From an uncultured Haloferula sp. (lineage in GTDB: Bacteria > Verrucomicrobiota > Verrucomicrobiia > Verrucomicrobiales > Akkermansiaceae): 64,000 nt of DNA. Under the pieces are notes generated by a model. It made no database searches. It was not told the DNA's origin and was given only the letters and a program-made list of their open reading frames with translations. Made by a program: the position numbers and the translations under genes. Where the stretch lies: the NCBI GenBank assembly GCA_965652295.1, contig CBFGTS010000001.1, positions 192,001 through 256,000 of the forward strand, written 5' to 3'. Positions 1-64,000 of the stretch are shown one piece after another (within the stretch, counting starts at the first letter, position 1; each line of letters begins with the position of its first letter).

Positions 1-1439
1 TTGGAGAAGTCCGAGTCCAGGCCGTTGTTGTGGAAGTCGTGATTGGTGAAAAGCGCGCCGCCGTGGCAGTGAAAGCAGTCGGCACCGTGGAGGCCGCGGG
101 CTGGATCGTTCTCGGTGATGAAAAGCTGGAAGCCCCGCTTCTCCTCCTCGCTGAACTGGGTTTCGCCGCGAAGCGCGCGGTCGAAGCGGGAGTCTTGGGA
201 GAGCAGGCTCAGCAGGAACTGCTCGAGGGCGAGACCGAGCCGCTCTTCGGTCACGCCGGGCGACCCGAACGCCTTGGCGAAGGCTTCGGCGTACGTCTTC
301 TCCAGCGCGGTGACCAGCTCGCCGAGATCGTGGCCCATTTCATCCGGATGCTCGATCGGCACGCGGATCTGCTCGCGCAAGGTCGGCGAACGACCGTCCC
401 AGAAGAACGAGCGGTGCCAGGCGAGGTTGAAGAGGGGCATAGAGTGGCGGGCTGACAAGCGGCCGCCGATGCCGGTGCTCAGGGGTTTCGGATCGGAAAA
501 CGCCAGCTCCGCCTGATGACAGGACGCGCAGGAAACCGAGCCATCGCGCGACAGGGCGGGGTCGGAAAACAGGGCCTTGCCGAGGGCGATGCCCTCGCGG
601 GTGAGGGGATTGTCGGCGGGCAGGGTCACCTTGGGGAAACGCGGTGAGATTTCCAACCGGTAGGGTGTGGTCCCGGGAGGGGCGTTCACGGCGGGGGCCG
701 CCGTGTTTTCCTGGCTCATCTCACGGCGGGTGGCGAGGAAATGAAAGGCACCGGCGGCGTGGACGGCGATCTCACCCGCCAAAGCATCTCCCTCGCGCGA
801 GTGAGTGCTGGGCTTCGCGTCGGCCAGGTCGAACGCCAGCACCTTGTCGAGATCCAGCGCGAGCCGGAGCGTCTGGTGGTCGGCAGGGAGCTCGATGGGC
901 ACGGTGATCTCCAAATGCTGCGGGTCGTTTCCGATGTGGTAGGAGAATCCGCGGTCCTCCTGACCCTCGCGCGCCAGCCGGCCTTCGAGGGCGAGGAAGA
1001 TGAAGCCGGTCTGCCATTCCCAGTGCATGTTGTTCAGTGCGGGATTCAGCGGGTCGTCCGCGCCGAAGCTCGCCGGGTCGGCGTGGTTGAGCTTCGGCGG
1101 CGGGCCGAGGCGGAAACGCACCGCCTGCATCGGCTCACCGGGAAGCCCGCGGAGGGGAGGAGACAAGCCCCGACCGGCCGCGCTGAAGAAGCCGTTCCAG
1201 TCCGCGTTCGGCAGCCAAGTTCCGTCGGACTTTTGAAACGACACCTGGGAGAGAATCACATCTGCCCGGGAAATCGCCACGCCTCCGCGGATTTCCGAGG
1301 TGAGGGGGCGGTCACCGCGCACGAATTCGACCTCCAGCCGAAGATCCCGCGCGTCCTGCGACCAAGCGGTTGCGGAAACGAGAAAGATAAACGGGGGGAG
1401 GAGAAAGAAGAATGGGAGCTGGCGGAATGCACCGAGCAC
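1..1439 (-). CDS. MbnP-like domain fused to MbnH/MauG-type di-heme cytochrome c peroxidase (3' end runs off the window)
   Basis: Translated by hand; absent from the ORF track because no stop falls in the window. Signal peptide from GTG at 1439; LNPALNNMHWEWQTGFIFLALEG (WxW); same frame continues to DNPLTREGIALGKALFSDPALSRDGSVSCASCH, FFWDGR and a second heme motif DCFHCH. Confidence 0.85.
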   Translation of the reverse strand, partial: MLGAFRQLPFFFLLPPFIFLVSATAWSQDARDLRLEVEFVRGDRPLTSEIRGGVAISRADVILSQVSFQKSDGTWLPNADWNGFFSAAGRGLSPPLRGLPGEPMQAVRFRLGPPPKLNHADPASFGADDPLNPALNNMHWEWQTGFIFLALEGRLAREGQEDRGFSYHIGNDPQHLEITVPIELPADHQTLRLALDLDKVLAFDLADAKPSTHSREGDALAGEIAVHAAGAFHFLATRREMSQENTAAPAVNAPPGTTPYRLEISPRFPKVTLPADNPLTREGIALGKALFSDPALSRDGSVSCASCHQAELAFSDPKPLSTGIGGRLSARHSMPLFNLAWHRSFFWDGRSPTLREQIRVPIEHPDEMGHDLGELVTALEKTYAEAFAKAFGSPGVTEERLGLALEQFLLSLLSQDSRFDRALRGETQFSEEEKRGFQLFITENDPARGLHGADCFHCHGGALFTNHDFHNNGLDSDFS

Positions 1440-1461
1440 AAAAAGAATCCTAGCATGGCGG

Positions 1462-1980
1462 TCAAACTCCGGATGCGGCCGGTCCCAGCCGTTTGCGATA
1501 CCGCGTTTCGTCGAGCCACGCTTCGCCGAGCTGAAATCGTTTCTCCGAGCCGTCCGCCTCAAACCCGGCTTCTTCGTAAAACGCTCGGGCGGCCATATTC
1601 TCTTTGAGAACCCAGAGAACGATTTCATCCCAGCCGGCCTCCCGGGCAAGCTCATCGGCAAACTTCATCAGGCGCGACCCCAGACCCTGGCGCCAGTGAG
1701 CCGGGGAAACATACAGGGCCCAGATTTCCCCGCAACGGAGGCCGCACCCGTCACGGTTGGCTCCGACCGAAATCCACGCCGAAACCCGTCCACCAGAGGT
1801 GTTCACATAGGTCCGGCTCTCAGAGCGTTCTAAAATCCCGCGCCAGCGATCCGCCCGTTGGCGAACGTCCATGCTGTCCAAGGTTTCGTCGGGCACGATC
1901 CCCCGGTAGGCGGTCTGCCACGCCTCCACATGGACCAAAGCGATCTCCTCGGCATCTTTTACCGTCGCGATGCGGATCAC
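1462..1980 (-). CDS. GNAT family N-acetyltransferase
   Basis: ALYVSPAHWRQGLGSRL and NMAARAFYEEAGF motifs. Confidence 0.85.
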   Translation of the reverse strand: MIRIATVKDAEEIALVHVEAWQTAYRGIVPDETLDSMDVRQRADRWRGILERSESRTYVNTSGGRVSAWISVGANRDGCGLRCGEIWALYVSPAHWRQGLGSRLMKFADELAREAGWDEIVLWVLKENMAARAFYEEAGFEADGSEKRFQLGEAWLDETRYRKRLGPAASGV

Positions 1981-2010
1981 GGTCTTGAAATGGCCGGTTA
2001 GGTGGTGCCG

Positions 2011-2982
2011 CTAGACGATTTTCAGGCGGGCGAGGTCCTGGGTGTCGATGAGGCCGACGGGATGGCCCTCGGCGTCGAGGACCACGACATCGTCGACGCG
2101 GTGCGAGCCGATGGTCTGAACCGCCTCGGCGGCGAGGGCGTCGGCGGCGACGCTGATCGGGTTGCGGGTCATCAGCTCGGCCACGGGTCGATCGCCGACG
2201 TTGGCATCCTGTTGGTAGGAGCGTGCGAAGTCGCCGTGGGTGAAGATTCCGGCCAGCCCGCCGTTTTCCTGAACAACCACACATGCGCCCGACCGGGCGG
2301 CGGACATGGCGGTGAGGGCATCGCGGACAGTGGCCTGGTGCGGCACTGCGGCCAGCGCCTCGCCGGCGCGCATGATGTCGGAAACTTTCGTCAGCAGCGC
2401 CCGGCCGAGGGCTCCGCCGGGGTGGAAACGGGCAAACTCCTTCTCGGTGAAGCCTCGTACTTCAAGCAGGGCCATCGCCAGAGCGTCGCCCATCACGAGC
2501 ATGGCGGTGGAGGACGAGGTCGGGGCGAGATTCAGCGGGCAGGCCTCGCGCTCGACGGAGGTGTCCAGCGTGACATCGGAATGATGGGCGAGGGTGGAGT
2601 CCGTGCGGCCGGTCATACCGATCAGGCTGATGTCGAACCGCCGGAGGTGGGGGAGAAGGTCGAGCAGCTCGACCGTTTCTCCGGAATAGGAGAGGGCGAT
2701 CACCGCGTCGCCATCGCACACCAGGCCGAGGTCGCCGTGGAGGGCGTTCTGGGAGTTGAGGACGACGGCGGTGGAACCGGTGGAGTTGAGGGTGGCGGCG
2801 ATCTTGTGGCCGATGTTCCCGCTCTTGCCGATGCCGACGACGACGACCTTGCCGCGGTTTCCGACGGCTTGGTGGAGAAGTTCGACCGCGTGCCCGAAGG
2901 CCCCGTCCAGCCGCTGCCCGAGAGCGCTCAGGGCGGCGGCTTCCATCTCGATGACCTGCTTGCCACGGGTGATCGCGTCCAT
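2011..2982 (-). CDS. kdsD: KpsF/GutQ family arabinose-5-phosphate isomerase (SIS + 2 CBS)
   Basis: GIGKSGNIGHKIAAT, HGDLG, EACPLNLAPTSS, FHPGGALG; start moved to MDAITRG. Confidence 0.92.
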   Translation of the reverse strand: MDAITRGKQVIEMEAAALSALGQRLDGAFGHAVELLHQAVGNRGKVVVVGIGKSGNIGHKIAATLNSTGSTAVVLNSQNALHGDLGLVCDGDAVIALSYSGETVELLDLLPHLRRFDISLIGMTGRTDSTLAHHSDVTLDTSVEREACPLNLAPTSSSTAMLVMGDALAMALLEVRGFTEKEFARFHPGGALGRALLTKVSDIMRAGEALAAVPHQATVRDALTAMSAARSGACVVVQENGGLAGIFTHGDFARSYQQDANVGDRPVAELMTRNPISVAADALAAEAVQTIGSHRVDDVVVLDAEGHPVGLIDTQDLARLKIV

Positions 2983-3069
2983 GCCCGGAGCGTGGGGGGA
3001 AACAGTGAGGGAGCAAACCGCAAACTTTGGCTGCGGGGGAGGCATCCAAACATGCGACACCTGCCCATG

Positions 3070-3099
3070 AAAAAACCGGAAGGCGAAAGCCTTCCGGTT
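3070..3099 (-). terminator. Intrinsic terminator after the prepilin-type gene
   Basis: 11-bp stem AACCGGAAGGC/GCCTTCCGGTT with 4-nt loop, followed by a T run on the minus strand. Confidence 0.8.
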
Positions 3100-3128
3100 C
3101 GGGATTCTTGAGTGGATCGACCGGCTCG

Positions 3129-3887
3129 TTAGAGTTCGAGCTCGAGTTCGTCGTCCGCTTGATTCGCGGAGTTGCCGCTCGACGAGCCGACGCCGCCCGC
3201 GTCAGGAGCCTTGAGGACGGGCTCGACGGAACCCCAGACGGTGCCTTTGCCGTTCTTCTGGAGGGTCCGGCCGCCGCCGATGGTGACGTTGTTGTCGGTC
3301 TCACGAATGATCGGGGCTTCGACGCTGTTGTCGAGGCGCAGGATCACGGCTTTGCCGCCGTACGGGCCGGGATCGAACTGCCAGTTGGTTTGGGCATTGA
3401 GCAGCGGGGTCGCGAGAACCGGGCGGTTCGAGTTGCCGGTGCTGTTCTGGCCGGTGGCGGCGTCGAGCATGACGTAGCCGAAGCCGACTTCGCCTTGGCT
3501 GAGGGCCTTGCCGGGCTCCATGTTCTTGTCGGGCTTCCGGGTGTAGGGCGTCTTGGTGTAGAAGATGTCCTCGTTGTCGGCACCGTAGGCGATGAGCTGA
3601 CGGAAGTAGTCGTTGGACTTGTTGCCGGAGAAGTCCAGCGAGCTGCCGGTGGCATCCGCGACGTTCTGGGCGGTGTTGTTGTCCGGGTAGGAGCCGAATT
3701 CCTGGTCGAACTCGATCAGATACATGCCGACTTGCTTGGCGTTGTTGATGGCCTGGGTCCGGTCGGCGGCCTTGCGCTGACGGAGGACCATGGGGGCCGA
3801 AAGGCCCGCGAGGGCCGCGATGATGACGATGACCACCAGAAGCTCCACAAGGGTGAAGCCACGGCGGCGCGTGCTGTTGGTTTTCAT
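3129..3887 (-). CDS. Prepilin-type N-terminal cleavage/methylation domain protein
   Basis: RRRG-FTLVELLVVIVIIAALAGL type IV prepilin leader. Confidence 0.88.
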   Translation of the reverse strand: MKTNSTRRRGFTLVELLVVIVIIAALAGLSAPMVLRQRKAADRTQAINNAKQVGMYLIEFDQEFGSYPDNNTAQNVADATGSSLDFSGNKSNDYFRQLIAYGADNEDIFYTKTPYTRKPDKNMEPGKALSQGEVGFGYVMLDAATGQNSTGNSNRPVLATPLLNAQTNWQFDPGPYGGKAVILRLDNSVEAPIIRETDNNVTIGGGRTLQKNGKGTVWGSVEPVLKAPDAGGVGSSSGNSANQADDELELEL

Positions 3888-4050
3888 GGTTTTATGTATG
3901 TTTTTGCTATGGATTGGAGCCAATCGGCTCCGTTTTTATAAGCCCGGAGGTTTTTCAACATCCGAGTCAGTCCAAGGTAGATGCGGCACCTGCCCACACA
4001 AGGAGAAAGATGGAAGCGGAGTGGCATGATTTCCCGCTTCCACCGGGGTC

Positions 4051-4314
4051 TCAGCGGCGGATCCACTTCCACAAACCCAGCAGGATGATGGCTCCGGCGG
4101 TGGCGGAAACGAGCGAACGCAGGGTGGGGAGCCAGTCGGATGACCGGGGCGCGAGAAATCCGGCTTGGCGGGCGAGCCAGCCGCCGAGAAGGGCACCGGC
4201 AATGCCCAGGACAAGGGCGGAGATCCACCCGCCACGCTCCTGGCCGGGCAGGATCCATCGGGCAAGACACCCGGCCACGAGTCCCAAGATGATCCAGCTC
4301 GCCAAGTGTGCCAT
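4051..4314 (-). CDS. GlsB/YeaQ/YmgE (transglycosylase-associated) membrane protein
   Basis: WIILGLVAGCLARWILPG...LGIAGALLGG pattern. Confidence 0.85.
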   Translation of the reverse strand: MAHLASWIILGLVAGCLARWILPGQERGGWISALVLGIAGALLGGWLARQAGFLAPRSSDWLPTLRSLVSATAGAIILLGLWKWIRR

Positions 4315-4399
4315 GAGCCCGAGTAGCCGGTCGTGTGCCAGAGGTCGAGCTGCATTTCGCTGGGGCGGATCGGTCTTGCTGGCGGGGAGGGTGCGGCGG

Positions 4400-5347
4400 A
4401 TGATCCGGCCGATGTGGGAGGGGCACGATGGCTTCGCGGAAATGGCCCGGGACGAGCGGTTCCTGGTCGGAGTGTCGGGTGGGGCGGATTCGGTGGCGCT
4501 GCTCCAGCTCCTGACCGAGAGGGGCTTCGACGATCTGGTGGTGTGTCATTTGAACCACGGCCTGCGCGGGGCGGAGTCGGAGGCGGACGAGCGCTTCGTC
4601 GTGGAAATGGCGGAGAGCCTGGGGCACCGGGTCGCGGTGGGGCAGTGGCGGTTCGAGGAGGGGGGATCATCGATGGAAACGGCGGCGCGTGAAGCGAGGC
4701 ATCGGTTTTTTATGGAAACGGCGCGCACGACCGGATGCCGGAAGGTGGTGCTGGGGCATCACGCCGACGATCAGGCCGAGACGGCGCTCTGGAACCTGCT
4801 GCGTGGCAGCCGCGGCGCGGTGGGAATGAAGCCGGTGCAGCGAATCGTTTGCGAAGGCGTGGAGCTGGAGATCCTGCGGCCGCTGCGGGGGGTGCGGCGG
4901 GCGGAGTTGCGGGCCTGGTTGAGGGAGCGGGGGATCGCGTGGCGGGAGGACGCGACGAATGCCGAGCCGGTGGCGGTGAGAAACCGGCTGCGGCACGAGG
5001 CGATTCCGCTGCTGGATGAAATCACGGGCCGGGACGCGGTGGCGGCGTTGGTCAAGGCGGTGGAAACGACGCGCGAGCTGGGTGAAATCGAGGCCTGGGC
5101 GGTGGAGCAGGCGGCGGCGATGGATCCGCAAGGGCGGCTGCATGTCGGGCGTCTGGACGCGCTGCCGGCGGCGGTACGGCGTGCGTGTGTCTTCCGGTAT
5201 TTGCAGTCGGCGGGGGTGGTGGATCTGGGCCGAGCCGAGGTGGAGCGGGTGCTGGGGATGTTGGAGGAGGGCGGTGCGGCGAAGGTTTCGCTGCCGGGGG
5301 GAAGGATCGCGCGCAGACGCCAAGGAAGGTTGTGGGTGGAGGAATGA
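4400..5347 (+). CDS. tilS: tRNA(Ile)-lysidine synthetase
   Basis: VSGGADSVALL PP-loop, HLNHGLRG, GHHADDQAET, RNRLRH; start approximate. Confidence 0.92.
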   Translation: MIRPMWEGHDGFAEMARDERFLVGVSGGADSVALLQLLTERGFDDLVVCHLNHGLRGAESEADERFVVEMAESLGHRVAVGQWRFEEGGSSMETAAREARHRFFMETARTTGCRKVVLGHHADDQAETALWNLLRGSRGAVGMKPVQRIVCEGVELEILRPLRGVRRAELRAWLRERGIAWREDATNAEPVAVRNRLRHEAIPLLDEITGRDAVAALVKAVETTRELGEIEAWAVEQAAAMDPQGRLHVGRLDALPAAVRRACVFRYLQSAGVVDLGRAEVERVLGMLEEGGAAKVSLPGGRIARRRQGRLWVEE

Positions 5348-5365
5348 GCTGCTTGGCTGGTTGGC

Positions 5366-6253
5366 ATGATGAAACGACTGATGCTGGCCTTTTCCGCGAT
5401 GACCGTGATGGCGGCGGGGGATTGGAAACCGCTGTGGGAGGGCGACGCGCCGGGAGCGGATCGGGCGTCGGCCGGGGTCGAGAAAATCGGCGAGGGCGGC
5501 CGATATTCGGACATCGAGCAGCCGCAGTATTTCCTCTATCCAGCGGCGGCGGAAAAGCGGACGGGTCAGGGCGTGGTGATCTTTCCGGGCGGCGGCTACA
5601 CGATCCTGGCGATGAATCACGAGGGCCACGACTACGCCAAATGGCTCAACGAGCGCGGCATTAGCGCGATGGTGGTGAAATACCGGGTGAGCGGGAATGA
5701 TGCCCTCGGCTACGGCTATCCCGTACCCTATCTCGACGCCCGGCGGGCGATCCGGACGATGCGGTCGATGGCCGGTGAACTCGGATTGAAGTCGGTGGGC
5801 GTGATGGGTTCCTCGGCGGGTGGACATCTGGCGAGCACCTGCGCGACGCGGTTCGGCGATACCTTCGAGGAGGAATCGGGCGACGCGATCGACCAGTTGA
5901 GTTGCCGTCCCGACTTCGCCGTGCTGGTTTACCCGGTCATTTCGATGGGGGAGCTTTCCCATGAGGGATCGCGGCGACGGTTGCTTGGGGCCGATCCCTC
6001 ACCCGAGGCGGTGGAGAAACTTTCGACCGAAAAGCAGGTCGGCCCCGAAACCCCGCCGTGTTTTCTCCTGACCACCGCGGACGATTTCGTGGACTGCCGC
6101 AACAGCCTGCGTTTCGCCGAAGCCTGCAAGGCCCACGGCGTGCCGGTGACCCTGCATCTGTTCGAAAAGGGCGGCCATGGCTACGGCCTGAACGGTCGGG
6201 GAGACGTCAGCGGATGGCCGGGCTTGCTGGAGGGGTGGTTGAAGGGGCGTTGA
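5366..6253 (+). CDS. Secreted alpha/beta hydrolase (carbohydrate-esterase-like)
   Basis: Signal peptide, PGGGY, GSSAGGHL nucleophile elbow, GGHGYG. Confidence 0.85.
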   Translation: MMKRLMLAFSAMTVMAAGDWKPLWEGDAPGADRASAGVEKIGEGGRYSDIEQPQYFLYPAAAEKRTGQGVVIFPGGGYTILAMNHEGHDYAKWLNERGISAMVVKYRVSGNDALGYGYPVPYLDARRAIRTMRSMAGELGLKSVGVMGSSAGGHLASTCATRFGDTFEEESGDAIDQLSCRPDFAVLVYPVISMGELSHEGSRRRLLGADPSPEAVEKLSTEKQVGPETPPCFLLTTADDFVDCRNSLRFAEACKAHGVPVTLHLFEKGGHGYGLNGRGDVSGWPGLLEGWLKGR

Positions 6254-6254
6254 A

Positions 6255-7160
6255 TCAACCCCGCGCCACGGCAGCCAGCGCGGCGAGAACGGCCTTCTGG
6301 GCGTGGAGGCGGTTCTCGGCTTGCTGGAAGATCGTGTCGGCGTGGGCTTCGAGGACCTCCTCGGTGATCTCCTTGCCGCGGTAGGCGGGGAGGCAGTGGA
6401 GTACGATGTGCTCCGTAGCCGCGTTCGCGAGCAGCTCCGCATTCACCTGATAGGGGCCGAAGGCGGCTTCCTTTTCAGCCTGACCCTCCTGGCCCATGGA
6501 AAGCCAGACGTCGGTGTTGATGACGTGGGCTCCCTCGACGGCCTCGGCGGGATCGGGGGTGACGCTGATGTTCGGCGCGTTGAGCTCCTGCAGGAACGCG
6601 GCGGTGGGTGCGTAGTCGGGCGGGCAGGCGACGGCGAAGTCGAAGCCGAGCTTTTTGGCGGCCCACATCCAGGAAATGGTCATGTTCGAGAAGCCATCGC
6701 CGACCCACGCGATCTTCTTGCCTTCCCAGCCGCCGAGCTTTTCCCGGATGGTGAGAAGGTCGGCGAGGATCTGGCAGGGATGCTCGTCGTCGGTCAGGGC
6801 ATTGATGGTGGGAATGCCGGAGTAGTTCGCGAAGTCCACGACGTCCTGCTGGGCGAAGGTCCGGATGACGGCACCATGGACCATGCGCCCGAGGACGCGG
6901 GCGGTGTCGATGATCGGTTCGCCGCGGCCGAGCTGGATGTCGTTCTTGGAAAGGAACATGGGCGCACCGCCGAGTTCGCGGATGCCGACTTCGAAGGAGA
7001 CGCGCGTGCGGGTGGATGACTTGGTGAAAATCATCGCCCAGGTCTGGCCTTCGAGGGGCTTGCCATCGCGGCCGCGCTGCCGCTTGAGCAGCTCGGCGCT
7101 GTCGAGCAGGTGGACGAGTTCCTTGTCGGTGAGTTCTTCGATGGAAAGGAGATTTTTCAT
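6255..7160 (-). CDS. argF: Ornithine carbamoyltransferase
   Basis: SSTRTRVSFE, HPCQ, HCLP, AENRLH. Confidence 0.95.
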   Translation of the reverse strand: MKNLLSIEELTDKELVHLLDSAELLKRQRGRDGKPLEGQTWAMIFTKSSTRTRVSFEVGIRELGGAPMFLSKNDIQLGRGEPIIDTARVLGRMVHGAVIRTFAQQDVVDFANYSGIPTINALTDDEHPCQILADLLTIREKLGGWEGKKIAWVGDGFSNMTISWMWAAKKLGFDFAVACPPDYAPTAAFLQELNAPNISVTPDPAEAVEGAHVINTDVWLSMGQEGQAEKEAAFGPYQVNAELLANAATEHIVLHCLPAYRGKEITEEVLEAHADTIFQQAENRLHAQKAVLAALAAVARG

Positions 7161-8395
7161 GACTGGGAAAGTAAGGAGTCGAGAGTGATGCGGACGATTT
7201 CGAGAGCTTCGGAAACCTCCGTTTCGGTGACGTTGAGGGGTGGCAGGAGCCGCAAGGTTACGGGGCCGGCGGGCGGGGCGAGGAGGCCGTGGGTGATGAG
7301 TTCAGCGGAGAGGTGGAGGGCGGGAAGCTTGCCCTCGGGAACACTCATTTTCGAAACATCGAGGCCGATGCCGATGAGCAGTCCGAGGCCGCGGACGCCG
7401 GTGACGAGAGGATGGTTCCATGAGGAAACGGTCTCGTGGATTTGCGTGGCGCGGGCGCGGACGTTGTCGATGAGCTGCAACTCCGAGATTTCCCGGAGCA
7501 CGGCCAGGGCGGCGGCGCAGGCGAGCGGGCTGCCGCCGTAGGTGGTGCCGTGGGAGCCGGGACCCATGAGGGCGGAAAGAGGCTTTTCGCCATCGATCAA
7601 CCGGTCGGACAGCCAGAAGGCACCGATCGGGAAACCGCCGCCGAGGCCCTTGGCCCAGCTGATGCCGTCGGGCTCAAGTTCCGGAGCGATCTCGCGCCAG
7701 GCCATGGGATCACCGCAGCGGCCGAAACCGGTCTGGACTTCGTCGAGCAGCAGCAGCAGGTCGTGCTTTTCGCAGAGCGCCTTGACGCCGCGGAGGAACT
7801 CGGGTGTGGCGACGTTGACGCCGCCCTCGCCTTGCACGGGTTCGAGCAGGATGGCGGCGGTTTCCGGCTGGATGGCAGCGGCGAGCGCGTCGAGGTCGTT
7901 GTAGGGCAGGTGGCGGAAGCCGGGCAGCAGGGGATCGAAGCCCTCCTTCACCTTGTCCTGCCCGGTGGCGTTGATGCCGCCGAGGGTCCGGCCGTGGAAG
8001 GATTGTGTGAAACTAAGAACCTCGTACCTCGGCGAGCCATCGGGTTGGGGCCGGGCGTGACCGAACCTGCGCGCGGACTTGATGAGTCCGTCGTTCGACT
8101 CGGCCCCGGAGTTGGAGAAGAAGACTTTCCCGGGGAGCTTCACGTGGTTCTCGACGATGAGGCGGGCGAGTTCTTCCTGCTGCGGGATGTGATAGAGATT
8201 GGAGCAGTGAATGAGGGTCGCGGCCTGTTGCGTGATGGCATCGACCAACGACTTCGGCGAGTGGCCGAGGGCGCAGACGGCGATGCCGGAGCAGAAGTCG
8301 AGGTAGCTCTTGCCCGAGTCGTCCCACACTCGGGGACCCTCGCCTTTGATGAGGGTGAGCGGGAAACGGCCGTAGGTCTGGAGGATGTGAGACAT
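7157..8395 (-). CDS. argD: Acetylornithine aminotransferase
   Basis: SFHGRT, EPVQGEGG, DEVQTGFGR, AKGLGGG, HGTTYGG; overlaps argF start. Confidence 0.92.
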   Translation of the reverse strand: MSHILQTYGRFPLTLIKGEGPRVWDDSGKSYLDFCSGIAVCALGHSPKSLVDAITQQAATLIHCSNLYHIPQQEELARLIVENHVKLPGKVFFSNSGAESNDGLIKSARRFGHARPQPDGSPRYEVLSFTQSFHGRTLGGINATGQDKVKEGFDPLLPGFRHLPYNDLDALAAAIQPETAAILLEPVQGEGGVNVATPEFLRGVKALCEKHDLLLLLDEVQTGFGRCGDPMAWREIAPELEPDGISWAKGLGGGFPIGAFWLSDRLIDGEKPLSALMGPGSHGTTYGGSPLACAAALAVLREISELQLIDNVRARATQIHETVSSWNHPLVTGVRGLGLLIGIGLDVSKMSVPEGKLPALHLSAELITHGLLAPPAGPVTLRLLPPLNVTETEVSEALEIVRITLDSLLSQS

Positions 8396-8411
8396 GGGAA
8401 AGGGGCGGGGT

Positions 8412-9311
8412 TTAGGGATTGACGGAGGCTTTTACAAGCCGCGGCTTTGGGGTGGGATGGGCGACGACGCGCCAGGTGGCGACGAGGGTCAGAGCCCCGC
8501 CGGCGATTTCGGTAAGAGTGAAAATCTCATCGAAGAACAGCCAGCCACCGAGAGCGGTGACGAGCGGAAGGATCATCTGGATCGAGGAACCGCGGGCGAC
8601 CGAGAGCGTGCGGTAGGCGTGGGTCATGGAAAGCTGTGCGGCGGCGACGAGGACCGCGGCCAGTACCATGAGCCAGAAGGCTCCGCCGGGCAGCGTGGCC
8701 GACGGCACGGCGGCGGGTCCGGCCGCGAAGATGGCGCTGGCGAGACATTGCGACGCGTAGATGGTGGCGGTGTGCTCGCTGTGCCGGAGCTGGCGGATCA
8801 GGGTGATGACCGCGCCGGCCGCCACGGCTCCGGCGAGCGCCAGGACGTCGTATTTCCCGATGGAGAAAGTCAGGCCGCCGCTGAGGAAAACGAGCAGCCC
8901 GGCGAAGCCCGCGAACATCCACGACCATGACCGGACGGTCAGCGTTTCCTTGAGCCACAGCGAGGCGAAGAGGCAACCGAAGATCGGGTAGCTGAGATTG
9001 ATGATGACCGCGCGTCCGGCGCCGAGATGGACGACGGTGATGTAGAATGCGAGGATGCCGAATCCGCCGATGAGGCCGCGGGCGATCAGCAGCGGCCGGG
9101 TGAAGAGGTGCCGCGGCTGAAAACCCTTTTTCAGGAAGAACGCGCTGACGATGGCGAGCCCGACGACGCCGCGGAAAAGCGAGGCCACCCAGCCATCGGC
9201 CGCGGGCACGGCGAGGGCAATGCCGCGGATCATCAGCGCGTTCACGGCGAAGGCGACGACGGAACCGAGCATCAGGGTGATGCCGGCCTTTTCGGTCGGG
9301 GTGGTGGTCAT
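8412..9311 (-). CDS. DMT/EamA family transporter, first gene of the DMT-argD-argF operon
   Basis: About 10 hydrophobic segments in two EamA-like halves; start at MTTTPTEK. Confidence 0.85.
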   Translation of the reverse strand: MTTTPTEKAGITLMLGSVVAFAVNALMIRGIALAVPAADGWVASLFRGVVGLAIVSAFFLKKGFQPRHLFTRPLLIARGLIGGFGILAFYITVVHLGAGRAVIINLSYPIFGCLFASLWLKETLTVRSWSWMFAGFAGLLVFLSGGLTFSIGKYDVLALAGAVAAGAVITLIRQLRHSEHTATIYASQCLASAIFAAGPAAVPSATLPGGAFWLMVLAAVLVAAAQLSMTHAYRTLSVARGSSIQMILPLVTALGGWLFFDEIFTLTEIAGGALTLVATWRVVAHPTPKPRLVKASVNP

Positions 9312-9346
9312 GGTTTCGGCGGGCGCCGCACAGGTCCGGTCGGGGT

Positions 9347-9384
9347 AAAAACAAAAAACCCGGCGGACCATGGAGGCGCCGGGT
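9347..9384 (-). terminator. Intrinsic terminator inside the 5' leader of the DMT-argD-argF operon (attenuator)
   Basis: Minus strand ACCCGGCG-11nt-CGCCGGGT followed by TTTTTGTTTTT, ending about 35 nt before the DMT start. Confidence 0.85.
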
Positions 9385-9416
9385 GGGTGGTGGTTCGGTG
9401 GTATCCTTGATTCCCA

Positions 9417-9485
9417 TCACACGCCGGCAGCTCCGAGCCAAATGGCACGGGCGACGAGACGACGGAGATGGAGTTTATGGGTCAA
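9417..9485 (-). CDS. Putative 22-aa leader peptide MTHKLHLRRLVARAIWLGAAGV
   Basis: TTG start, TGA stop, three Arg codons all CGT; lies between a sigma70-like promoter and the leader terminator. Confidence 0.55.
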   Translation of the reverse strand: MTHKLHLRRLVARAIWLGAAGV

Positions 9486-9495
9486 GGCGGGGAGT

Positions 9496-9524
9496 GGGAT
9501 AGTCGGGCGACGGGGTTGTGGCAA
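9496..9524 (-). promoter_or_regulatory. Sigma70-like promoter of the arg leader
   Basis: TTGCCA-17nt-TATCCC on the minus strand. Confidence 0.5.
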
Positions 9525-9564
9525 GGGCGGAGTGGAGAATCTGGGAGATGGCGACGGGCTGTAG

Positions 9565-9644
9565 GTAGTTCCCCCTTCAGGGGGTGGCGGAGAGCAGGGC
9601 TGCCGGTTCGCTCGGGCAGCGCAGCCCCCTGAAGGGGGAACTAC
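9565..9644. repeat. GTAG-type REP doublet (REPIN-like)
   Basis: Perfect 20-bp inverted pair GTAGTTCCCCCTTCAGGGGG (9565-9584) / CCCCCTGAAGGGGGAACTAC (9625-9644); each arm is internally palindromic. Confidence 0.8.
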
Positions 9645-9663
9645 GTGCGGGTGATGGCGGGCT

Positions 9664-10569
9664 TCAAGGGACGGGAGTGCTTTGCAAGGCGGAGCGGATC
9701 AGCGGTTCGGGATCGGAGGCGTCGGCGGGGAGGAGGCGGTGGCGGAGAATGGCGGGGAAGACGCGCTGGACGTGGTCGGGATGGACGGCGGCGGCACCCT
9801 CCATGAAGGCGGCGGCACGGGCGGCCTGCATTACGGCGAGAGCGGCGCGGATGGAAACGGTGGCGTCGCTGCCGGCGAGGCGACGCAGAGTCTCACAAAG
9901 TTCGGTGATGTAGCCGGCGATCGTTTCGGATACGGGAACGCGGCGGACCTGCTGTTGAAGGTCGAGGATTTCCGCGGGATCCAGCAGCGCCTCAAGGTTG
10001 ACGTCGAGCTTGCCGGCGGCGTGCTCCAGCAGGATGCGGTTCTGGGTTTCCGCGGCCGGGAGCCCCATGTGAATGGAGAGCAGGAAGCGATCGAGCTGCG
10101 GCTCAGGCAGCGGGAAGGTGCCGTGGAGGTCGGTGTCGTTGCGGGTGGCGATGACGAAAAACGGTTCGGGCAGCGGTCGCGTGACGCCATCGAGCGTGAC
10201 TTGATGCTCGTTCATGCACTCGAGCAGCGCGCTCTGGACGCGGGGCGAGGTGCGGTTGATCTCATCGGCCAGCAGGCAGTGGGTGAAAACCGGGCCGGGG
10301 ATGAACTCGAAGTCGCCGCGGTCCATGCGGTAGAGCGAGTAGCCGAGGAGGTCGGCGGGAAGCAGGTCGGGCGTGAACTGGACGCGCTTGAAACGACCGC
10401 CGGTGGAGCTGGCGAGAGTGTGGGCGAGCGAGGTTTTTCCAATGCCGGGCGGTCCCTCGATCAACACGTGTCCGCGGGCCAGCAGGGCGATGAGGAGGAG
10501 CGACGCGGCATCCTCCGAGCCGAGTACGGTGGCGGTGAGACGATCGTGGAGGGTGTGGATGGACTGCAT
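9664..10569 (-). CDS. MoxR family AAA+ ATPase
   Basis: GHVLIEGPPGIGKT, RVQFTPDLLPAD, LADEINR, FPLPEPQLDRF. Confidence 0.92.
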   Translation of the reverse strand: MQSIHTLHDRLTATVLGSEDAASLLLIALLARGHVLIEGPPGIGKTSLAHTLASSTGGRFKRVQFTPDLLPADLLGYSLYRMDRGDFEFIPGPVFTHCLLADEINRTSPRVQSALLECMNEHQVTLDGVTRPLPEPFFVIATRNDTDLHGTFPLPEPQLDRFLLSIHMGLPAAETQNRILLEHAAGKLDVNLEALLDPAEILDLQQQVRRVPVSETIAGYITELCETLRRLAGSDATVSIRAALAVMQAARAAAFMEGAAAVHPDHVQRVFPAILRHRLLPADASDPEPLIRSALQSTPVP

Positions 10570-10585
10570 GGGCGGGGCGGGCGAG

Positions 10586-11170
10586 CTAAGGCTCGCGGTC
10601 CAATTCGGAAGCAACCTTTTTGATGGCCTCGGGGTAGAGCCGGTGTTCCTCGACCTGGATCCGGGCGTGGAGGGTCTCGGCCGTATCGCCGGGCAAGACC
10701 GGGACTTTGGCCTGGAGAATGGCGGGGCCGGTATCCATCCCGGCATCGACGTAGTGGACGGTGCAGCCGCTTTCGGTGACCCCGGCTTCGATGGCCTGCT
10801 GCCAGGCGGCGACGCCGGGAAACGCCGGCAGAAGGGCGGGGTGGATGTTCAGGATGCGGTCGGGAAAGGCGTCGAGCAGCGGTTGCTTCACGAGGCGCAT
10901 GAAGCCGGCCAGGCAAACAAGATCACACCCGGCGGCTTTCAGTGCGGCGGCGGTTTCATGCTGCGCTTCATCGGGAAACTTCGTTTTGAAACCCCGGCAG
11001 TCGATGAGTTGCGTGGGGACGCCGTGTTTTGCGGCCCGTTCAAGGATGTAGGCGTCCGGAACGTCGGACATGACGAGGGCGATCTCGGCATCGAGAGTGC
11101 CGGCTGCGATCGCGTCGAGGATGGCCTGCATGTTCGAGCCGGAGCCGGAGCCGAGAATGCCAATGCGCAT
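10586..11170 (-). CDS. purN: Phosphoribosylglycinamide formyltransferase
   Basis: GSGSGSNMQAI, LAGFMR, NIHPALLP, GCTVHYVD. Confidence 0.95.
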   Translation of the reverse strand: MRIGILGSGSGSNMQAILDAIAAGTLDAEIALVMSDVPDAYILERAAKHGVPTQLIDCRGFKTKFPDEAQHETAAALKAAGCDLVCLAGFMRLVKQPLLDAFPDRILNIHPALLPAFPGVAAWQQAIEAGVTESGCTVHYVDAGMDTGPAILQAKVPVLPGDTAETLHARIQVEEHRLYPEAIKKVASELDREP

Positions 11171-11241
11171 GGCGGTAGTCAGGCGGGCGGAGGGGGAACT
11201 TCAAAGTGCAAAATCCGGGAGGATGGATAGGGTGGCTGGAG

Positions 11242-13455
11242 ATGGACGAACCGAGCGTGGGCAAACCGAAGGGCTGGGCGGCGGGGCTGCCGGGGGTGGC
11301 TTCATCGCTGAAGCACGTGATCGGGCGCGACGGCATCGTGCGGGGGAGCAAGGCGCTGCTGGAACTCAATCAGATCGGCGGCTTCGACTGCCCGAGCTGT
11401 GCCTGGCCGGATCCGGACGGTGAGCGGTCGGTGGCGGAGTTCTGCGAAAACGGCGCCAAGGCAGTGGCGTCCGAGGCGATGCGACGGACGATCGGCCGCG
11501 AGTTCTTTGCCGCCCATTCCGTCGCGGAGCTGCTGGAGAAGGACGATGCCTGGCATGATCAACAAGGCCGCCTGGCCGAGCCGATGCTGCTGCGAGCCGG
11601 CGCGACGCACTATCAACCGGTTACATGGGACGAGGCGATGGCCGTGCTGGCGGAGGAGCTGGGATCGCTCGGTTCGCCGGATGAGGCGTTGTTTTACACC
11701 TCCGGCCGCGCCAGCAACGAGGCCGCGTTTCTCTATCAAATGTTCGCCCGTGCGTTCGGGACGAACAACCTGCCGGATTGCTCGAACATGTGCCATGAGT
11801 CGAGCGGTGAGGCGCTGAAGCGCTCGATCGGGGTGGGCAAGGGCACGGTGACGCTCGACGATTTTCTGGAAGCCGATGTGATTCTCTGCGTCGGTCAGAA
11901 CCCGGGCACGAACCATCCGCGGATGCTCGGCACATTGGAGCAGGCGGTGAAACGCGGCTCGAGGCTGGTCGCCATCAATCCCATGAAGGAAGCCGGCTTG
12001 ATGGGCTTCGCGCATCCGCAAACGGTCGCCGGGATGCTGGGGAAAGCCACGCCGCTGGCCTCGATGTATCTCCAGGTCCGGGTGAACGGCGACTTCGCGC
12101 TTTTCCGCGGCATTGCCAAATGCCTGGAGCCGGACGGGGATTTCGTGGCGCGGCACACGCTCGGCTACGAGGCTTACCGTAGTTCGGTGGAGGCCACCCC
12201 GTGGGATCGCATCGAGGCGCTTTCCGGGGTTTCCCGTGGGGAGATCGAAGCGCTGGCGGCGCTGATGGCTTCCCGTGAAAAGCGGGTGATCACCTGTTGG
12301 GCGATGGGGCTGACGCAGCATCGCAATGCCGTGGCGACGATCCGCGAGATCGTGAACGTCCATCTGATGCTTGGCGCGGTCGGCAGGCCGGGAGCGGGGC
12401 TCTGCCCGGTGCGCGGACACAGCAACGTGCAGGGCGATCGCACGGTGGGGATCTGGGAGAAAATGCCGGAGGGTTTTCTAGCGGCGCTCGATGCAAAGGC
12501 GGGCATGGTTTCACCCCGAAACCACGGGCACGACACGGTGGCCTCGATCCTGGCGATGCACCGGGGCGAGGCGAAGGTGTTCGTCGGCCTCGGTGGGAAT
12601 TTCGCGCAGGCGGCACCGGACAGCACGTTCACGGCGGAAGCGCTGCGGAAATGCCGCCTGACCTGTCATGTTTCGACGAAGCTCAACCGCAGTCACCTGA
12701 TCCACGGGCGGCGCGGGCTGATCCTGCCGTGCCTGGGGCGCAGCGAGGACGATGACGGGCGCTTCGTGAGTTGTGAGAACTCGATGGGCGTCGTCCAGAT
12801 GTCCCGGGGAAAACTTCGGCCCGCGTCCGGCTCGTTGCTCTCCGAAGCGGAGATCGTCGCCCGGATGGCGGAGGCGGTGGTGGGGGATGTGGGAAACATC
12901 CGCTGGCGTTGGCTGGCGGCGGACTACGATCGGATCCGCGAATGGATCGAGGCGGTGGTTCCGGGTTTCGAGAATTACAATCGGCGGGTCCGCGAGCCGG
13001 GCGGATTCTATCTGCCAAATGCCGCGAAGCAGCGGGTGTGGGGCACGGATTCGGGAAAAGCGGAGTTTTCCGCGGGCGGGATCGATGCCTTCGATCCGGG
13101 TGCGGGCCGGCTGGTGCTCCAGACGCTGCGCAGCCACGACCAGTTCAACACGACCGTCTATGGCAACTACGACCGCTACCGCGGGATCGCCAACGCGCGG
13201 AAGATCGTGTTCGTGAACCCGGAGGATTTGAAGCAGCGCGGGATCGGGCCGATGAAGCCGGTCCGCATCACGAGCTACTGGGAAGATCGTAGCAGGAGTG
13301 TTGAAGGATTTCTCGCCGTGCCCTACGAGATGCCGCGCGGGATGGCGGCGGCGTATTTCCCGGAAGCGAACGAGCTGGTGCCGGTGGGCAGCGTGGCGGA
13401 GGGAAGCAACACGCCGACGAGCAAGAGCGTGGCGGTGGAGATCAAGGAGGTGTGA
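11242..13455 (+). CDS. FdhF/YdeP family molybdopterin oxidoreductase
   Basis: GFDCPSCAWPD, FCENGAKA, NNLPDCSNMCHE, RGHSNVQG, LRSHDQFNTTVY. Confidence 0.92.
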   Translation: MDEPSVGKPKGWAAGLPGVASSLKHVIGRDGIVRGSKALLELNQIGGFDCPSCAWPDPDGERSVAEFCENGAKAVASEAMRRTIGREFFAAHSVAELLEKDDAWHDQQGRLAEPMLLRAGATHYQPVTWDEAMAVLAEELGSLGSPDEALFYTSGRASNEAAFLYQMFARAFGTNNLPDCSNMCHESSGEALKRSIGVGKGTVTLDDFLEADVILCVGQNPGTNHPRMLGTLEQAVKRGSRLVAINPMKEAGLMGFAHPQTVAGMLGKATPLASMYLQVRVNGDFALFRGIAKCLEPDGDFVARHTLGYEAYRSSVEATPWDRIEALSGVSRGEIEALAALMASREKRVITCWAMGLTQHRNAVATIREIVNVHLMLGAVGRPGAGLCPVRGHSNVQGDRTVGIWEKMPEGFLAALDAKAGMVSPRNHGHDTVASILAMHRGEAKVFVGLGGNFAQAAPDSTFTAEALRKCRLTCHVSTKLNRSHLIHGRRGLILPCLGRSEDDDGRFVSCENSMGVVQMSRGKLRPASGSLLSEAEIVARMAEAVVGDVGNIRWRWLAADYDRIREWIEAVVPGFENYNRRVREPGGFYLPNAAKQRVWGTDSGKAEFSAGGIDAFDPGAGRLVLQTLRSHDQFNTTVYGNYDRYRGIANARKIVFVNPEDLKQRGIGPMKPVRITSYWEDRSRSVEGFLAVPYEMPRGMAAAYFPEANELVPVGSVAEGSNTPTSKSVAVEIKEV

Positions 13456-13458
13456 GGG

Positions 13459-13553
13459 TAAGGAGAGCGGGTTTGCAACCCGCTTTTATTCCCCACCCAC
13501 TGATTGTTCGGTCGGTGGGTAAGAAGGGGCGGCTTTCAAAGCCGCTCTCCTTA
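13459..13553. repeat. GGAG-type REP doublet between convergent genes
   Basis: GGAGAGCGGGTTTGCAACCCGC (13462-13483) inverted against GCGGCTTTCAAAGCCGCTCTCC (13529-13550). Confidence 0.7.
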
Positions 13554-15617
13554 TTGAAGATTCTCTTCAAGAAACGCCCACTGGTCGGCGGTGAGCTGGA
13601 TGATTTTATCGAGCGCGGTGCCGGCACCATGGCCGGCACTGGTCTCGATGCGGATCAGCACCGGCGGGCCGTCCTCGACCTGACAGGCCTGGAGGCGGGC
13701 GGCGAACTTGAAGCTGTGGGCAGGCACGACGCGGTCGTCGTGGTCGGCGGTGGTGACCAGCGTGGCGGGGTAGCGGGTGCCGGGCTCAAGGTTGTGGTAG
13801 GGGGAAATCCGGAGAAGGTTGGCGAATTCGGCGGGGTCCTCGGGATCGCCGTAGTCGCGCTTCCATGCCCAGCCGATCGTGAACTTGTGGAAACGTAGCA
13901 GATCCATCACGCCGACGGCGGGAAGGCAGGCTCCGAAGAGCTCCGGACGCTGGGTCATGCAGACCCCGACGAGCAGACCGCCGTTGCTACCGCCCTGGAT
14001 GGCGAGATTACTGGATGTGCAGTATTTTTCCGACACAAGCCACTCGGCGACGGCAGTGAAGTCATCGTAGCTGGTCTGTTTCTTCAGGCGGATGGCCGAC
14101 TCGTGCCAGTCCTTTCCATATTCGCCGCCGCCGCGGATGCAAGCCTGGGCGAAGACGCCGCCGCGCTCCAGCCACACGGCGCGGGAGACGGAAAAGCCGG
14201 GCGTCATGGGGATGTTGAAACCGCCGTAACCGTAGAGCAGAGTGCGGTGCGAGCCGTCCATTTCGAGGCCCTTCTTGTGGACCAGGAACACCGGGATCTT
14301 CGTTCCGTCCTTGCTGGGAACGAAGACCTCGCGGGTCTCGTAGACGGAGCCGTCGAAGTCGAGTTCCGGGCTTTTCCAGAGGGTGCTCTTGCCGCTGGCG
14401 ATGTCGTAGCGGTAGATCGCGCCGGGATCGGTGAAGCTACTAAATCCGTAGTAGGTTGCCTCGTCGCCCTGCCGCCCGCCGAAGCCGCCGGCGGAGCCGA
14501 TGCCGGGCAGGCCGACCTTGCCGGTGCGGGTGCCGTCCAGCTCGTGCACGGCGACTTCCGTGTGCGCATCGACGAGGTAGCTGCAGATGAGCTTGCCGCC
14601 GACCATGGACGCCTCCTCCAACAGATCCTCGCCTTGCGGGACGATTTCCTTCCACTGCTCACGCGCCGGATTCCGGGTGTCGATGGCGATGATCCGATAG
14701 CGCGGGGCGTCGAGATTGGTGAGGAAATAAAAGGTCGGGCCGGTGTTTCCGATGAAGCCGTAGGAGGCGTCGGCATCCGGCAGCAGCTCGATGACTTCTC
14801 CCCCGGCGGCCTTGCGGTAGGCGACGCGGTTGTCGGTGGAGGTGCCGTCGTAGATATTGATGACGAGGAAGTCGCCGTCATCGGTGACGAAGGCGGAGAG
14901 GTTCCAGTCGGGGTGGTCGTCGCGCGTGTAAACGAGATCGTCCTCCTCCTGCGACGTGCCGATTTCGTGGGAATAGACCTGGTGGTTGCGGTTGCGTTCG
15001 GTGAGGGCGCCATCTCCCTCCGGCGCGGGATAGCGGCTGTAGAAGAAGCCGCTGTGATCGGGCAGCCAGGAGAGGCCGCTGAATTTGACCCATTTCAGGT
15101 GGTCCTCCAGATCCTCGCCGGTGGCGACGTCGCGCACGCGGACCTCGTTCCAGTCACTGCCGCCGCGGGAAATCGACCAGGCGAGGAGCTTGCCATCCCG
15201 GCTGGCCTGCCAGCTGGCGAGCGCGATGGTGCCGTCTTCGGAAAGGGCGTTGGGATCGATCAGCACCCGCGGCTCGGCATCGGGCCCGGAGGCGGTCATG
15301 AGGACGCTCTGATTCTGCAGGCCGGTGTTGTGGGTGTAGAACCACTGCCCGCCTTGTTCCTCCGGCAGGCCGAAACGTTCGAAGTTCCAGAGTTTGGCGA
15401 GCCGCTCGCGGATGGGTTCGCGCTGCGGGAGCTTTTCGAGATAGGCGAACGTGACGGCGTTCTGCGCCTTCACCCAGGCCTTGGTTTCTTCCGAGTTGTC
15501 ATCCTCAAGCCAGCGGTAGGGGTCGGCGACCTCCACGCCGTGGAGCGTTTCGACGAGGTCGGACGTGCGCGTGGCGGGGTAGTCGATGGCGGCGAGGGCG
15601 AGAAGAGGCATGAGCAT
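13551..15617 (-). CDS. Prolyl oligopeptidase (S9A)
   Basis: DPYRWLED, GGSNGGLL, DHDDRVVP, AGHG. Confidence 0.95.
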   Translation of the reverse strand: MLMPLLALAAIDYPATRTSDLVETLHGVEVADPYRWLEDDNSEETKAWVKAQNAVTFAYLEKLPQREPIRERLAKLWNFERFGLPEEQGGQWFYTHNTGLQNQSVLMTASGPDAEPRVLIDPNALSEDGTIALASWQASRDGKLLAWSISRGGSDWNEVRVRDVATGEDLEDHLKWVKFSGLSWLPDHSGFFYSRYPAPEGDGALTERNRNHQVYSHEIGTSQEEDDLVYTRDDHPDWNLSAFVTDDGDFLVINIYDGTSTDNRVAYRKAAGGEVIELLPDADASYGFIGNTGPTFYFLTNLDAPRYRIIAIDTRNPAREQWKEIVPQGEDLLEEASMVGGKLICSYLVDAHTEVAVHELDGTRTGKVGLPGIGSAGGFGGRQGDEATYYGFSSFTDPGAIYRYDIASGKSTLWKSPELDFDGSVYETREVFVPSKDGTKIPVFLVHKKGLEMDGSHRTLLYGYGGFNIPMTPGFSVSRAVWLERGGVFAQACIRGGGEYGKDWHESAIRLKKQTSYDDFTAVAEWLVSEKYCTSSNLAIQGGSNGGLLVGVCMTQRPELFGACLPAVGVMDLLRFHKFTIGWAWKRDYGDPEDPAEFANLLRISPYHNLEPGTRYPATLVTTADHDDRVVPAHSFKFAARLQACQVEDGPPVLIRIETSAGHGAGTALDKIIQLTADQWAFLEENLQ

Positions 15618-15628
15618 GGCGGAGGGAG

Positions 15629-16396
15629 TCAGCGTTGGAGATCGCCGGTGTAAAGGTTGAAGGTGGGTGGACGGAGAAAGGCGACGAGCGTCTGCCCGGA
15701 GTGCTGGGCGAACTCGACCGCCAGCGACGATGGCGCGGAAATGGCGGCGATCAAGGGAACGTGCGCGCCGAGGGCCTTCTGCATGATTTCGAAGGAGACG
15801 CGGCCGGAGACGAGGAGGAAGGATTCTTCTACGGCGAGTCCCGTAGTCAGCGCGTGGCCGATGAGCTTGTCGACCGCGTTGTGGCGGCCGACGTCCTCCC
15901 GCAGGGCGAGCATTTCGCCGGAGGCGGAGAAGAGCGCGGCGGCGTGGAGGCCGCCGGTGGTGTCGAAGGTTTCCTGCGCGGCGCGGAGTTTCGCCGGGGC
16001 GGCCAGCAGCGCGGAGGCGGGGAAGCGGACAGGGGTTTCGAGCGGCGGGAAGTCGTTGAAAATGCGGTCGATGCTGGCTTTTCCGCAGATCCCGCAGGAG
16101 GAGGCGCTGAAGAGGTTCCGCTGGAGCCGCTCCGAGTCGAAACTGGCGTCATCGTGGAGGAAAACCAGGGCGTGATTCGCGGTGGAACCCAGATCGATGC
16201 GGCGGATGGCGGCGGGTGACGGCAGGATGCCTTCGGTGACGAGGAATCCCCGGACGAGGTCGTCGTCGTGTCCCGGCGTTCGCATCACCACGGCGATCGG
16301 CAGGCCATCGAGCGTGATCTGCAGCGGCTCCTCCACGGCGACCCGCTCGTTTTTCGACGAGCCATCGGCGGCGCGGGCGGGGAAGGGGCGGTCCAT
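15629..16396 (-). CDS. fdhD: Formate dehydrogenase accessory sulfurtransferase
   Basis: MRTPG, SSCGICG, TGGLHAA, EDVGRHNAVDK. Confidence 0.93.
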   Translation of the reverse strand: MDRPFPARAADGSSKNERVAVEEPLQITLDGLPIAVVMRTPGHDDDLVRGFLVTEGILPSPAAIRRIDLGSTANHALVFLHDDASFDSERLQRNLFSASSCGICGKASIDRIFNDFPPLETPVRFPASALLAAPAKLRAAQETFDTTGGLHAAALFSASGEMLALREDVGRHNAVDKLIGHALTTGLAVEESFLLVSGRVSFEIMQKALGAHVPLIAAISAPSSLAVEFAQHSGQTLVAFLRPPTFNLYTGDLQR

Positions 16397-16473
16397 GGGT
16401 GGAAATGGGATTGCTTGCAGGATTGCGACAAAACACACCTGACGCAACGGCGATGACCGTGTAGCGTCGCGTC

Positions 16474-16683
16474 ATGAAGTTCGTCATCACCTTGGATCGC
16501 GATGAAGACGGGGCCTGGATCGCGGAATGTCCTTCGATCCCGGGCTGCATCAGCCAAGGGGAAACCCGGGAGGAGGCCGAGGCCAACATCCGGGAAGCCA
16601 TCGTGGGGTGCTTGGAAGTCAGGGCTGAGCAAGGAATGCCGCTGACTGTGGAAACGCGGACCGTCGAAGTCGCCGTCGCTTGA
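16474..16683 (+). CDS. hicB: HicB family antitoxin (short, no DNA-binding domain)
   Basis: WIAECPSIPGCISQGETREEAEANIREAI. Confidence 0.88.
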   Translation: MKFVITLDRDEDGAWIAECPSIPGCISQGETREEAEANIREAIVGCLEVRAEQGMPLTVETRTVEVAVA

Positions 16684-16687
16684 AATC

Positions 16688-16911
16688 GTGCCGCAACTTC
16701 CCACCATCAGTGGTCGAGAGGCCCTTGCTGCTTTTGAAGGGGATGGCTGGGTTTTCCAGCGTCAGCGGGGCAGCACATGATTCTCACCAAGCCAGGTCAC
16801 ATCGCGAGCCTGTCGATGCCGGACCACAAGGAGCTGGCGAAGGGAACGCTTCGCGGCTTGATCCGATCCGCCGGAATCACCGTCGAGCGCTTCCTCGAAC
16901 TGGTGGGGTGA
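16688..16911 (+). pseudogene. hicA: Frameshifted HicA family toxin
   Basis: GTG-start MPQLPTISGREALAAFEGDGWVFQRQRGS, then a 1-nt deletion at about 16774 (stop at 16778-16780); the shifted frame continues MILTKPGHIASLSMPDHKELAKGTLRGLIRSAGITVERFLELVG. Confidence 0.85.
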
Positions 16912-16932
16912 TCGGCCTTTTCTGAAGACTTT

Positions 16933-18021
16933 TCAAACATGCAGCCGCATCACGCGCGGAGTGATGCCGGTGAGGATTTCCCAGGCGATGGTGCCGGCTT
17001 TCGCGGCGATTTCATCGACGCGGATGTGCGGGCCGAAGCATTCGACTTCATCGCCGGTGGCGACGTCGGAGCCGGTCACGTCGATCATGATCTGGTCCAT
17101 GGTGACGCGGCCGATGACCGGGAAACGGCGGCCGCGGATGAAGACCTCCGCCCCGTTTCCTGAAAGCGAGCGCGGGTAGCCATCGCCGTAGCCGATGCCG
17201 ACGGTGGCGACTTCGGTCGGCCGTGTGGTGACGTAGGTGCGGCCGTAGGAAACTCCGTGGCCGGCGGGCAGCGTGCGGACGAGGGTGACGCGGGATTTGA
17301 GCGTCATGACGTTGCGCAGACGGTCGGCGTGGCCGGGCAGAGGGGAAATGCCGTAGGTCATCAGGCCGGGACGGACGAGATTGCAGGGCCCGAGGTCGTA
17401 GCCGAGGAGTCCGGCGCTGTTTCCGAGGTGGATCCAGCGGAAACGCTCCGCTCCGCCGAGGTGGGCGACGATTTCCGCGAAGCGGATGCACTGGCCGCGG
17501 GTGAAGTCCTCGTCTTCGTCGGCGCTCGGCAGGTGCGAGCCGATGCCCTCGATCTCGATGCCGGGCAGAGCTTCGAGCTCCGGCAACGCGGCGGGCAGCA
17601 GGTCGGCCACGAAGCCGCCGCGGCCCATGCCGGTATCGACGGCGAGGTGGCACTTCAGGCGGGTGCCGGCGGCGAGTTCGGAGAAATGCCGGGCTTCGTC
17701 GAGATTCGAAAGGCAGGGCGTCCAGCCGCGGGCAACGATTTCCTCGCGCTCCGCCTCCCAGGTGGCCCCGAGCAGGTAGATGCGCGTGGAAACGCCGGCA
17801 TCCGCGATGCGGCGGGCCTCGCCGACGTTGGCGACGCCGAAAAACGCGATGTCCTCCGCGGCGAGGCAGCGTGCAATTTCCTCAAGCCCATGGCCATAGG
17901 CACCGGCCTTGACCACGGCCATCACGGCGCAGCCGGAGATTTCGCGGGCGGTGGCAAGGTTGTGCTTGAGGGCGGAAAGGTCGATCTCCGCCCACGCGCG
18001 AGGTGGGGAAATGGCGGGCAT
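16933..18021 (-). CDS. alr: Alanine racemase
   Basis: AVVKAGAYGHG, DTGMGRGG, GYGDGYPR, GRVTMDQ. Confidence 0.95.
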   Translation of the reverse strand: MPAISPPRAWAEIDLSALKHNLATAREISGCAVMAVVKAGAYGHGLEEIARCLAAEDIAFFGVANVGEARRIADAGVSTRIYLLGATWEAEREEIVARGWTPCLSNLDEARHFSELAAGTRLKCHLAVDTGMGRGGFVADLLPAALPELEALPGIEIEGIGSHLPSADEDEDFTRGQCIRFAEIVAHLGGAERFRWIHLGNSAGLLGYDLGPCNLVRPGLMTYGISPLPGHADRLRNVMTLKSRVTLVRTLPAGHGVSYGRTYVTTRPTEVATVGIGYGDGYPRSLSGNGAEVFIRGRRFPVIGRVTMDQIMIDVTGSDVATGDEVECFGPHIRVDEIAAKAGTIAWEILTGITPRVMRLHV

Positions 18022-18113
18022 AGGTGGCGGGTGGAGTGGAGCGTCGATGGCCTGCCTCCGCAAGTGTTTGGCCTAGAATGAAGCCGCGGAATGGAGGGCG
18101 CTGACACCGATGG

Positions 18114-18515
18114 TCACCAAATCACCGTCAGCCCGTAGACTTCGGCCATTCTGTCGGAGCTGATCAGTTCCAAATCTTTCGCGAGAGCCTGGGTGAAGAT
18201 CATGCGGTCGAAGGGATCCCTGTGGTGGAGCGGGAGGGTCTCGATGAGCTTGCAGTGGCGAGGCTCGATGCCGATGCAGTCGATGCCCTGTTCGTGCAGA
18301 CCTTCGACCAGAGCCGTGTCCCAATCCGACGGAATGCGGAGATCGGAATGACTTCCTCTGATGCGCTTGAGTCCGATTTCCCAGAGGCTGACCACGCTGT
18401 AGAAGAGCGGCCCGACATCGAGATCCAGCAACCTTTGAGAGGCCCGCCGGGACAATAAATCCGGTCGATATCCCGCCCGCAGGACGGTCATGGTATCCAG
18501 CAATGCTCCCCTCAT
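18114..18515 (-). CDS. VapC/PIN domain toxin
   Basis: LLDT, SVVSLWEI, HHRDPFDRMI, ISSD. Confidence 0.88.
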   Translation of the reverse strand: MRGALLDTMTVLRAGYRPDLLSRRASQRLLDLDVGPLFYSVVSLWEIGLKRIRGSHSDLRIPSDWDTALVEGLHEQGIDCIGIEPRHCKLIETLPLHHRDPFDRMIFTQALAKDLELISSDRMAEVYGLTVIW

Positions 18516-18517
18516 CT

Positions 18518-18805
18518 TTACTCTCCCGTGCGCTCGTGCGGCGGATACGGTTTGTCGACCATGACGGAATCCATGAAGTCCCGGGCGATTTCATCGTCCA
18601 AGGCAGGATCGTCGAATCCTTCGATGCTGACCTTTTCCCCCGCCTTCAACGCGAAGCCCAGCACCCGCTTTTTTCGCGCCGGCAGTTCCGCCACCAGCCG
18701 GGCGACCGGCTTGTCCCGCCGGGCGATGATGACCTCCTCGCCCCGCTCGACGGCGGCGATCAACTTGGAAAGCTGGGTCTTGGCCTGGTGGATGGTGACT
18801 TTCAC
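18518..18805 (-). CDS. Phd/YefM family antitoxin
   Basis: VTIHQAKTQLSKLIAAVERGEEVIIARRDKPVARL. Confidence 0.9.
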   Translation of the reverse strand: MKVTIHQAKTQLSKLIAAVERGEEVIIARRDKPVARLVAELPARKKRVLGFALKAGEKVSIEGFDDPALDDEIARDFMDSVMVDKPYPPHERTGE

Positions 18806-18811
18806 GGCGGC

Positions 18812-18840
18812 AACTTAGCTAAGTTAGTCAGGTGGGTCAA
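18812..18840 (-). promoter_or_regulatory. Promoter and operator of the phd-vapC pair
   Basis: TTGACC-17nt-TAAGTT, 6 nt before the GTG start; perfect palindrome AACTTAGCTAAGTT (18812-18825) overlaps the -10. Confidence 0.75.
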
Positions 18841-18894
18841 TTCCACGGATCCCGCCGTCGGAAACCTGCGCAAATCCGGCCTCCGCCCCGGTGG

Positions 18895-18923
18895 TTGACC
18901 CGGTCGGGCGGCGTTGCTAGCGT
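18895..18923 (+). promoter_or_regulatory. Sigma70-like promoter of ileS
   Basis: TTGACC-17nt-TAGCGT. Confidence 0.65.
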
Positions 18924-18944
18924 CCGCGCCCTTTTCCTCCGAAC

Positions 18945-21671
18945 ATGAGCGCCGACTACAAAGACACGGTCCTGCTGCCGAAGACCGATTTCCCGATGAA
19001 GGGGGATCTGGTCACGCGCGAGCCGGAACGCATCGCCCGCTGGGAGTCCGATGGTCTTTACGCGCGCATTATCGCCCGCCGCAAAGCGCAGAAGGCTCCG
19101 AAATTCGTGCTGCACGACGGTCCGCCGTTCGCGAACGGCGATGTCCACATGGGTACGGCGCTGAACAAGGTATTGAAGGACCTGGTGGTGAAATCGAAGA
19201 CCATGGCCGGCTTCGAGGCACCCTTCGTGCCGGGCTGGGACTGCCACGGGCTGCCGATCGAGTTCAAGGTGGTGAAACAGGCGCAGGGCCTGGAGCCAGC
19301 CGAAATCCGCCGTCGGTGCACGGAATTCGCGGAGAAATTCATCGATATCCAGCGCGGCTCGTTCAAGCGCCTCGGGGTGTTCGGCGACTGGGAAAATCCT
19401 TACCTGACGATGAATCCGGGCTACGAAGCCGAGATCGTACGGGTTTTCGCCAAGATGGTGGAGGACGGCGTGGTGTATCAATCGAAGAAGCCGGTCCAGT
19501 GGAGCTACGGCGCACACACGGCGCTGGCCGAGGCGGAGGTCGAGTATGCGGACAAGATCAGCCCGTCGATCTATGTGAAATTCGCGATGACCCCCGAGTC
19601 GTCCGCGAAACTGGGGATTGGCAACGCTTCGATCGCGATCTGGACGACGACGCCATGGACGCTGCCGGCGAACCTCGGTGTGGCGGTGCATCCGGACTTC
19701 GACTACGTGGTAGGCCAGTTCGGCGGCAATGGCCGCAAGGAAATCCTGATCGTGGTGAAGGAGCTGGTCGAGGCGCTGACGGAAAAAACCGGCATGCGCT
19801 TGGTCAACACGCTCAAGGAGCTGAAGGGCCGCGAGCTGGAAAACCTGTCGGCGAAGCATCCTTTCCTTGATCGCGAATCGAAGATCATCCTCGGTCAATT
19901 CGTGACGACGGAGACGGGCACGGGCGCGGTGCACATCGCGCCGGGCCATGGCTCGGACGACTACGTGGTCGGCCAGCAATACGGCCTGGGCGTGCTTTCG
20001 CCGGTCGATGACGACGGAAATTTCACCGACGAGTGCGGGCTGCCGGATCTGGTGGGCCAGCATGTTTTCAAGAGCAACGAGCCGATCATCGAGCTACTCG
20101 AAAGCAAAGGGGTGCTGCTGGCGCGCGAGGACTACGCGCACAGCTATCCGCATTGCTGGCGCTCGAAAACGCCGATCATCTTCCGTGCGGTCGAGCAGTT
20201 CTTCATTTCCCTCGATTCGCTGCGCCAGACGGCACTGGAGGAGATCGACAAGACCGAGTGGCTGCCGGCGTGGGGTCGGAACCGCATCTACGGCACCGTG
20301 GAAGCGCGGCCGGACTGGTGCATCAGCCGCCAACGCACCTGGGGTGTGCCGCTGCCGGTGTTTTTCGAGGATGGCAAGGCGGTCCTTTGCGCCGAGACGG
20401 CCCGCAAGGTGGCCGATCTGGTGGAAAAGGAAGGGACGAATGTGTGGTTCGAGCTTTCCGATGAGGAATTGTGCGAACGGCTGGGCCTGAAGCCGGGCCT
20501 GACGAAGTGCCGCGACACGCTGGATGTGTGGATCGACTCCGGTTGCTCGCATGTCTCGGTTCTGGAAAAGCATCCGGAGCTGCGGGTGCCGGCGGATCTT
20601 TATCTGGAGGCGACCGACCAGCACCGCGGCTGGTTCCAGAGTTCCCTGATGATGTCCGTGGCCTACCGCGGCGTGGCCCCCTACAAGGCGGTGCTGACGC
20701 ACGGGTTCGTCGTCGACAAGGACAAGAAGAAGCTCTCGAAGTCCGAGGCGGAAAAGGCGGGCAAACCGATCGATGCGGCCCACTTTTACAACAAATACGG
20801 ATCGGACATCGTGCGCCTGTGGGTCAGCTCGGTGGATTGGCAGAACGAGGTGCCATTCGGTGAGGAGCTGTTCAAGCAGGTGGCCGAGCCCTATCGCCGC
20901 CTGCGCAACACGCTGCGGATCCTGCTGGGAAATCTCGACGGCTTCGATCCGGAGAGCGATCGCGTGGCTCCGAGCCACATGCTGGTGCTCGACCAATGGA
21001 TCCTGGAGCGCTTGCACGCGGTGGTGTCCGAATGCCGCAAGGCCTACGAGCGTTACGAATTCCGCAAGGTCTTCAACGAGCTGAACCAGTTCTGCGCCGC
21101 GGATCTCTCGGCGGTTTACATCGATGCGACGAAGGATCGGATGTATTGCGACGCACCGAAATCGGTCCGCCGCCGTGCGAGCCAGACGGCGATGTACGAT
21201 ATTTTCAGTAATTTGACCCGGCTGCTGGCCCCGATCCTGGCCTTCACGGCGGACGAGGCGTGGGAACATGCGCCGTTCACCGACGGCAGTGTGCACGAGC
21301 AGGATTTCCCCGAGCCGGACCCGAACTTCGCCGGCGGCGGGGCGACGGCGAAGGTGGCCCGCCTGTTGGAGATCCGCCACGACGTGCAGCAGGCGATCGA
21401 GGAGCAGGTCAAGGCGAAGGCTTTCAAGAAGAACAACGAAGCGGCGGTGAAGCTGGTCGTGAAGGAGGGCGAGACGGTTTATCCGCTGCTCAGCGACGAG
21501 GCATTCGCGAAGGAGTTCTTCATCGTGGCCGAGTTCGACGTGTCCGCCGGGCCGGAGTTTTCCGTGAAGGTGACGAAGTCGGAGCATCCGATGTGCCCGC
21601 GCTGCCGGCGCTATGAAACGCTGGTGGCGGAGGTGTGCGAACGTTGCGACGGAGTGGTCGCGAAGGCATGA
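18945..21671 (+). CDS. ileS: Isoleucine--tRNA ligase
   Basis: LHDGPPFANGDVHMGT, GWDCHGLP, WTTTPWT, WCISRQR, KLSKS, C-terminal CPRC zinc knuckle. Confidence 0.97.
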   Translation: MSADYKDTVLLPKTDFPMKGDLVTREPERIARWESDGLYARIIARRKAQKAPKFVLHDGPPFANGDVHMGTALNKVLKDLVVKSKTMAGFEAPFVPGWDCHGLPIEFKVVKQAQGLEPAEIRRRCTEFAEKFIDIQRGSFKRLGVFGDWENPYLTMNPGYEAEIVRVFAKMVEDGVVYQSKKPVQWSYGAHTALAEAEVEYADKISPSIYVKFAMTPESSAKLGIGNASIAIWTTTPWTLPANLGVAVHPDFDYVVGQFGGNGRKEILIVVKELVEALTEKTGMRLVNTLKELKGRELENLSAKHPFLDRESKIILGQFVTTETGTGAVHIAPGHGSDDYVVGQQYGLGVLSPVDDDGNFTDECGLPDLVGQHVFKSNEPIIELLESKGVLLAREDYAHSYPHCWRSKTPIIFRAVEQFFISLDSLRQTALEEIDKTEWLPAWGRNRIYGTVEARPDWCISRQRTWGVPLPVFFEDGKAVLCAETARKVADLVEKEGTNVWFELSDEELCERLGLKPGLTKCRDTLDVWIDSGCSHVSVLEKHPELRVPADLYLEATDQHRGWFQSSLMMSVAYRGVAPYKAVLTHGFVVDKDKKKLSKSEAEKAGKPIDAAHFYNKYGSDIVRLWVSSVDWQNEVPFGEELFKQVAEPYRRLRNTLRILLGNLDGFDPESDRVAPSHMLVLDQWILERLHAVVSECRKAYERYEFRKVFNELNQFCAADLSAVYIDATKDRMYCDAPKSVRRRASQTAMYDIFSNLTRLLAPILAFTADEAWEHAPFTDGSVHEQDFPEPDPNFAGGGATAKVARLLEIRHDVQQAIEEQVKAKAFKKNNEAAVKLVVKEGETVYPLLSDEAFAKEFFIVAEFDVSAGPEFSVKVTKSEHPMCPRCRRYETLVAEVCERCDGVVAKA

Positions 21672-22321
21672 AGACCGGGGATGACGCTTCAGCGGCTGGA
21701 AGCCGCAGCAACGGCCTGCGGCAGGATGCCGCAGCTACGCCCTTGAAGCTCTGGCCGTGGTTGCTGGCGGTGACGGTGCCGCTCTACATCCTCGACCAGG
21801 TGACGAAGTTCTGGGTGGTCGATCGTTTCGTGCCGCCGTGGCGGGATGCACCGGTGGATCAGAAGATCATCGAGGTGATCCCGGGTTTCCTGAACTGGGT
21901 CCGCGTGCACAACCAGGGCGTGGCGTGGGGCATGGGGAACGGGACGGAATGGGCACCGCTGGTGTTTCCTGTCATCTCCTTGGCAGCCTTCATCCTGATA
22001 GCGGTGGGGCTGAAGAAGAGATTCTTCGTGGGAAAAGTGGGCATGCTGGCGGTGGCGCTGCTGCTCACGGGGATCATCGGGAATCTGACGGACCGGCTGG
22101 TCCAGGGCTCGCTGCTGGATGAAATGCAAGGCGCGCCTTTGTGGGAGCGACTGAAGGCGGGCTATGTCGTGGATTTCATCGACGTCACGATCCCGGTCAT
22201 CGGCTACCGCTGGCCGTCGTTCAATGTGGCGGACTCGTGTATCTGCATCGCGGCGGTGCTGCTTTTCCTCTCCGGCATGAAGGCGGAGAAGGAAGCGGCC
22301 AAGCGCAAGGCGGAGGGGTGA
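21668..22321 (+). CDS. lspA: Lipoprotein signal peptidase II
   Basis: LDQVTK, NQGVAWG, GNLTDR, VVDFI, FNVADS; ATGA overlap with ileS. Confidence 0.92.
   Translation: MKTGDDASAAGSRSNGLRQDAAATPLKLWPWLLAVTVPLYILDQVTKFWVVDRFVPPWRDAPVDQKIIEVIPGFLNWVRVHNQGVAWGMGNGTEWAPLVFPVISLAAFILIAVGLKKRFFVGKVGMLAVALLLTGIIGNLTDRLVQGSLLDEMQGAPLWERLKAGYVVDFIDVTIPVIGYRWPSFNVADSCICIAAVLLFLSGMKAEKEAAKRKAEG
21690..21739 (-). repeat. Two tandem REP-like palindromes inside the lspA 5' end
   Basis: CAGCGGCTGGAAGCCGCAGCAACG (21690-21713) and CTGCGGCAGGATGCCGCAGCTACG (21716-21739); the second reads GTAG + palindrome on the minus strand. Confidence 0.7.
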
Positions 22322-22358
22322 GAGCGGCGGCTTGCGGCGGCGCGATCGCTGGATCAGC

Positions 22359-23132
22359 ATGTCGCCGGTGAGAATCTTCTGGGTATGGCTGATGGTGGTG
22401 TGCCTGTCCGCGCGGGGTGCGCAGGGCTGGAGGGATTTACCCGTCCCGCCGCCGCCAGCGAGCGGAATCCTGGATGATGCGCGGCTTTTCCAGACCGCAC
22501 CCGAGCGGCTCGCGGCGCTGGAACAGCGCGTGACCGGGCTCGCGCAACGGACCGGGCTGCCGGTTTTCGTGGTGTTTTATGACAGCCTGATCGGGCGCAC
22601 TCTGAGCGAGGAGGTCGTGCGCCTGCAGGACGCGTGGCTGGGCGATGAGGCCGGGGTGCTGCTGGCGGTGGAGACGGGGAGCGGACGGTATTGGCTGCTG
22701 TGGGCGGATGGGGATCCGGTGGCACCGCCGGAAAGTCCGATGGAGGTGCCGGTGCTGCGCAAAGGGGTCTTGCCGCCGCATGACCAGTTGATGATCGATC
22801 AACAAATCCAGGATCTGGGCCGGATGCGGACCGGCTCGGTGGACCACGCGGAGAAGATGGTCGGGGTGCTGGTCGATGGGATCGAGCGTTCTCTGGCGGC
22901 GGGCGAGAGTGATCGGGGCACGGCGCGCTGGACCGTGCTGGGGCTGGGAGTTCTCGGGCTCCTACTGGCGCTCGTGGTGGGCTGGGTTTTCACCTGCTGG
23001 ACGAAACGCGGCGAGGCGCGGGCGAGCGAACGCTACCTGTTTCCCGAGCTGCGGATCGAACGCCGCCTCGGAGCACCCTACGGGGCCGGGAAAGTCAGGG
23101 AGACGAGCTTTGCTTCCCCTTCTTCCGGATGA
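22359..23132 (+). CDS. Hypothetical membrane-anchored protein, TPM-domain-like
   Basis: Signal peptide, ILDDARLF...LEQRV...TGLPVFVV, single C-terminal TM helix. Confidence 0.55.
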   Translation: MSPVRIFWVWLMVVCLSARGAQGWRDLPVPPPPASGILDDARLFQTAPERLAALEQRVTGLAQRTGLPVFVVFYDSLIGRTLSEEVVRLQDAWLGDEAGVLLAVETGSGRYWLLWADGDPVAPPESPMEVPVLRKGVLPPHDQLMIDQQIQDLGRMRTGSVDHAEKMVGVLVDGIERSLAAGESDRGTARWTVLGLGVLGLLLALVVGWVFTCWTKRGEARASERYLFPELRIERRLGAPYGAGKVRETSFASPSSG

Positions 23133-23670
23133 TGAGCGGCCGGATCGGCAGGTGGTGGGGCAGCAGCGCGGAAAAAAGGTGCACGATGGGAAAGGCGGCG
23201 AGAGCCACGATGATTCCACTGACGAGGAAGCCGAGGATGAAGTCGGAGACATTGACCTCCATCATGGTGCTGCGGAACTGGAAATCGACTTCGCCGAGCT
23301 GTGGCATGGGCACGTGAAGGTGCTCGCGCAGCCAGCCGCCGAACTGGTGCTGGAGCGGCCGGATGATCGGTGAGGTGAAGGGGTTGGTGACGAGGGTCGA
23401 GCCGACGGCGAAAGGAATGTTCGCCCGGGCGCGGGCGGCGATGGTGGCGGCGGCGAGCGACTGCCCCGGAAGGGGCATCATGGCGAAGAACAGGCCGATC
23501 GAGAGGCCGTTGGCGACGGTGTCCCGGCATGGGTGCCAGAGCCGCCGGTCGGTGAGCGTGGCACGGATCGGTTTCCACCATTCCCGATGGCGCAGCCGCC
23601 GGTGACCGACGATCCGGTGCACCCGCCGAACGAGGCGGAGGTAGCGGATCTTCCACTTGCGGCTTTCCAT
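23095..23670 (-). CDS. DUF2062 domain membrane protein
   Basis: VANGLSIGLFFAMMPLPGQ, RANIP, VTNPFT. Confidence 0.85.
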   Translation of the reverse strand: MESRKWKIRYLRLVRRVHRIVGHRRLRHREWWKPIRATLTDRRLWHPCRDTVANGLSIGLFFAMMPLPGQSLAAATIAARARANIPFAVGSTLVTNPFTSPIIRPLQHQFGGWLREHLHVPMPQLGEVDFQFRSTMMEVNVSDFILGFLVSGIIVALAAFPIVHLFSALLPHHLPIRPLIIRKKGKQSSSP

Positions 23671-23754
23671 GGCGCGACCATGGCTCCGCGTTGGGTCGAA
23701 TCAATCGCAAATCCCTTGTCGGAAGCGGCGCTTTCTCCATGCTGCGCCCGCGTC

Positions 23755-24642
23755 ATGAACTGGATCGAAGCGTTGATTCTCGGCATCGTCGAAGGCCTGA
23801 CCGAGTATCTGCCGGTCAGTTCCACGGGGCATCTGATCGTGACCCAGCGGTTCATGTCGATCGGTCTGGAGGGCCGGGACAAGGCGGCGGCGGATTGTTT
23901 TGCGATCTGCATCCAGGCCGGAGCCATTCTGGCGGTGCTGGGTCTCTACTGGCCGCGGGTGCGGCAGATGTTCATGGGGCTCTCGGGCAGGGACAAGGAG
24001 GGGCTGAACCTGTTGTTCGCGCTCGTTGCCGGTTTTCTGCCTGCGGCGGTGATCGGGGTACTGGCGAACGACTGGATCGAGGCGCGGCTGTTCGGTCTGA
24101 AGCCGGTGGTGGCGGCGCTGTTTGTCGGGGGGGTGGCGATTCTTTTCGTCGACCGCTGGATGAAAAAGGGCGGCGGTGCCGCGGGCGTGGAGCTTTCAAA
24201 AATCACGCTCAAGATGGCGTTCCTGATCGGCCTGGCGCAGTGCGTGGCGATGTGGCCGGGGACGAGCCGCAGCCTGATGACCATTCTGGGCGGCGTGCTG
24301 ATTGGGCTGCGACTGAGTGCGGCGGTCGAGTTTTCCTTCCTGCTGGGCGTCGTCACTCTGACTGCGGCCACGGCCAAAAAAGCGGTGTGGCCGCTCGGGG
24401 GCTTCGGCGAGCGCTACGACTCGGCTTTTGGCGGCGCGCTGTTGATGTGGGACGACTATGGGCTGGTGCCCTTGGTGGTCGGCGTGGTGGCGGCCACGGT
24501 GGCTGCGGCGCTGGCGGTGAAATGGATGGTGGGCTACCTGAACCGGCACGGATTGGGGGTTTTCGGCTACTACCGGATCGCCCTGGCGTTGGTCATGGCG
24601 GGCATGATCGCCAGCGACTTCCACGGTTTTGGAGGGGCCTGA
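23755..24642 (+). CDS. uppP: Undecaprenyl-diphosphate phosphatase
   Basis: GIVEGLTEYLPVSSTGH, PGTSRS, AVEFSFLL, FGYYRI. Confidence 0.95.
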   Translation: MNWIEALILGIVEGLTEYLPVSSTGHLIVTQRFMSIGLEGRDKAAADCFAICIQAGAILAVLGLYWPRVRQMFMGLSGRDKEGLNLLFALVAGFLPAAVIGVLANDWIEARLFGLKPVVAALFVGGVAILFVDRWMKKGGGAAGVELSKITLKMAFLIGLAQCVAMWPGTSRSLMTILGGVLIGLRLSAAVEFSFLLGVVTLTAATAKKAVWPLGGFGERYDSAFGGALLMWDDYGLVPLVVGVVAATVAAALAVKWMVGYLNRHGLGVFGYYRIALALVMAGMIASDFHGFGGA

Positions 24643-24676
24643 TTTCTCTTGCTCCGGGCCCGCCGGGGCACTGAAC

Positions 24677-25348
24677 ATGGCCGCGATGTCGAGGAGGAAC
24701 CCACCTTTTTTCCTAATCCTGCGTGCGCTGATCGTCGCAGTGGGGATGGTGGGGATGGCCTTCGGACAGAAGTCGGTGCGGGTGGCGATCGCTGATGGGT
24801 TCGATTTTCCCGTCGGGCATCCCAATGCCGATGGCTATTACAAAGCCCGCGGATTACGTCTGCGGCCGCCGGTGCACTTCGGTGAGGATTGGAACGGGCG
24901 CGGCGGGGGGGATACCGACCTCGGCGACCCGATTTACGCGATGGGGAACGGCGTGGTGGTGTTCGCCTATGACGTGCGCGTCGGGTGGGGGAACGTCGTC
25001 ATCATCCGCCACGCCTACCGGGACCCGTCCACGGGGAAGGTGAAGCATTGCGATTCGCTATACGGGCACCTGCTGAAAATGTCCGTAAAGGTGGGCGAAC
25101 AGGTGAAACGGGGCCAGCAGATCGGCACTTTGGGATCAAACCGGGGAATGTACCCCGCGCACCTGCATTTCGAGATCCGGCACAACCTGAGCGTCGGGAT
25201 GCAGCGCGAAAGCGTCGGCCGGAATCTGGACAACTGGGCGGATCCGACGCAGTTCATCAACCGCTACCGGCGCCTGAACAAGGAGTGGGGGAAGCAGGCC
25301 GTGCCGATCGGCACCTTTCGGGAATACCGGGGATTCAAGGGTCTCTGA
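24677..25348 (+). CDS. M23 family metallopeptidase
   Basis: HFGED (HxxxD), SLYGHL, HLHFEIR. Confidence 0.88.
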   Translation: MAAMSRRNPPFFLILRALIVAVGMVGMAFGQKSVRVAIADGFDFPVGHPNADGYYKARGLRLRPPVHFGEDWNGRGGGDTDLGDPIYAMGNGVVVFAYDVRVGWGNVVIIRHAYRDPSTGKVKHCDSLYGHLLKMSVKVGEQVKRGQQIGTLGSNRGMYPAHLHFEIRHNLSVGMQRESVGRNLDNWADPTQFINRYRRLNKEWGKQAVPIGTFREYRGFKGL

Positions 25349-25351
25349 GTC

Positions 25352-26011
25352 ATGGCCATCAAGGCGAAGACCGGGAGCTGGCAGGTGGTTCTGCTGCTGG
25401 TACTGGCAACGGGGCTGTGGGTGCTGGAACAATGGAATCCCGGTCTGTTGCAGAGTTGGCACGGCCGGGCGGTCGGTCCACCCGTTGGAACAACGTCCAG
25501 AGGAGAGGGCGAACCGGCGCGGGTCGGCGGCTATGAGCGGATCGATGGCTGCCGCTGGGTCGATCACCGGCAGAACGATGGCGACAGTTTCCGCCTTGAG
25601 CTGCCGGACGGGCGCGTGGTCCAGTTCCGGCTGTATTTCGTCGACACCCCGGAGAGCGCGTTCCGTCGGTACGGCGGAGGGCGCGACAACCACGACCGGA
25701 TCCGGGATCAGGCCCGGGATATGGGCGTGACGGATCAGCAGGCGGTGGAAATCGGCAAGGAAGCGAAACAGCGGGTCGAGGCGATGCTCCGCGGGCGGGA
25801 TGTGACGGTTTTCACCGCGTGGGACGATCCCTTCGGCGACCAGCGGTTCCATGCATTCGTGCTAACTCCGGATGGCGGTTGGTTGCATGAGTGGTTGGTA
25901 GTGAAAGGCTTGGCGAGGGTGCATACCAAGGGGGCGATGCTGCCGGATGGAACTAAACAAGGCGATCACAAGTCGAAATTGAAAGATCTGGAGAAGGCGG
26001 CTACGCGATAA
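25352..26011 (+). CDS. Thermonuclease (SNase-like) family protein
   Basis: N-terminal TM, DGDSF, RLYFVDTPES, LVVKGLAR. Confidence 0.8.
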   Translation: MAIKAKTGSWQVVLLLVLATGLWVLEQWNPGLLQSWHGRAVGPPVGTTSRGEGEPARVGGYERIDGCRWVDHRQNDGDSFRLELPDGRVVQFRLYFVDTPESAFRRYGGGRDNHDRIRDQARDMGVTDQQAVEIGKEAKQRVEAMLRGRDVTVFTAWDDPFGDQRFHAFVLTPDGGWLHEWLVVKGLARVHTKGAMLPDGTKQGDHKSKLKDLEKAATR

Positions 26012-26132
26012 CGTGGCTATTATGACGCAAAGTTTGAGTTGCGCCGGTCTGACATGAATGCTTCGTATGGCGTCTGCTCAAAACATTGGGGGTCCTGGCA
26101 TGACTTCCGCTTGGTTGGGCGATCCCTTCGAT

Positions 26133-26489
26133 ATGAAAAGTTATTTGTCCGTGTTTCTGGCTCTGAGCCTTTCGAGCGTGGTGGCAGCGGCTGTTGTGGA
26201 TTGTAAGGAACGCCGCACCGCGACGCTTTTCATTGCGAAGGCACCGGTAAAGCCCGAGACGCTGGGAGTGACCGTGGATGTTGTGTCCACGGCGTTGCCC
26301 TCCTTTTCTTTCGATAACCATACGATCACGCTCAGTGCGGCGGCGAATGGAACCAAGATGGAAGCGGAGGTTCTAAAGCTCCGGGCTCCGCTTTCGGTAC
26401 CTGGAATGTCTCCGGTGCCCGAGACCTCCGCCGCTTTGTTGGGTGGGATTGGCGTCTTGGCGTTGCTCCGGCGCTTCCGGCGGGCTTGA
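26133..26489 (+). CDS. Small PEP-CTERM sorting-domain protein
   Basis: Signal peptide; ends VPETSAALLGGIGVLALLRRFRRA. Confidence 0.8.
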   Translation: MKSYLSVFLALSLSSVVAAAVVDCKERRTATLFIAKAPVKPETLGVTVDVVSTALPSFSFDNHTITLSAAANGTKMEAEVLKLRAPLSVPGMSPVPETSAALLGGIGVLALLRRFRRA

Positions 26490-26496
26490 TTGGGGC

Positions 26497-27210
26497 GTGA
26501 GCAACGGATTGATTGAAGCATCGAGAGCGCTGACGGCGGCCCTCAAGCCTCTGAAGTTTTCCAAAGCAAGTCATGTCTACCTGCCGACCGATTACGCCCG
26601 CGTTCCCCATGAGGTCTATCTGCGGCGGTTCGGGTCAGGTAGGAAACGGGTCTTGTTTTTGGGGATGAATCCGGGTCCCTGGGGCATGGCCCAGACCGGG
26701 GTGCCGTTTGGTGAGATCCCTGCCGTCAGGGATTGGATGGGAATCGAGGAAACGGTGGAGAAACCTCGGTTAGAGCATCCGAAGCGCCCGATCGAGGGTT
26801 TCGCCTGCGCGAAGTCCGAGGTCAGCGGACGGAGGTTGTGGGGCTACTTCGCGGCGCGGTTTCCGAAAGCGGAGGATTTCTTCGCGGGCCATTTCGTGGC
26901 CAATTATTGTCCGCTGGTCTGGATGAGCGAAACCGGGGCGAACCTCACGCCGGACAAGCTGCCCTCGGTGGAGATGGAGCCGGTGGAGAAAGCCTGCATG
27001 CTCCATCTGGAACGGCTGGTCACGGTGATGGAGCCCGAGTTTCTGATCGGCGTGGGAGCCTACGCGGAAGGCAAGCTGCGGCTCGCGGCGGAGCGGGTGG
27101 GTTCGAAGGCGATCATCGGCAAGGTGCTGCATCCGTCCCCGGCGTCGCCGGCGGCCAACCGCGGCTGGGCGGAGGCGGCGGAAAAGCAACTGCTGGCGCT
27201 CGGGGTGTGA
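26497..27210 (+). CDS. SMUG1-type (family 3) uracil-DNA glycosylase
   Basis: GMNPGPWGMAQTGVPFG, SEVSGRR, NYCPL, HPSPASP. Confidence 0.92.
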   Translation: MSNGLIEASRALTAALKPLKFSKASHVYLPTDYARVPHEVYLRRFGSGRKRVLFLGMNPGPWGMAQTGVPFGEIPAVRDWMGIEETVEKPRLEHPKRPIEGFACAKSEVSGRRLWGYFAARFPKAEDFFAGHFVANYCPLVWMSETGANLTPDKLPSVEMEPVEKACMLHLERLVTVMEPEFLIGVGAYAEGKLRLAAERVGSKAIIGKVLHPSPASPAANRGWAEAAEKQLLALGV

Positions 27211-27297
27211 AGGCGGACGGGCGGTCTTGTGTGCCGAAACGAAGGAAGATTTTCCCTTGCCCCCCATGGTCCGGGCCGGGATACCTCCGCCCGAGCC

Positions 27298-28260
27298 ATG
27301 TCCGCCGATACCATCCTCACCACCGTCCGGCAGTATCTGGAGTTCGATCCGACGCAGCCGGTCACGCTGACGCCGATCGCGAAGGGTGCCTCGGGCCGGA
27401 CGATCGTGCGGGTGGTGACGGAGGAATATGAGCCGTTCATCGGGATCCACTGGACCGACGAGCGGCCGGACAATGATGCCTACCCGAAGGTCGCGCATTT
27501 TCTTGAGGAGAAAGCCGGCGTGAAGGTGGCCTCAATCCTGCATGAAAACCTCAAGTGGCGGGTGGCGCTGGTCGAGGATCTGGGCGATGACGACCTGCTT
27601 TCCTTGAAAGGACGGCCGTGGAAAGAGCGCGAACCCTATTACCGCTCGGCCTTCAAGCAGCTCGACAAGCTGTTCTACTGCCGCGCGGCCCGTGATGCGG
27701 AATTCAATCCTCCCTTCGATGCCTCGCTGTACCGCTGGGAGCAGGAATACTTTTTCGATCACTTCGTGGAGGGTCTGCTGGATCTGGATGCGGACGATCT
27801 CCGGGCGGCATCGGAGTTCACGGACCTAGCGGAGCGGCTGGGGGCCTCGGCCAAGCACCTGGTTCACCGCGATTTCCAGTCGCAGAACCTGATGCTGTGG
27901 GATGAGGAGGTTTACTGGATCGATTTCCAAGGCATGCGCAAGGGTCGGCAGGAATACGACCTGGCTTCGCTGATTTACGATCCCTACATGGATCACTCCG
28001 CGGACGACCGGCGGAGGCTGATGGACCTGTGGGAGGATATTTCCGAGGACCGTCCGGCGGAGCAGGTGTTCCGGGAATGTGCGGCGCAGCGTCTGATGCA
28101 GGCAATGGGTGCGTTCGGGAACATCATCCGGAACCGCAAGGACGAGTGGTACCGGCCGCACGTGCCGGTCGCGGCGAAATTCCTGATGGAGGTGACGGAG
28201 GGGATGCCGGTCGGGCCGCTGCTGAAACCGGTGCTGGAGAAGGCGGTAGCGGGCAAGTAG
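27298..28260 (+). CDS. APH-family phosphotransferase (AmgK-like sugar kinase)
   Basis: GASGR, EDLGD, HRDFQSQNLM, IDFQ, YDLASL. Confidence 0.85.
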   Translation: MSADTILTTVRQYLEFDPTQPVTLTPIAKGASGRTIVRVVTEEYEPFIGIHWTDERPDNDAYPKVAHFLEEKAGVKVASILHENLKWRVALVEDLGDDDLLSLKGRPWKEREPYYRSAFKQLDKLFYCRAARDAEFNPPFDASLYRWEQEYFFDHFVEGLLDLDADDLRAASEFTDLAERLGASAKHLVHRDFQSQNLMLWDEEVYWIDFQGMRKGRQEYDLASLIYDPYMDHSADDRRRLMDLWEDISEDRPAEQVFRECAAQRLMQAMGAFGNIIRNRKDEWYRPHVPVAAKFLMEVTEGMPVGPLLKPVLEKAVAGK

Positions 28261-28308
28261 CAGGGAGCTTTCGCTTTCCTCTGCCGTGGCATCCGCTATC
28301 CGTCGGGG

Positions 28309-29664
28309 GTGATTCGGATCGAGCATCCCCGCTTGGCTGGTGTCGTCGCGGCTTTGGGCGCGGGGCTGCTGCTGCTCGCGGTCACGCCCTCGGTTCCGTG
28401 GCTGGAGAGAGCCGACCGTGCGGTGTTCTCGTGGCTGGCGGGGGGGGATCCCGAAGTCGAGGGAAGAGGCTCGGCAGCCGATCCGCGCAAGATCGCGGAG
28501 TATGCCCGGCCCGCGGAGCCGGAGCCGATGGCGCTGTTGACGCTGGAGGAAGATCCGGAGGGCTGGTTCGAATCGATGCCACCGCCGCCCTCCGACATCG
28601 CAGTGGTGCTGGCGCGCCTGCACGAGTCCGGCTTGAGGCATCTGGGGATCGGCTACCCGTTGCAGTGGGACGAGGCGGACACCTTGGCGATCCAGGCGAT
28701 GCGCGGGGTGATGGACCGCTATGACGGACTGGTGCTGGGCTTTCCCCTGAAGGATGCGACGGCCGGAGATCCGGTGGCGGCACCGTTTCTCCGGGCCTCG
28801 GTGGATGACGCGGAGGTGATCGGAGACGTCACCGAACTGCCGGTGGTGAACGCGATCCGCGGCGTGACCCCCGAGCTGGGAGGGCGGAACTCGCTGGCTG
28901 GATTTACCCGGCTGGAGAGCGAGAAGGACGAACAGGAGCGCACCTACCTGTTGGCGCGGTGGGGCGATCGGGTGGTGTTTTCGCTACCGCTGGCGTTGGA
29001 GATCGCGCGGCGCGGCGTGGCTTTCGAGGACGTGGAGATCGAGGTGGGGAAGGCCATCCGCATCGGCGACTCCGGCCCGCGGATTCCGATCGATTTCCGG
29101 GGCCGGGCGCGGCTTCCGGCGACCGCGGCGGAGGTGTCGGAAATCCCGCTGAGGGCGGTGATCGAGGAATCGCTGCCGGAGGATTTCGCGGCGCAGGACC
29201 GGCCGGTGATGATCGGTGACGCCCGGCTGCTCGGGCCGAAGGAGGACGTGGCGTGGGCTGCCGGTGTGGGAGCGGTGGACCGCTTGATCCGCACCGCGCC
29301 GGTGCGGACTGCGCTGCGCGAGGTGCCGCGGTTGAACGGGCTGGCGGAGCTGGGCTTGTTGATCGCGAGCGCGCTTTTCTGCGGGTGGATTCTGAAGGCG
29401 GGGATGATCGAGGTGCGGGTGGGCATCGCGGTGACGGCCATGCTCGCTTTGGGTGCGCTGGCGCTGGTGGTGATCCGCTATCTGGGTGTCACCCCGCCGT
29501 TGCTGGCGCTGCTCTGTCAGCCTCCGGTCGCCCTGCTGGCAGGAGAATACGCGCGGATTTCGACGCGGGTGGGAATCGTGACCGGCGGTGAAGAGCCGGT
29601 GGCCCCCGAACCGGTGCGGAAGAAGGAGGGCGGCAGGAAGCGGCGCAGGAAGCGGCGGCGTTGA
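28309..29664 (+). CDS. Hypothetical membrane protein with CHASE2-like topology
   Basis: N-terminal TM, large extracytoplasmic region, three C-terminal TMs, polybasic tail. Confidence 0.55.
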   Translation: MIRIEHPRLAGVVAALGAGLLLLAVTPSVPWLERADRAVFSWLAGGDPEVEGRGSAADPRKIAEYARPAEPEPMALLTLEEDPEGWFESMPPPPSDIAVVLARLHESGLRHLGIGYPLQWDEADTLAIQAMRGVMDRYDGLVLGFPLKDATAGDPVAAPFLRASVDDAEVIGDVTELPVVNAIRGVTPELGGRNSLAGFTRLESEKDEQERTYLLARWGDRVVFSLPLALEIARRGVAFEDVEIEVGKAIRIGDSGPRIPIDFRGRARLPATAAEVSEIPLRAVIEESLPEDFAAQDRPVMIGDARLLGPKEDVAWAAGVGAVDRLIRTAPVRTALREVPRLNGLAELGLLIASALFCGWILKAGMIEVRVGIAVTAMLALGALALVVIRYLGVTPPLLALLCQPPVALLAGEYARISTRVGIVTGGEEPVAPEPVRKKEGGRKRRRKRRR

Positions 29665-29719
29665 GCGTGGCTTGCGCTTTTCCTCCGGCGCAGGGCGGCT
29701 ATGGTCGCCGGACCAGACC

Positions 29720-30598
29720 ATGAGCCTCTACGAACCGACCAACAAAGCGCAGGCGCTGATCGAGGCGCTGCCCTACTTGCAGTCCTTCCGCGGAAAGACC
29801 TTTCTCATCAAGATGGGTGGCTCGGCGATGGAAGACCCGGAGCTGGTGCGGAAGGTGATGCGCGACATCGTGTTTCTCGAAGTGGCGGGGATCAATCCAG
29901 TCGTCGTCCATGGCGGCGGCAAGGCGATCTCGGCGGCGATGAAGACCGCCGGCCTTGAGGCCGAATTCGTCGGTGGACTGCGGCGCACCAGTGAGGAGGC
30001 GATCGGGATCGTGGAAAAGGTGCTCTCGAATGAGATCAATCCCGGTCTCGTCCAGATGATCCGCGAGTTCGGTGGGAAAGCCACGGGGATTCCCGGAACG
30101 GACGTGTTTCTTGGCGAAAAGATGCAGGTCAAGGGTGCCGACGGTGAAGCGGTGGACATCGGCCGTGTGGGCGAGGTGGTCGGCTGCAAGCTGGCCAACA
30201 TGGATCCCGCTTTCGAAGCCGGGATCGTGCCGGTGATTTCGCCTTTGGCGGCCGAGCTGGCGACGGGCAAGCCGCTCAACATCAATGCCGATCTGGCGGC
30301 AGCCGCGTTGGCGAAGGACCTCCGTGTTTCCAAGCTGGTTTACCTTTCCGATGTTCCCGGGGTGATGCGAGATCCCTCGTATCCGGATACCTTGATTCAT
30401 TCGATCAACCGCGAGGAAGCCGAGGCTTTGATCGCGGATGGCACCATCAATGGCGGGATGATTCCGAAGATCCGCAGCGCGCTGGATGCGCTCAACGCCG
30501 GCGTCCGCAAGGTGCATTTCATCGATGGCCGCTTGCCGCATGCGCTGCTGCTGGAGATCTTCACGGACGGCGGCGTGGGAACCGAGGTGACCTTGTGA
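29720..30598 (+). CDS. argB: Acetylglutamate kinase
   Basis: EALPYL, IKMGGSAM, VHGGG, NINAD, GGMIPK. Confidence 0.95.
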   Translation: MSLYEPTNKAQALIEALPYLQSFRGKTFLIKMGGSAMEDPELVRKVMRDIVFLEVAGINPVVVHGGGKAISAAMKTAGLEAEFVGGLRRTSEEAIGIVEKVLSNEINPGLVQMIREFGGKATGIPGTDVFLGEKMQVKGADGEAVDIGRVGEVVGCKLANMDPAFEAGIVPVISPLAAELATGKPLNINADLAAAALAKDLRVSKLVYLSDVPGVMRDPSYPDTLIHSINREEAEALIADGTINGGMIPKIRSALDALNAGVRKVHFIDGRLPHALLLEIFTDGGVGTEVTL

Positions 30599-31134
30599 TG
30601 TTCGGCGAAATCGACGATCCGTTCGCCGCTCCCGGCGATGACCACTGGATGCGCCAGGCGCTGAGGGAGGCAGAGCGGGCGTATGAGGCGACCGAGGTGC
30701 CGATCGGCTGCGTGATCGTGCGGGAAGGTCGAGTGATCGGCCGCGCGTGGAATCAGGTGGAGACGCTGAAAGACGCCACCGCTCACGCGGAAATGCTGGC
30801 CCTGACGGCGGCGCAGCAGGCGCTGGGCGATTGGCGGCTGGAGGGCTGCACGCTCTATGTGACCAAGGAGCCATGCCCGATGTGCGCCGGGGCGATCGTC
30901 CACTGCCGGCCGGACCGGGTGGTGTTCGGCTGCCCGGATGACAAGGGCGGGGCGGCGGGAGGTTGGATCAATCTGCTCGATTCGAACCCACCGCTCAATC
31001 ATCGCTGCGAGGTGACGAGCGGGGTGCTGGGTGAGGAAAGCCTGGCGCTGTTGCAGGGTTTTTTCCGGGAGGCGAGGGCGAAAAAAAAGGCCCTGAGGGA
31101 TGGGGCGAAACTCCCGCCCGATGAGCCGGTGTGA
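30598..31134 (+). CDS. tadA: tRNA adenosine(34) deaminase
   Basis: EVPIG, TAHAEM, EPCPMCAGA. Confidence 0.92.
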   Translation: MFGEIDDPFAAPGDDHWMRQALREAERAYEATEVPIGCVIVREGRVIGRAWNQVETLKDATAHAEMLALTAAQQALGDWRLEGCTLYVTKEPCPMCAGAIVHCRPDRVVFGCPDDKGGAAGGWINLLDSNPPLNHRCEVTSGVLGEESLALLQGFFREARAKKKALRDGAKLPPDEPV

Positions 31135-31145
31135 CCGAGGCTCGG

Positions 31146-31194
31146 GGAGCGCCGGCATCTTGCCGGCAGCTTTCGGCAGGATGCCGAAAGCTCT
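31146..31194. repeat. Two adjacent REP-like palindromes
   Basis: GGAGC-GCCGGCATCTTGCCGGC followed by AGCTTTCGGCAGGATGCCGAAAGCT. Confidence 0.7.
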
Positions 31195-32161
31195 TCTTTG
31201 CGTCGTCCCCTGCTTGCTGAGTTCGTGCAGCACCCTGGAATTCTACTCGCAGGCGGTCGCCGGCCAGCTCGACGTGATGAGCCGGACGCAGCCGAACGAA
31301 CGTGTCATCCGCCAGACGCGGGATCCGGAACTCCGGGAACGCCTGGAGTTGACCGCACGTCTGCTGGCATTTGCCGAGGCGGAGCTGAAGATGCCGTCCG
31401 GCGGGGCCTACGAACGCTACGCAGCGTTGGGCAGGGAGCATCTCGTGTGGGTGATCCACGCCGCGCCCGAGCTCTCGCTGGAGCCGAAGAAGTGGTGGTA
31501 TCCGGTAGTCGGCTGGCAGGCGTATCGCGGCTACTTCAGGGAGGATCTGGCGGAAAAGGAAACCGCCCGGCTGGAGGCGGAGGGCTATGAAGTGTGGTCG
31601 GGCGGAGTCGATGCGTTTTCCACGCTCGGTTGGTTCAAGGATCCGGTGCTGGACACCTTTGCCGATTACGAGGAGGTGGACTTCGCCGAGACGATCTTCC
31701 ACGAGCTGACCCATCGGAAATACTACATTCCTGGTACTACCGATGAGAACGAGGCTTTGGCCGAGGCCGTGGCCCGCGAGGGGGTGCGGCGGTGGTTCCG
31801 CCACACCGGCAGGCCGGAGCTGGTGGCGAAATACGACGAGCGGCTGCACAAGCTGGGCGAGGCCAGGGCGGCGATCGTTTCCACGGTGAACCGGCTGGAG
31901 AAAATCTACGGCAGCCCCCGTAGCGACGCCGAAAAGCGGGCGACGAAGAAGGGGGAGCTGGCGAATCTGCGGAATCGCCTGCTGGAGTTACGCACCCGCT
32001 GGGGTCGCGGTCTGGCCTCGTGGATCGAGGAGCCGGTGAACAACGCCCGCCTCAATGCCTTCACCACCTACGAGGAACGCGTCCCGCACTTCACCGCGAT
32101 GATCGAGCAGGCAGGCGGCGATTTCGAGGTGTTCTGGGAGTCAGTGAAGGATTCACGGTAG
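31181..32161 (+). CDS. Putative zinc aminopeptidase lipoprotein
   Basis: Lipobox LSSC, WWYPVVG, YRGYF, AFSTLGWF, FHELTH, NEALA. Confidence 0.85.
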   Translation: MPKALLCVVPCLLSSCSTLEFYSQAVAGQLDVMSRTQPNERVIRQTRDPELRERLELTARLLAFAEAELKMPSGGAYERYAALGREHLVWVIHAAPELSLEPKKWWYPVVGWQAYRGYFREDLAEKETARLEAEGYEVWSGGVDAFSTLGWFKDPVLDTFADYEEVDFAETIFHELTHRKYYIPGTTDENEALAEAVAREGVRRWFRHTGRPELVAKYDERLHKLGEARAAIVSTVNRLEKIYGSPRSDAEKRATKKGELANLRNRLLELRTRWGRGLASWIEEPVNNARLNAFTTYEERVPHFTAMIEQAGGDFEVFWESVKDSR

Positions 32162-32236
32162 GTGCCAGGATCGAACACGATCCCGCTGAAGTCTTCGCCG
32201 AGAAAGGGCCGGGATGAGACAGCCGTAGGGGAAGGT

Positions 32237-33307
32237 GTGAAGTTTCTGGCGGTGTGGGTTTCGTTGGTGGCGTGGTGTTGCGCGGCGGAAGTCCGGTGGC
32301 TGCCGAAGACGCGGGTGATGGTGGCGCGAGGAGGGTATGCGCGGATGGCGCGGGTGGGTGAGGCGCGGTTGCTGTGCGCGTACTCGGCGCGTGGGGGGAT
32401 CCGGGTGAAGGAAAGCCGGGATGGAGGCCGGACGTGGGGAGACGAGCGGCGGGTGGGCGAGGAGGAGGGCTCTTCATTGACGAACGCGGAACTGCTGGTG
32501 CTGCGAAACGGCGAAGTGTGGTGCCTCTACAACCGTCGTCCGCGGGAGGGGGCCGGTTCTCGGTTTGCGGTGGGTTTTTTCCGTAGCAGGGATGGAGGTG
32601 AAACCTGGGGGGAAGCGGAGGTGCTCTATGAGGCGGGCCGCGAGTTCGAGAACGGCTGTTGGGAACCGGCGGGGCTGGAGCTTCCGGATGGGGAAATCCA
32701 AGTGTATTTCGCCAACGAAGGCCCCTACACGAAGAGCAATGAGCAGGAGGTCACGCTGCTGAGATCGCGGAATGGCGGGCGCATGTGGGACAAGCCGGAG
32801 ACGGTTTCATTCCGTGCCGGATCACGCGATGGGATGCCGGTGCCGGCGCTGTTGCCGGAGGTGAAAGGGATCGCGGTGGCAATCGAGGACAATGGGCTGC
32901 GCGGGACCTTCAAGCCGGTGATTCTGGGCACGAGCTGGGTTGGCGGCGGCTGGAGGGACGACGTCGTCGATGGCGACCATCGTGGCCGCTGGCCGGCCCT
33001 GGCGGAGCGGTTGCCTGCGGAGACCTATGCCGGTGCGCCTTATCTGCGATGGGTGCGGAAGGGCGTCACGGTGATTTCCTTCCAGCTCGCCGAGAGCGGT
33101 GACATGAACGACGCGCGGATGGCGGTCTGTTTGGGAAACGGCCGCGCGGAGGATTTCGGCGAGTCTTCGTTTCCGTTTCCCGAAGGGCGGCGCCAGCTGT
33201 GGAACTCGCTGCTGGTGAAGGACGAGAGCACGATCACCGCAGTGAGCGAGGCGACCGTGGACGGAGTGCGGGGAATCTGGGCGATCGATGGCGAGATCAA
33301 GCCGTAA
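32237..33307 (+). CDS. BNR/Asp-box (sialidase-fold) glycoside hydrolase-like protein
   Basis: Asp-boxes SRDGGRTW, SRDGGETW, SRNGGRMW; signal peptide; start approximate. Confidence 0.8.
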   Translation: MKFLAVWVSLVAWCCAAEVRWLPKTRVMVARGGYARMARVGEARLLCAYSARGGIRVKESRDGGRTWGDERRVGEEEGSSLTNAELLVLRNGEVWCLYNRRPREGAGSRFAVGFFRSRDGGETWGEAEVLYEAGREFENGCWEPAGLELPDGEIQVYFANEGPYTKSNEQEVTLLRSRNGGRMWDKPETVSFRAGSRDGMPVPALLPEVKGIAVAIEDNGLRGTFKPVILGTSWVGGGWRDDVVDGDHRGRWPALAERLPAETYAGAPYLRWVRKGVTVISFQLAESGDMNDARMAVCLGNGRAEDFGESSFPFPEGRRQLWNSLLVKDESTITAVSEATVDGVRGIWAIDGEIKP

Positions 33308-34229
33308 CACGGCGGCGACGCAGGGCGAAGGAGATGCCGGCGAGGCCGTAGAGCATGGTGAGGGCCGGTTCGGGCACCGCCACGATAGCCTCGATCTGCG
33401 CGCCGTAGAAGGACAGATCGGCGATGTAGGTGCCATTGCCGAAGACGGCACTCGTGGTTCCGCCGGGTTGATTCTCGAAGTTCGCGACCGCGTGGATCAT
33501 GCCGGTGAGTTCCCAATTGCCGCCGTTTTTGATGAACACGGCTCCGCCGGAGTCTCCTTGGACGGCCTGCGCCTCATTGGCGACAGCTCCTCCGCCATCG
33601 GTGAAGGTGGTGGTGAAGGAACGGACGGTTCCGTGCGAACCCGTCACGTCAAGGCCTGTGCTGGAGGTGAGGTTTTCGCCCCAACGGATCGAGTTGCCGC
33701 TGCTGGCGAGGTAGCCGCTCCGATCGGCAGGCGGCGGAGGGGTGACGACCGTCCAAACATCGTCCGCGGATCCTGGACCCACGGTTACATCCCAAGAGGT
33801 CAGGGAGGTGGCGCGGTTTCGCCCGTTTCCAATCATGACGAGGGGATCGCTGGTGACGGTAGGGGCGGAGCTGATGGAGAGGCTGGCAAGACCCGGGTCG
33901 GTTGCGAGACGGAAGAGGACGAGATCGGTCGAAACGGTCATCCCCGGGGTGCTGTTGTTGTTGAGCCGCTGCCACGTGGCCGCCTCGGTGGCGTAGCTGG
34001 TGCCGCCGAAGTTCACGCTGGCCGGAAGGGAATTCGCCACGTGGTGGGCGGTCAGAACCCACCGGTTTCCGAGATAGATGGCCGAGGCGCTGTTGAGTTT
34101 CCCGATGTTGGCGAAGCCGGGGTCGTCCACGGGTGCCGAGGTGTTTCCCGCTCCGGTGCCGCCGGAAATGACGACCGCTGCGGCGGGTAGGGAGAGCAGA
34201 GAGCAAATTGCAAAGGGGAGCCGGATCAT
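33297..34229 (-). CDS. Trypsin-like serine protease with PEP-CTERM tail
   Basis: WVLTAHHV, TDLVLF, GDSGG, VPEP + TM + RRRR. Confidence 0.88.
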   Translation of the reverse strand: MIRLPFAICSLLSLPAAAVVISGGTGAGNTSAPVDDPGFANIGKLNSASAIYLGNRWVLTAHHVANSLPASVNFGGTSYATEAATWQRLNNNSTPGMTVSTDLVLFRLATDPGLASLSISSAPTVTSDPLVMIGNGRNRATSLTSWDVTVGPGSADDVWTVVTPPPPADRSGYLASSGNSIRWGENLTSSTGLDVTGSHGTVRSFTTTFTDGGGAVANEAQAVQGDSGGAVFIKNGGNWELTGMIHAVANFENQPGGTTSAVFGNGTYIADLSFYGAQIEAIVAVPEPALTMLYGLAGISFALRRRRVTA

Positions 34230-34356
34230 GGGTTCGCGGAAGTCGATGAGGGTATTTCACAAATGAAGTAAGTCGGCAAGAAGTTGTGGGACCCGTCTTC
34301 GCGGAGGCACTTCAAGCAGGCTGGACAGGCGGCAGGGGGCTGCGCACCTTCGCCGC

Positions 34357-35466
34357 GTGGCGGGCATCCATGCGATCATCGGAACCGACGAAGGTCGGGT
34401 CAAAGAGGAGGCGCTGCGGCTCCATCGGGAGCTGACGGGCGGCAATGACGACGGCTTCACCCACGAGACGATCGACGGTACCGCGGACAACGCCGAAGGG
34501 GCGTTCCAGATCTGCAGGTCCGTCGTGGAGGCGCTGAACACGCTGCCGTTTTTCGGAGGGGAAAAGGTGGTCTGGCTGAAATCCGCGACCTTTCTGGTAG
34601 ACGACGTGACCGGGCGGGCGGAGCGGACGCTTTCCGGGGTGGAGGCACTCAAGGACTGTTTGGAGGCGGGCTTGGCGCAGGGAGTGACCTTCCTGCTTAG
34701 CGCCACGGGCATCGACAAGCGGCGGGCGTTCTGGAAGTTCCTCGAAAAGAACGGCACGGTGCGGAGCTTCGACCGGATCGATACTTCGAAAGAGGGTTGG
34801 GAGGAGGAGGTCGCGCGGCTGGTGCGCGGGCGGGCGAAGGATCTCGGACTGACGTTCGAGGCGGAAGCGCTGGAGCTTTTCGTGATGCAGGCGGGCGAAG
34901 CCACGCGGCAAATCGGCTCGGAATTGGAAAAGCTGGACCTCTACCTCGGACCGGAGCGGCGCACGGTGGAGCTGGACGACGTCCGCAGACTGGTGCCGAT
35001 GAGCCGGGCGGGCATCGTTTTCGAAATCGGCAAAGCCCTCCAGACCGGCGATGCGGCGCGGGCGATCGAGCTGATCGACCGGCTGCTGGTCAGCGGGGAA
35101 AGCGCGATCGGTCTGATGCGGGCCTCGATCATTCCCACCGTGCGGAGTCTTTTCATGGCGCGGGTGGTGGCGGACATGGGCGTGCGCGGTGGCTCGTATC
35201 CGGCGTTTTCCAGTGCCTTGGAAAAGCTGCCGCCGCTCAAGAAGGCGTGGCTGCCGCAGAAGAAGGCGGGCGGGGTGAATGCGTATCCGCTGTTTCTTTC
35301 CCAGCAGGCCGCCGGAGCGTTCACCCAGCCGGCCTTGCGCTCGCTGATGGAGTCCGCGCTGAAAGCCGACAAGGCGTTGGTGACGACCGGTTTGGATCAC
35401 CGCCTGGTGCTCCACCGTTTCGTCGCGGAAATGAGCGCTGCGGTGGAAAGGAAGCGGGGAGCGTAG
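34357..35466 (+). CDS. holA: DNA polymerase III subunit delta
   Basis: TLPFFGGEKVV, IDKRR, ELEKLDLY; typical length. Confidence 0.85.
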   Translation: MAGIHAIIGTDEGRVKEEALRLHRELTGGNDDGFTHETIDGTADNAEGAFQICRSVVEALNTLPFFGGEKVVWLKSATFLVDDVTGRAERTLSGVEALKDCLEAGLAQGVTFLLSATGIDKRRAFWKFLEKNGTVRSFDRIDTSKEGWEEEVARLVRGRAKDLGLTFEAEALELFVMQAGEATRQIGSELEKLDLYLGPERRTVELDDVRRLVPMSRAGIVFEIGKALQTGDAARAIELIDRLLVSGESAIGLMRASIIPTVRSLFMARVVADMGVRGGSYPAFSSALEKLPPLKKAWLPQKKAGGVNAYPLFLSQQAAGAFTQPALRSLMESALKADKALVTTGLDHRLVLHRFVAEMSAAVERKRGA

Positions 35467-35608
35467 CGGCGTCGATCCTGGAGTGTGCCGCAGCCGGAGG
35501 CGATGGCGCGGAATTCCGCGGCATCGCGGTCGATGCCCTGTCGCAGCTCCACCAAAAAGCCGGGCGCCTGTTGGGGCGACCGGCTTGGAAGGCGAGGCAG
35601 CTACGGGA

Positions 35609-37111
35609 TCAGGCGTAGGTGATCTGGAGGCCGTAGGCGACGTCGTTCCATTCGAGTTCCTGGCGGAACTGGCGGACCTTGGTGTCACCATCGATCACGA
35701 CCAGCTCGATGCCGGCGATGTTCGCGAAATCCTCGAGCATCTCGGTGGTCACCGCCTGGCTGTAGCCGGTGTGGTGGGCTCCGCCGGCGTAGATCCAGCA
35801 GGCGCAGCCGTCTTCGAAGTTCGGCAGCGGCTTCCACAGCGCTTGGGCGACGGGAAGCTTGGGCATTTCCGGGCCGGTGGTGCCTTCGACTTCATTGACG
35901 AGCATCCGGAAGCGGTTGCCCATGTCGATGATCGAGGCGTTGAGACCGGGGGCGGCCGGGGTGTTGAAAACGAGGCGGGCGGGATCGGCCTTGCCGCCGA
36001 TGCCGAGCGGGTGGACCTGGAGCGAGGGTTTGCCGTCGGCGATGGTCGGGCAGATTTCCAGCATGTGCGCGCCGAGCACCTTCGGATCGGCGGGGTCCAT
36101 GTGGTAGGTGTAGTCCTCCATGAAGGAGGTGCCGCCTTCGAGGCCGGTGGCCATGACTTTCATGGCGCGGACGAGTGCCGCAGTCTTCCAGTCGCCCTCG
36201 CCGGCGAAGCCGTAGCCCTGGGCCATGAGGCGCTGAGGCGCGAGGCCGGGGAGCTGGACGAGGCCGTGGAGGTCTTCGAAGGTGGTGGTGAAACCCTTGA
36301 AATGGCCTTCTTCGAGGAAGGTCTTGAGGCCGAGCTCGATGCGGGCGGCCTCACGGAGCGACTCGTGCCGGGCGCCGCCCTTCTTGAGATCGTCGGCGAT
36401 CTCGTAGCTGGATTCGTATTCGGCGATGAGGGCGTCGAGGTCGGCGTCGCTGACGGCGTCCACTTTGGCGACGAGATCGCCGACGCCGTAGCCGTTGACG
36501 GAAAAGCCGAACTTGATCTGGGCGGTGACTTTGTCGCCTTCGGTCACGGCGACCTCACGCATATTGTCGCCGAAGCGGCAGAATTTGCCTCCCTGCCAGT
36601 CGTGCCAAGCGGCGGCGGCGCGGGTCCAGGCACCGAGTTTTTCCTGCACCGAGTCCGCCTGCCAGAATCCGACGACCACCTTCCGCTTGCGGCGGATGCG
36701 GGACATGATGAACCCGTGCTCGCGGTCGCCATGGGCGGCCTGGTTGAGGTTCATGAAGTCCATGTCGATGGACGACCACGGGATGTCGCGGTTGTACTGG
36801 GTGTGGAGGTGGCAGATGGGCTTGGAAAGCAGGCCCAGGCCGTTGATCCACATTTTCGACGGAGAGAAGGTGTGGCACCAGGTGATGAGGCCGATGCAGC
36901 CAGGGGTGTTGTTCGCTTCCCGGCACAGCTCGGTGATCTCGGCCGGCGTTTTCATCACCGGCTTGAAAACCACTTTCACGGGGATGCGAGCGCTGGCGTC
37001 CAGACCGGCGGCGATTTCCTCCGAGTGGGCGGCGACTTGCTTGAGAGTTTCGGGGCCGTAGAGGTGCTGGCTGCCGGTCACGAACCAGACTTCGAGTTGT
37101 TTCAATTCCAT
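35609..37111 (-). CDS. araA: L-arabinose isomerase
   Basis: [42 protein letters not shown]. Confidence 0.97.
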
Positions 37112-37292
37112 GAGTGCTCTGGGTTGAGAAGAGTTGCTGAACGAGAGACAGGAAACGTTTCTCTCGCCTGCGGTGCAAGAGATGTTTGGTCGATGACGGC
37201 AAATCGTCCCTTCCAAAGTCCGTCAACCCGCGGGTGCCGGCCGGGGTTTTCGGGTGGAATGTCCGGCCTCGTTGGGTAGCGTGAGGAAACCC

Positions 37293-38318
37293 ATGAATGC
37301 ACGTTCGTTTCTTTGTTCTTCGATTGTTTTTCTAGCCCTCGTTGGTGCTTCCGCCGTCCGGGCGGAGGTTCTGGAGTATGAGAACCCTGTCTGGGACGGC
37401 TACCTGGCGGACCCGTTTGCGTTCAAATCCGGCGACACGTGGTACGCGATCGGGACCGGAGAGACGGAGGACGGGAAGCAGTTTCCCATTCTGAAGTCGG
37501 AGAACTTCACCGACTGGGAGCTGGTCGGAGGTGCCTTGGAGAAGATCGAGGGCATCGACGAATACTGGGCACCGGAGATTGCGGAAAAGGATGGCAAATT
37601 TTACCTCTACTGGGCCGGGAACCGGAAGATGCGGGTGGCGGTGAGCGATTCCCCGACCGGTCCGTTCAAGGACACCGGCAAGCTGATGTTTCCGGACCTG
37701 GATTTCTCGATTGATGGCCATGCCTTCAAGGATCCGCAGAGTGGGCAGTGGTACTTCTTTTTCGCCAAGGACTACTTCGATTTGCGGCCGGGCACGGCGC
37801 TGGCGGTGGTGAAACTGGGCGATGACATGATGACGCCGGAAGGGGAGCAGAAAACGGTGATGAGGGCCTTCGCGGACTGGCAGATCTATGAACGGGACCG
37901 CGAGCTCTACGGCAAGAAATGGAAGGCATGGCATACGGTCGAGGGGCCGGCGGTGGTGTTCCGCGACGGGCTTTACTACCTCTTTTACTCCGGCGGAAAC
38001 TGGCAGACGCCCGGGTACGGAGTCGGGTGTGCGAACAGCGCCACGGTCGATGGCCTCTACGTCGATGAGCTTTCGCGGGACAAGGCGGGCGTGATCCACA
38101 CGATTCCCGGGGAGTTGATCGGCCCCGGTCACAATTCGGTGGTGCTGGGTCCGGATGGGGAGACGTGGTTCAATGTCTATCACTCTTGGAACGAGGCACA
38201 GACCAAGCGGCAGATGTGCATGGACCCTCTGGTGTGGGTGAAAAACGGGGCCCGCACCCATCAGCCCGGCCGTGGCAGGAAAACCGTCGAGCTGCCTCTG
38301 GAAAATGCAGCGGAGTAG
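37293..38318 (+). CDS. Secreted GH43 glycoside hydrolase
   Basis: LADPF, WAPE, IDGH, VEGP, GPGHNS. Confidence 0.9.
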   Translation: MNARSFLCSSIVFLALVGASAVRAEVLEYENPVWDGYLADPFAFKSGDTWYAIGTGETEDGKQFPILKSENFTDWELVGGALEKIEGIDEYWAPEIAEKDGKFYLYWAGNRKMRVAVSDSPTGPFKDTGKLMFPDLDFSIDGHAFKDPQSGQWYFFFAKDYFDLRPGTALAVVKLGDDMMTPEGEQKTVMRAFADWQIYERDRELYGKKWKAWHTVEGPAVVFRDGLYYLFYSGGNWQTPGYGVGCANSATVDGLYVDELSRDKAGVIHTIPGELIGPGHNSVVLGPDGETWFNVYHSWNEAQTKRQMCMDPLVWVKNGARTHQPGRGRKTVELPLENAAE

Positions 38319-38322
38319 CGGC

Positions 38323-39213
38323 CTACGAGAGTAGGAGCAGACCTCCGACGATGCCCGCGACGCAGAGCGACTTGGCGACGAGGTGCCTTTCGCCGAACAC
38401 GAAGATGCCCAGCAGGAAGGATACGATCACCGAGCTGCGACGGACTGGAGAAATCAGCGAAATCATGGTGTCGATCTGGCTGATGGCCACGAAGTAGAGC
38501 AGGTCGGCCGCCAGCAGCGTGACGCCGATGACGGGGATCGCCCAGTGCCAGCGGAAGGGCTTCCGGTTGCGGCGACGGTGCCAGAAGAAGAGCCCGGGCA
38601 CTAGTAGGAGTGAGAGATCGATCGTGAACCAGGCTTGGACCGCGGTCGCCGGGATGGCGGCACTTTGCAGCAGGAATTTGTCGTAGAGCGCGGAAAGGGC
38701 ACCGAGCACGGTGGCGACGATCATGAACCCGACGCCCTTGTCCCGGTGGAAATGGATGCCCTCTTTCCGTCCGACGAAGGTGAAGGCGAAAAACGAAACC
38801 AGGATGGCCGAGAGGCCGAACCATTGGCGGGCCGAAGGGGCTTCGCTGTAGAGCAGGACGGCGAGACCGATGGTCCACAGGGGGCCGGTGGCCCGGATGG
38901 GGGTGGCGATCGAGAGCGGGAGCGACTTCAGGCCGTGGTAGCCGCAGACCCACGAACAGCCGACGAGCAGGGCTTTGAAAAAAAGCAGGACGTGCTCGCG
39001 CGGTTCGAGATGGACGACGTCCAATGCAGGATGGGGCAGGCTGCCGGGGGAAACCGCGGCCCACACCATGAAGGGCAGCCAGAGGAGCGAGGAGGCGGCG
39101 ACGCTGCCGAAAAGCACCGGCGTCACGTCGTTGTCCCGCAAGGCCGTTTTCTTGAAGTAGTCGTAGAACCCCAGGAAGACGGCGGAAACAACGGTGAGGA
39201 CGAGCCAGGACAC
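38323..39213 (-). CDS. DMT/EamA family transporter
   Basis: About 10 TM segments, two EamA-like halves. Confidence 0.85.
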   Translation of the reverse strand: MSWLVLTVVSAVFLGFYDYFKKTALRDNDVTPVLFGSVAASSLLWLPFMVWAAVSPGSLPHPALDVVHLEPREHVLLFFKALLVGCSWVCGYHGLKSLPLSIATPIRATGPLWTIGLAVLLYSEAPSARQWFGLSAILVSFFAFTFVGRKEGIHFHRDKGVGFMIVATVLGALSALYDKFLLQSAAIPATAVQAWFTIDLSLLLVPGLFFWHRRRNRKPFRWHWAIPVIGVTLLAADLLYFVAISQIDTMISLISPVRRSSVIVSFLLGIFVFGERHLVAKSLCVAGIVGGLLLLS

Positions 39214-39252
39214 CCGCCGGAGTTAGCGCGGACAGGACTGATGGAAAGGCAT

Positions 39253-42200
39253 TTATCGGATTCCTCCCGTGCGGAATGTGCGGATGTCGAAGGCACGCCA
39301 CGTGGAAGCGGCGGGCACGGCTTCCCGTTCCATCAGATCGGTCTCCACCCAGGGAAGCCCGAGCGCATCGGGTGCCCCGGCGGCCACCGCGCGTCCGGCG
39401 GACTCGACCCAGCGCATGACGAGCCCGCGGCCGTCCTCGGCACGTTTGAGCGCCTCGAGGGTGAGGCCGGGCGACACGGGAGAAACCCATGTTGCCTCGG
39501 CCGACCCGCGGACACGGCCGGGACGGATGAGCAGCGGGGTGTTGAGCGAGAGAGCTTCTTCGATGACGCCGCCGCTGAGGTGGTTTCCCGGATGAGGGAA
39601 AAGACTGAAGGTCCTGCGGTGAATGCCGAGATCCGCGACGGGGTCGGGCGCGCTGGCTGATTTCAAAAGGGTGAGCCGCACCCGGCCGTCCAGCACGTCG
39701 CAGCCGAAGATGCCGTTGTTGAGCACCGCAACGCCGCGGTCGGACTCGGTGAGGTCGAGCCAGCGGTGGACCGGCATCTCGAACTTCGCGGCGTCCCAGG
39801 AGGTGTTGCGATGGGTGGGGCGCCGGACGTGGCCGAACTGGATTTCACAGGTGGCGTGATCGGTCCGGACGGCGAACGGAAAAGCGACCTTCAGCACACG
39901 GTCCCGCTCGCGCCAGTCGACCTCCGTTTCAAAATCAAGCCGGGCGCTGCCCGCGCGCAGCGTGATGGATTGGGTGACGACCGAGGTGCCGAAGGTCCGG
40001 CGGATGCGGAAGATCGCCCGGAGCGGGCCGGACTCGACCTGTTGGCCGTGGCCACCGTCGCCGACGATTTCGAAATCGTCCATGGCGGAAGCTTCGATGT
40101 CCCACGCGCTCCAGCGGTTCGGGTAGTCGCGCAGCAAATGGAGCTCGTTGGCCGGACCGGCGAGGGTTTCGAGGCCACTGCGGAGGTCGCGCAGCGAGTT
40201 CACGACGCCGTTCCGTCCGAGCGAAACGGAGATGAGTCCGTTGGCGATCTGCCAGCCCTCCAAGGTTTCCTCCACGGTGACGGGCGCGACTCCGTCCGGG
40301 AGTCCTGCGGATGGCGGGGAACTACGGTACCCACAGGACTTCACCGAGATCCAGAACGGAAGGCCGTCGTTCTCAACCACCTCCGACCGGTCGTGGGCGA
40401 GGGTGTTGAAAACGGTGATGTCCTCCGATGGTTCCAGTAGTTTGGTCATGCCGGCCTCGCGGATCGCGTGGGCGATCGTGTGGATGACCTCATAATCGCG
40501 GCGGCTCTCTTCGTAAACGCGGTGGATCGAAGAGCCCGGGAGGATGTCGTGGAATTGATTGAGGAGCAGAAGTTTCCACGCCCGATCGAGGGCCTCGGAA
40601 GTGGCGGAACCCTGCTTTTCCGTCGAGTGCCCGGGGACGTCCCACGGTGTGCGCTCCGGATACGGGTCGGCCTCGATCAGCTCGCCGGGCACGAGCACCG
40701 AGCAGACCGCGTCGAAGAACTCGGCCTCGCGCAGCAGCAGCTCGCAACGGCGGTTCATGAGCTTGTTGTGCGCCTGACTGGTGTAGGTGCCGCGGTGGAG
40801 TTCGAGGTAGAGTTCACCGCGCCAGACGGGAGGTTCGTCGATTTCGGATTCGGCCGCGTCGAAAAAACCTGCGACGGTTCCAAACTCCACCTTGGGAAGG
40901 CCCTCGAAATCGGAGTAGCGGCGGATGCGTTCGATCATTTCGATCGTCGGGCCGCCGCCGCCATCGCCGTAGCCGTAGGGCAGGAGCGAGCGTGACGCGC
41001 GGTCTTTCTGGGCGAACTGGCGCTCGGCCTTGGCCAGCTCGCGGGCTTCGACCCGGGCGTTGTAGGTATCGACGGGCGGGAAATGGCTGAACACCCGGGT
41101 GCCGTCGATTCCCTCCCAGAGGAAGGTGTGGTGGGGAAAACGGTTGGTGTCGTTCCAGGAGATCTTCTGCGTGAGAAATCGCCCGACCCCCGCCTTCTGC
41201 AGAATCTGTGGCAACGCGGCGGAGTATCCGAACACGTCGGGCAGCCACAGTTCGCGGCTTTCGATCCCGAACTCATCTTCGAAGAATTTCTTCCCATGGA
41301 CGAGCTGGCGGACGAGCGACTCACCGGAAGGGACGTTGCAATCCGGCTCGACCCACATCGCTCCCATCGGCTCCCATTGGCCGCGTTCCACCGCGGTACG
41401 GATCCCCTCGTAGATCGTCGGATAGTGGTGCTTCATCCACAGGTAATGCACCGGCTGGGAGGCGCTGAAGCGGTAGTCGGGATGGTCCTTCATGTAGGCC
41501 AACGCGGTGGAAAAGGTGCGGGCACACTTGCGGATCGTTTCGCGCAGCGGCCAGCACCAGGCGGTGTCGATGTGGGCGTGGCCGATGGCGGTGAGGGTGT
41601 GGCAGGTGCTGCCATTGGTGGCGGCGAGGAGCGGGGCGAGCTTGGCGCGGGCGGCGGGGAGCCAATCGCGTTGGCCGCGTTCCATCAGCTGGCAGGTTTC
41701 ATCGAGGACCCGCAGGAGTCGGGCGCGGCGGGTGCCGGATTCCGGCAGCTCGAACATCGCCTCCCGGCAAACGCGGAAATCGATGAGAAAGGCGAAAACC
41801 TCGTCATCGTAGACGGCCAGCCTGGCTTCGCGGATCTGGAAGAGCCGCTCCCCGGAGTCGCGTTCGCGGCCGTCGTGCCAGTGCCATTCTTCCTTGGGAT
41901 TGGCCGATGCCTCGACGTGGAAATCGACGGTCTCGCCGCCCGCTGCGTGCGGAAAAAGGGGGGCCGCGGTCCGGCGGCGGCTCAGCGCGATGACCGGCCT
42001 GCCGTCCTGCCACACCTGGCCTTCCCGGCCGAAGCCCTCCTCGTCCTCGAAGCTGAGGTCGATGAGTGCGACAACGTTTTTTCCCTGCCACTCGGCGGGC
42101 ACGGTGCCGGTGAAATGGAACCAGGCGGTGCCCCACTCACGGCCCCAGCGGGTGCCTTCGGCGACTTCCGTGAAGGGTGAGGCGAGGGCCTCCTGATGGG

Positions 42201-42327
42201 AAACCGGCTCGCTGGGTGCTTCCCACAGGGCGATGTGCAGCGGCGCGGTGGCCGGGTAGAGGAGCGGGAGAATGAAGCGATTTTCGGCGAGCTGGATGCG
42301 GGTCTCGATCTTCTGCTGGGTTTCCAT
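39253..42327 (-). CDS. GH38 alpha-mannosidase
   Basis: HAHIDTAWCWP, WLPDVFGY, ELYLELHRG, NQFHDILPGS. Confidence 0.93.
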   Translation of the reverse strand: METQQKIETRIQLAENRFILPLLYPATAPLHIALWEAPSEPVSHQEALASPFTEVAEGTRWGREWGTAWFHFTGTVPAEWQGKNVVALIDLSFEDEEGFGREGQVWQDGRPVIALSRRRTAAPLFPHAAGGETVDFHVEASANPKEEWHWHDGRERDSGERLFQIREARLAVYDDEVFAFLIDFRVCREAMFELPESGTRRARLLRVLDETCQLMERGQRDWLPAARAKLAPLLAATNGSTCHTLTAIGHAHIDTAWCWPLRETIRKCARTFSTALAYMKDHPDYRFSASQPVHYLWMKHHYPTIYEGIRTAVERGQWEPMGAMWVEPDCNVPSGESLVRQLVHGKKFFEDEFGIESRELWLPDVFGYSAALPQILQKAGVGRFLTQKISWNDTNRFPHHTFLWEGIDGTRVFSHFPPVDTYNARVEARELAKAERQFAQKDRASRSLLPYGYGDGGGGPTIEMIERIRRYSDFEGLPKVEFGTVAGFFDAAESEIDEPPVWRGELYLELHRGTYTSQAHNKLMNRRCELLLREAEFFDAVCSVLVPGELIEADPYPERTPWDVPGHSTEKQGSATSEALDRAWKLLLLNQFHDILPGSSIHRVYEESRRDYEVIHTIAHAIREAGMTKLLEPSEDITVFNTLAHDRSEVVENDGLPFWISVKSCGYRSSPPSAGLPDGVAPVTVEETLEGWQIANGLISVSLGRNGVVNSLRDLRSGLETLAGPANELHLLRDYPNRWSAWDIEASAMDDFEIVGDGGHGQQVESGPLRAIFRIRRTFGTSVVTQSITLRAGSARLDFETEVDWRERDRVLKVAFPFAVRTDHATCEIQFGHVRRPTHRNTSWDAAKFEMPVHRWLDLTESDRGVAVLNNGIFGCDVLDGRVRLTLLKSASAPDPVADLGIHRRTFSLFPHPGNHLSGGVIEEALSLNTPLLIRPGRVRGSAEATWVSPVSPGLTLEALKRAEDGRGLVMRWVESAGRAVAAGAPDALGLPWVETDLMEREAVPAASTWRAFDIRTFRTGGIR

Positions 42328-42441
42328 GGGTTGATGGGCGGATACGACGGAGAGGATGCCGGCTTGGCAAAAATGCAGAAGCAATCGTTTTGCGGAGTCG
42401 CAGAGCCGACCTATCGGTTAGCGAACCTGAATCCCAAACTG

Positions 42442-42618
42442 ATGAAACTGATGAAACCCGTCCTCCTGGTGGCCACCGGCCTGTTCGCGCTCGGCGCTGT
42501 GGCGTGCGATCGCAAGGAAACCGTGCTGGATGTCGATACCCCGGGTGGCGAGCTGAAGGTGGAGAAAGACAAGGATACCGGTGCCGTGAACGTCGAGATC
42601 GACGGTGACGGCGAGTGA
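42442..42618 (+). CDS. Small lipoprotein
   Basis: Lipobox AVAC followed by an acidic 35-aa tail; start at 42442 or 42451. Confidence 0.7.
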   Translation: MKLMKPVLLVATGLFALGAVACDRKETVLDVDTPGGELKVEKDKDTGAVNVEIDGDGE

Positions 42619-42640
42619 TCCTTCATGGTTCTCCTGTTTC

Positions 42641-42680
42641 CCCGGACAATCGACCCATGCCGGTTGTCCGGGTTTCTTAT
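42641..42680 (+). terminator. Probable intrinsic terminator
   Basis: CCCGGACAATCG-8nt-CGGTTGTCCGGG then TTTCTTAT. Confidence 0.6.
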
Positions 42681-42728
42681 TATAAACAAGCAAGCGGCGG
42701 AGGGCGGAGAAATGCTTAGCTTGGTGGG

Positions 42729-43130
42729 ATGAAGACCCCCCGGCTTCTCTCCTCCGTGGCCCTCGGGGCCGTCCTCACCGCCATTTCCTCCGCCCAACAG
42801 GCGGGGTGGGTGAGCCTGGCGTCGATCGATGACGAACTGAAGCTCGGCAAGGGCGAAACGGCGTTCGTGGTGAGCGTTTCACAGCCGATCTATCTATCGA
42901 TCGAGCCGAAGGATCAGGCCGGCCGGGGCATCCGTTTGCGACCGCATATGCCGGCAAGCCTGATCGAGCGTCCCGGCCGGAGCTACTATGAACGCAGTGA
43001 AATCACGGCGGTGGGGTGGCATCAGCCCTTTCCGATCGCGGGACCGTGCACGATCCGGTTGGGCACGGCGGCGCTGGTGACGATGCAGGTGGTTTCCCCG
43101 CAGCCGGTGCCGCAGGTCAGCCGACGGTGA
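42729..43130 (+). CDS. Hypothetical secreted protein
   Basis: Signal peptide, GC-rich third codon positions, TAGCTT box 6 nt before ATG. Confidence 0.65.
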   Translation: MKTPRLLSSVALGAVLTAISSAQQAGWVSLASIDDELKLGKGETAFVVSVSQPIYLSIEPKDQAGRGIRLRPHMPASLIERPGRSYYERSEITAVGWHQPFPIAGPCTIRLGTAALVTMQVVSPQPVPQVSRR

Positions 43131-44241
43131 AGGGCGTGGCTTCGATGCCGTGGGCCTCGCCGACGGCGGGACAGGTGAGCCGGCCTTGCCAGGTGTTGAC
43201 GCCGCCGCCGAGGGCGGGGGTACGGAGGACGGCTTGCTCGAGTCCGTGTTCGGCGAGTTCGAGGACGTACTTGAAGGTGATGTTGGTGAGCGCCTGAGTC
43301 GCGGTGCGGGCGTAGGCGGCGGGCATGTTGGCGACGCAGTAGTGGAGCACGTCCTCCTCGAGGTAGGTCGGGTTTTCGTGAGTGGTCGGCCGGGTGGTTT
43401 CGCAGCAGCCTCCTTGATCGACAGCAATGTCCACGACCACCGTGCCGGGCTGCATTTCGCGGAGCATCGAGCGGGTGATGAGCTTCGGAGCCCGCGCTCC
43501 CGGAACGAGGACCGCTCCGATGAGCAGATCGACGCGTGGCAGCATCTCCATCAGGTTGGCTTCGTTCGAATAGAGCGTGTTGGCGGCCCCCATGGTGACG
43601 TCGAGAAAACGCATGCGTTCGAGATCCACTTCGAGGATGGTGACATCGGCCCCCATGCCCATGGCGACGCGGGCGGCATTGACGCCGGCCGACCCGCCGC
43701 CGATGACGCAGACGCGGCCGGGGAGGACGCCGGGGACGCCGCCGAGTAGGGTGCCGCGGCCACCGTTCTGGGTGCCGAGGTGAAAGGCACCGACGATGGC
43801 GGACATGCGACCGGCGATCTCGCTCATCGGTTCGAGCAGCGGCAAACGGTGATTCACCTCGATGGTTTCGTAGGCGATGCAGGTCGCGCCGGAGGCCATC
43901 AGCCCGCGGGTGAGTTCGGCATCGGCGGCGAGGTGGAGGTAGGTGAAAAGCGTGTGCTGCGGGCCGAGAAGCGGGATTTCCGATGCCTGCGGCTCCTTGA
44001 CTTTGACGATGAGGTCGGCGCTTTCGAACACCGCCTCGGCGGCATCCACCAGTGTGGCTCCGGCACGCTCGTAAGCCTGGTCCGGGTAGCCCGCGCCGGC
44101 ACCGGCCCCTTTTTGGACGACGACCTTGTGGCCGTGGCGGACGAGTTCGGCGGCGGTGGAAGGAATGAGGGCGACGCGTTTTTCCTGCGGTTTGATTTCG
44201 CGCGGAACGCCGATGGTCGAAGGCTGGGACGGTGGGTTCAT
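43117..44241 (-). CDS. ald: Alanine dehydrogenase
   Basis: [42 protein letters not shown]. Confidence 0.96.
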
Positions 44242-44300
44242 GAAAGGACGCCTCCCTCAGCAGCCGGGCTGCCAAGGGAGGTGGAAATCTCAAGTCGGGA

Positions 44301-46619
44301 TCACTCCATTTGGACGGCGAGTTGGTCGCCGACGTAGATGCGGTATTTGTGAATGTCGCCGGGGTTGTCTCCGGCGCGGGGGACGAGACGGAAGCCGCCG
44401 ATGGTTTCCTCCTTGCCGAGGTCGATGACGAGGCGGTGGGGGTAGCCGGGCTGGGCGTTCTTCCATTCGGTGTGCCAGAAGTCGGAAGTCTGGCCGTTGA
44501 TGGCGTTACTGGCCGATCCGTCCTCGCCGACCATTTCCTGGCTGCTGGCGTAGGCGATGGTCCAGGTGGCGTGGGAAATCGAGTTCCCTTGGCGGTCGAG
44601 CAGATCGAGCTCGGCAATGGCCGCGTGGGGTTTGTCGTCGTGGGAGCTGAGCGCCTCAAGGCAGAACTGGGTGCCCTTTACCGGGATTTTGAAATCGACG
44701 ACCTTGTCCTTCTTGTCGCGGTCGAAACTGCCTTCAAGCACCGGCTTCACGCCATCGAGTTTGAGATTGGCCTTGCTGGCCGCGCCGCGGGCGAAGTCGA
44801 GTTCGGGCCGGAGTTCGTTGAGGATGGGGGTTTCGAGTCCTGAGGATACCGGCTTTTCCGGGCCGACGAGATCGAGGATGACGATCTCGTTTTCGCCCTC
44901 CTTCAGCCACGGGCCGGGAATGTAGGCGGTCTGGGTGGGGCCGATGTTCCAGTAGCGGGCGAGGCATTGACCATTGACCCAGATCACCCCTTTGCCCCAG
45001 CTGCGGAGGTCGAGGAAGGTGTCGGCCGCTTTCTCCAGGGAAACGGTGGCACGCCAGAATTTCGGGCCGTCGCCAGCCGCGGCGGCGGGTTGCCATTTCA
45101 AGGAGGCGAGCTGGGCGTCATCGAGCGGCAGGCGGTAGACGCCCCATGGTCCGGCGACTTCCTTGCCGTCGAGTTTCACGGCACCCTGGATGCCCTTCCG
45201 GTCGTGGATTTCCTTGCCGAAATTCACGTGGCCCATGGTGTGGACGAGGATGTCGAGGATGGCTTCCTTTTCACGGGCGGGGAGGACGACCTTGAAGCGA
45301 CGCGAGCGGCGGTCCATGACGCCGACCTCCTTGCCGTCGACGCGGATCCAGGCGAAGTCGTGGACTTGAGCGATCTCCAGTGGTGAGGCTGGGCCGGCGG
45401 GGATTTTCGTGCGGTAGAGCATCGTGCCGTGGCCCTGGTCGTATTTTTCCATGACCTGCGGGGCGTCGGTCATGGCGGGTTTCGGCAGGTTGTCGTAAAC
45501 GGCGGCGGCCTGGGTGAATTCGAACTCGGGAACGGTGATGACGGGCATCGGCGCGGGAGGATCCGGCAGGGTTTCCCCGGGCAGCAGGTAGCGCTTCATC
45601 AGGGCGCGGGTCTTGTCGAACTTCTCGCCGATCCAGCCGGCCTCGCTGATCGGGGCGTCGTAATCGTAGCTGGAGGTATCCGGCTTGAAGGGGCGGTCGG
45701 CACCTGCCCACATCCCGAAGGAGGTGCCGCCATGCGCCATGTAGATGCTGAAGGAGGCTCCTTCCTTGAGCATGTATTCGAGGTCGGCGAGGTTCTGATC
45801 GAGGTTGCCGAAATGGTGCGGAGCGCCCCAGGTATCGAACCAACCGGGGTAGAACTCGCCGCAGACGAGCGGACCGTCCTTCTGGATCTCGCGCAGCGAG
45901 GCGAAGGCCCCGGCGGGGTCGCTGCCGAAATTGACGACGGAAAAGAGGTCGTCGAGGTAGCCGTTGCGGAGGTTGCCCCGTGGGTTGCAGGCGAAGAGCG
46001 GGATGTCGAAGCCGGCGTCGAGCATCACCTGGCGCAGCTCGTCCATGTATTTGGCGTCCTTGCCATAGAAACCGTATTCGTTTTCCACCTGGGCCATCAG
46101 GATCGGGCCGCCGTGGGTCACCTGCTGCGGACCAAGCACGCGGCCGACTTCCGTGAGCCAGCGTTTGGAGGCTTCGATGAACTTCGGGTCGCGGGAGCGG
46201 AGGGCGATGTCGTCGTTTTTCAGCAGCCACCACGGCAGGCCGCCGCCGTCCCACTCGGCACAAGCGTAGGGGCCGGGGCGCAGGACCACCCACAGGCCTT
46301 CCTCCTGAGCGAGCTTGCAGAACTCGACCGCATCGCGACGGCCACTCCAGTCGAACTTCCCTTCTTCAAATTCGTGGAAATTCCAGAACAGGTAGGCGCA
46401 GACGGTGTTGAGCCCCATCGCCTTGCAGAGCTGGAGGCGGTGACGCCAGTATTCGCGCGGCACGCGGGCGAAGTGGATTTCGCCACAACGCATCTGGAAG
46501 CGTTCGCCATCGAGCAGGAACTCCTTTTCGCCGATCTCGAAGGTGGTGTCGGCGGCGGTGGCGGGCGCGGCGGACAGCAGGGCCGCGGCGAGGGCGAGGG
46601 TCTTGAGAGTGCGGATCAT
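44301..46619 (-). CDS. GH35 beta-galactosidase with C-terminal F5/8 (CBM32-like) domain
   Basis: GEIHFAR, LRPGPYACAEW, QVENEYG, SYDYDAP; AINGQTSDFWHTEW. Confidence 0.93.
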   Translation of the reverse strand: MIRTLKTLALAAALLSAAPATAADTTFEIGEKEFLLDGERFQMRCGEIHFARVPREYWRHRLQLCKAMGLNTVCAYLFWNFHEFEEGKFDWSGRRDAVEFCKLAQEEGLWVVLRPGPYACAEWDGGGLPWWLLKNDDIALRSRDPKFIEASKRWLTEVGRVLGPQQVTHGGPILMAQVENEYGFYGKDAKYMDELRQVMLDAGFDIPLFACNPRGNLRNGYLDDLFSVVNFGSDPAGAFASLREIQKDGPLVCGEFYPGWFDTWGAPHHFGNLDQNLADLEYMLKEGASFSIYMAHGGTSFGMWAGADRPFKPDTSSYDYDAPISEAGWIGEKFDKTRALMKRYLLPGETLPDPPAPMPVITVPEFEFTQAAAVYDNLPKPAMTDAPQVMEKYDQGHGTMLYRTKIPAGPASPLEIAQVHDFAWIRVDGKEVGVMDRRSRRFKVVLPAREKEAILDILVHTMGHVNFGKEIHDRKGIQGAVKLDGKEVAGPWGVYRLPLDDAQLASLKWQPAAAAGDGPKFWRATVSLEKAADTFLDLRSWGKGVIWVNGQCLARYWNIGPTQTAYIPGPWLKEGENEIVILDLVGPEKPVSSGLETPILNELRPELDFARGAASKANLKLDGVKPVLEGSFDRDKKDKVVDFKIPVKGTQFCLEALSSHDDKPHAAIAELDLLDRQGNSISHATWTIAYASSQEMVGEDGSASNAINGQTSDFWHTEWKNAQPGYPHRLVIDLGKEETIGGFRLVPRAGDNPGDIHKYRIYVGDQLAVQME

Positions 46620-46689
46620 GGAACGTTTCCTGTATGAAGCGGCCCGGATACTGGCGATCGTTCCGGGTCCTTGCAAGCCGGCCGGGAAA

Positions 46690-47616
46690 TCAGGGCAGGA
46701 TCCCCTTCGCTTCCGCATAATCCCGGGGAACCACCAGTTTCACGCCGCCGGGGATGACGTGGGCCTCGAAAGGCGTCGTGCCGATCGGCTCGCCGTCGAT
46801 TTCAAGGTTGAGCGGTGGGTCGGCCTCGACCCGGATCCTTTCGGCGGAAAAATAGCGTAGTTCGGGGGTGCCTCCGTAGCGGCGGGTGAGCAGACGGAAG
46901 ACGACCTTGAGAATGCCGGCGATGCTGCGCGGCGAAACCACGGCGAGATCGAGTTTGCCGTCGTGCGGGCTGAGGTTCGAACCGAGCGCGATGCCGGAGC
47001 CTTGGATTTCGCCCACATTGATGGCGATCACCGTATGCGCGCGGAACCGCAACGTGCGGTCGTCGATGGTCAGGCGGATGCGCGAGCGCTTGAGGGAAAA
47101 CAGGCTCTTCACTCCGGTGATGATGTAGGCGAAGAAGCCGAGGCGGTCTTTCAACTTCCGGTCGGCGGCCTTGATCAGGTCGGCGTCCCAGCCCGAGCCT
47201 GCCATCAGGGCGAAATAGCGGTCATGATCGATGAGGTGGCCGACATCCATCGGCACCGCGACGCCGGTCCGCAGTGCGAGGTCGAGCGCCTTCTGCGGAT
47301 CGGTCGGAATGGAAAGCGCGCGGGCCAGCAGGTTGGCGGTGCCGGTCGGGATTTGGGCGAGCGGGATGCCGGATCCGTTTTCGATGATCCCGGACATGGC
47401 TTCCATCACGGTGCCATCGCCTCCGGCGACCAGCAGCAGGTCGCGGTCGGTCTCCGCCGCCCACTTCCGGGCGTCGCCCTCGCCCTGGGTCTCGCGCATT
47501 TCAAAGTCCAACCCGCTTTCCTCAAGCGCGGTGCGGATCGTTTGCAGGATCTCTTCCGCCTCGTCCTGCCCGGCGGCAGGATTGATGATGGCGAGGACTC
47601 GGCGGGGTTGGCTCAT
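46690..47616 (-). CDS. Diacylglycerol/lipid kinase family protein
   Basis: IINPAAG, GGDGTV, PTGTANLLAR, IDGE. Confidence 0.9.
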   Translation of the reverse strand: MSQPRRVLAIINPAAGQDEAEEILQTIRTALEESGLDFEMRETQGEGDARKWAAETDRDLLLVAGGDGTVMEAMSGIIENGSGIPLAQIPTGTANLLARALSIPTDPQKALDLALRTGVAVPMDVGHLIDHDRYFALMAGSGWDADLIKAADRKLKDRLGFFAYIITGVKSLFSLKRSRIRLTIDDRTLRFRAHTVIAINVGEIQGSGIALGSNLSPHDGKLDLAVVSPRSIAGILKVVFRLLTRRYGGTPELRYFSAERIRVEADPPLNLEIDGEPIGTTPFEAHVIPGGVKLVVPRDYAEAKGILP

Positions 47617-47663
47617 TCGGTATTGGCACGGATAGCCCGGGGGTGCCGGAAGTCCAACCGGCG

Positions 47664-48293
47664 CTAGTCGATGAGACTCTGCTTCACGGCGTAGCGGGTG
47701 AGATCGACGTTGGTGGCGAGTCCGAGCTTGGCGGAGATGCGGGTGCGGTAGGTGGAGATGGTCTTCTCGCTGAGATCGAGCATGGTGGCGATGGCTTTGA
47801 GTGAGTGGCCGGCGGCGACGAGCTTGAGGACCTCCAGTTCGCGGTTCGACAAGGCGTCGTGGGGCGTCGCGACGGTGGTGCCGCTGAGGGAACCGGCGAG
47901 GTCTTCGGCCAGCGCGGGGCTGACGTAGCGCCCGCCGGCGAGGATGCGGTTCACGGCGGTGACGAGCGCGTCGCCCGCGCTTTGTTTCGAGACATATCCG
48001 GCGGCACCCAGCTTCAGCGCGCGGATGCCGTAGTCCCTTTCGGAAAGGGCGCTGACCACCAGCACGGGCAGGCGGGGTTTCGCGGTGCGGATGTCGCGCA
48101 ACAGGTCGAGGCCGCTGCGGCCGGGCATGGTGATGTCGGCGATGACGAGATCGAAGTCGGTTCCGAGGATGACGTTCAACGCTTCCTCCGAGTTGCCGCA
48201 TTCATGGAAATCCAAGCCCATGATTTCCTCCCGCAGCAGAGCGATCATGCCCTTGCGGACGACGGCGTGGTCATCGACGAGAAGAAGTTTCAT
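47664..48293 (-). CDS. NarL/LuxR family response regulator
   Basis: VDDHAVVRKG, DITMP, LSNRELEVL HTH. Confidence 0.93.
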   Translation of the reverse strand: MKLLLVDDHAVVRKGMIALLREEIMGLDFHECGNSEEALNVILGTDFDLVIADITMPGRSGLDLLRDIRTAKPRLPVLVVSALSERDYGIRALKLGAAGYVSKQSAGDALVTAVNRILAGGRYVSPALAEDLAGSLSGTTVATPHDALSNRELEVLKLVAAGHSLKAIATMLDLSEKTISTYRTRISAKLGLATNVDLTRYAVKQSLID

Positions 48294-49306
48294 GCCACCT
48301 GCCGATCGGGAGGGTGGTCATTGAGGGGAAGTATGAGACGCACCGTGGTGCCGCAGCCGGAGTGGGTTTCGAAAGAAAGCTCTCCGCCCGCGTTGCGTGC
48401 CCGCTCCCACATCCCGAGCATGCCGAGCGAGATTGGTTTTTCCGCGAGGCCTGGATCCATGCCGCTGCCGTTGTCCTTCACGGTGAGACGCAGGCGGCCT
48501 TCTCCCACTGCGCAGGCGGCCTCCACCTCGGTGGCTCCGGCATGGCGGGCGACGTTGGTGAGGGATTCCTGGAAGATCCGGAACGCGGCTGTGGCGAGCG
48601 GGCGGGGCAGGGGTCCGTTCATGTCGCCGAGCGAGAGCGAGCATGGGATCTCCGTGTGGTGGGTGAAGTCGCGCGCCTCCTCTTCAAGAGCCGCGGCGAG
48701 GCCGATGTGATCGAGCGTTTGCGGACGCAAGCCGGACGCGACGCGACGGACCGAATCGATCGCCTCGTCCACCAGACCGGATGTTTCCACGATGAGATCG
48801 ACGAGGGGGTTCAGCCCGCGGTCGGCATGACGATCGAGGATTTTCTCCGCCAGACGGAGCTTCAGCTTGATGCCGGTGAGCTGCTGCCCCAGCTCGTCGT
48901 GGATTTCCCGCGCGATCTCGGTTCGCTCGTCTTCCCGCAGAGCCTGGAGCCGTGCGGAGAGCTCCCGGAAGCGTTCGCAGTAAGCGATCAGTTCCTCCGC
49001 GCGAAGCTTCTCCGCCTTGCGCCACCCCCCGAACGACCAGCGCAGGGCGGTAAAGAGCAGGAGGGAGGTGATGAAGATGAAATTCAGGCCCTTGAAGGAA
49101 TGGAGGGACTCCGCCATCGGGTGAAGGTCCGACAGCTGCTCGACCACGGTGTCTGATCCGATGATCCACGCGCAGCCGAGGAAAAGATAGGCGAGCGAGA
49201 TTCGGACCTCAGGCAGCCGCAGGAATGATTTCAGCCCCGAGGGGGTGCCCGGATCCGCTCCCGAGGCATCATGTCGGGATTTGGTGACGTCGGGCCAACG
49301 GTCCAT
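48290..49306 (-). CDS. HisKA_3-type sensor histidine kinase
   Basis: IAREIHDELGQ, QESLTNVARHA, DNGSG, LGMLGMWER; 2 TMs; start approximate. Confidence 0.9.
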   Translation of the reverse strand: MDRWPDVTKSRHDASGADPGTPSGLKSFLRLPEVRISLAYLFLGCAWIIGSDTVVEQLSDLHPMAESLHSFKGLNFIFITSLLLFTALRWSFGGWRKAEKLRAEELIAYCERFRELSARLQALREDERTEIAREIHDELGQQLTGIKLKLRLAEKILDRHADRGLNPLVDLIVETSGLVDEAIDSVRRVASGLRPQTLDHIGLAAALEEEARDFTHHTEIPCSLSLGDMNGPLPRPLATAAFRIFQESLTNVARHAGATEVEAACAVGEGRLRLTVKDNGSGMDPGLAEKPISLGMLGMWERARNAGGELSFETHSGCGTTVRLILPLNDHPPDRQVA

Positions 49307-49393
49307 GCTGATTACATGACTGAACCCGCTACGGTTTTGAAGCAAGATCGGAAAGGGTAATGCATGGTCGAAGCGTGTCACCGTGATGAAAAA

Positions 49394-50899
49394 TCACCGT
49401 GCTCCCGAGGGAAATGGCTGGGGTGAGGAGGTGGGGCCGTGGATCTGGATGACGTCCGGGCCTCCATCGGGATCCGGGACGAAGCGCACGCGGTCGATGG
49501 CGAGATGGCGCGGGTTTGTCCGGGTGGAGCTGTGGTGGCGGTGATAAACGATGAAGGTTTCCCTGCCATCAGGCGAAGGGGTGAAACAATGGTGGGCGGT
49601 TCCGCGGGCATAGGCGGTGGATTTCATCACCGGGTTGAATTCATGCTTTTTCCACGGGCCCAGAGGGCTGTTGGAGGTGGCGTAGCCCACGGCATACTCC
49701 GGGGCTTTGAAGTGACTGCCTGAATAGGTCAAATAGTAGGTGCCCTTGTGCTTGAGCATCTCCGGTCCTTCGGTGACGGCTCCTTGGTGAAGTTCCCACT
49801 CCTGATCGGGCTTCATCATCCGCCGCAGGGTGGAGGGATCGACGGTGACCATGTCGTCGTTCAGTTTGCCGCCCCAGATCTCGTTCCCCTCGCCGAAGCT
49901 GACGTAGTAGAAATAGCGCTGGCCGTCGTCGTCTTCGAACACATGGCCATCGATCCGGATCTCGGCTGGCTCCATCGGTGCGTGATCCTCCTGGCGGAAG
50001 GGTCCGTTCGGCGACTTGGCAGTGGCGACGCACATGCGTTCCTCGGAGGCGTAGTAGAGATAAAACATCCCGTTCCTTTCCACGATATCCGGTGCCCAGA
50101 AACCGTGGTCGCCCCAGCTGTCCTGATCCTTCAGAACGAATCCCTCGTCCTTCCACTCGACGAGGTTCTTCGACGTGTGGAGCCGGATGCCCTGCGTCTT
50201 GCCGCGGGTGGGAGCGGTGTGGGTCGTATAGGCGTAGTACTTCCCGCGGTGGTGAAGCACGACGGGGTCCGCACAGCCCGGTTGGACGGGATTGGTGTAG
50301 GTCCGCAAGCTTGGATCGGGCCGGTAGGGGGAGATCTTCAAGTTGCGGAAGGACGCGGCACCGTTCAGGGCGTGGAGGGCCACCGTTCCCTTGGCGAAGG
50401 CGGTATCAAAACCGTCGAAGACCGGCCAACTCCTGGCGGTGATACCTTCGTTCTCCACGAAAATGCGAATGTGTCCTCCCGAGGCCTGAATGCGCAGGTG
50501 CTGCCATTCATCGACTCCGACAGGAACCGGCCGCCGGGCGATGATGCGCCATGTCGGATCGGTCGCAGCCCAGGTGACGGCATTCGTTCCGGCGGTCACG
50601 CCGACATAGTAGCCTTCGGATGAGTTGTCGCGGGCACGGAAGACCACACCCACCTCGGTGCCGGATGCCTCCGGCCGGACCTCGACGTCCAGCTCGAAGT
50701 CGTCCGCTTCCAGCCCCCTGAGCACCGCCGTGGCTGTGGAGCTCGGACGCGCGGTGAGGATGCCGTTCTCGGCCGACCATTCACCGCCCGACATCGTCCA
50801 GCGATGCGGCAATGGGTTGCTCAAAGGATCCGTGAACTCCACCGCGGCGGCGGAAAGGGAAGCGAAGACGGGAAACAGGCAGGCGAGGCGGCGGATCAT
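49394..50899 (-). CDS. GH43 glycoside hydrolase with N-terminal DUF1080-like beta-sandwich
   Basis: ADPVV, WAPDI, IDGH, TEGP; signal peptide. Confidence 0.88.
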   Translation of the reverse strand: MIRRLACLFPVFASLSAAAVEFTDPLSNPLPHRWTMSGGEWSAENGILTARPSSTATAVLRGLEADDFELDVEVRPEASGTEVGVVFRARDNSSEGYYVGVTAGTNAVTWAATDPTWRIIARRPVPVGVDEWQHLRIQASGGHIRIFVENEGITARSWPVFDGFDTAFAKGTVALHALNGAASFRNLKISPYRPDPSLRTYTNPVQPGCADPVVLHHRGKYYAYTTHTAPTRGKTQGIRLHTSKNLVEWKDEGFVLKDQDSWGDHGFWAPDIVERNGMFYLYYASEERMCVATAKSPNGPFRQEDHAPMEPAEIRIDGHVFEDDDGQRYFYYVSFGEGNEIWGGKLNDDMVTVDPSTLRRMMKPDQEWELHQGAVTEGPEMLKHKGTYYLTYSGSHFKAPEYAVGYATSNSPLGPWKKHEFNPVMKSTAYARGTAHHCFTPSPDGRETFIVYHRHHSSTRTNPRHLAIDRVRFVPDPDGGPDVIQIHGPTSSPQPFPSGAR

Positions 50900-51089
50900 C
50901 GGGATGAAGAGCTGCCTTTCATAACGTGATGACCGGGGCCGGGCTTTCGCCCGCGAAGTGCCGTCGGAGAGGTTCGTGCAGAATGCGCGGCCGTGACGCG
51001 GCCACGCAACGGACGAGGCACACGAACGACGAGGATCTCCGGTCTCAGGAAAACCGGGCGTTGGCATGAGGGCTGGTAGGGCGATAGGG

Positions 51090-52085
51090 ATGACCATTTC
51101 GAAACACTCGACGCCGGACACCGGCCTCGGTGCCGCCACGCCGCGGCGGATCCCGGTCCGGGGTTGGCTGTCGATCGGAAAGCGGGTCTACGGACAGATC
51201 GGCCAGGATCATGTGCAGATCGTCGCTGCCGGAGTCGCCTTCTATTTTTTCCTGAGCCTGTTTCCCGCGATTGCGGCGGTCCTTTCCATCTACGGCCTGA
51301 TCACGGCACCTGCGGAAGCCGCCGCCCAGATGCAGCAGCTTGAGCCGCTGTTGCCGGAGCAGGCTTATACCCTGATCTCCGACTTCGCCGGGGGCCTGGC
51401 CGGAAATGAAAGCGGCAGCCTGGGATGGGGGGTGACCGTGAGCATTCTGCTGAGCCTGTGGAGCACCAACAAGGGCACCGCCGCGCTCTTCACCGGGTTG
51501 AACATCGCCTACGACGAAAAGGAAGCCCGGCCGTTCCTGCGGCGCAAGTTGCTGACGCTGGGCGTCACCTTGGGGGCGATTCTCGCCGGCACGCTGCTGC
51601 TTTCCGCCATCGCCGTGCTGCCCGCGTTGAGGAACATGCTGGTTTTGCCTGGATGGCTCGATGCCGGGGTCGGCTGGCTGCGCTGGCCGTTCTTTGCCGC
51701 GGTCGCGCTTTTCGGCTTGGGTTTTCTGTACAAGGTCGCACCGCACCGGACGAATCCCGAGTGGCGCTGGATCACCCCGGGATCGCTGGTGGCCACGGGG
51801 CTCTGGCTTCTGGGCTCGGTCGGCTTTGCCTGGTACATCGAGAGCTTCGGGGACATGTCGAAAACCTACGGCAGCGTGGCGGCGATCGCCGTCTTGATGC
51901 TGTGGTTTTTCATCACGGCCTTCGCGATCCTCATCGGGGCGGAAATCAATGGTGAATCCGAGCATCAGACCGCGCTGGATTCCACCGTGCCCCCCGAAAA
52001 ACCCCTCGGTGAACGAGGTGCCTACTACGCCGATCACGTCGCGGGTGATGAAGAAAACGCGGAGGAATTTTCGGAGAAGGGATGA
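51090..52085 (+). CDS. YihY/BrkB family membrane protein
   Basis: AAGVAFYFFLSLFP, LNIAY, TYGS, GAEIN. Confidence 0.92.
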   Translation: MTISKHSTPDTGLGAATPRRIPVRGWLSIGKRVYGQIGQDHVQIVAAGVAFYFFLSLFPAIAAVLSIYGLITAPAEAAAQMQQLEPLLPEQAYTLISDFAGGLAGNESGSLGWGVTVSILLSLWSTNKGTAALFTGLNIAYDEKEARPFLRRKLLTLGVTLGAILAGTLLLSAIAVLPALRNMLVLPGWLDAGVGWLRWPFFAAVALFGLGFLYKVAPHRTNPEWRWITPGSLVATGLWLLGSVGFAWYIESFGDMSKTYGSVAAIAVLMLWFFITAFAILIGAEINGESEHQTALDSTVPPEKPLGERGAYYADHVAGDEENAEEFSEKG

Positions 52086-52213
52086 AAGATATGGCGTCGG
52101 CGGTGGCAAGAAAACCCATGGGAATCCTTTCCCGTCGGTAGAACTTAAAATGGCCGTGGTTTTTACCTTGGCATGCCGGGGATCAGATGGTCTGCGTGCA
52201 GGTCCTCCTCCTC

Positions 52214-55200
52214 ATGTCTGGCCTCAATTTGTCGGCTGGTTCAGCCTCTCTTCCTGATTGCCTCCGCGCCTTCGCGCCGGCTCGCATCCGGGTGCTTTTC
52301 GCCATCGCGGGTTTCGTCTCAAGTGCTGCGCTACCCGCGTCGGCAGCCCCCGTGCTGATCCACCGCTACAGCTTCGATACACCCGGTGCGGCGGAGGATA
52401 CCGCCACGGGCGGCACGCGGGGCGGCGCACCGGAGCTGCTTCACGGCACTCTGGTGGGAACTGCGACGGTCAGCGGAGGATCGCTGCGGACAAATGGGGA
52501 GGCGAATGGAAAGGCCTATGTCGCCTTACCGGCCGGGGTCACCGCCACGCTCAACGGCTCGTTCACCATCCAGCAATTTGCCACGCCGGAGTTTTCCGCA
52601 GGCTTTTATCAGACCCTCTCCGCTTTCACCAAGCCGGGCGACGACAATCATGATGGCAGCCGGGAAAACCTGCTCATTTCCCAACCCGTGCGCAATCAGG
52701 GCGGCAGTCCTTCCGCCTTCGGCTATCGGCAGGAAGGAGTGAATGGCGGCAATGAATGGCTGCTCACCGGCAGCCCGGGGGACACGGGCGGCACGATGCA
52801 CACGTTCACGACCACCTTCGATGCGGAGGCAGGCACGGCGCGGTATTACCGGGACGGCGTGCTCGTGGCCACCAGCGCGACCGGCGCGCTCGCGGGCTTT
52901 GATCTCTCGCAGCTCACCCAGATCGGTATCAACGGCCGCGCTCCGTGGAACGATCCGAGCCTCTCGGGCTCCACCCAGGAATTCCGCATCTACCGGGGTC
53001 TGCTCACGCCCCAGCAGGTGGCCGCGACCGTGGCAAACCCGGACCTCACCTCCGCGGAATTCGAGGCTGCCGGCATTGATGTCCCCGGCGGAGCGCCCGC
53101 GCTCGTGGATCGCACCGTCGTACAGTCGAGCCGTTGGCATCCTTCGCAAATCCTGGCCTGGTCTCCCGCGACCGACCCGCTCGCGCCCTACAACCGCAGT
53201 GTTGTCCCGTTGGCGGAACGTTTCACCGCACCGAAGGCTTCGGACAACCCCGCGCTCAACGCGCTCTGGAACGTGAACCCGCACGCGCGCCCGGAAGAGG
53301 CCCGCGTTCAGGCCGTCACGACGTTCAACACCATCCCCGCCGGCATGCCCAACGGCTTCCGCACCACCCGGCTTTATGCGCCGAGCATGTGGCAGTATCT
53401 CGACAGCATGGCCTTCTGGGGCAGCTCGGACCGCGACGACCGGGTCATCATGTGCCCGACCGCGCACACCATCGATGCCGCGCACCGCAACGGCGTCCGC
53501 ATCTACGGCAAGATCTTCTTCCACTGGAATGCCTCGCCGGACGATGTGGCGCTGCGTCGCATCCGCGATCTCATCCAGAAGGACGGCGACACCTTCCCTG
53601 TGGCCGACAAGTTGATCGAAGCGGCGCTCTATTACGGGTTCGATGGCTGGTTCCTCAATCAGGAGAACTATCAAACGAACTCGGCTGACGCGCAGGGAAT
53701 CCGCGACTTCATGGCCTATTTCCGGGCTAGGTCCGAGGACATGGGTGCCTCTCACCTCAAGATGGAGTGGTACGACGCGATGGCGGAAAACGGAAACCGC
53801 TCCTTCCAGAACGCGCTGACGAACAGCAACGACGGCTTCATGAAGTCCGGGACGAATGTCACCGATACGGGCAGCACGCTGGCGGCCCATGAGATGTTCC
53901 TCAACTTCTGGTGGTACTACAACAGCTCCAACCTATCCAATTCCCGCGCGCTCGCCCTTTCCCGCGGCATCGATCCCTATGATCTCTTCGCCGGCATCTG
54001 GACGGAGAACTATCGGAACTATGGCAAAACGCCGGATCCGAACAGCGCGGGGAATCTCGACATCACCTGGAGCCATCTTTTCCCGGAAGGCGCTCCGCAC
54101 AACACCTCCGTCGGTCTCTTCGCCGCGGAAACCCCCTGGTTCAAGGCACCTTTCCCGGCGGGAGGCGTGGCGCAGGATCAAATCTACTGGTCTGGTCCCA
54201 ACAGCGATCCGACCGATACCGTGCCGGCCGCTGGATCGCCCACGCCGAACTGGTACGGCCTGGCCCACTACATTCCGGCGAATTCGGTGATCACCCGGCT
54301 GCCGTTCGTCACGAACTTCAATGTGGGACAGGGATCTTTCTACAAGATCGACGGCACCACGGTCATGACCGGTCCGTGGACCAATCTCGGAGTGCAGGAC
54401 ATCCTCCCGACCTGGCGATGGATCGTCACCAGCACGGGTGCCGAGACGCTGACTCCTTCGCTCGATTTCACGGAATCCTATTACGGCGGCAGCTCGCTCA
54501 AGGTCACGGGTTCGCTGCAAGCGGGCGTCGCTCAGGAGATCAAACTCTATCAGACCCGCCTGCCAATCACCTCCGAAACCTCGCTGAAGCTGATTTACAA
54601 ACCGGGAGCGGTGGACAATTCCCGGATCCAGGTGGGGTTCGCATTCGAGGACGCACCGGGAACGATGGTTTACTCCAATGCGGCACGGGCGTTGACCACC
54701 TCAGGCTGGAGTTCGCTCACGGTTCCGATGAGCGCCTACGCGGGTCGCAGTCTGGCGCTGATCACGTTGCGTTTTTCCAGCCCGACGACTCTCGGCAGCT
54801 ATACGACAGCCATCGGCCGCATCCAGGTTTCCGACGGTCCGATGGTCGCGCCCCAGGCTCCGTCCGCGCTGGTGTTGGAAGGAACGATGCCCAATCCCGA
54901 CGAAGCCTTCTCGACCACCTTGCGGCTGAAGTGGGCCGCCTCGCCATCACCGGTGCTCTACTACAACATCTATCATCGCCGGGACGATGCCGCCGAGTCG
55001 CCGCGGGTGTGGTTGGGCGCAACGGCCAACGATCACTTCGTGGCGCAGGACGTCCGCCGTTTCGGAACGGAAGCTGCGGGTTTCATCGATGTCGAGGCGG
55101 TGGGCCCGGATCATGGGACCTCGGCACCGGCGACCACGCCCGGAGCGACCTTCGAGTTCGAACCCTATCCGAACCTCCATCGGCCCTTGATTCCGTCCTA

Positions 55201-56917
55201 TCCGGTCTCCGCGCCGATCACGGTCATCGGCAGCGGGACGAACCCCGCGAACATGACCCGCGCCTTCGACAACAACACCGCCAATTTCACCGAGCCCGGT
55301 GGAGCGGACAACGCCTGGGTGGGGATCGATCTGGGGGCCGGAAATGCGGCGAAGGTGACCGCCGTGCGTTTCTTTCCACGGGCGAACGAGGCCAACCGGA
55401 TGCTCTACGGAAGGTTCCAGGGATCGAACACCGCGGACTTCAGCTCCGGCGTCGTGGAGTTGGTCAGAGTGGAAACCCGTCCTCTTGGAGGCGTCTACAC
55501 CACGCTCACGGTTTCCGATCCGGGAACTTTCCGCTACCTGCGCTACCTTTCGCCGAACGGCGGCTGGGCGAACGTGGCTGAGATCAAGTTTTACGGAGAT
55601 GGCGATCCGCTTCCCGCGCAGCCTCCGCTCTCGCTCCAAGCCACGGTTTCCGGCTCCACGGCGAACCTCAACTGGCTGCCCGCGCTCTCCGGGATGACCA
55701 ACGGCTACCATGTGCTGCGCTCGACGGTGAACGGGGGTGACTACACGACGGTCGCATCCGGGGTGAACGCGACAAGTTGGCAGGACTCCGGACTGCAACC
55801 CGGGACGATCTACTACTACCGGGTGGTTGCGGAAAACGAGCTTGGTACCAGCGAGGCGTCGAGCCGCCTCGTCGTTTCCCCGCCCGCTTCGCGCAAGCTC
55901 GGCGGTTCGGTGATCGGCACCAACGGCTCCTGGAACAACCTCGGCGACGACAAATTCAAAGTCTTCGACGGAAATCCCGGCACCTTTTTCGACGCGGTGG
56001 AGGGAGATGGAGCCTGGGCCGGTCTGGATCTCGGCAGCCCGAAAAAAATCACTTCGATTCGCTACAGCCCTCGCAATGCCGACAACTGGTTGGCCCGAAT
56101 GGTGGGCGGCGTGTTCCAGGCTGCGGACAATCCGGCGTTTACCAATCCGGTGACGCTCTTCGTGGTGCCCTCGATTCCGGTGATTCACACCTACACCATC
56201 GCGTCCGTGGAAGACGTGCCCAGCTACCGATACGTGCGGTATCTCTCGCCGTCGGGAGCCCATTGCAACATATCGGAGGCGGAATTCTACGGAGTCACGG
56301 TCCCGACGGCACCCTCTGCGGTGGCGATTTCCCCTCAACCCGCCAGTGCCGAGCTGGAATGGATTTCCGTTGCCACGGCGGTTCAGTACCGGGTGAAGCG
56401 CGCGACGACCATCGGCGGTCCCTATCAGCTGGTGGGCGAAACGCTCGGCACCCGCTCTTACGACGATCAGGGACTGGATCCCTACACGACGTACTACTAT
56501 GTGGTGAGTGCGGTCAATGAAGCCGGGGAAAGCCCGCCCTCAAGCGAGGTCGTGAAACAGGATGCCTACGGTGCCTGGCTCATCGCCGCGGGCGGAACCT
56601 TGGAGGGTCCGGGCAGTGGATTCGATGAAAAGCTCGACGGCACGGGACCTGCGAACGGAGCTCGCTACATGATGCCGGATGGCGTGGAAGTCCGTGCCGC
56701 CGCGGCCTCCCGCGAGGTCGGTGGAGTCGTCCGGAATGATCCAAACGTGACCGTTTCGCTGTGGCGGTCCGACGATCTTACTGGGTGGGCGGAGGTGCCT
56801 TTCGTGGATTCCTCCGACCAAAGCAACGTGGACGAAGGCTTCCGCCGGGTGGGGGCGGTGATCGAGGGGCCCTTCGACGGGCAGCCGGTGTTCTACCGCT
56901 TCGAGTTCATCCGTTGA
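52214..56917 (+). CDS. GH85 endo-beta-N-acetylglucosaminidase, multidomain (LamG-like, GH85, FN3, two F5/8-like)
   Basis: IDAAHRNGV, YYGFDGWFLNQE (NxE), WYDAM, FLNFWW, QDILPTWRW; start uncertain. Confidence 0.9.
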   Translation: MSGLNLSAGSASLPDCLRAFAPARIRVLFAIAGFVSSAALPASAAPVLIHRYSFDTPGAAEDTATGGTRGGAPELLHGTLVGTATVSGGSLRTNGEANGKAYVALPAGVTATLNGSFTIQQFATPEFSAGFYQTLSAFTKPGDDNHDGSRENLLISQPVRNQGGSPSAFGYRQEGVNGGNEWLLTGSPGDTGGTMHTFTTTFDAEAGTARYYRDGVLVATSATGALAGFDLSQLTQIGINGRAPWNDPSLSGSTQEFRIYRGLLTPQQVAATVANPDLTSAEFEAAGIDVPGGAPALVDRTVVQSSRWHPSQILAWSPATDPLAPYNRSVVPLAERFTAPKASDNPALNALWNVNPHARPEEARVQAVTTFNTIPAGMPNGFRTTRLYAPSMWQYLDSMAFWGSSDRDDRVIMCPTAHTIDAAHRNGVRIYGKIFFHWNASPDDVALRRIRDLIQKDGDTFPVADKLIEAALYYGFDGWFLNQENYQTNSADAQGIRDFMAYFRARSEDMGASHLKMEWYDAMAENGNRSFQNALTNSNDGFMKSGTNVTDTGSTLAAHEMFLNFWWYYNSSNLSNSRALALSRGIDPYDLFAGIWTENYRNYGKTPDPNSAGNLDITWSHLFPEGAPHNTSVGLFAAETPWFKAPFPAGGVAQDQIYWSGPNSDPTDTVPAAGSPTPNWYGLAHYIPANSVITRLPFVTNFNVGQGSFYKIDGTTVMTGPWTNLGVQDILPTWRWIVTSTGAETLTPSLDFTESYYGGSSLKVTGSLQAGVAQEIKLYQTRLPITSETSLKLIYKPGAVDNSRIQVGFAFEDAPGTMVYSNAARALTTSGWSSLTVPMSAYAGRSLALITLRFSSPTTLGSYTTAIGRIQVSDGPMVAPQAPSALVLEGTMPNPDEAFSTTLRLKWAASPSPVLYYNIYHRRDDAAESPRVWLGATANDHFVAQDVRRFGTEAAGFIDVEAVGPDHGTSAPATTPGATFEFEPYPNLHRPLIPSYPVSAPITVIGSGTNPANMTRAFDNNTANFTEPGGADNAWVGIDLGAGNAAKVTAVRFFPRANEANRMLYGRFQGSNTADFSSGVVELVRVETRPLGGVYTTLTVSDPGTFRYLRYLSPNGGWANVAEIKFYGDGDPLPAQPPLSLQATVSGSTANLNWLPALSGMTNGYHVLRSTVNGGDYTTVASGVNATSWQDSGLQPGTIYYYRVVAENELGTSEASSRLVVSPPASRKLGGSVIGTNGSWNNLGDDKFKVFDGNPGTFFDAVEGDGAWAGLDLGSPKKITSIRYSPRNADNWLARMVGGVFQAADNPAFTNPVTLFVVPSIPVIHTYTIASVEDVPSYRYVRYLSPSGAHCNISEAEFYGVTVPTAPSAVAISPQPASAELEWISVATAVQYRVKRATTIGGPYQLVGETLGTRSYDDQGLDPYTTYYYVVSAVNEAGESPPSSEVVKQDAYGAWLIAAGGTLEGPGSGFDEKLDGTGPANGARYMMPDGVEVRAAAASREVGGVVRNDPNVTVSLWRSDDLTGWAEVPFVDSSDQSNVDEGFRRVGAVIEGPFDGQPVFYRFEFIR

Positions 56918-56966
56918 TCATTTACTGGCCTCGGCCTGCACCCGGTGGATAGTTGATTTAAAAAGA

Positions 56967-56980
56967 TGTTCGAAAGAACA
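56967..56980. promoter_or_regulatory. Putative LexA (SOS) box
   Basis: TGTTC-GAAA-GAACA, matching the TGTTC-N4-GAACA motif I recall being described for Verrucomicrobia; in an AT-rich intergenic region. Confidence 0.65.
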
Positions 56981-57074
56981 CCTTTTTGTCTTGATGTCCG
57001 GAATGGTCGTGATAGAAGCATCATCCGTGGACCGTGAATCGCGGCCCCCATCCCAGCAACAGCCTGACATCATC

Positions 57075-57593
57075 ATGAAAGCCGATAGCGCCACCCTGCC
57101 CGAAACCGATGCCCGCGCCGATGCTCCACACGAGGGGTCCCGCGATGCAGCCAATGCAGCCTATCTGAACCGCCTGCCGCAGCATGCGATTTACAAGCCG
57201 AACTCGCGTGGGAGTGGCGGCGTCGTCCGCTTCGAGCTGAACCTTTTCAAGAATTCCGTTTTCGTCGATGCGGCGCCGCAGGTCGGCGAGCGCCAGTTCG
57301 ATTGGGACGCGAAGCTGACGATGAAATGGGGCATTCCCGATCTCGGAGCCGCGCTTGCCGTGCTGCAAGGTCGTCAGCCGGCAGCGAACCTCTTCCACCG
57401 TTCCGAGCACTCGAACAGCGCCTGCGAACTCGTCGCCCGGGCCGATGCCGAGCGCGCGCCGTATCTGCTGAGCCTGTCGCGGCAGGAGGAGGACAAGTCG
57501 GTGAAGAAGGTGACGATCCCCTTGACTCACGCCGAGGCCGCCGTGCTGGAAACCGTGCTCCACCGCGCCGTGGAACGGCTGGTGGGGTGGTGA
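57075..57593 (+). CDS. Whirly-like putative ssDNA-binding protein
   Basis: AIYK, APQVGERQFDWDAK, DLG, LFH, IPLTHAEAAVL, terminal LVGW, in the same order as plant Whirly motifs (compared from memory). Confidence 0.7.
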   Translation: MKADSATLPETDARADAPHEGSRDAANAAYLNRLPQHAIYKPNSRGSGGVVRFELNLFKNSVFVDAAPQVGERQFDWDAKLTMKWGIPDLGAALAVLQGRQPAANLFHRSEHSNSACELVARADAERAPYLLSLSRQEEDKSVKKVTIPLTHAEAAVLETVLHRAVERLVGW

Positions 57594-57854
57594 CGCTTCT
57601 GCGTCATGCACCTCCCTCGCAGCTGTTGGCGTGGCGGCGGATTGCATCCGCCATGCCGCACTGATCGATGGAGGCGCTGCGGGGAAGGCGTCTGCTCAGG
57701 ATCGGGTTTCGGCGACTAAATCCGTCGCGACCGCCCGAACTCCGAGACCGCCCTTGTCGAACAGCTTTGGTGCATCGGCGGGACGATGTCGGTGAGTGGC
57801 TCGGGGCACAACGAAACCGTTGCACAACGAAGTTGTTGTTGAGCCCTCTCTTTC

Positions 57855-60578
57855 TCAGTTCGCGACGATGTTCACCAGGCGTCCGGGGACGACGATGATC
57901 TTGCGGATGGTCTTGCCGGCGAGTTGCTCCTGGACCTTGTCGGTTGCCTGGGCGGCGGCTTCGATGTCTTCCTTCGGTGCGTCTTTTGGGACGGTGATCT
58001 TGTCGCGGAGCTTGCCGTTGATTTGGACGACGATCTCGATCTCCGACTCGATGAGCGCGGCTTCGTCGTGCTGCGGCCAGGGTTGCTTGGCGAGCTGGCC
58101 GGAGTTGCCGATGAGGCGGTGGATTTCCTCACTCAGGTGAGGAGCGAAGGGGTTCAGGACACTGAGGAGCAGGGTGAACTCTTTCAGCGGGACGACCTCG
58201 GCGGCGGTGAAGGCGTTGGTGCAGACCATCATCTGCGAGATGGCGGTGTTGAAGGACATGCGGGCGATGTCGTCGGTGACCTTCTTGACGGTCTCGTGGA
58301 CGACCTTGAGCAGGGCCTTGTCGGTGCAGGGGACGTCCTGGAGTTTTTTGGAAACGGTCCACTCGCCGGCCTGGTCCTGTTCCATGGCCACGCGCCAGAC
58401 GCGGGCGAGGAAGCGGGAAACGCCTTCGACGCCTTTCATCTGCCACGGCTTCACTTCGGTGAGCGGGCCCATGAACATTTCGTAGAGGCGCAGGGCATCG
58501 GCCCCGTACTCGCGGACGACTTCGTCGGGGTTGACGACGTTGCCGCGGGACTTGGACATTTTCTGCCCGTCCTCGCCGAGGATGAGGCCCTGGTTGACGA
58601 GCTTCTGGAAGGGCTCGTTGGTGGAAAGGTGGCCGAGGTCGTGGAGGACCTTGTGCCAGAAGCGGGCGTAGAGGAGGTGGAGGACGGCGTGCTCGGTGCC
58701 GCCGACGTAGAGATCGACCATGCCGGTCGCGCTGCGCGCGGAGTGATCAGTGCCGAGTGCCGAGTGATCAGTGGAACTCTTGCCGGCGACGCCGGACCAG
58801 TATTGTTCCGCTTCGCGGGAGATGAAGCGGTCGTTGTTACGGGGATCGCAGTAGCGGAGGTAGTACCAGCAGGAGCCGGCCCACTGGGGCATGGTGTTGG
58901 TTTCGCGCTCGAACTCGTCGCTGTAGGCGATCCAGTCGGTGGCCTTGACCAGCGGCCCGCGGGGGTCGCCGGTGGGCTTGAAGTCCTCCATTTCGGGCTG
59001 GAGCAGGGGCAACTCGCTCTCAGGGAGAGGCTCGTGATCGCCGGTTTCCTTGTTCCAGAGGAGCGGGAAAGGCTCGCCCCAATAGCGCTGGCGGCTGAAC
59101 AGCCAGTCGCGGAGCTTGTAGTTGATGCGGCGGACGCCTTTGCCCTCGGACTCGAGTTCAGCAATAATTCTCTGTTGAGCAATTGAAACGGGGAGTTCCG
59201 AATAGTTCCCAGAGTTTTTCAGGATTCCAGCAAGACTCGTAAACGGTTTTTCAATCGACCAAATCTCTACAATTTTGCCGTTTTCGTCCACTCGATGAGC
59301 TTCGTGTGGCTTCGATAGGCCCAAGTCCTTTCCAGTTGGGAAAACCGGATCTACGAAGATCCAATCTGAGTTGGGTTCAACAACCTCGCGTATCTCCAAT
59401 CCAAAATTCGTGGCAAATTCGCGATCTCTTATGTCGTGGGCGGGGACGGCCATGATGGCTCCGGTGCCGTAGCCCATCATGACGTAGTCGGCGATCCAGA
59501 TGGGGATGCGCTGGTCGTTGACGGGATTGATGGCATACGCGCCGGTGAAGACGCCGGACTTGTCCTTGTTGAGGTCGCCGCGTTCGAGGTCGGACTTGCT
59601 GGCGCAGGTCCGGACGTAGTTCTCGACCGCTTCCTTTTGTTCCGCGGTGGTGATTTCCGCGACGAGCGGGTGCTCGGGGGCGAGGACCATGTAGGTGGCA
59701 CCGAAAAGGGTATCGGGGCGGGTGGTGAAGACGGTGATCTGGGCTTGGCGGATGGAATCCGCCGCCACGTTGAAGTGCACTTCCGCGCCCTCGCTGCGGC
59801 CGATCCAGTTCTTTTGCAGGAGCTTGATGCCTTCGGGCCAGTCGAGCGGGTCGAGGTCGTCGATGAGGCGCTGGGCGTACTTGGTGATGCGGAGCATCCA
59901 CTGGCGCAGCGGCCGGCGCTCGACGGTGTGGCCCTTGGATTTCCATTCCTCGACTTCCTCGTTGGCGAGGACGGTGCCGAGATCGGGCGACCAGTTGACG
60001 GGGGCCTCGTGGATGTAGGCGAGGCGAACGGCGTCGATCTGCTCGCGGGTCCAGCCTTTCTTCTCCAGCTCGGAAACGGGAGCTGCCTTGCCGGTTTCTT
60101 CGTCGAAGTAGGACTTGTAGAGCTGGAGGAAGATCCACTGGGTCCAGCGGACGTATTCGGGATCGGTGGTGGCGATCTCGCGATCCCAGTCGTAGCCGAA
60201 GCCGAGGGACTTCAGCTGGCGGCGGAAGTTCTCGATGTTGGCCTCGGTGGTGAGGCGCGGGTGTTGGCCGGTTTTGATGGCGTACTGCTCGGCAGGCAGG
60301 CCGAAGGAGTCCCAACCCATCGGGTGGAGGACGTTGAAGCCCTGGCGCAGCTTGGTGCGGCCGATGATGTCGGTGGCGGTGTAGCCCTCGGGATGGCCGA
60401 CGTGGAGGCCGCTGCCGGAGGGATAGGGAAACATGTCGAGGACGAAGAACTTCGGTTTCGAGGGGTCGAAATCCGGATCGCCGGGGTTCGGGGTGCGGAA
60501 GGTTTTTTCCGCGTCCCAGAGCTGCTGCCAGCGCGGCTCGAAGTCATCGAAAGGGAAGGGCTTGCGGCGGTCGGACAT
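57855..60578 (-). CDS. leuS: Leucine--tRNA ligase
   Basis: [43 protein letters not shown]. Confidence 0.97.
58742..58776. repeat. Five tandem AGTGnnn heptamers in frame within leuS
   Basis: AGTGATC AGTGCCG AGTGCCG AGTGATC AGTGGAA; encodes [12 protein letters not shown]. Confidence 0.75.
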
Positions 60579-60755
60579 GGTCGGAAAAAGTTCGGAGTTT
60601 CCCTTGAGGGGGCGCGGAAATTGGCCAAAGGGGCCGGATTTGAAAAGGAAAACTCCCGCTGCGCCGCAGGGTGGCGTCGGGAGGAGCGCGCGGTTTTTCC
60701 GGTTGCGGCATCGGGAGGCCCCTCTTTCTTTGGGATGGCTCCCGCGCTGCCAATC

Positions 60756-61157
60756 ATGCCCATCCCCTCTGCCCCGTCCCCGAATACCCGCCGATTGAAG
60801 ATCCTCATCGCCGACGATGGTCGCAACGCTGCGGACGTGATGGGGCTGTTTTTCGAGCTGGAAGGCCATGAACCCATGGTGGTCTACGATGGCGGGGCGG
60901 CGGTGGAGGCGGTGAAGGATTTCGGCCCGGACGTGATCGTCATGGACCTGACGATGCCGGGAATCGACGGACTGGAAGCCGCACGGGCGATCCGCCGGCT
61001 GGACCCTGGGAAGCGGCTCCGGATGTATGCCTGCTCTGGAGGTCCGCCGGAGGAGGATGCGCGGCGGGCGAGGGAGGCGGGCTTCGATGGCCACCTGCCG
61101 AAGCCGGTCACGCCGGACATGCTGCGGGAGTTTCTCGCGGCGCAGGCGGCGGGCTGA
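60756..61157 (+). CDS. Stand-alone response regulator receiver protein
   Basis: [26 protein letters not shown]. Confidence 0.88.
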
Positions 61158-61171
61158 CCCGGTGGGCGCGC

Positions 61172-63478
61172 TCAGTTCATGCTCGGCAGCTCGGGCCGCT
61201 GGCTGGAGAGGGCGGACTTGAGCTTTTTGAGATCGACCGGCTTCGGGATGAGCTCGTCGGCCCCGAGAAGTTTCACTTCCTCGATGCGCTCCGGGCGGAC
61301 GTCGCCGGAGACGACGAAGATGGAGGTGAGCGTCTCGCAGCGGTTTGCCTGGAGGCTCTTGAGAATCTCGGTGCCGTCGAAGTCGGGCAGGTTGAGGTCG
61401 AGCAGAAGAATCTCGGGTTTGCAGCTGGAGAGGAGGTTGAGGGCTTCGCGGCCGGTGGCGGCTTGGAAAACCTGGGCTCCTTCGGCGGCGAGCAGGGTGG
61501 AGGTGGCGGTGCGGGCGGTTTCGTGATCCTCGACGAGCAGAATCCTGACGCCTTCGAGGGACAGCCGGGGCAGCTCGCGGGCGGGGCGGAGGTTCCGTTC
61601 GTGGATCGGGGAAAGATCGTCCTGGGGTTTCCGTTCCGCTTCTTGTGGCTCGGAGCCGGTGGTGAGAAGGGCGGCGGGAATGCGGACGGTGAAGGTGGAG
61701 CCGACGCCGACGAGGCTTTTCACCTCGAGCTTGCAGCCGAGGCTGTCGAGCAGGCGGCGGCAGATGGCGAGGCCGAGCCCGGCGCCCTTGTTGCGGTTCC
61801 GCTCGGGGTTCTGAAGCTGGAAGAACTCGTCGAAGATGCAGTCGATCTTGCTGCCGGGGATACCGACGCCGGTGTCGGCCACGCGCAGGGCGAGCCCGCC
61901 GTCCTCGAGCATTTCGCCGTGCAGGCGCACCTCGCCATGTTCGGTGAACTTGAGCGCGTTGCCCACGAGGTTGCTGATGACGCGGGTCAACTTGGTGCGG
62001 TCCGAGCGCATGCGCAGCGGGGTGGGTGGCAGCTCGACGCGGAGCTGGAGGCCTTTCTTTTCGGCAACGTGCGAAGACTGGCGGGCCTCCGCTTCGATCA
62101 GTTCGGTGAGGGAAAACTCGGTGATGTCGAGGTCGGTCACGCCGGTATCGAAGCGGGTCAGGTCGAGCACGTCGCTGACCAGATCGATCATGGAGCGGGC
62201 GTTGCTGCCGAGGTCGTGGGCGAGCTTGGGCACTTGGTGGAGGCGCTCGGGGTCGTCGGCGCAGCGTTCGATCAGCTCGGCGAGGAGCGAGATGGCGTTG
62301 GCCGGCGTGCGGACGTCGTGGGACACGGCGGCGAGGAAGCGGGACTTCTGCAGCGAGGCCTGCTCGGCAGCGGCCCGCTTTTCCTCAAGCTCCCGCTGGA
62401 ACCGGAGCGATTGCAGGGCGAGCGCGGCCTGGGCGGCGAGCCATTCGATCACGCGGAAATCGTCCTCGCTCCACCTCCGGGGGGTGTTGCTGAAGACTTC
62501 CAGAGCGGCGATGACCTTGCCCTGGTACCAGATGGGCGAGCCGAGGATGGCATGAAACGGCCGGCCGGCACCGGGCTTCGGAAGCTGGAGATCTGGGCGC
62601 TGGGCGACGTCTTCGAGGCTCGCGGTACGGCCACTCTCGTAGATGAGCGCGGCAAAGGTCTCGTCGAAGGAGATGTCCGGCGTGACCGCGCCGTGCAGGC
62701 CGAAGCCGGAGTCGCCACGCAGGTGCAATCGCCCGTCCCGGTTTTCCACCACGCAGGAGGCGTGGACGGCGTCGCCGAGGATCTGCAGGGCGGCGTCGCA
62801 GATGCCATTCATTACAACGGCCTCGCTCAGATCGCCGCGCAGCCAGCGGCCGGATTCGAGCAGGATCTGGAGGCCGCGTTCGCGCCGGCTGAGTTCTTCG
62901 TTGGCGTGCTGGAGGTCGGAACTCTGCTGCTCCATTTCCTCGGTCTGCTGGCGTAGTTCCTCGGACTGCTGCTCCAGCTCCTCGGCCTGGCACTGGAGTT
63001 CCTCGTTCTGCCGGCTGATCTCTTCCTCGCGGGCCGCAAGCTCCTCATTGCTGGCGGAGAGTTCCTCGTTGCCCGCTTCGAGCTCGGCATTGAGGTCGGA
63101 AAGCCTGCGGCCTTGGGTGACGAGGCGACGGCGGATGTTCAGAATGACGTGGAAGACGCCGGCGAAAACCCAGATGTCGAGGAGCTGGGTGGCGATGGCC
63201 ACGTTTTCCACCGACCGGGGAAGCGTCTGGTCGGGAATGACCTCGGTGATCTTGTAAACGGTGATCGCGCTGAGGAGCACGGCCATCCCGTAGAGCACGC
63301 GCAGGTCCCGGTTCCAGAGGCAGAGCAGCATCGGGAGGGCGGCGGAGAGGGGGAAGATGCGGTCGTCGAAGATGCTGATACGGGCCCAGATCATCAGGGC
63401 CGCAGCGACCAGGCAGGCGAGGAGCGATACGGGGAGGGAAACCGCGGCTGCAGGGCGGGGGTCGAAATCAGACTTCAT
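61172..63478 (-). CDS. Hybrid sensor histidine kinase (TM, coiled coil, GAF, HisKA, HATPase, REC)
   Basis: [42 protein letters not shown]. Confidence 0.93.
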
Positions 63479-64000
63479 GCGACAGGGGGTGAATCTTTGC
63501 GATAGACGCAGGGGGAAACCCGCTGCAGCCCGTCCACTTGGGGTTTTTCGGCTTTCCCCACGATCAGGAATCCGCCGGGGCGGAGGCAGGTTTCAAGCTG
63601 CAGCCAGAGCTGCTGGGCTTGGTGGGGATGCAGGTAGATGGCGAGATTGCGGCAGAGGATGAGGTCCCAGTCGGAGCCTTCCGGCTGGGCGAGCAGGTCG
63701 GCGAGTTTCCACTCCATGGCGGTGGCGATGGAAGGGTGGAGGCGGCAGTGCTTTTCATCACAGCGCAGAAAGCGCCCGACGAGGTCCGGGAGGAAAAGCT
63801 CTCGGGCTTCCGGGGGATAGATTCCTTCGGCTGCTTGGCGCAGGGCCGAGGGGCGGCAATCGGTGCCCAGAAACCGGCTGCGGTCCAACCCGCCATGTTT
63901 CGCAAACAACATGACCACGGAGGCCAGCTCGGAGCCATCGGAGCATGCGGCGCTCCAGACCCGCGGCTCGTCACGCTGCGTCAGGAGGGCGGGGATGACG
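63475..64000 (-). CDS. CheR-type methyltransferase (5' end outside the window)
   Basis: Frame is open to the window edge: RVWSAACSDGSE, DLILCRNLAIY, LRPGGFLIVGKAE; overlaps the kinase start. Confidence 0.88.
   Translation of the reverse strand, partial: VIPALLTQRDEPRVWSAACSDGSELASVVMLFAKHGGLDRSRFLGTDCRPSALRQAAEGIYPPEARELFLPDLVGRFLRCDEKHCRLHPSIATAMEWKLADLLAQPEGSDWDLILCRNLAIYLHPHQAQQLWLQLETCLRPGGFLIVGKAEKPQVDGLQRVSPCVYRKDSPPVA

Follow-up and report, generated by a model that had tools for sequence, protein, structure and literature searches.

The window, a 64,000-nucleotide stretch of an uncultured Haloferula genome, carries on its minus strand a gene for an EamA/DMT-family membrane transporter (8412..9311, PF00892), followed by argD, encoding acetylornithine transaminase (7157..8395, NF002325 over cut-off), and argF, encoding ornithine carbamoyltransferase (6255..7160, TIGR00658 over cut-off). 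The transporter gene is the first one after a leader with an upstream open reading frame (uORF) and an intrinsic terminator. The EamA protein is 82% identical to its H. luteola homolog. Its profile matched the LicB and 5i20 structures weakly, the homologs bear generic DMT names with no resistance annotation, and the ESM Atlas returned generic EamA clusters only.

Organization of the leader

The leader begins with a sigma70-type promoter-like element, TTGCCA-17-TATCCC (9496..9524, minus strand), recognized in the sequence and sharing its architecture with relatives. The -35-like TTGCCA occupies 9524-9519 and is separated by a 17-nt spacer from the -10-like TATCCC at 9501-9496. The uORF (9417..9485, minus strand; defined by the sequence and by 126 homologous uORFs) starts 10 nt past the TATCCC, and the element predicts a leader of ~3 nt ahead of it, i.e. 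a near-leaderless transcript. The 22 codons run from a TTG start to a TGA stop and include Arg CGT at positions 8 and 9 (9464-9459) and 13 (9449-9447), and Trp TGG at position 16 (9440-9438). Folding places a protector hairpin (segments 1:2, approximately 9413..9472, minus strand) within the uORF, with tip pairs that are kept in relatives. Segment 2, the 5' strand of the predicted antiterminator (9414..9434, minus strand), corresponds to the 3' end of the uORF with its stop codon, while segment 3, the 3' strand (9372..9390, minus strand), includes the 5' arm of the terminator. The intrinsic terminator (9347..9384, minus strand) is a 3:4 hairpin with a GC-rich stem at 9384-9358 and a U tract that runs to 9347; the fold has an energy of -17.3 kcal/mol (z -2.66), and its pairs are kept in relatives. 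The promoter, the TTG-started ORF with its three CGT codons, and the terminator with a U tract ahead of the first gene had all been named in the original prediction. All three are present as described, and the promoter architecture recurs in 30/30 relatives.

A strict consensus scanner listed neither the promoter nor the terminator of the leader, and the weak TTG start of the uORF has no Shine-Dalgarno site. Such a start is plausible because near-leaderless starts are common in this genome, where the ATG starts of long ORFs peak 6-10 nt behind promoter-like elements. Elements of this kind lie 6-10 nt ahead of many start codons, those of argG and trpE included (whole genome; L031, L374), and near-leaderless mRNAs seem, from sequence, to be common in the lineage.

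Just upstream of the leader promoter there is a near-perfect inverted repeat of ~20 bp (9565-9644), with similar elements in the same place in L003, L004, and L044. By its appearance it may be either a repeat of the REP type or a terminator belonging to the upstream ATPase gene. This AAA-type ATPase gene and purN lie ahead of the leader (9664-11170, minus strand), in an order shared with one genome of the sister subgroup considered below, so the conserved synteny takes in genes unrelated to arginine.

Conservation of the uORF and its link to the EamA gene

EamA orthologs are present in 36/61 relatives, and the EamA profile matches 205/401 genomes of the order and 24/301 of the phylum. Each of the 30 EamA loci delivered for the genus contains a uORF of 20-24 codons in the same place, 6-10 nt behind a promoter-like element; the terminator is present in 13 of these loci and absent from 17. 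Outside the genus, where the choice of uORFs followed promoter score and position and was in part made by eye, one was found in 46/60 loci of other genera and families and in 10/20 loci of other orders (14/60 and 10/20 yielded none). The promoter-score rule was passed by 56 of 80 further loci and failed by 24, five known positives among them, and one pick (L295) was dropped. The final set consists of 126 distinct uORFs of 20-33 codons, found phylum-wide; since the genomes are related, these counts are not independent of one another. The start codons are ATG in 77, GTG in 38, and TTG in 11 uORFs, and the stop codons TGA in 97, TAA in 17, and TAG in 12, while length differences keep the reading frame. 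The comparative evidence, drawn from sequence, that the uORF is translated is strong.

A covariance model of the leader finds a single copy in the genome (E 6e-33; the next best match is at 0.36). The leader is beyond chance, because the uORF is found in all the genus loci and the model recovers this copy alone. With the same approach, no copy was detected before other arg genes in 141 family genomes. Among 21 weak-match loci inspected in that search, three are true leaders (L333, L340, L345), and the others were set aside as ordinary terminators. The 54 matches of a metagenome pattern scan were treated as chance, none of them having a terminator or a matching gene. In Rfam, the region 8500-10500 gave three chance miRNA matches on the upstream palindrome and nothing else at E up to 5, and five relative loci gave no match at the gathering score; no riboswitch, T-box, or leader family was matched, an outcome in line with the original prediction, which had raised a known riboswitch as a possible objection. 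Scans of the genome for further attenuators returned 12 and 14 candidates, of which this leader alone was credible by eye.

The attenuator had been assigned to the transporter, argD, and argF together. These genes do follow the leader, but the leader travels with EamA, and argD-argF have a promoter-like element of their own. This second element, TTGTAA-17-TAAACC (8409..8437, minus strand, from sequence), lies within the EamA 3' end and immediately precedes argD. Its counterparts precede argD directly in 29/29 loci, as compared with 0/232 windows inside argD, a control that is lenient, since coding DNA avoids TA. The argD gene is directly behind EamA in 29/30 genus loci; outside the genus the linkage is observed in g24, g26, g32, g36, and one g21 genome, and in 7/7 g26 loci the EamA stop overlaps the argD start. 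The linkage may represent a single ancestral event. In families f3 and f5, argD was found behind EamA in 0/33 loci, nor was it found there in g30 or most of g21, and a scan of 49 genes downstream of EamA gave no arg or trp gene; most relatives have the leader and EamA with no arg gene following. Because the leader follows EamA and argD has its own promoter-like element, the primary target of the leader is, judged from sequence, the EamA transporter gene, and argD-argF would receive added read-through. No such leader was seen by eye at argC, argG, or argH, and no Trp leader was found at trpE in 5/5 genomes.

Other genes are found at this position as well. In genus g30 (L107-L110) a class II aminoacyl-tRNA synthetase of the Asp/Lys/Asn type is located behind EamA, in one genome (L167) queG, and in several f12 genomes (L166, L168, L170, L172, L174, L177) a HAD hydrolase. 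In one f5 genome (L135:3819-4151) an argF-like gene ends ~460 nt upstream of EamA on the same strand.

In three genomes (G031, G096, and G114) the EamA gene is deleted or decayed, and promoter, uORF, and terminator are kept before argD. Aligned with an intact relative, G114 has no gap in the uORF but 22 in the EamA remnant. The leader is directly before argD in 1/40 loci from family genomes, and 4/20 stretches from genus g36 and its neighbors contain the leader with an intact or decayed EamA. The EamA gene is also frameshifted or decayed in L081 (G022), L039 (G030), L074 (G198), L367, and L368. Of the genomes with a decayed EamA, G022, G096, and G114 still have an intact leader; none was seen in G030 or G198.

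Predicted folding of the leader RNA

The untranslated leader is predicted to fold as protector plus terminator, with an energy of -50.2 kcal/mol (z -2.49). The protector hairpin (-28.3 kcal/mol, z -1.92), which was absent from the original prediction, has its tip on the Ala14-Ile15-Trp16 codons. The antiterminator is formed by 9434-9414 with 9390-9372, at -25.8 to -27 kcal/mol (z about -1.5). The mutual exclusion claimed for terminator and antiterminator is borne out by the computed folds, in which protector, antiterminator, and terminator exclude each other. The search for covarying stems gave a divided result. Ten terminator pairs are kept in 10-13/13 leaders and the protector tip pairs in 12-13/13, with two double-sided changes, but the antiterminator helix has no covariation beyond shuffles. 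This helix is paired in 72% of cells, compared with 44-54% when slid, and beats 95% of shuffles in 2/13 leaders only.

The effect of a ribosome was computed in two ways. In masked-ribosome equilibrium folding of 15 leaders, with the ribosome edge at +12, 11/15 lose the terminator at one codon or another, always ahead of the Trp codon, and 4/15 never do; a stall at Trp leaves it formed in all 15. A co-transcriptional proxy scores the firmness with which the 5' arm of the terminator is held while the 3' arm has yet to be made; by this measure a switch of 3 kcal/mol or more is seen in 21/22 terminator-type leaders, which come from three lineages. For the present leader the proxy predicts read-through at codons 8-16, a wide range of about nine codons, and none at codon 17. 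The reading as a ribosome-mediated attenuator, in which a stalled ribosome frees the antiterminator, is well supported by the conservation of frame, start, and stop, the alternation of the three helices, masked-ribosome folding that predicts read-through upon a stall, and the failure to find an Rfam match or an ArgR. The collapse of the read-through window at codon 17 agrees with the further claim that a ribosome reaching the stop lets the terminator form.

In the sister subgroup (L014-L030, L081) no U-tract terminator is present behind the uORF, and a five-segment pairing cascade leads to a hairpin that covers the start codon of EamA. Of the 18 leaders without a terminator in this subgroup, 11 are predicted to open the EamA start with the ribosome at the stop and none to do so upon a mid-uORF stall, whereas a ribosome at the stop is predicted to give the off state in terminator-type and f5 leaders; in these models the polarity of the sister subgroup is reversed with respect to the terminator-type leaders. 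A second, Shine-Dalgarno-led ORF has its start codon behind GGAG in 16/18 of the subgroup and its end near the EamA start in ~12. Folding gave no switch of the Shine-Dalgarno site of this ORF and no inversion of polarity by it. Family f5 has, as its output, a hairpin covering the EamA start, which a mid-uORF stall opens in 6/14 leaders and closes in none, and which a stall five codons ahead of the stop opens in ~10/14. Three output structures (terminator, start-codon hairpin, and long-range pairing) are found, all sited around the 3' end of the uORF.

In the proposed mechanism, translation would be initiated at the TTG of a near-leaderless transcript, as conservation of start, stop, and frame suggests. 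When the ribosome is absent, protector and terminator are computed to form. A ribosome at codons 8-16 would break the protector and let segment 2 take the terminator 5' arm before the 3' arm is made; with the antiterminator in place, RNA polymerase would continue into the EamA gene and from there into argD-argF. Once the ribosome has reached codon 17 or a later one, it would mask segment 2, and the terminator would form. The least secure step is the cause of the stall, which may be that the single tRNA-Arg(ACG) decodes CGU/CGC/CGA slowly when arginine is limiting. The argD-argF genes would keep a basal promoter, and read-through from the switch would come on top of it, without gating these genes.

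The signal and related systems

Arginine sensing, as originally proposed, found partial support. Arg is present in 126/126 uORFs and lies inside the predicted read-through window in 22/22 terminator-type leaders at all three ribosome-edge settings (compare Ala 21, Leu 17-20, and Trp 7-16), and CGA is favored. In contrast, the 395 Arg codons are near the 345 expected from base composition (1.15x), three Arg in the present uORF have P = 0.43 from base composition alone, and the single Trp is the most conserved residue. RNA structure can also explain Arg codons, which are often paired within the protector. Four uORFs have one Arg, and 11/126 lack CGU/CGC/CGA in codons 2-14. The 30 genus uORFs contain 105 Arg codons, every one of them CGU/CGC/CGA, the codons read by tRNA-Arg(ACG), which is present in the genome. 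In codons 2-14, CGA accounts for 42% of 236 CGN codons, as compared with 5-10% for A3 in the other seven four-fold boxes, and genome-wide it makes up 5% of Arg codons. The 10 uORFs from other orders have no CGA in frame, and Trp persists in them. In the his leader of Salmonella, CGA and CGU are decoded slowly and relieve attenuation (PMC4046918).

The avoidance of CGG was downgraded as proof of Arg sensing after a G3 control: G3 is avoided in all boxes in the 5' half of the uORFs, the avoidance of CGG is partly this general effect, and the g36 uORFs use CGG. Lysine was rejected as the signal, being absent in 7/18 sister-subgroup uORFs, and so was, by eye, a universal basic-X-basic macrolide motif. 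Regarding tRNAs, a tRNA-Leu with anticodon AAG was located at G000:C2:214625-214709 and no tRNA-Leu(GAG) was found, so the former would be a second TadA substrate beside tRNA-Arg(ACG) (end of contig C7). A TadA-like tRNA adenosine deaminase domain, the best of six deaminase matches, is encoded at 30637-30933 (plus strand), and a second TadA-like match is on contig C23.

ArgR is the textbook regulator of bacterial arg genes. The check for argR suggested with the original prediction gave none: ArgR (PF01316) was found neither in this 98% complete genome nor in the genus genomes (0/35) nor in 3 genomes outside the genus, while 9/14 controls were positive. Because Arg is inside the read-through window in every terminator-type leader, in-frame CGA is favored, ArgR was not found in any genome of the genus set, and the leader is kept after EamA loss, arginine is placed narrowly ahead of tryptophan as the signal of the switch. 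This preference is tentative and falls somewhat short of an even chance.

The same attenuator might instead sense, through the single Trp codon 16, a shortage of Trp-tRNA or of its modification, with EamA serving tryptophan or a related compound and the position of argD-argF being a synteny accident of one family. Trp is found in 121/126 uORFs, against 0.33 expected (132 codons vs 52 expected, 2.5x), it is the only nearly invariant column of a peptide alignment with a mean column identity of 20%, and it is kept in differing RNA contexts across orders. It lies within the read-through window in 16/22 leaders at edge +12, as the last codon in 9, and in most f5 leaders the EamA start is opened by a stall five codons upstream of the stop. 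The leader travels with EamA and not with arg genes, and a YddG model was weakly matched by 3/19 EamA members. However, Trp is a single codon in 111/126 uORFs, five otherwise intact leaders are without it (one with a compensated hairpin tip), at edge +15 it is within the window in 7/22 only, and at equilibrium a Trp stall does not displace the terminator. Neither is there a trp gene among the downstream genes scanned, and a Trp sensor does not explain why genomes that lost EamA keep the leader ahead of argD. On balance, a Trp sensor is rather unlikely. We rate somewhat lower still the possibility that the RNA switch responds to general translation stress, a ribosome-targeting drug, the state of tRNA modification, or peptide-ligand arrest, and induces a broad exporter or importer in the manner of toiL, ermC, or whiB7. 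There is no run of any cognate codon, the read-through window is wide, the peptides are basic and hydrophobic with Asp, Glu, and Tyr depleted to 0.07-0.16x, and the target is a drug/metabolite transporter. Two codons, CGA and TGG, stand out in frame, the lineage reads CGH and CUH codons with A34 tRNAs and has TadA, and a single uORF, toiL, can sense many stalls (PMC12121999). The peptide identity of ~20% and the lack of a match to leader or arrest peptides in NCBIfam and PDB speak against peptide arrest, an arrest at or past codon 17 would leave the terminator of this leader formed, and neither the argD link nor the gain of Arg codons in G031 is accounted for.

A further reading, which is very improbable, has a terminator that is either constitutive or under protein control, and a uORF that accompanies a conserved GC-rich RNA structure as a by-product. 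The antiterminator has no covariation above shuffles, the TTG start is weak and has no Shine-Dalgarno site, and the strict scanner misses the promoter, all of which would suit such a structure. Yet three start and three stop codons interchange while length changes keep the frame, TGG and CGA are in excess in frame over the other two frames of the 126 uORFs, and three different output structures are all sited around the uORF 3' end. That the leader is a real, ribosome-controlled switch is very probable, because across the 126 uORFs the frame is preserved even though one start or stop codon is exchanged for another.

With arginine as the preferred signal, a broader history can be drawn: an ancient leader switch of EamA in Verrucomicrobiota would have been captured before argD-argF, where it would act as a true arginine-tRNA attenuator where ArgR is lacking, kept after loss of the transporter and retuned on argD in one genome. 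In that genome, G031, the one of the genus without EamA, the uORF has six Arg codons, and the predicted read-through window covers codons 9-13, four of them Arg, with Trp outside it. We consider this history doubtful as a whole. If Arg is the signal, the leader would fill the arginine gap among attenuators and explain part of arginine control where ArgR is not found. Whatever the signal, the uORF would be a class-wide switch with at least three interchangeable outputs, in a lineage in which no attenuator was seen at trpE, argC, argG, or argH. The trigger, once found, would name the substrate of a widespread, uncharacterized EamA family, and the natural EamA-loss genomes make the retuning of the leader open to testing.

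To our knowledge, the arginine pathway is the textbook case for which no leader-peptide attenuator of transcription is known. The literature searched described neither this leader nor any transcription attenuator for arginine; older comparative attenuator surveys may bear on novelty. Within PMC8632094 and PMC2965389, searches by term turned up neither Verrucomicrobia nor EamA. A conserved leader-peptide attenuator for an EamA transporter has apparently not been described previously. As with E. coli trpL, hisL, leuL, thrL, and pheL (PMC3783181, PMC2965389), a uORF overlaps the protector, antiterminator and terminator are alternatives, and a stall leads to read-through. Unlike in that class, this leader has no run of cognate codons, the family has a near-leaderless TTG/GTG/ATG start and a transporter as first target, the biosynthetic genes behind it come with a promoter-like element of their own, and in relatives the terminator gives way to outputs that sequester a start codon. 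Like toiL (PMC12121999), bmrB, mef/msr, and whiB7 leaders, it would couple uORF stalling to a transporter or stress gene via alternative folds; unlike them, it is followed by arg genes in one family, and its EamA homologs have no resistance names. With TnaC, SpeFL, and the fungal arginine attenuator peptide it shares a uORF of 20-34 codons and a link to arginine or ornithine metabolism and, for TnaC and the fungal peptide, the conserved Trp. Those three peptides depend on a conserved sequence that includes acidic residues, and at high ligand they arrest the ribosome close to the stop. The present peptide, unlike them, is poorly conserved and without acidic residues, and a ribosome near its stop predicts termination. 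The S. aureus rbfL leader (PMC13009471) differs from this one in having 8 codons with AGA/AGG and blocking a downstream ribosome-binding site, so that a stall is off; it controls a biofilm regulator rather than transporter or arg genes, and does so without a terminator switch. In the literature searched, rbfL is the nearest arginine-sensing bacterial uORF to this leader, in that arginine limitation is sensed through slow Arg codons in a bacterial uORF, the role for which the leader described here is a candidate.
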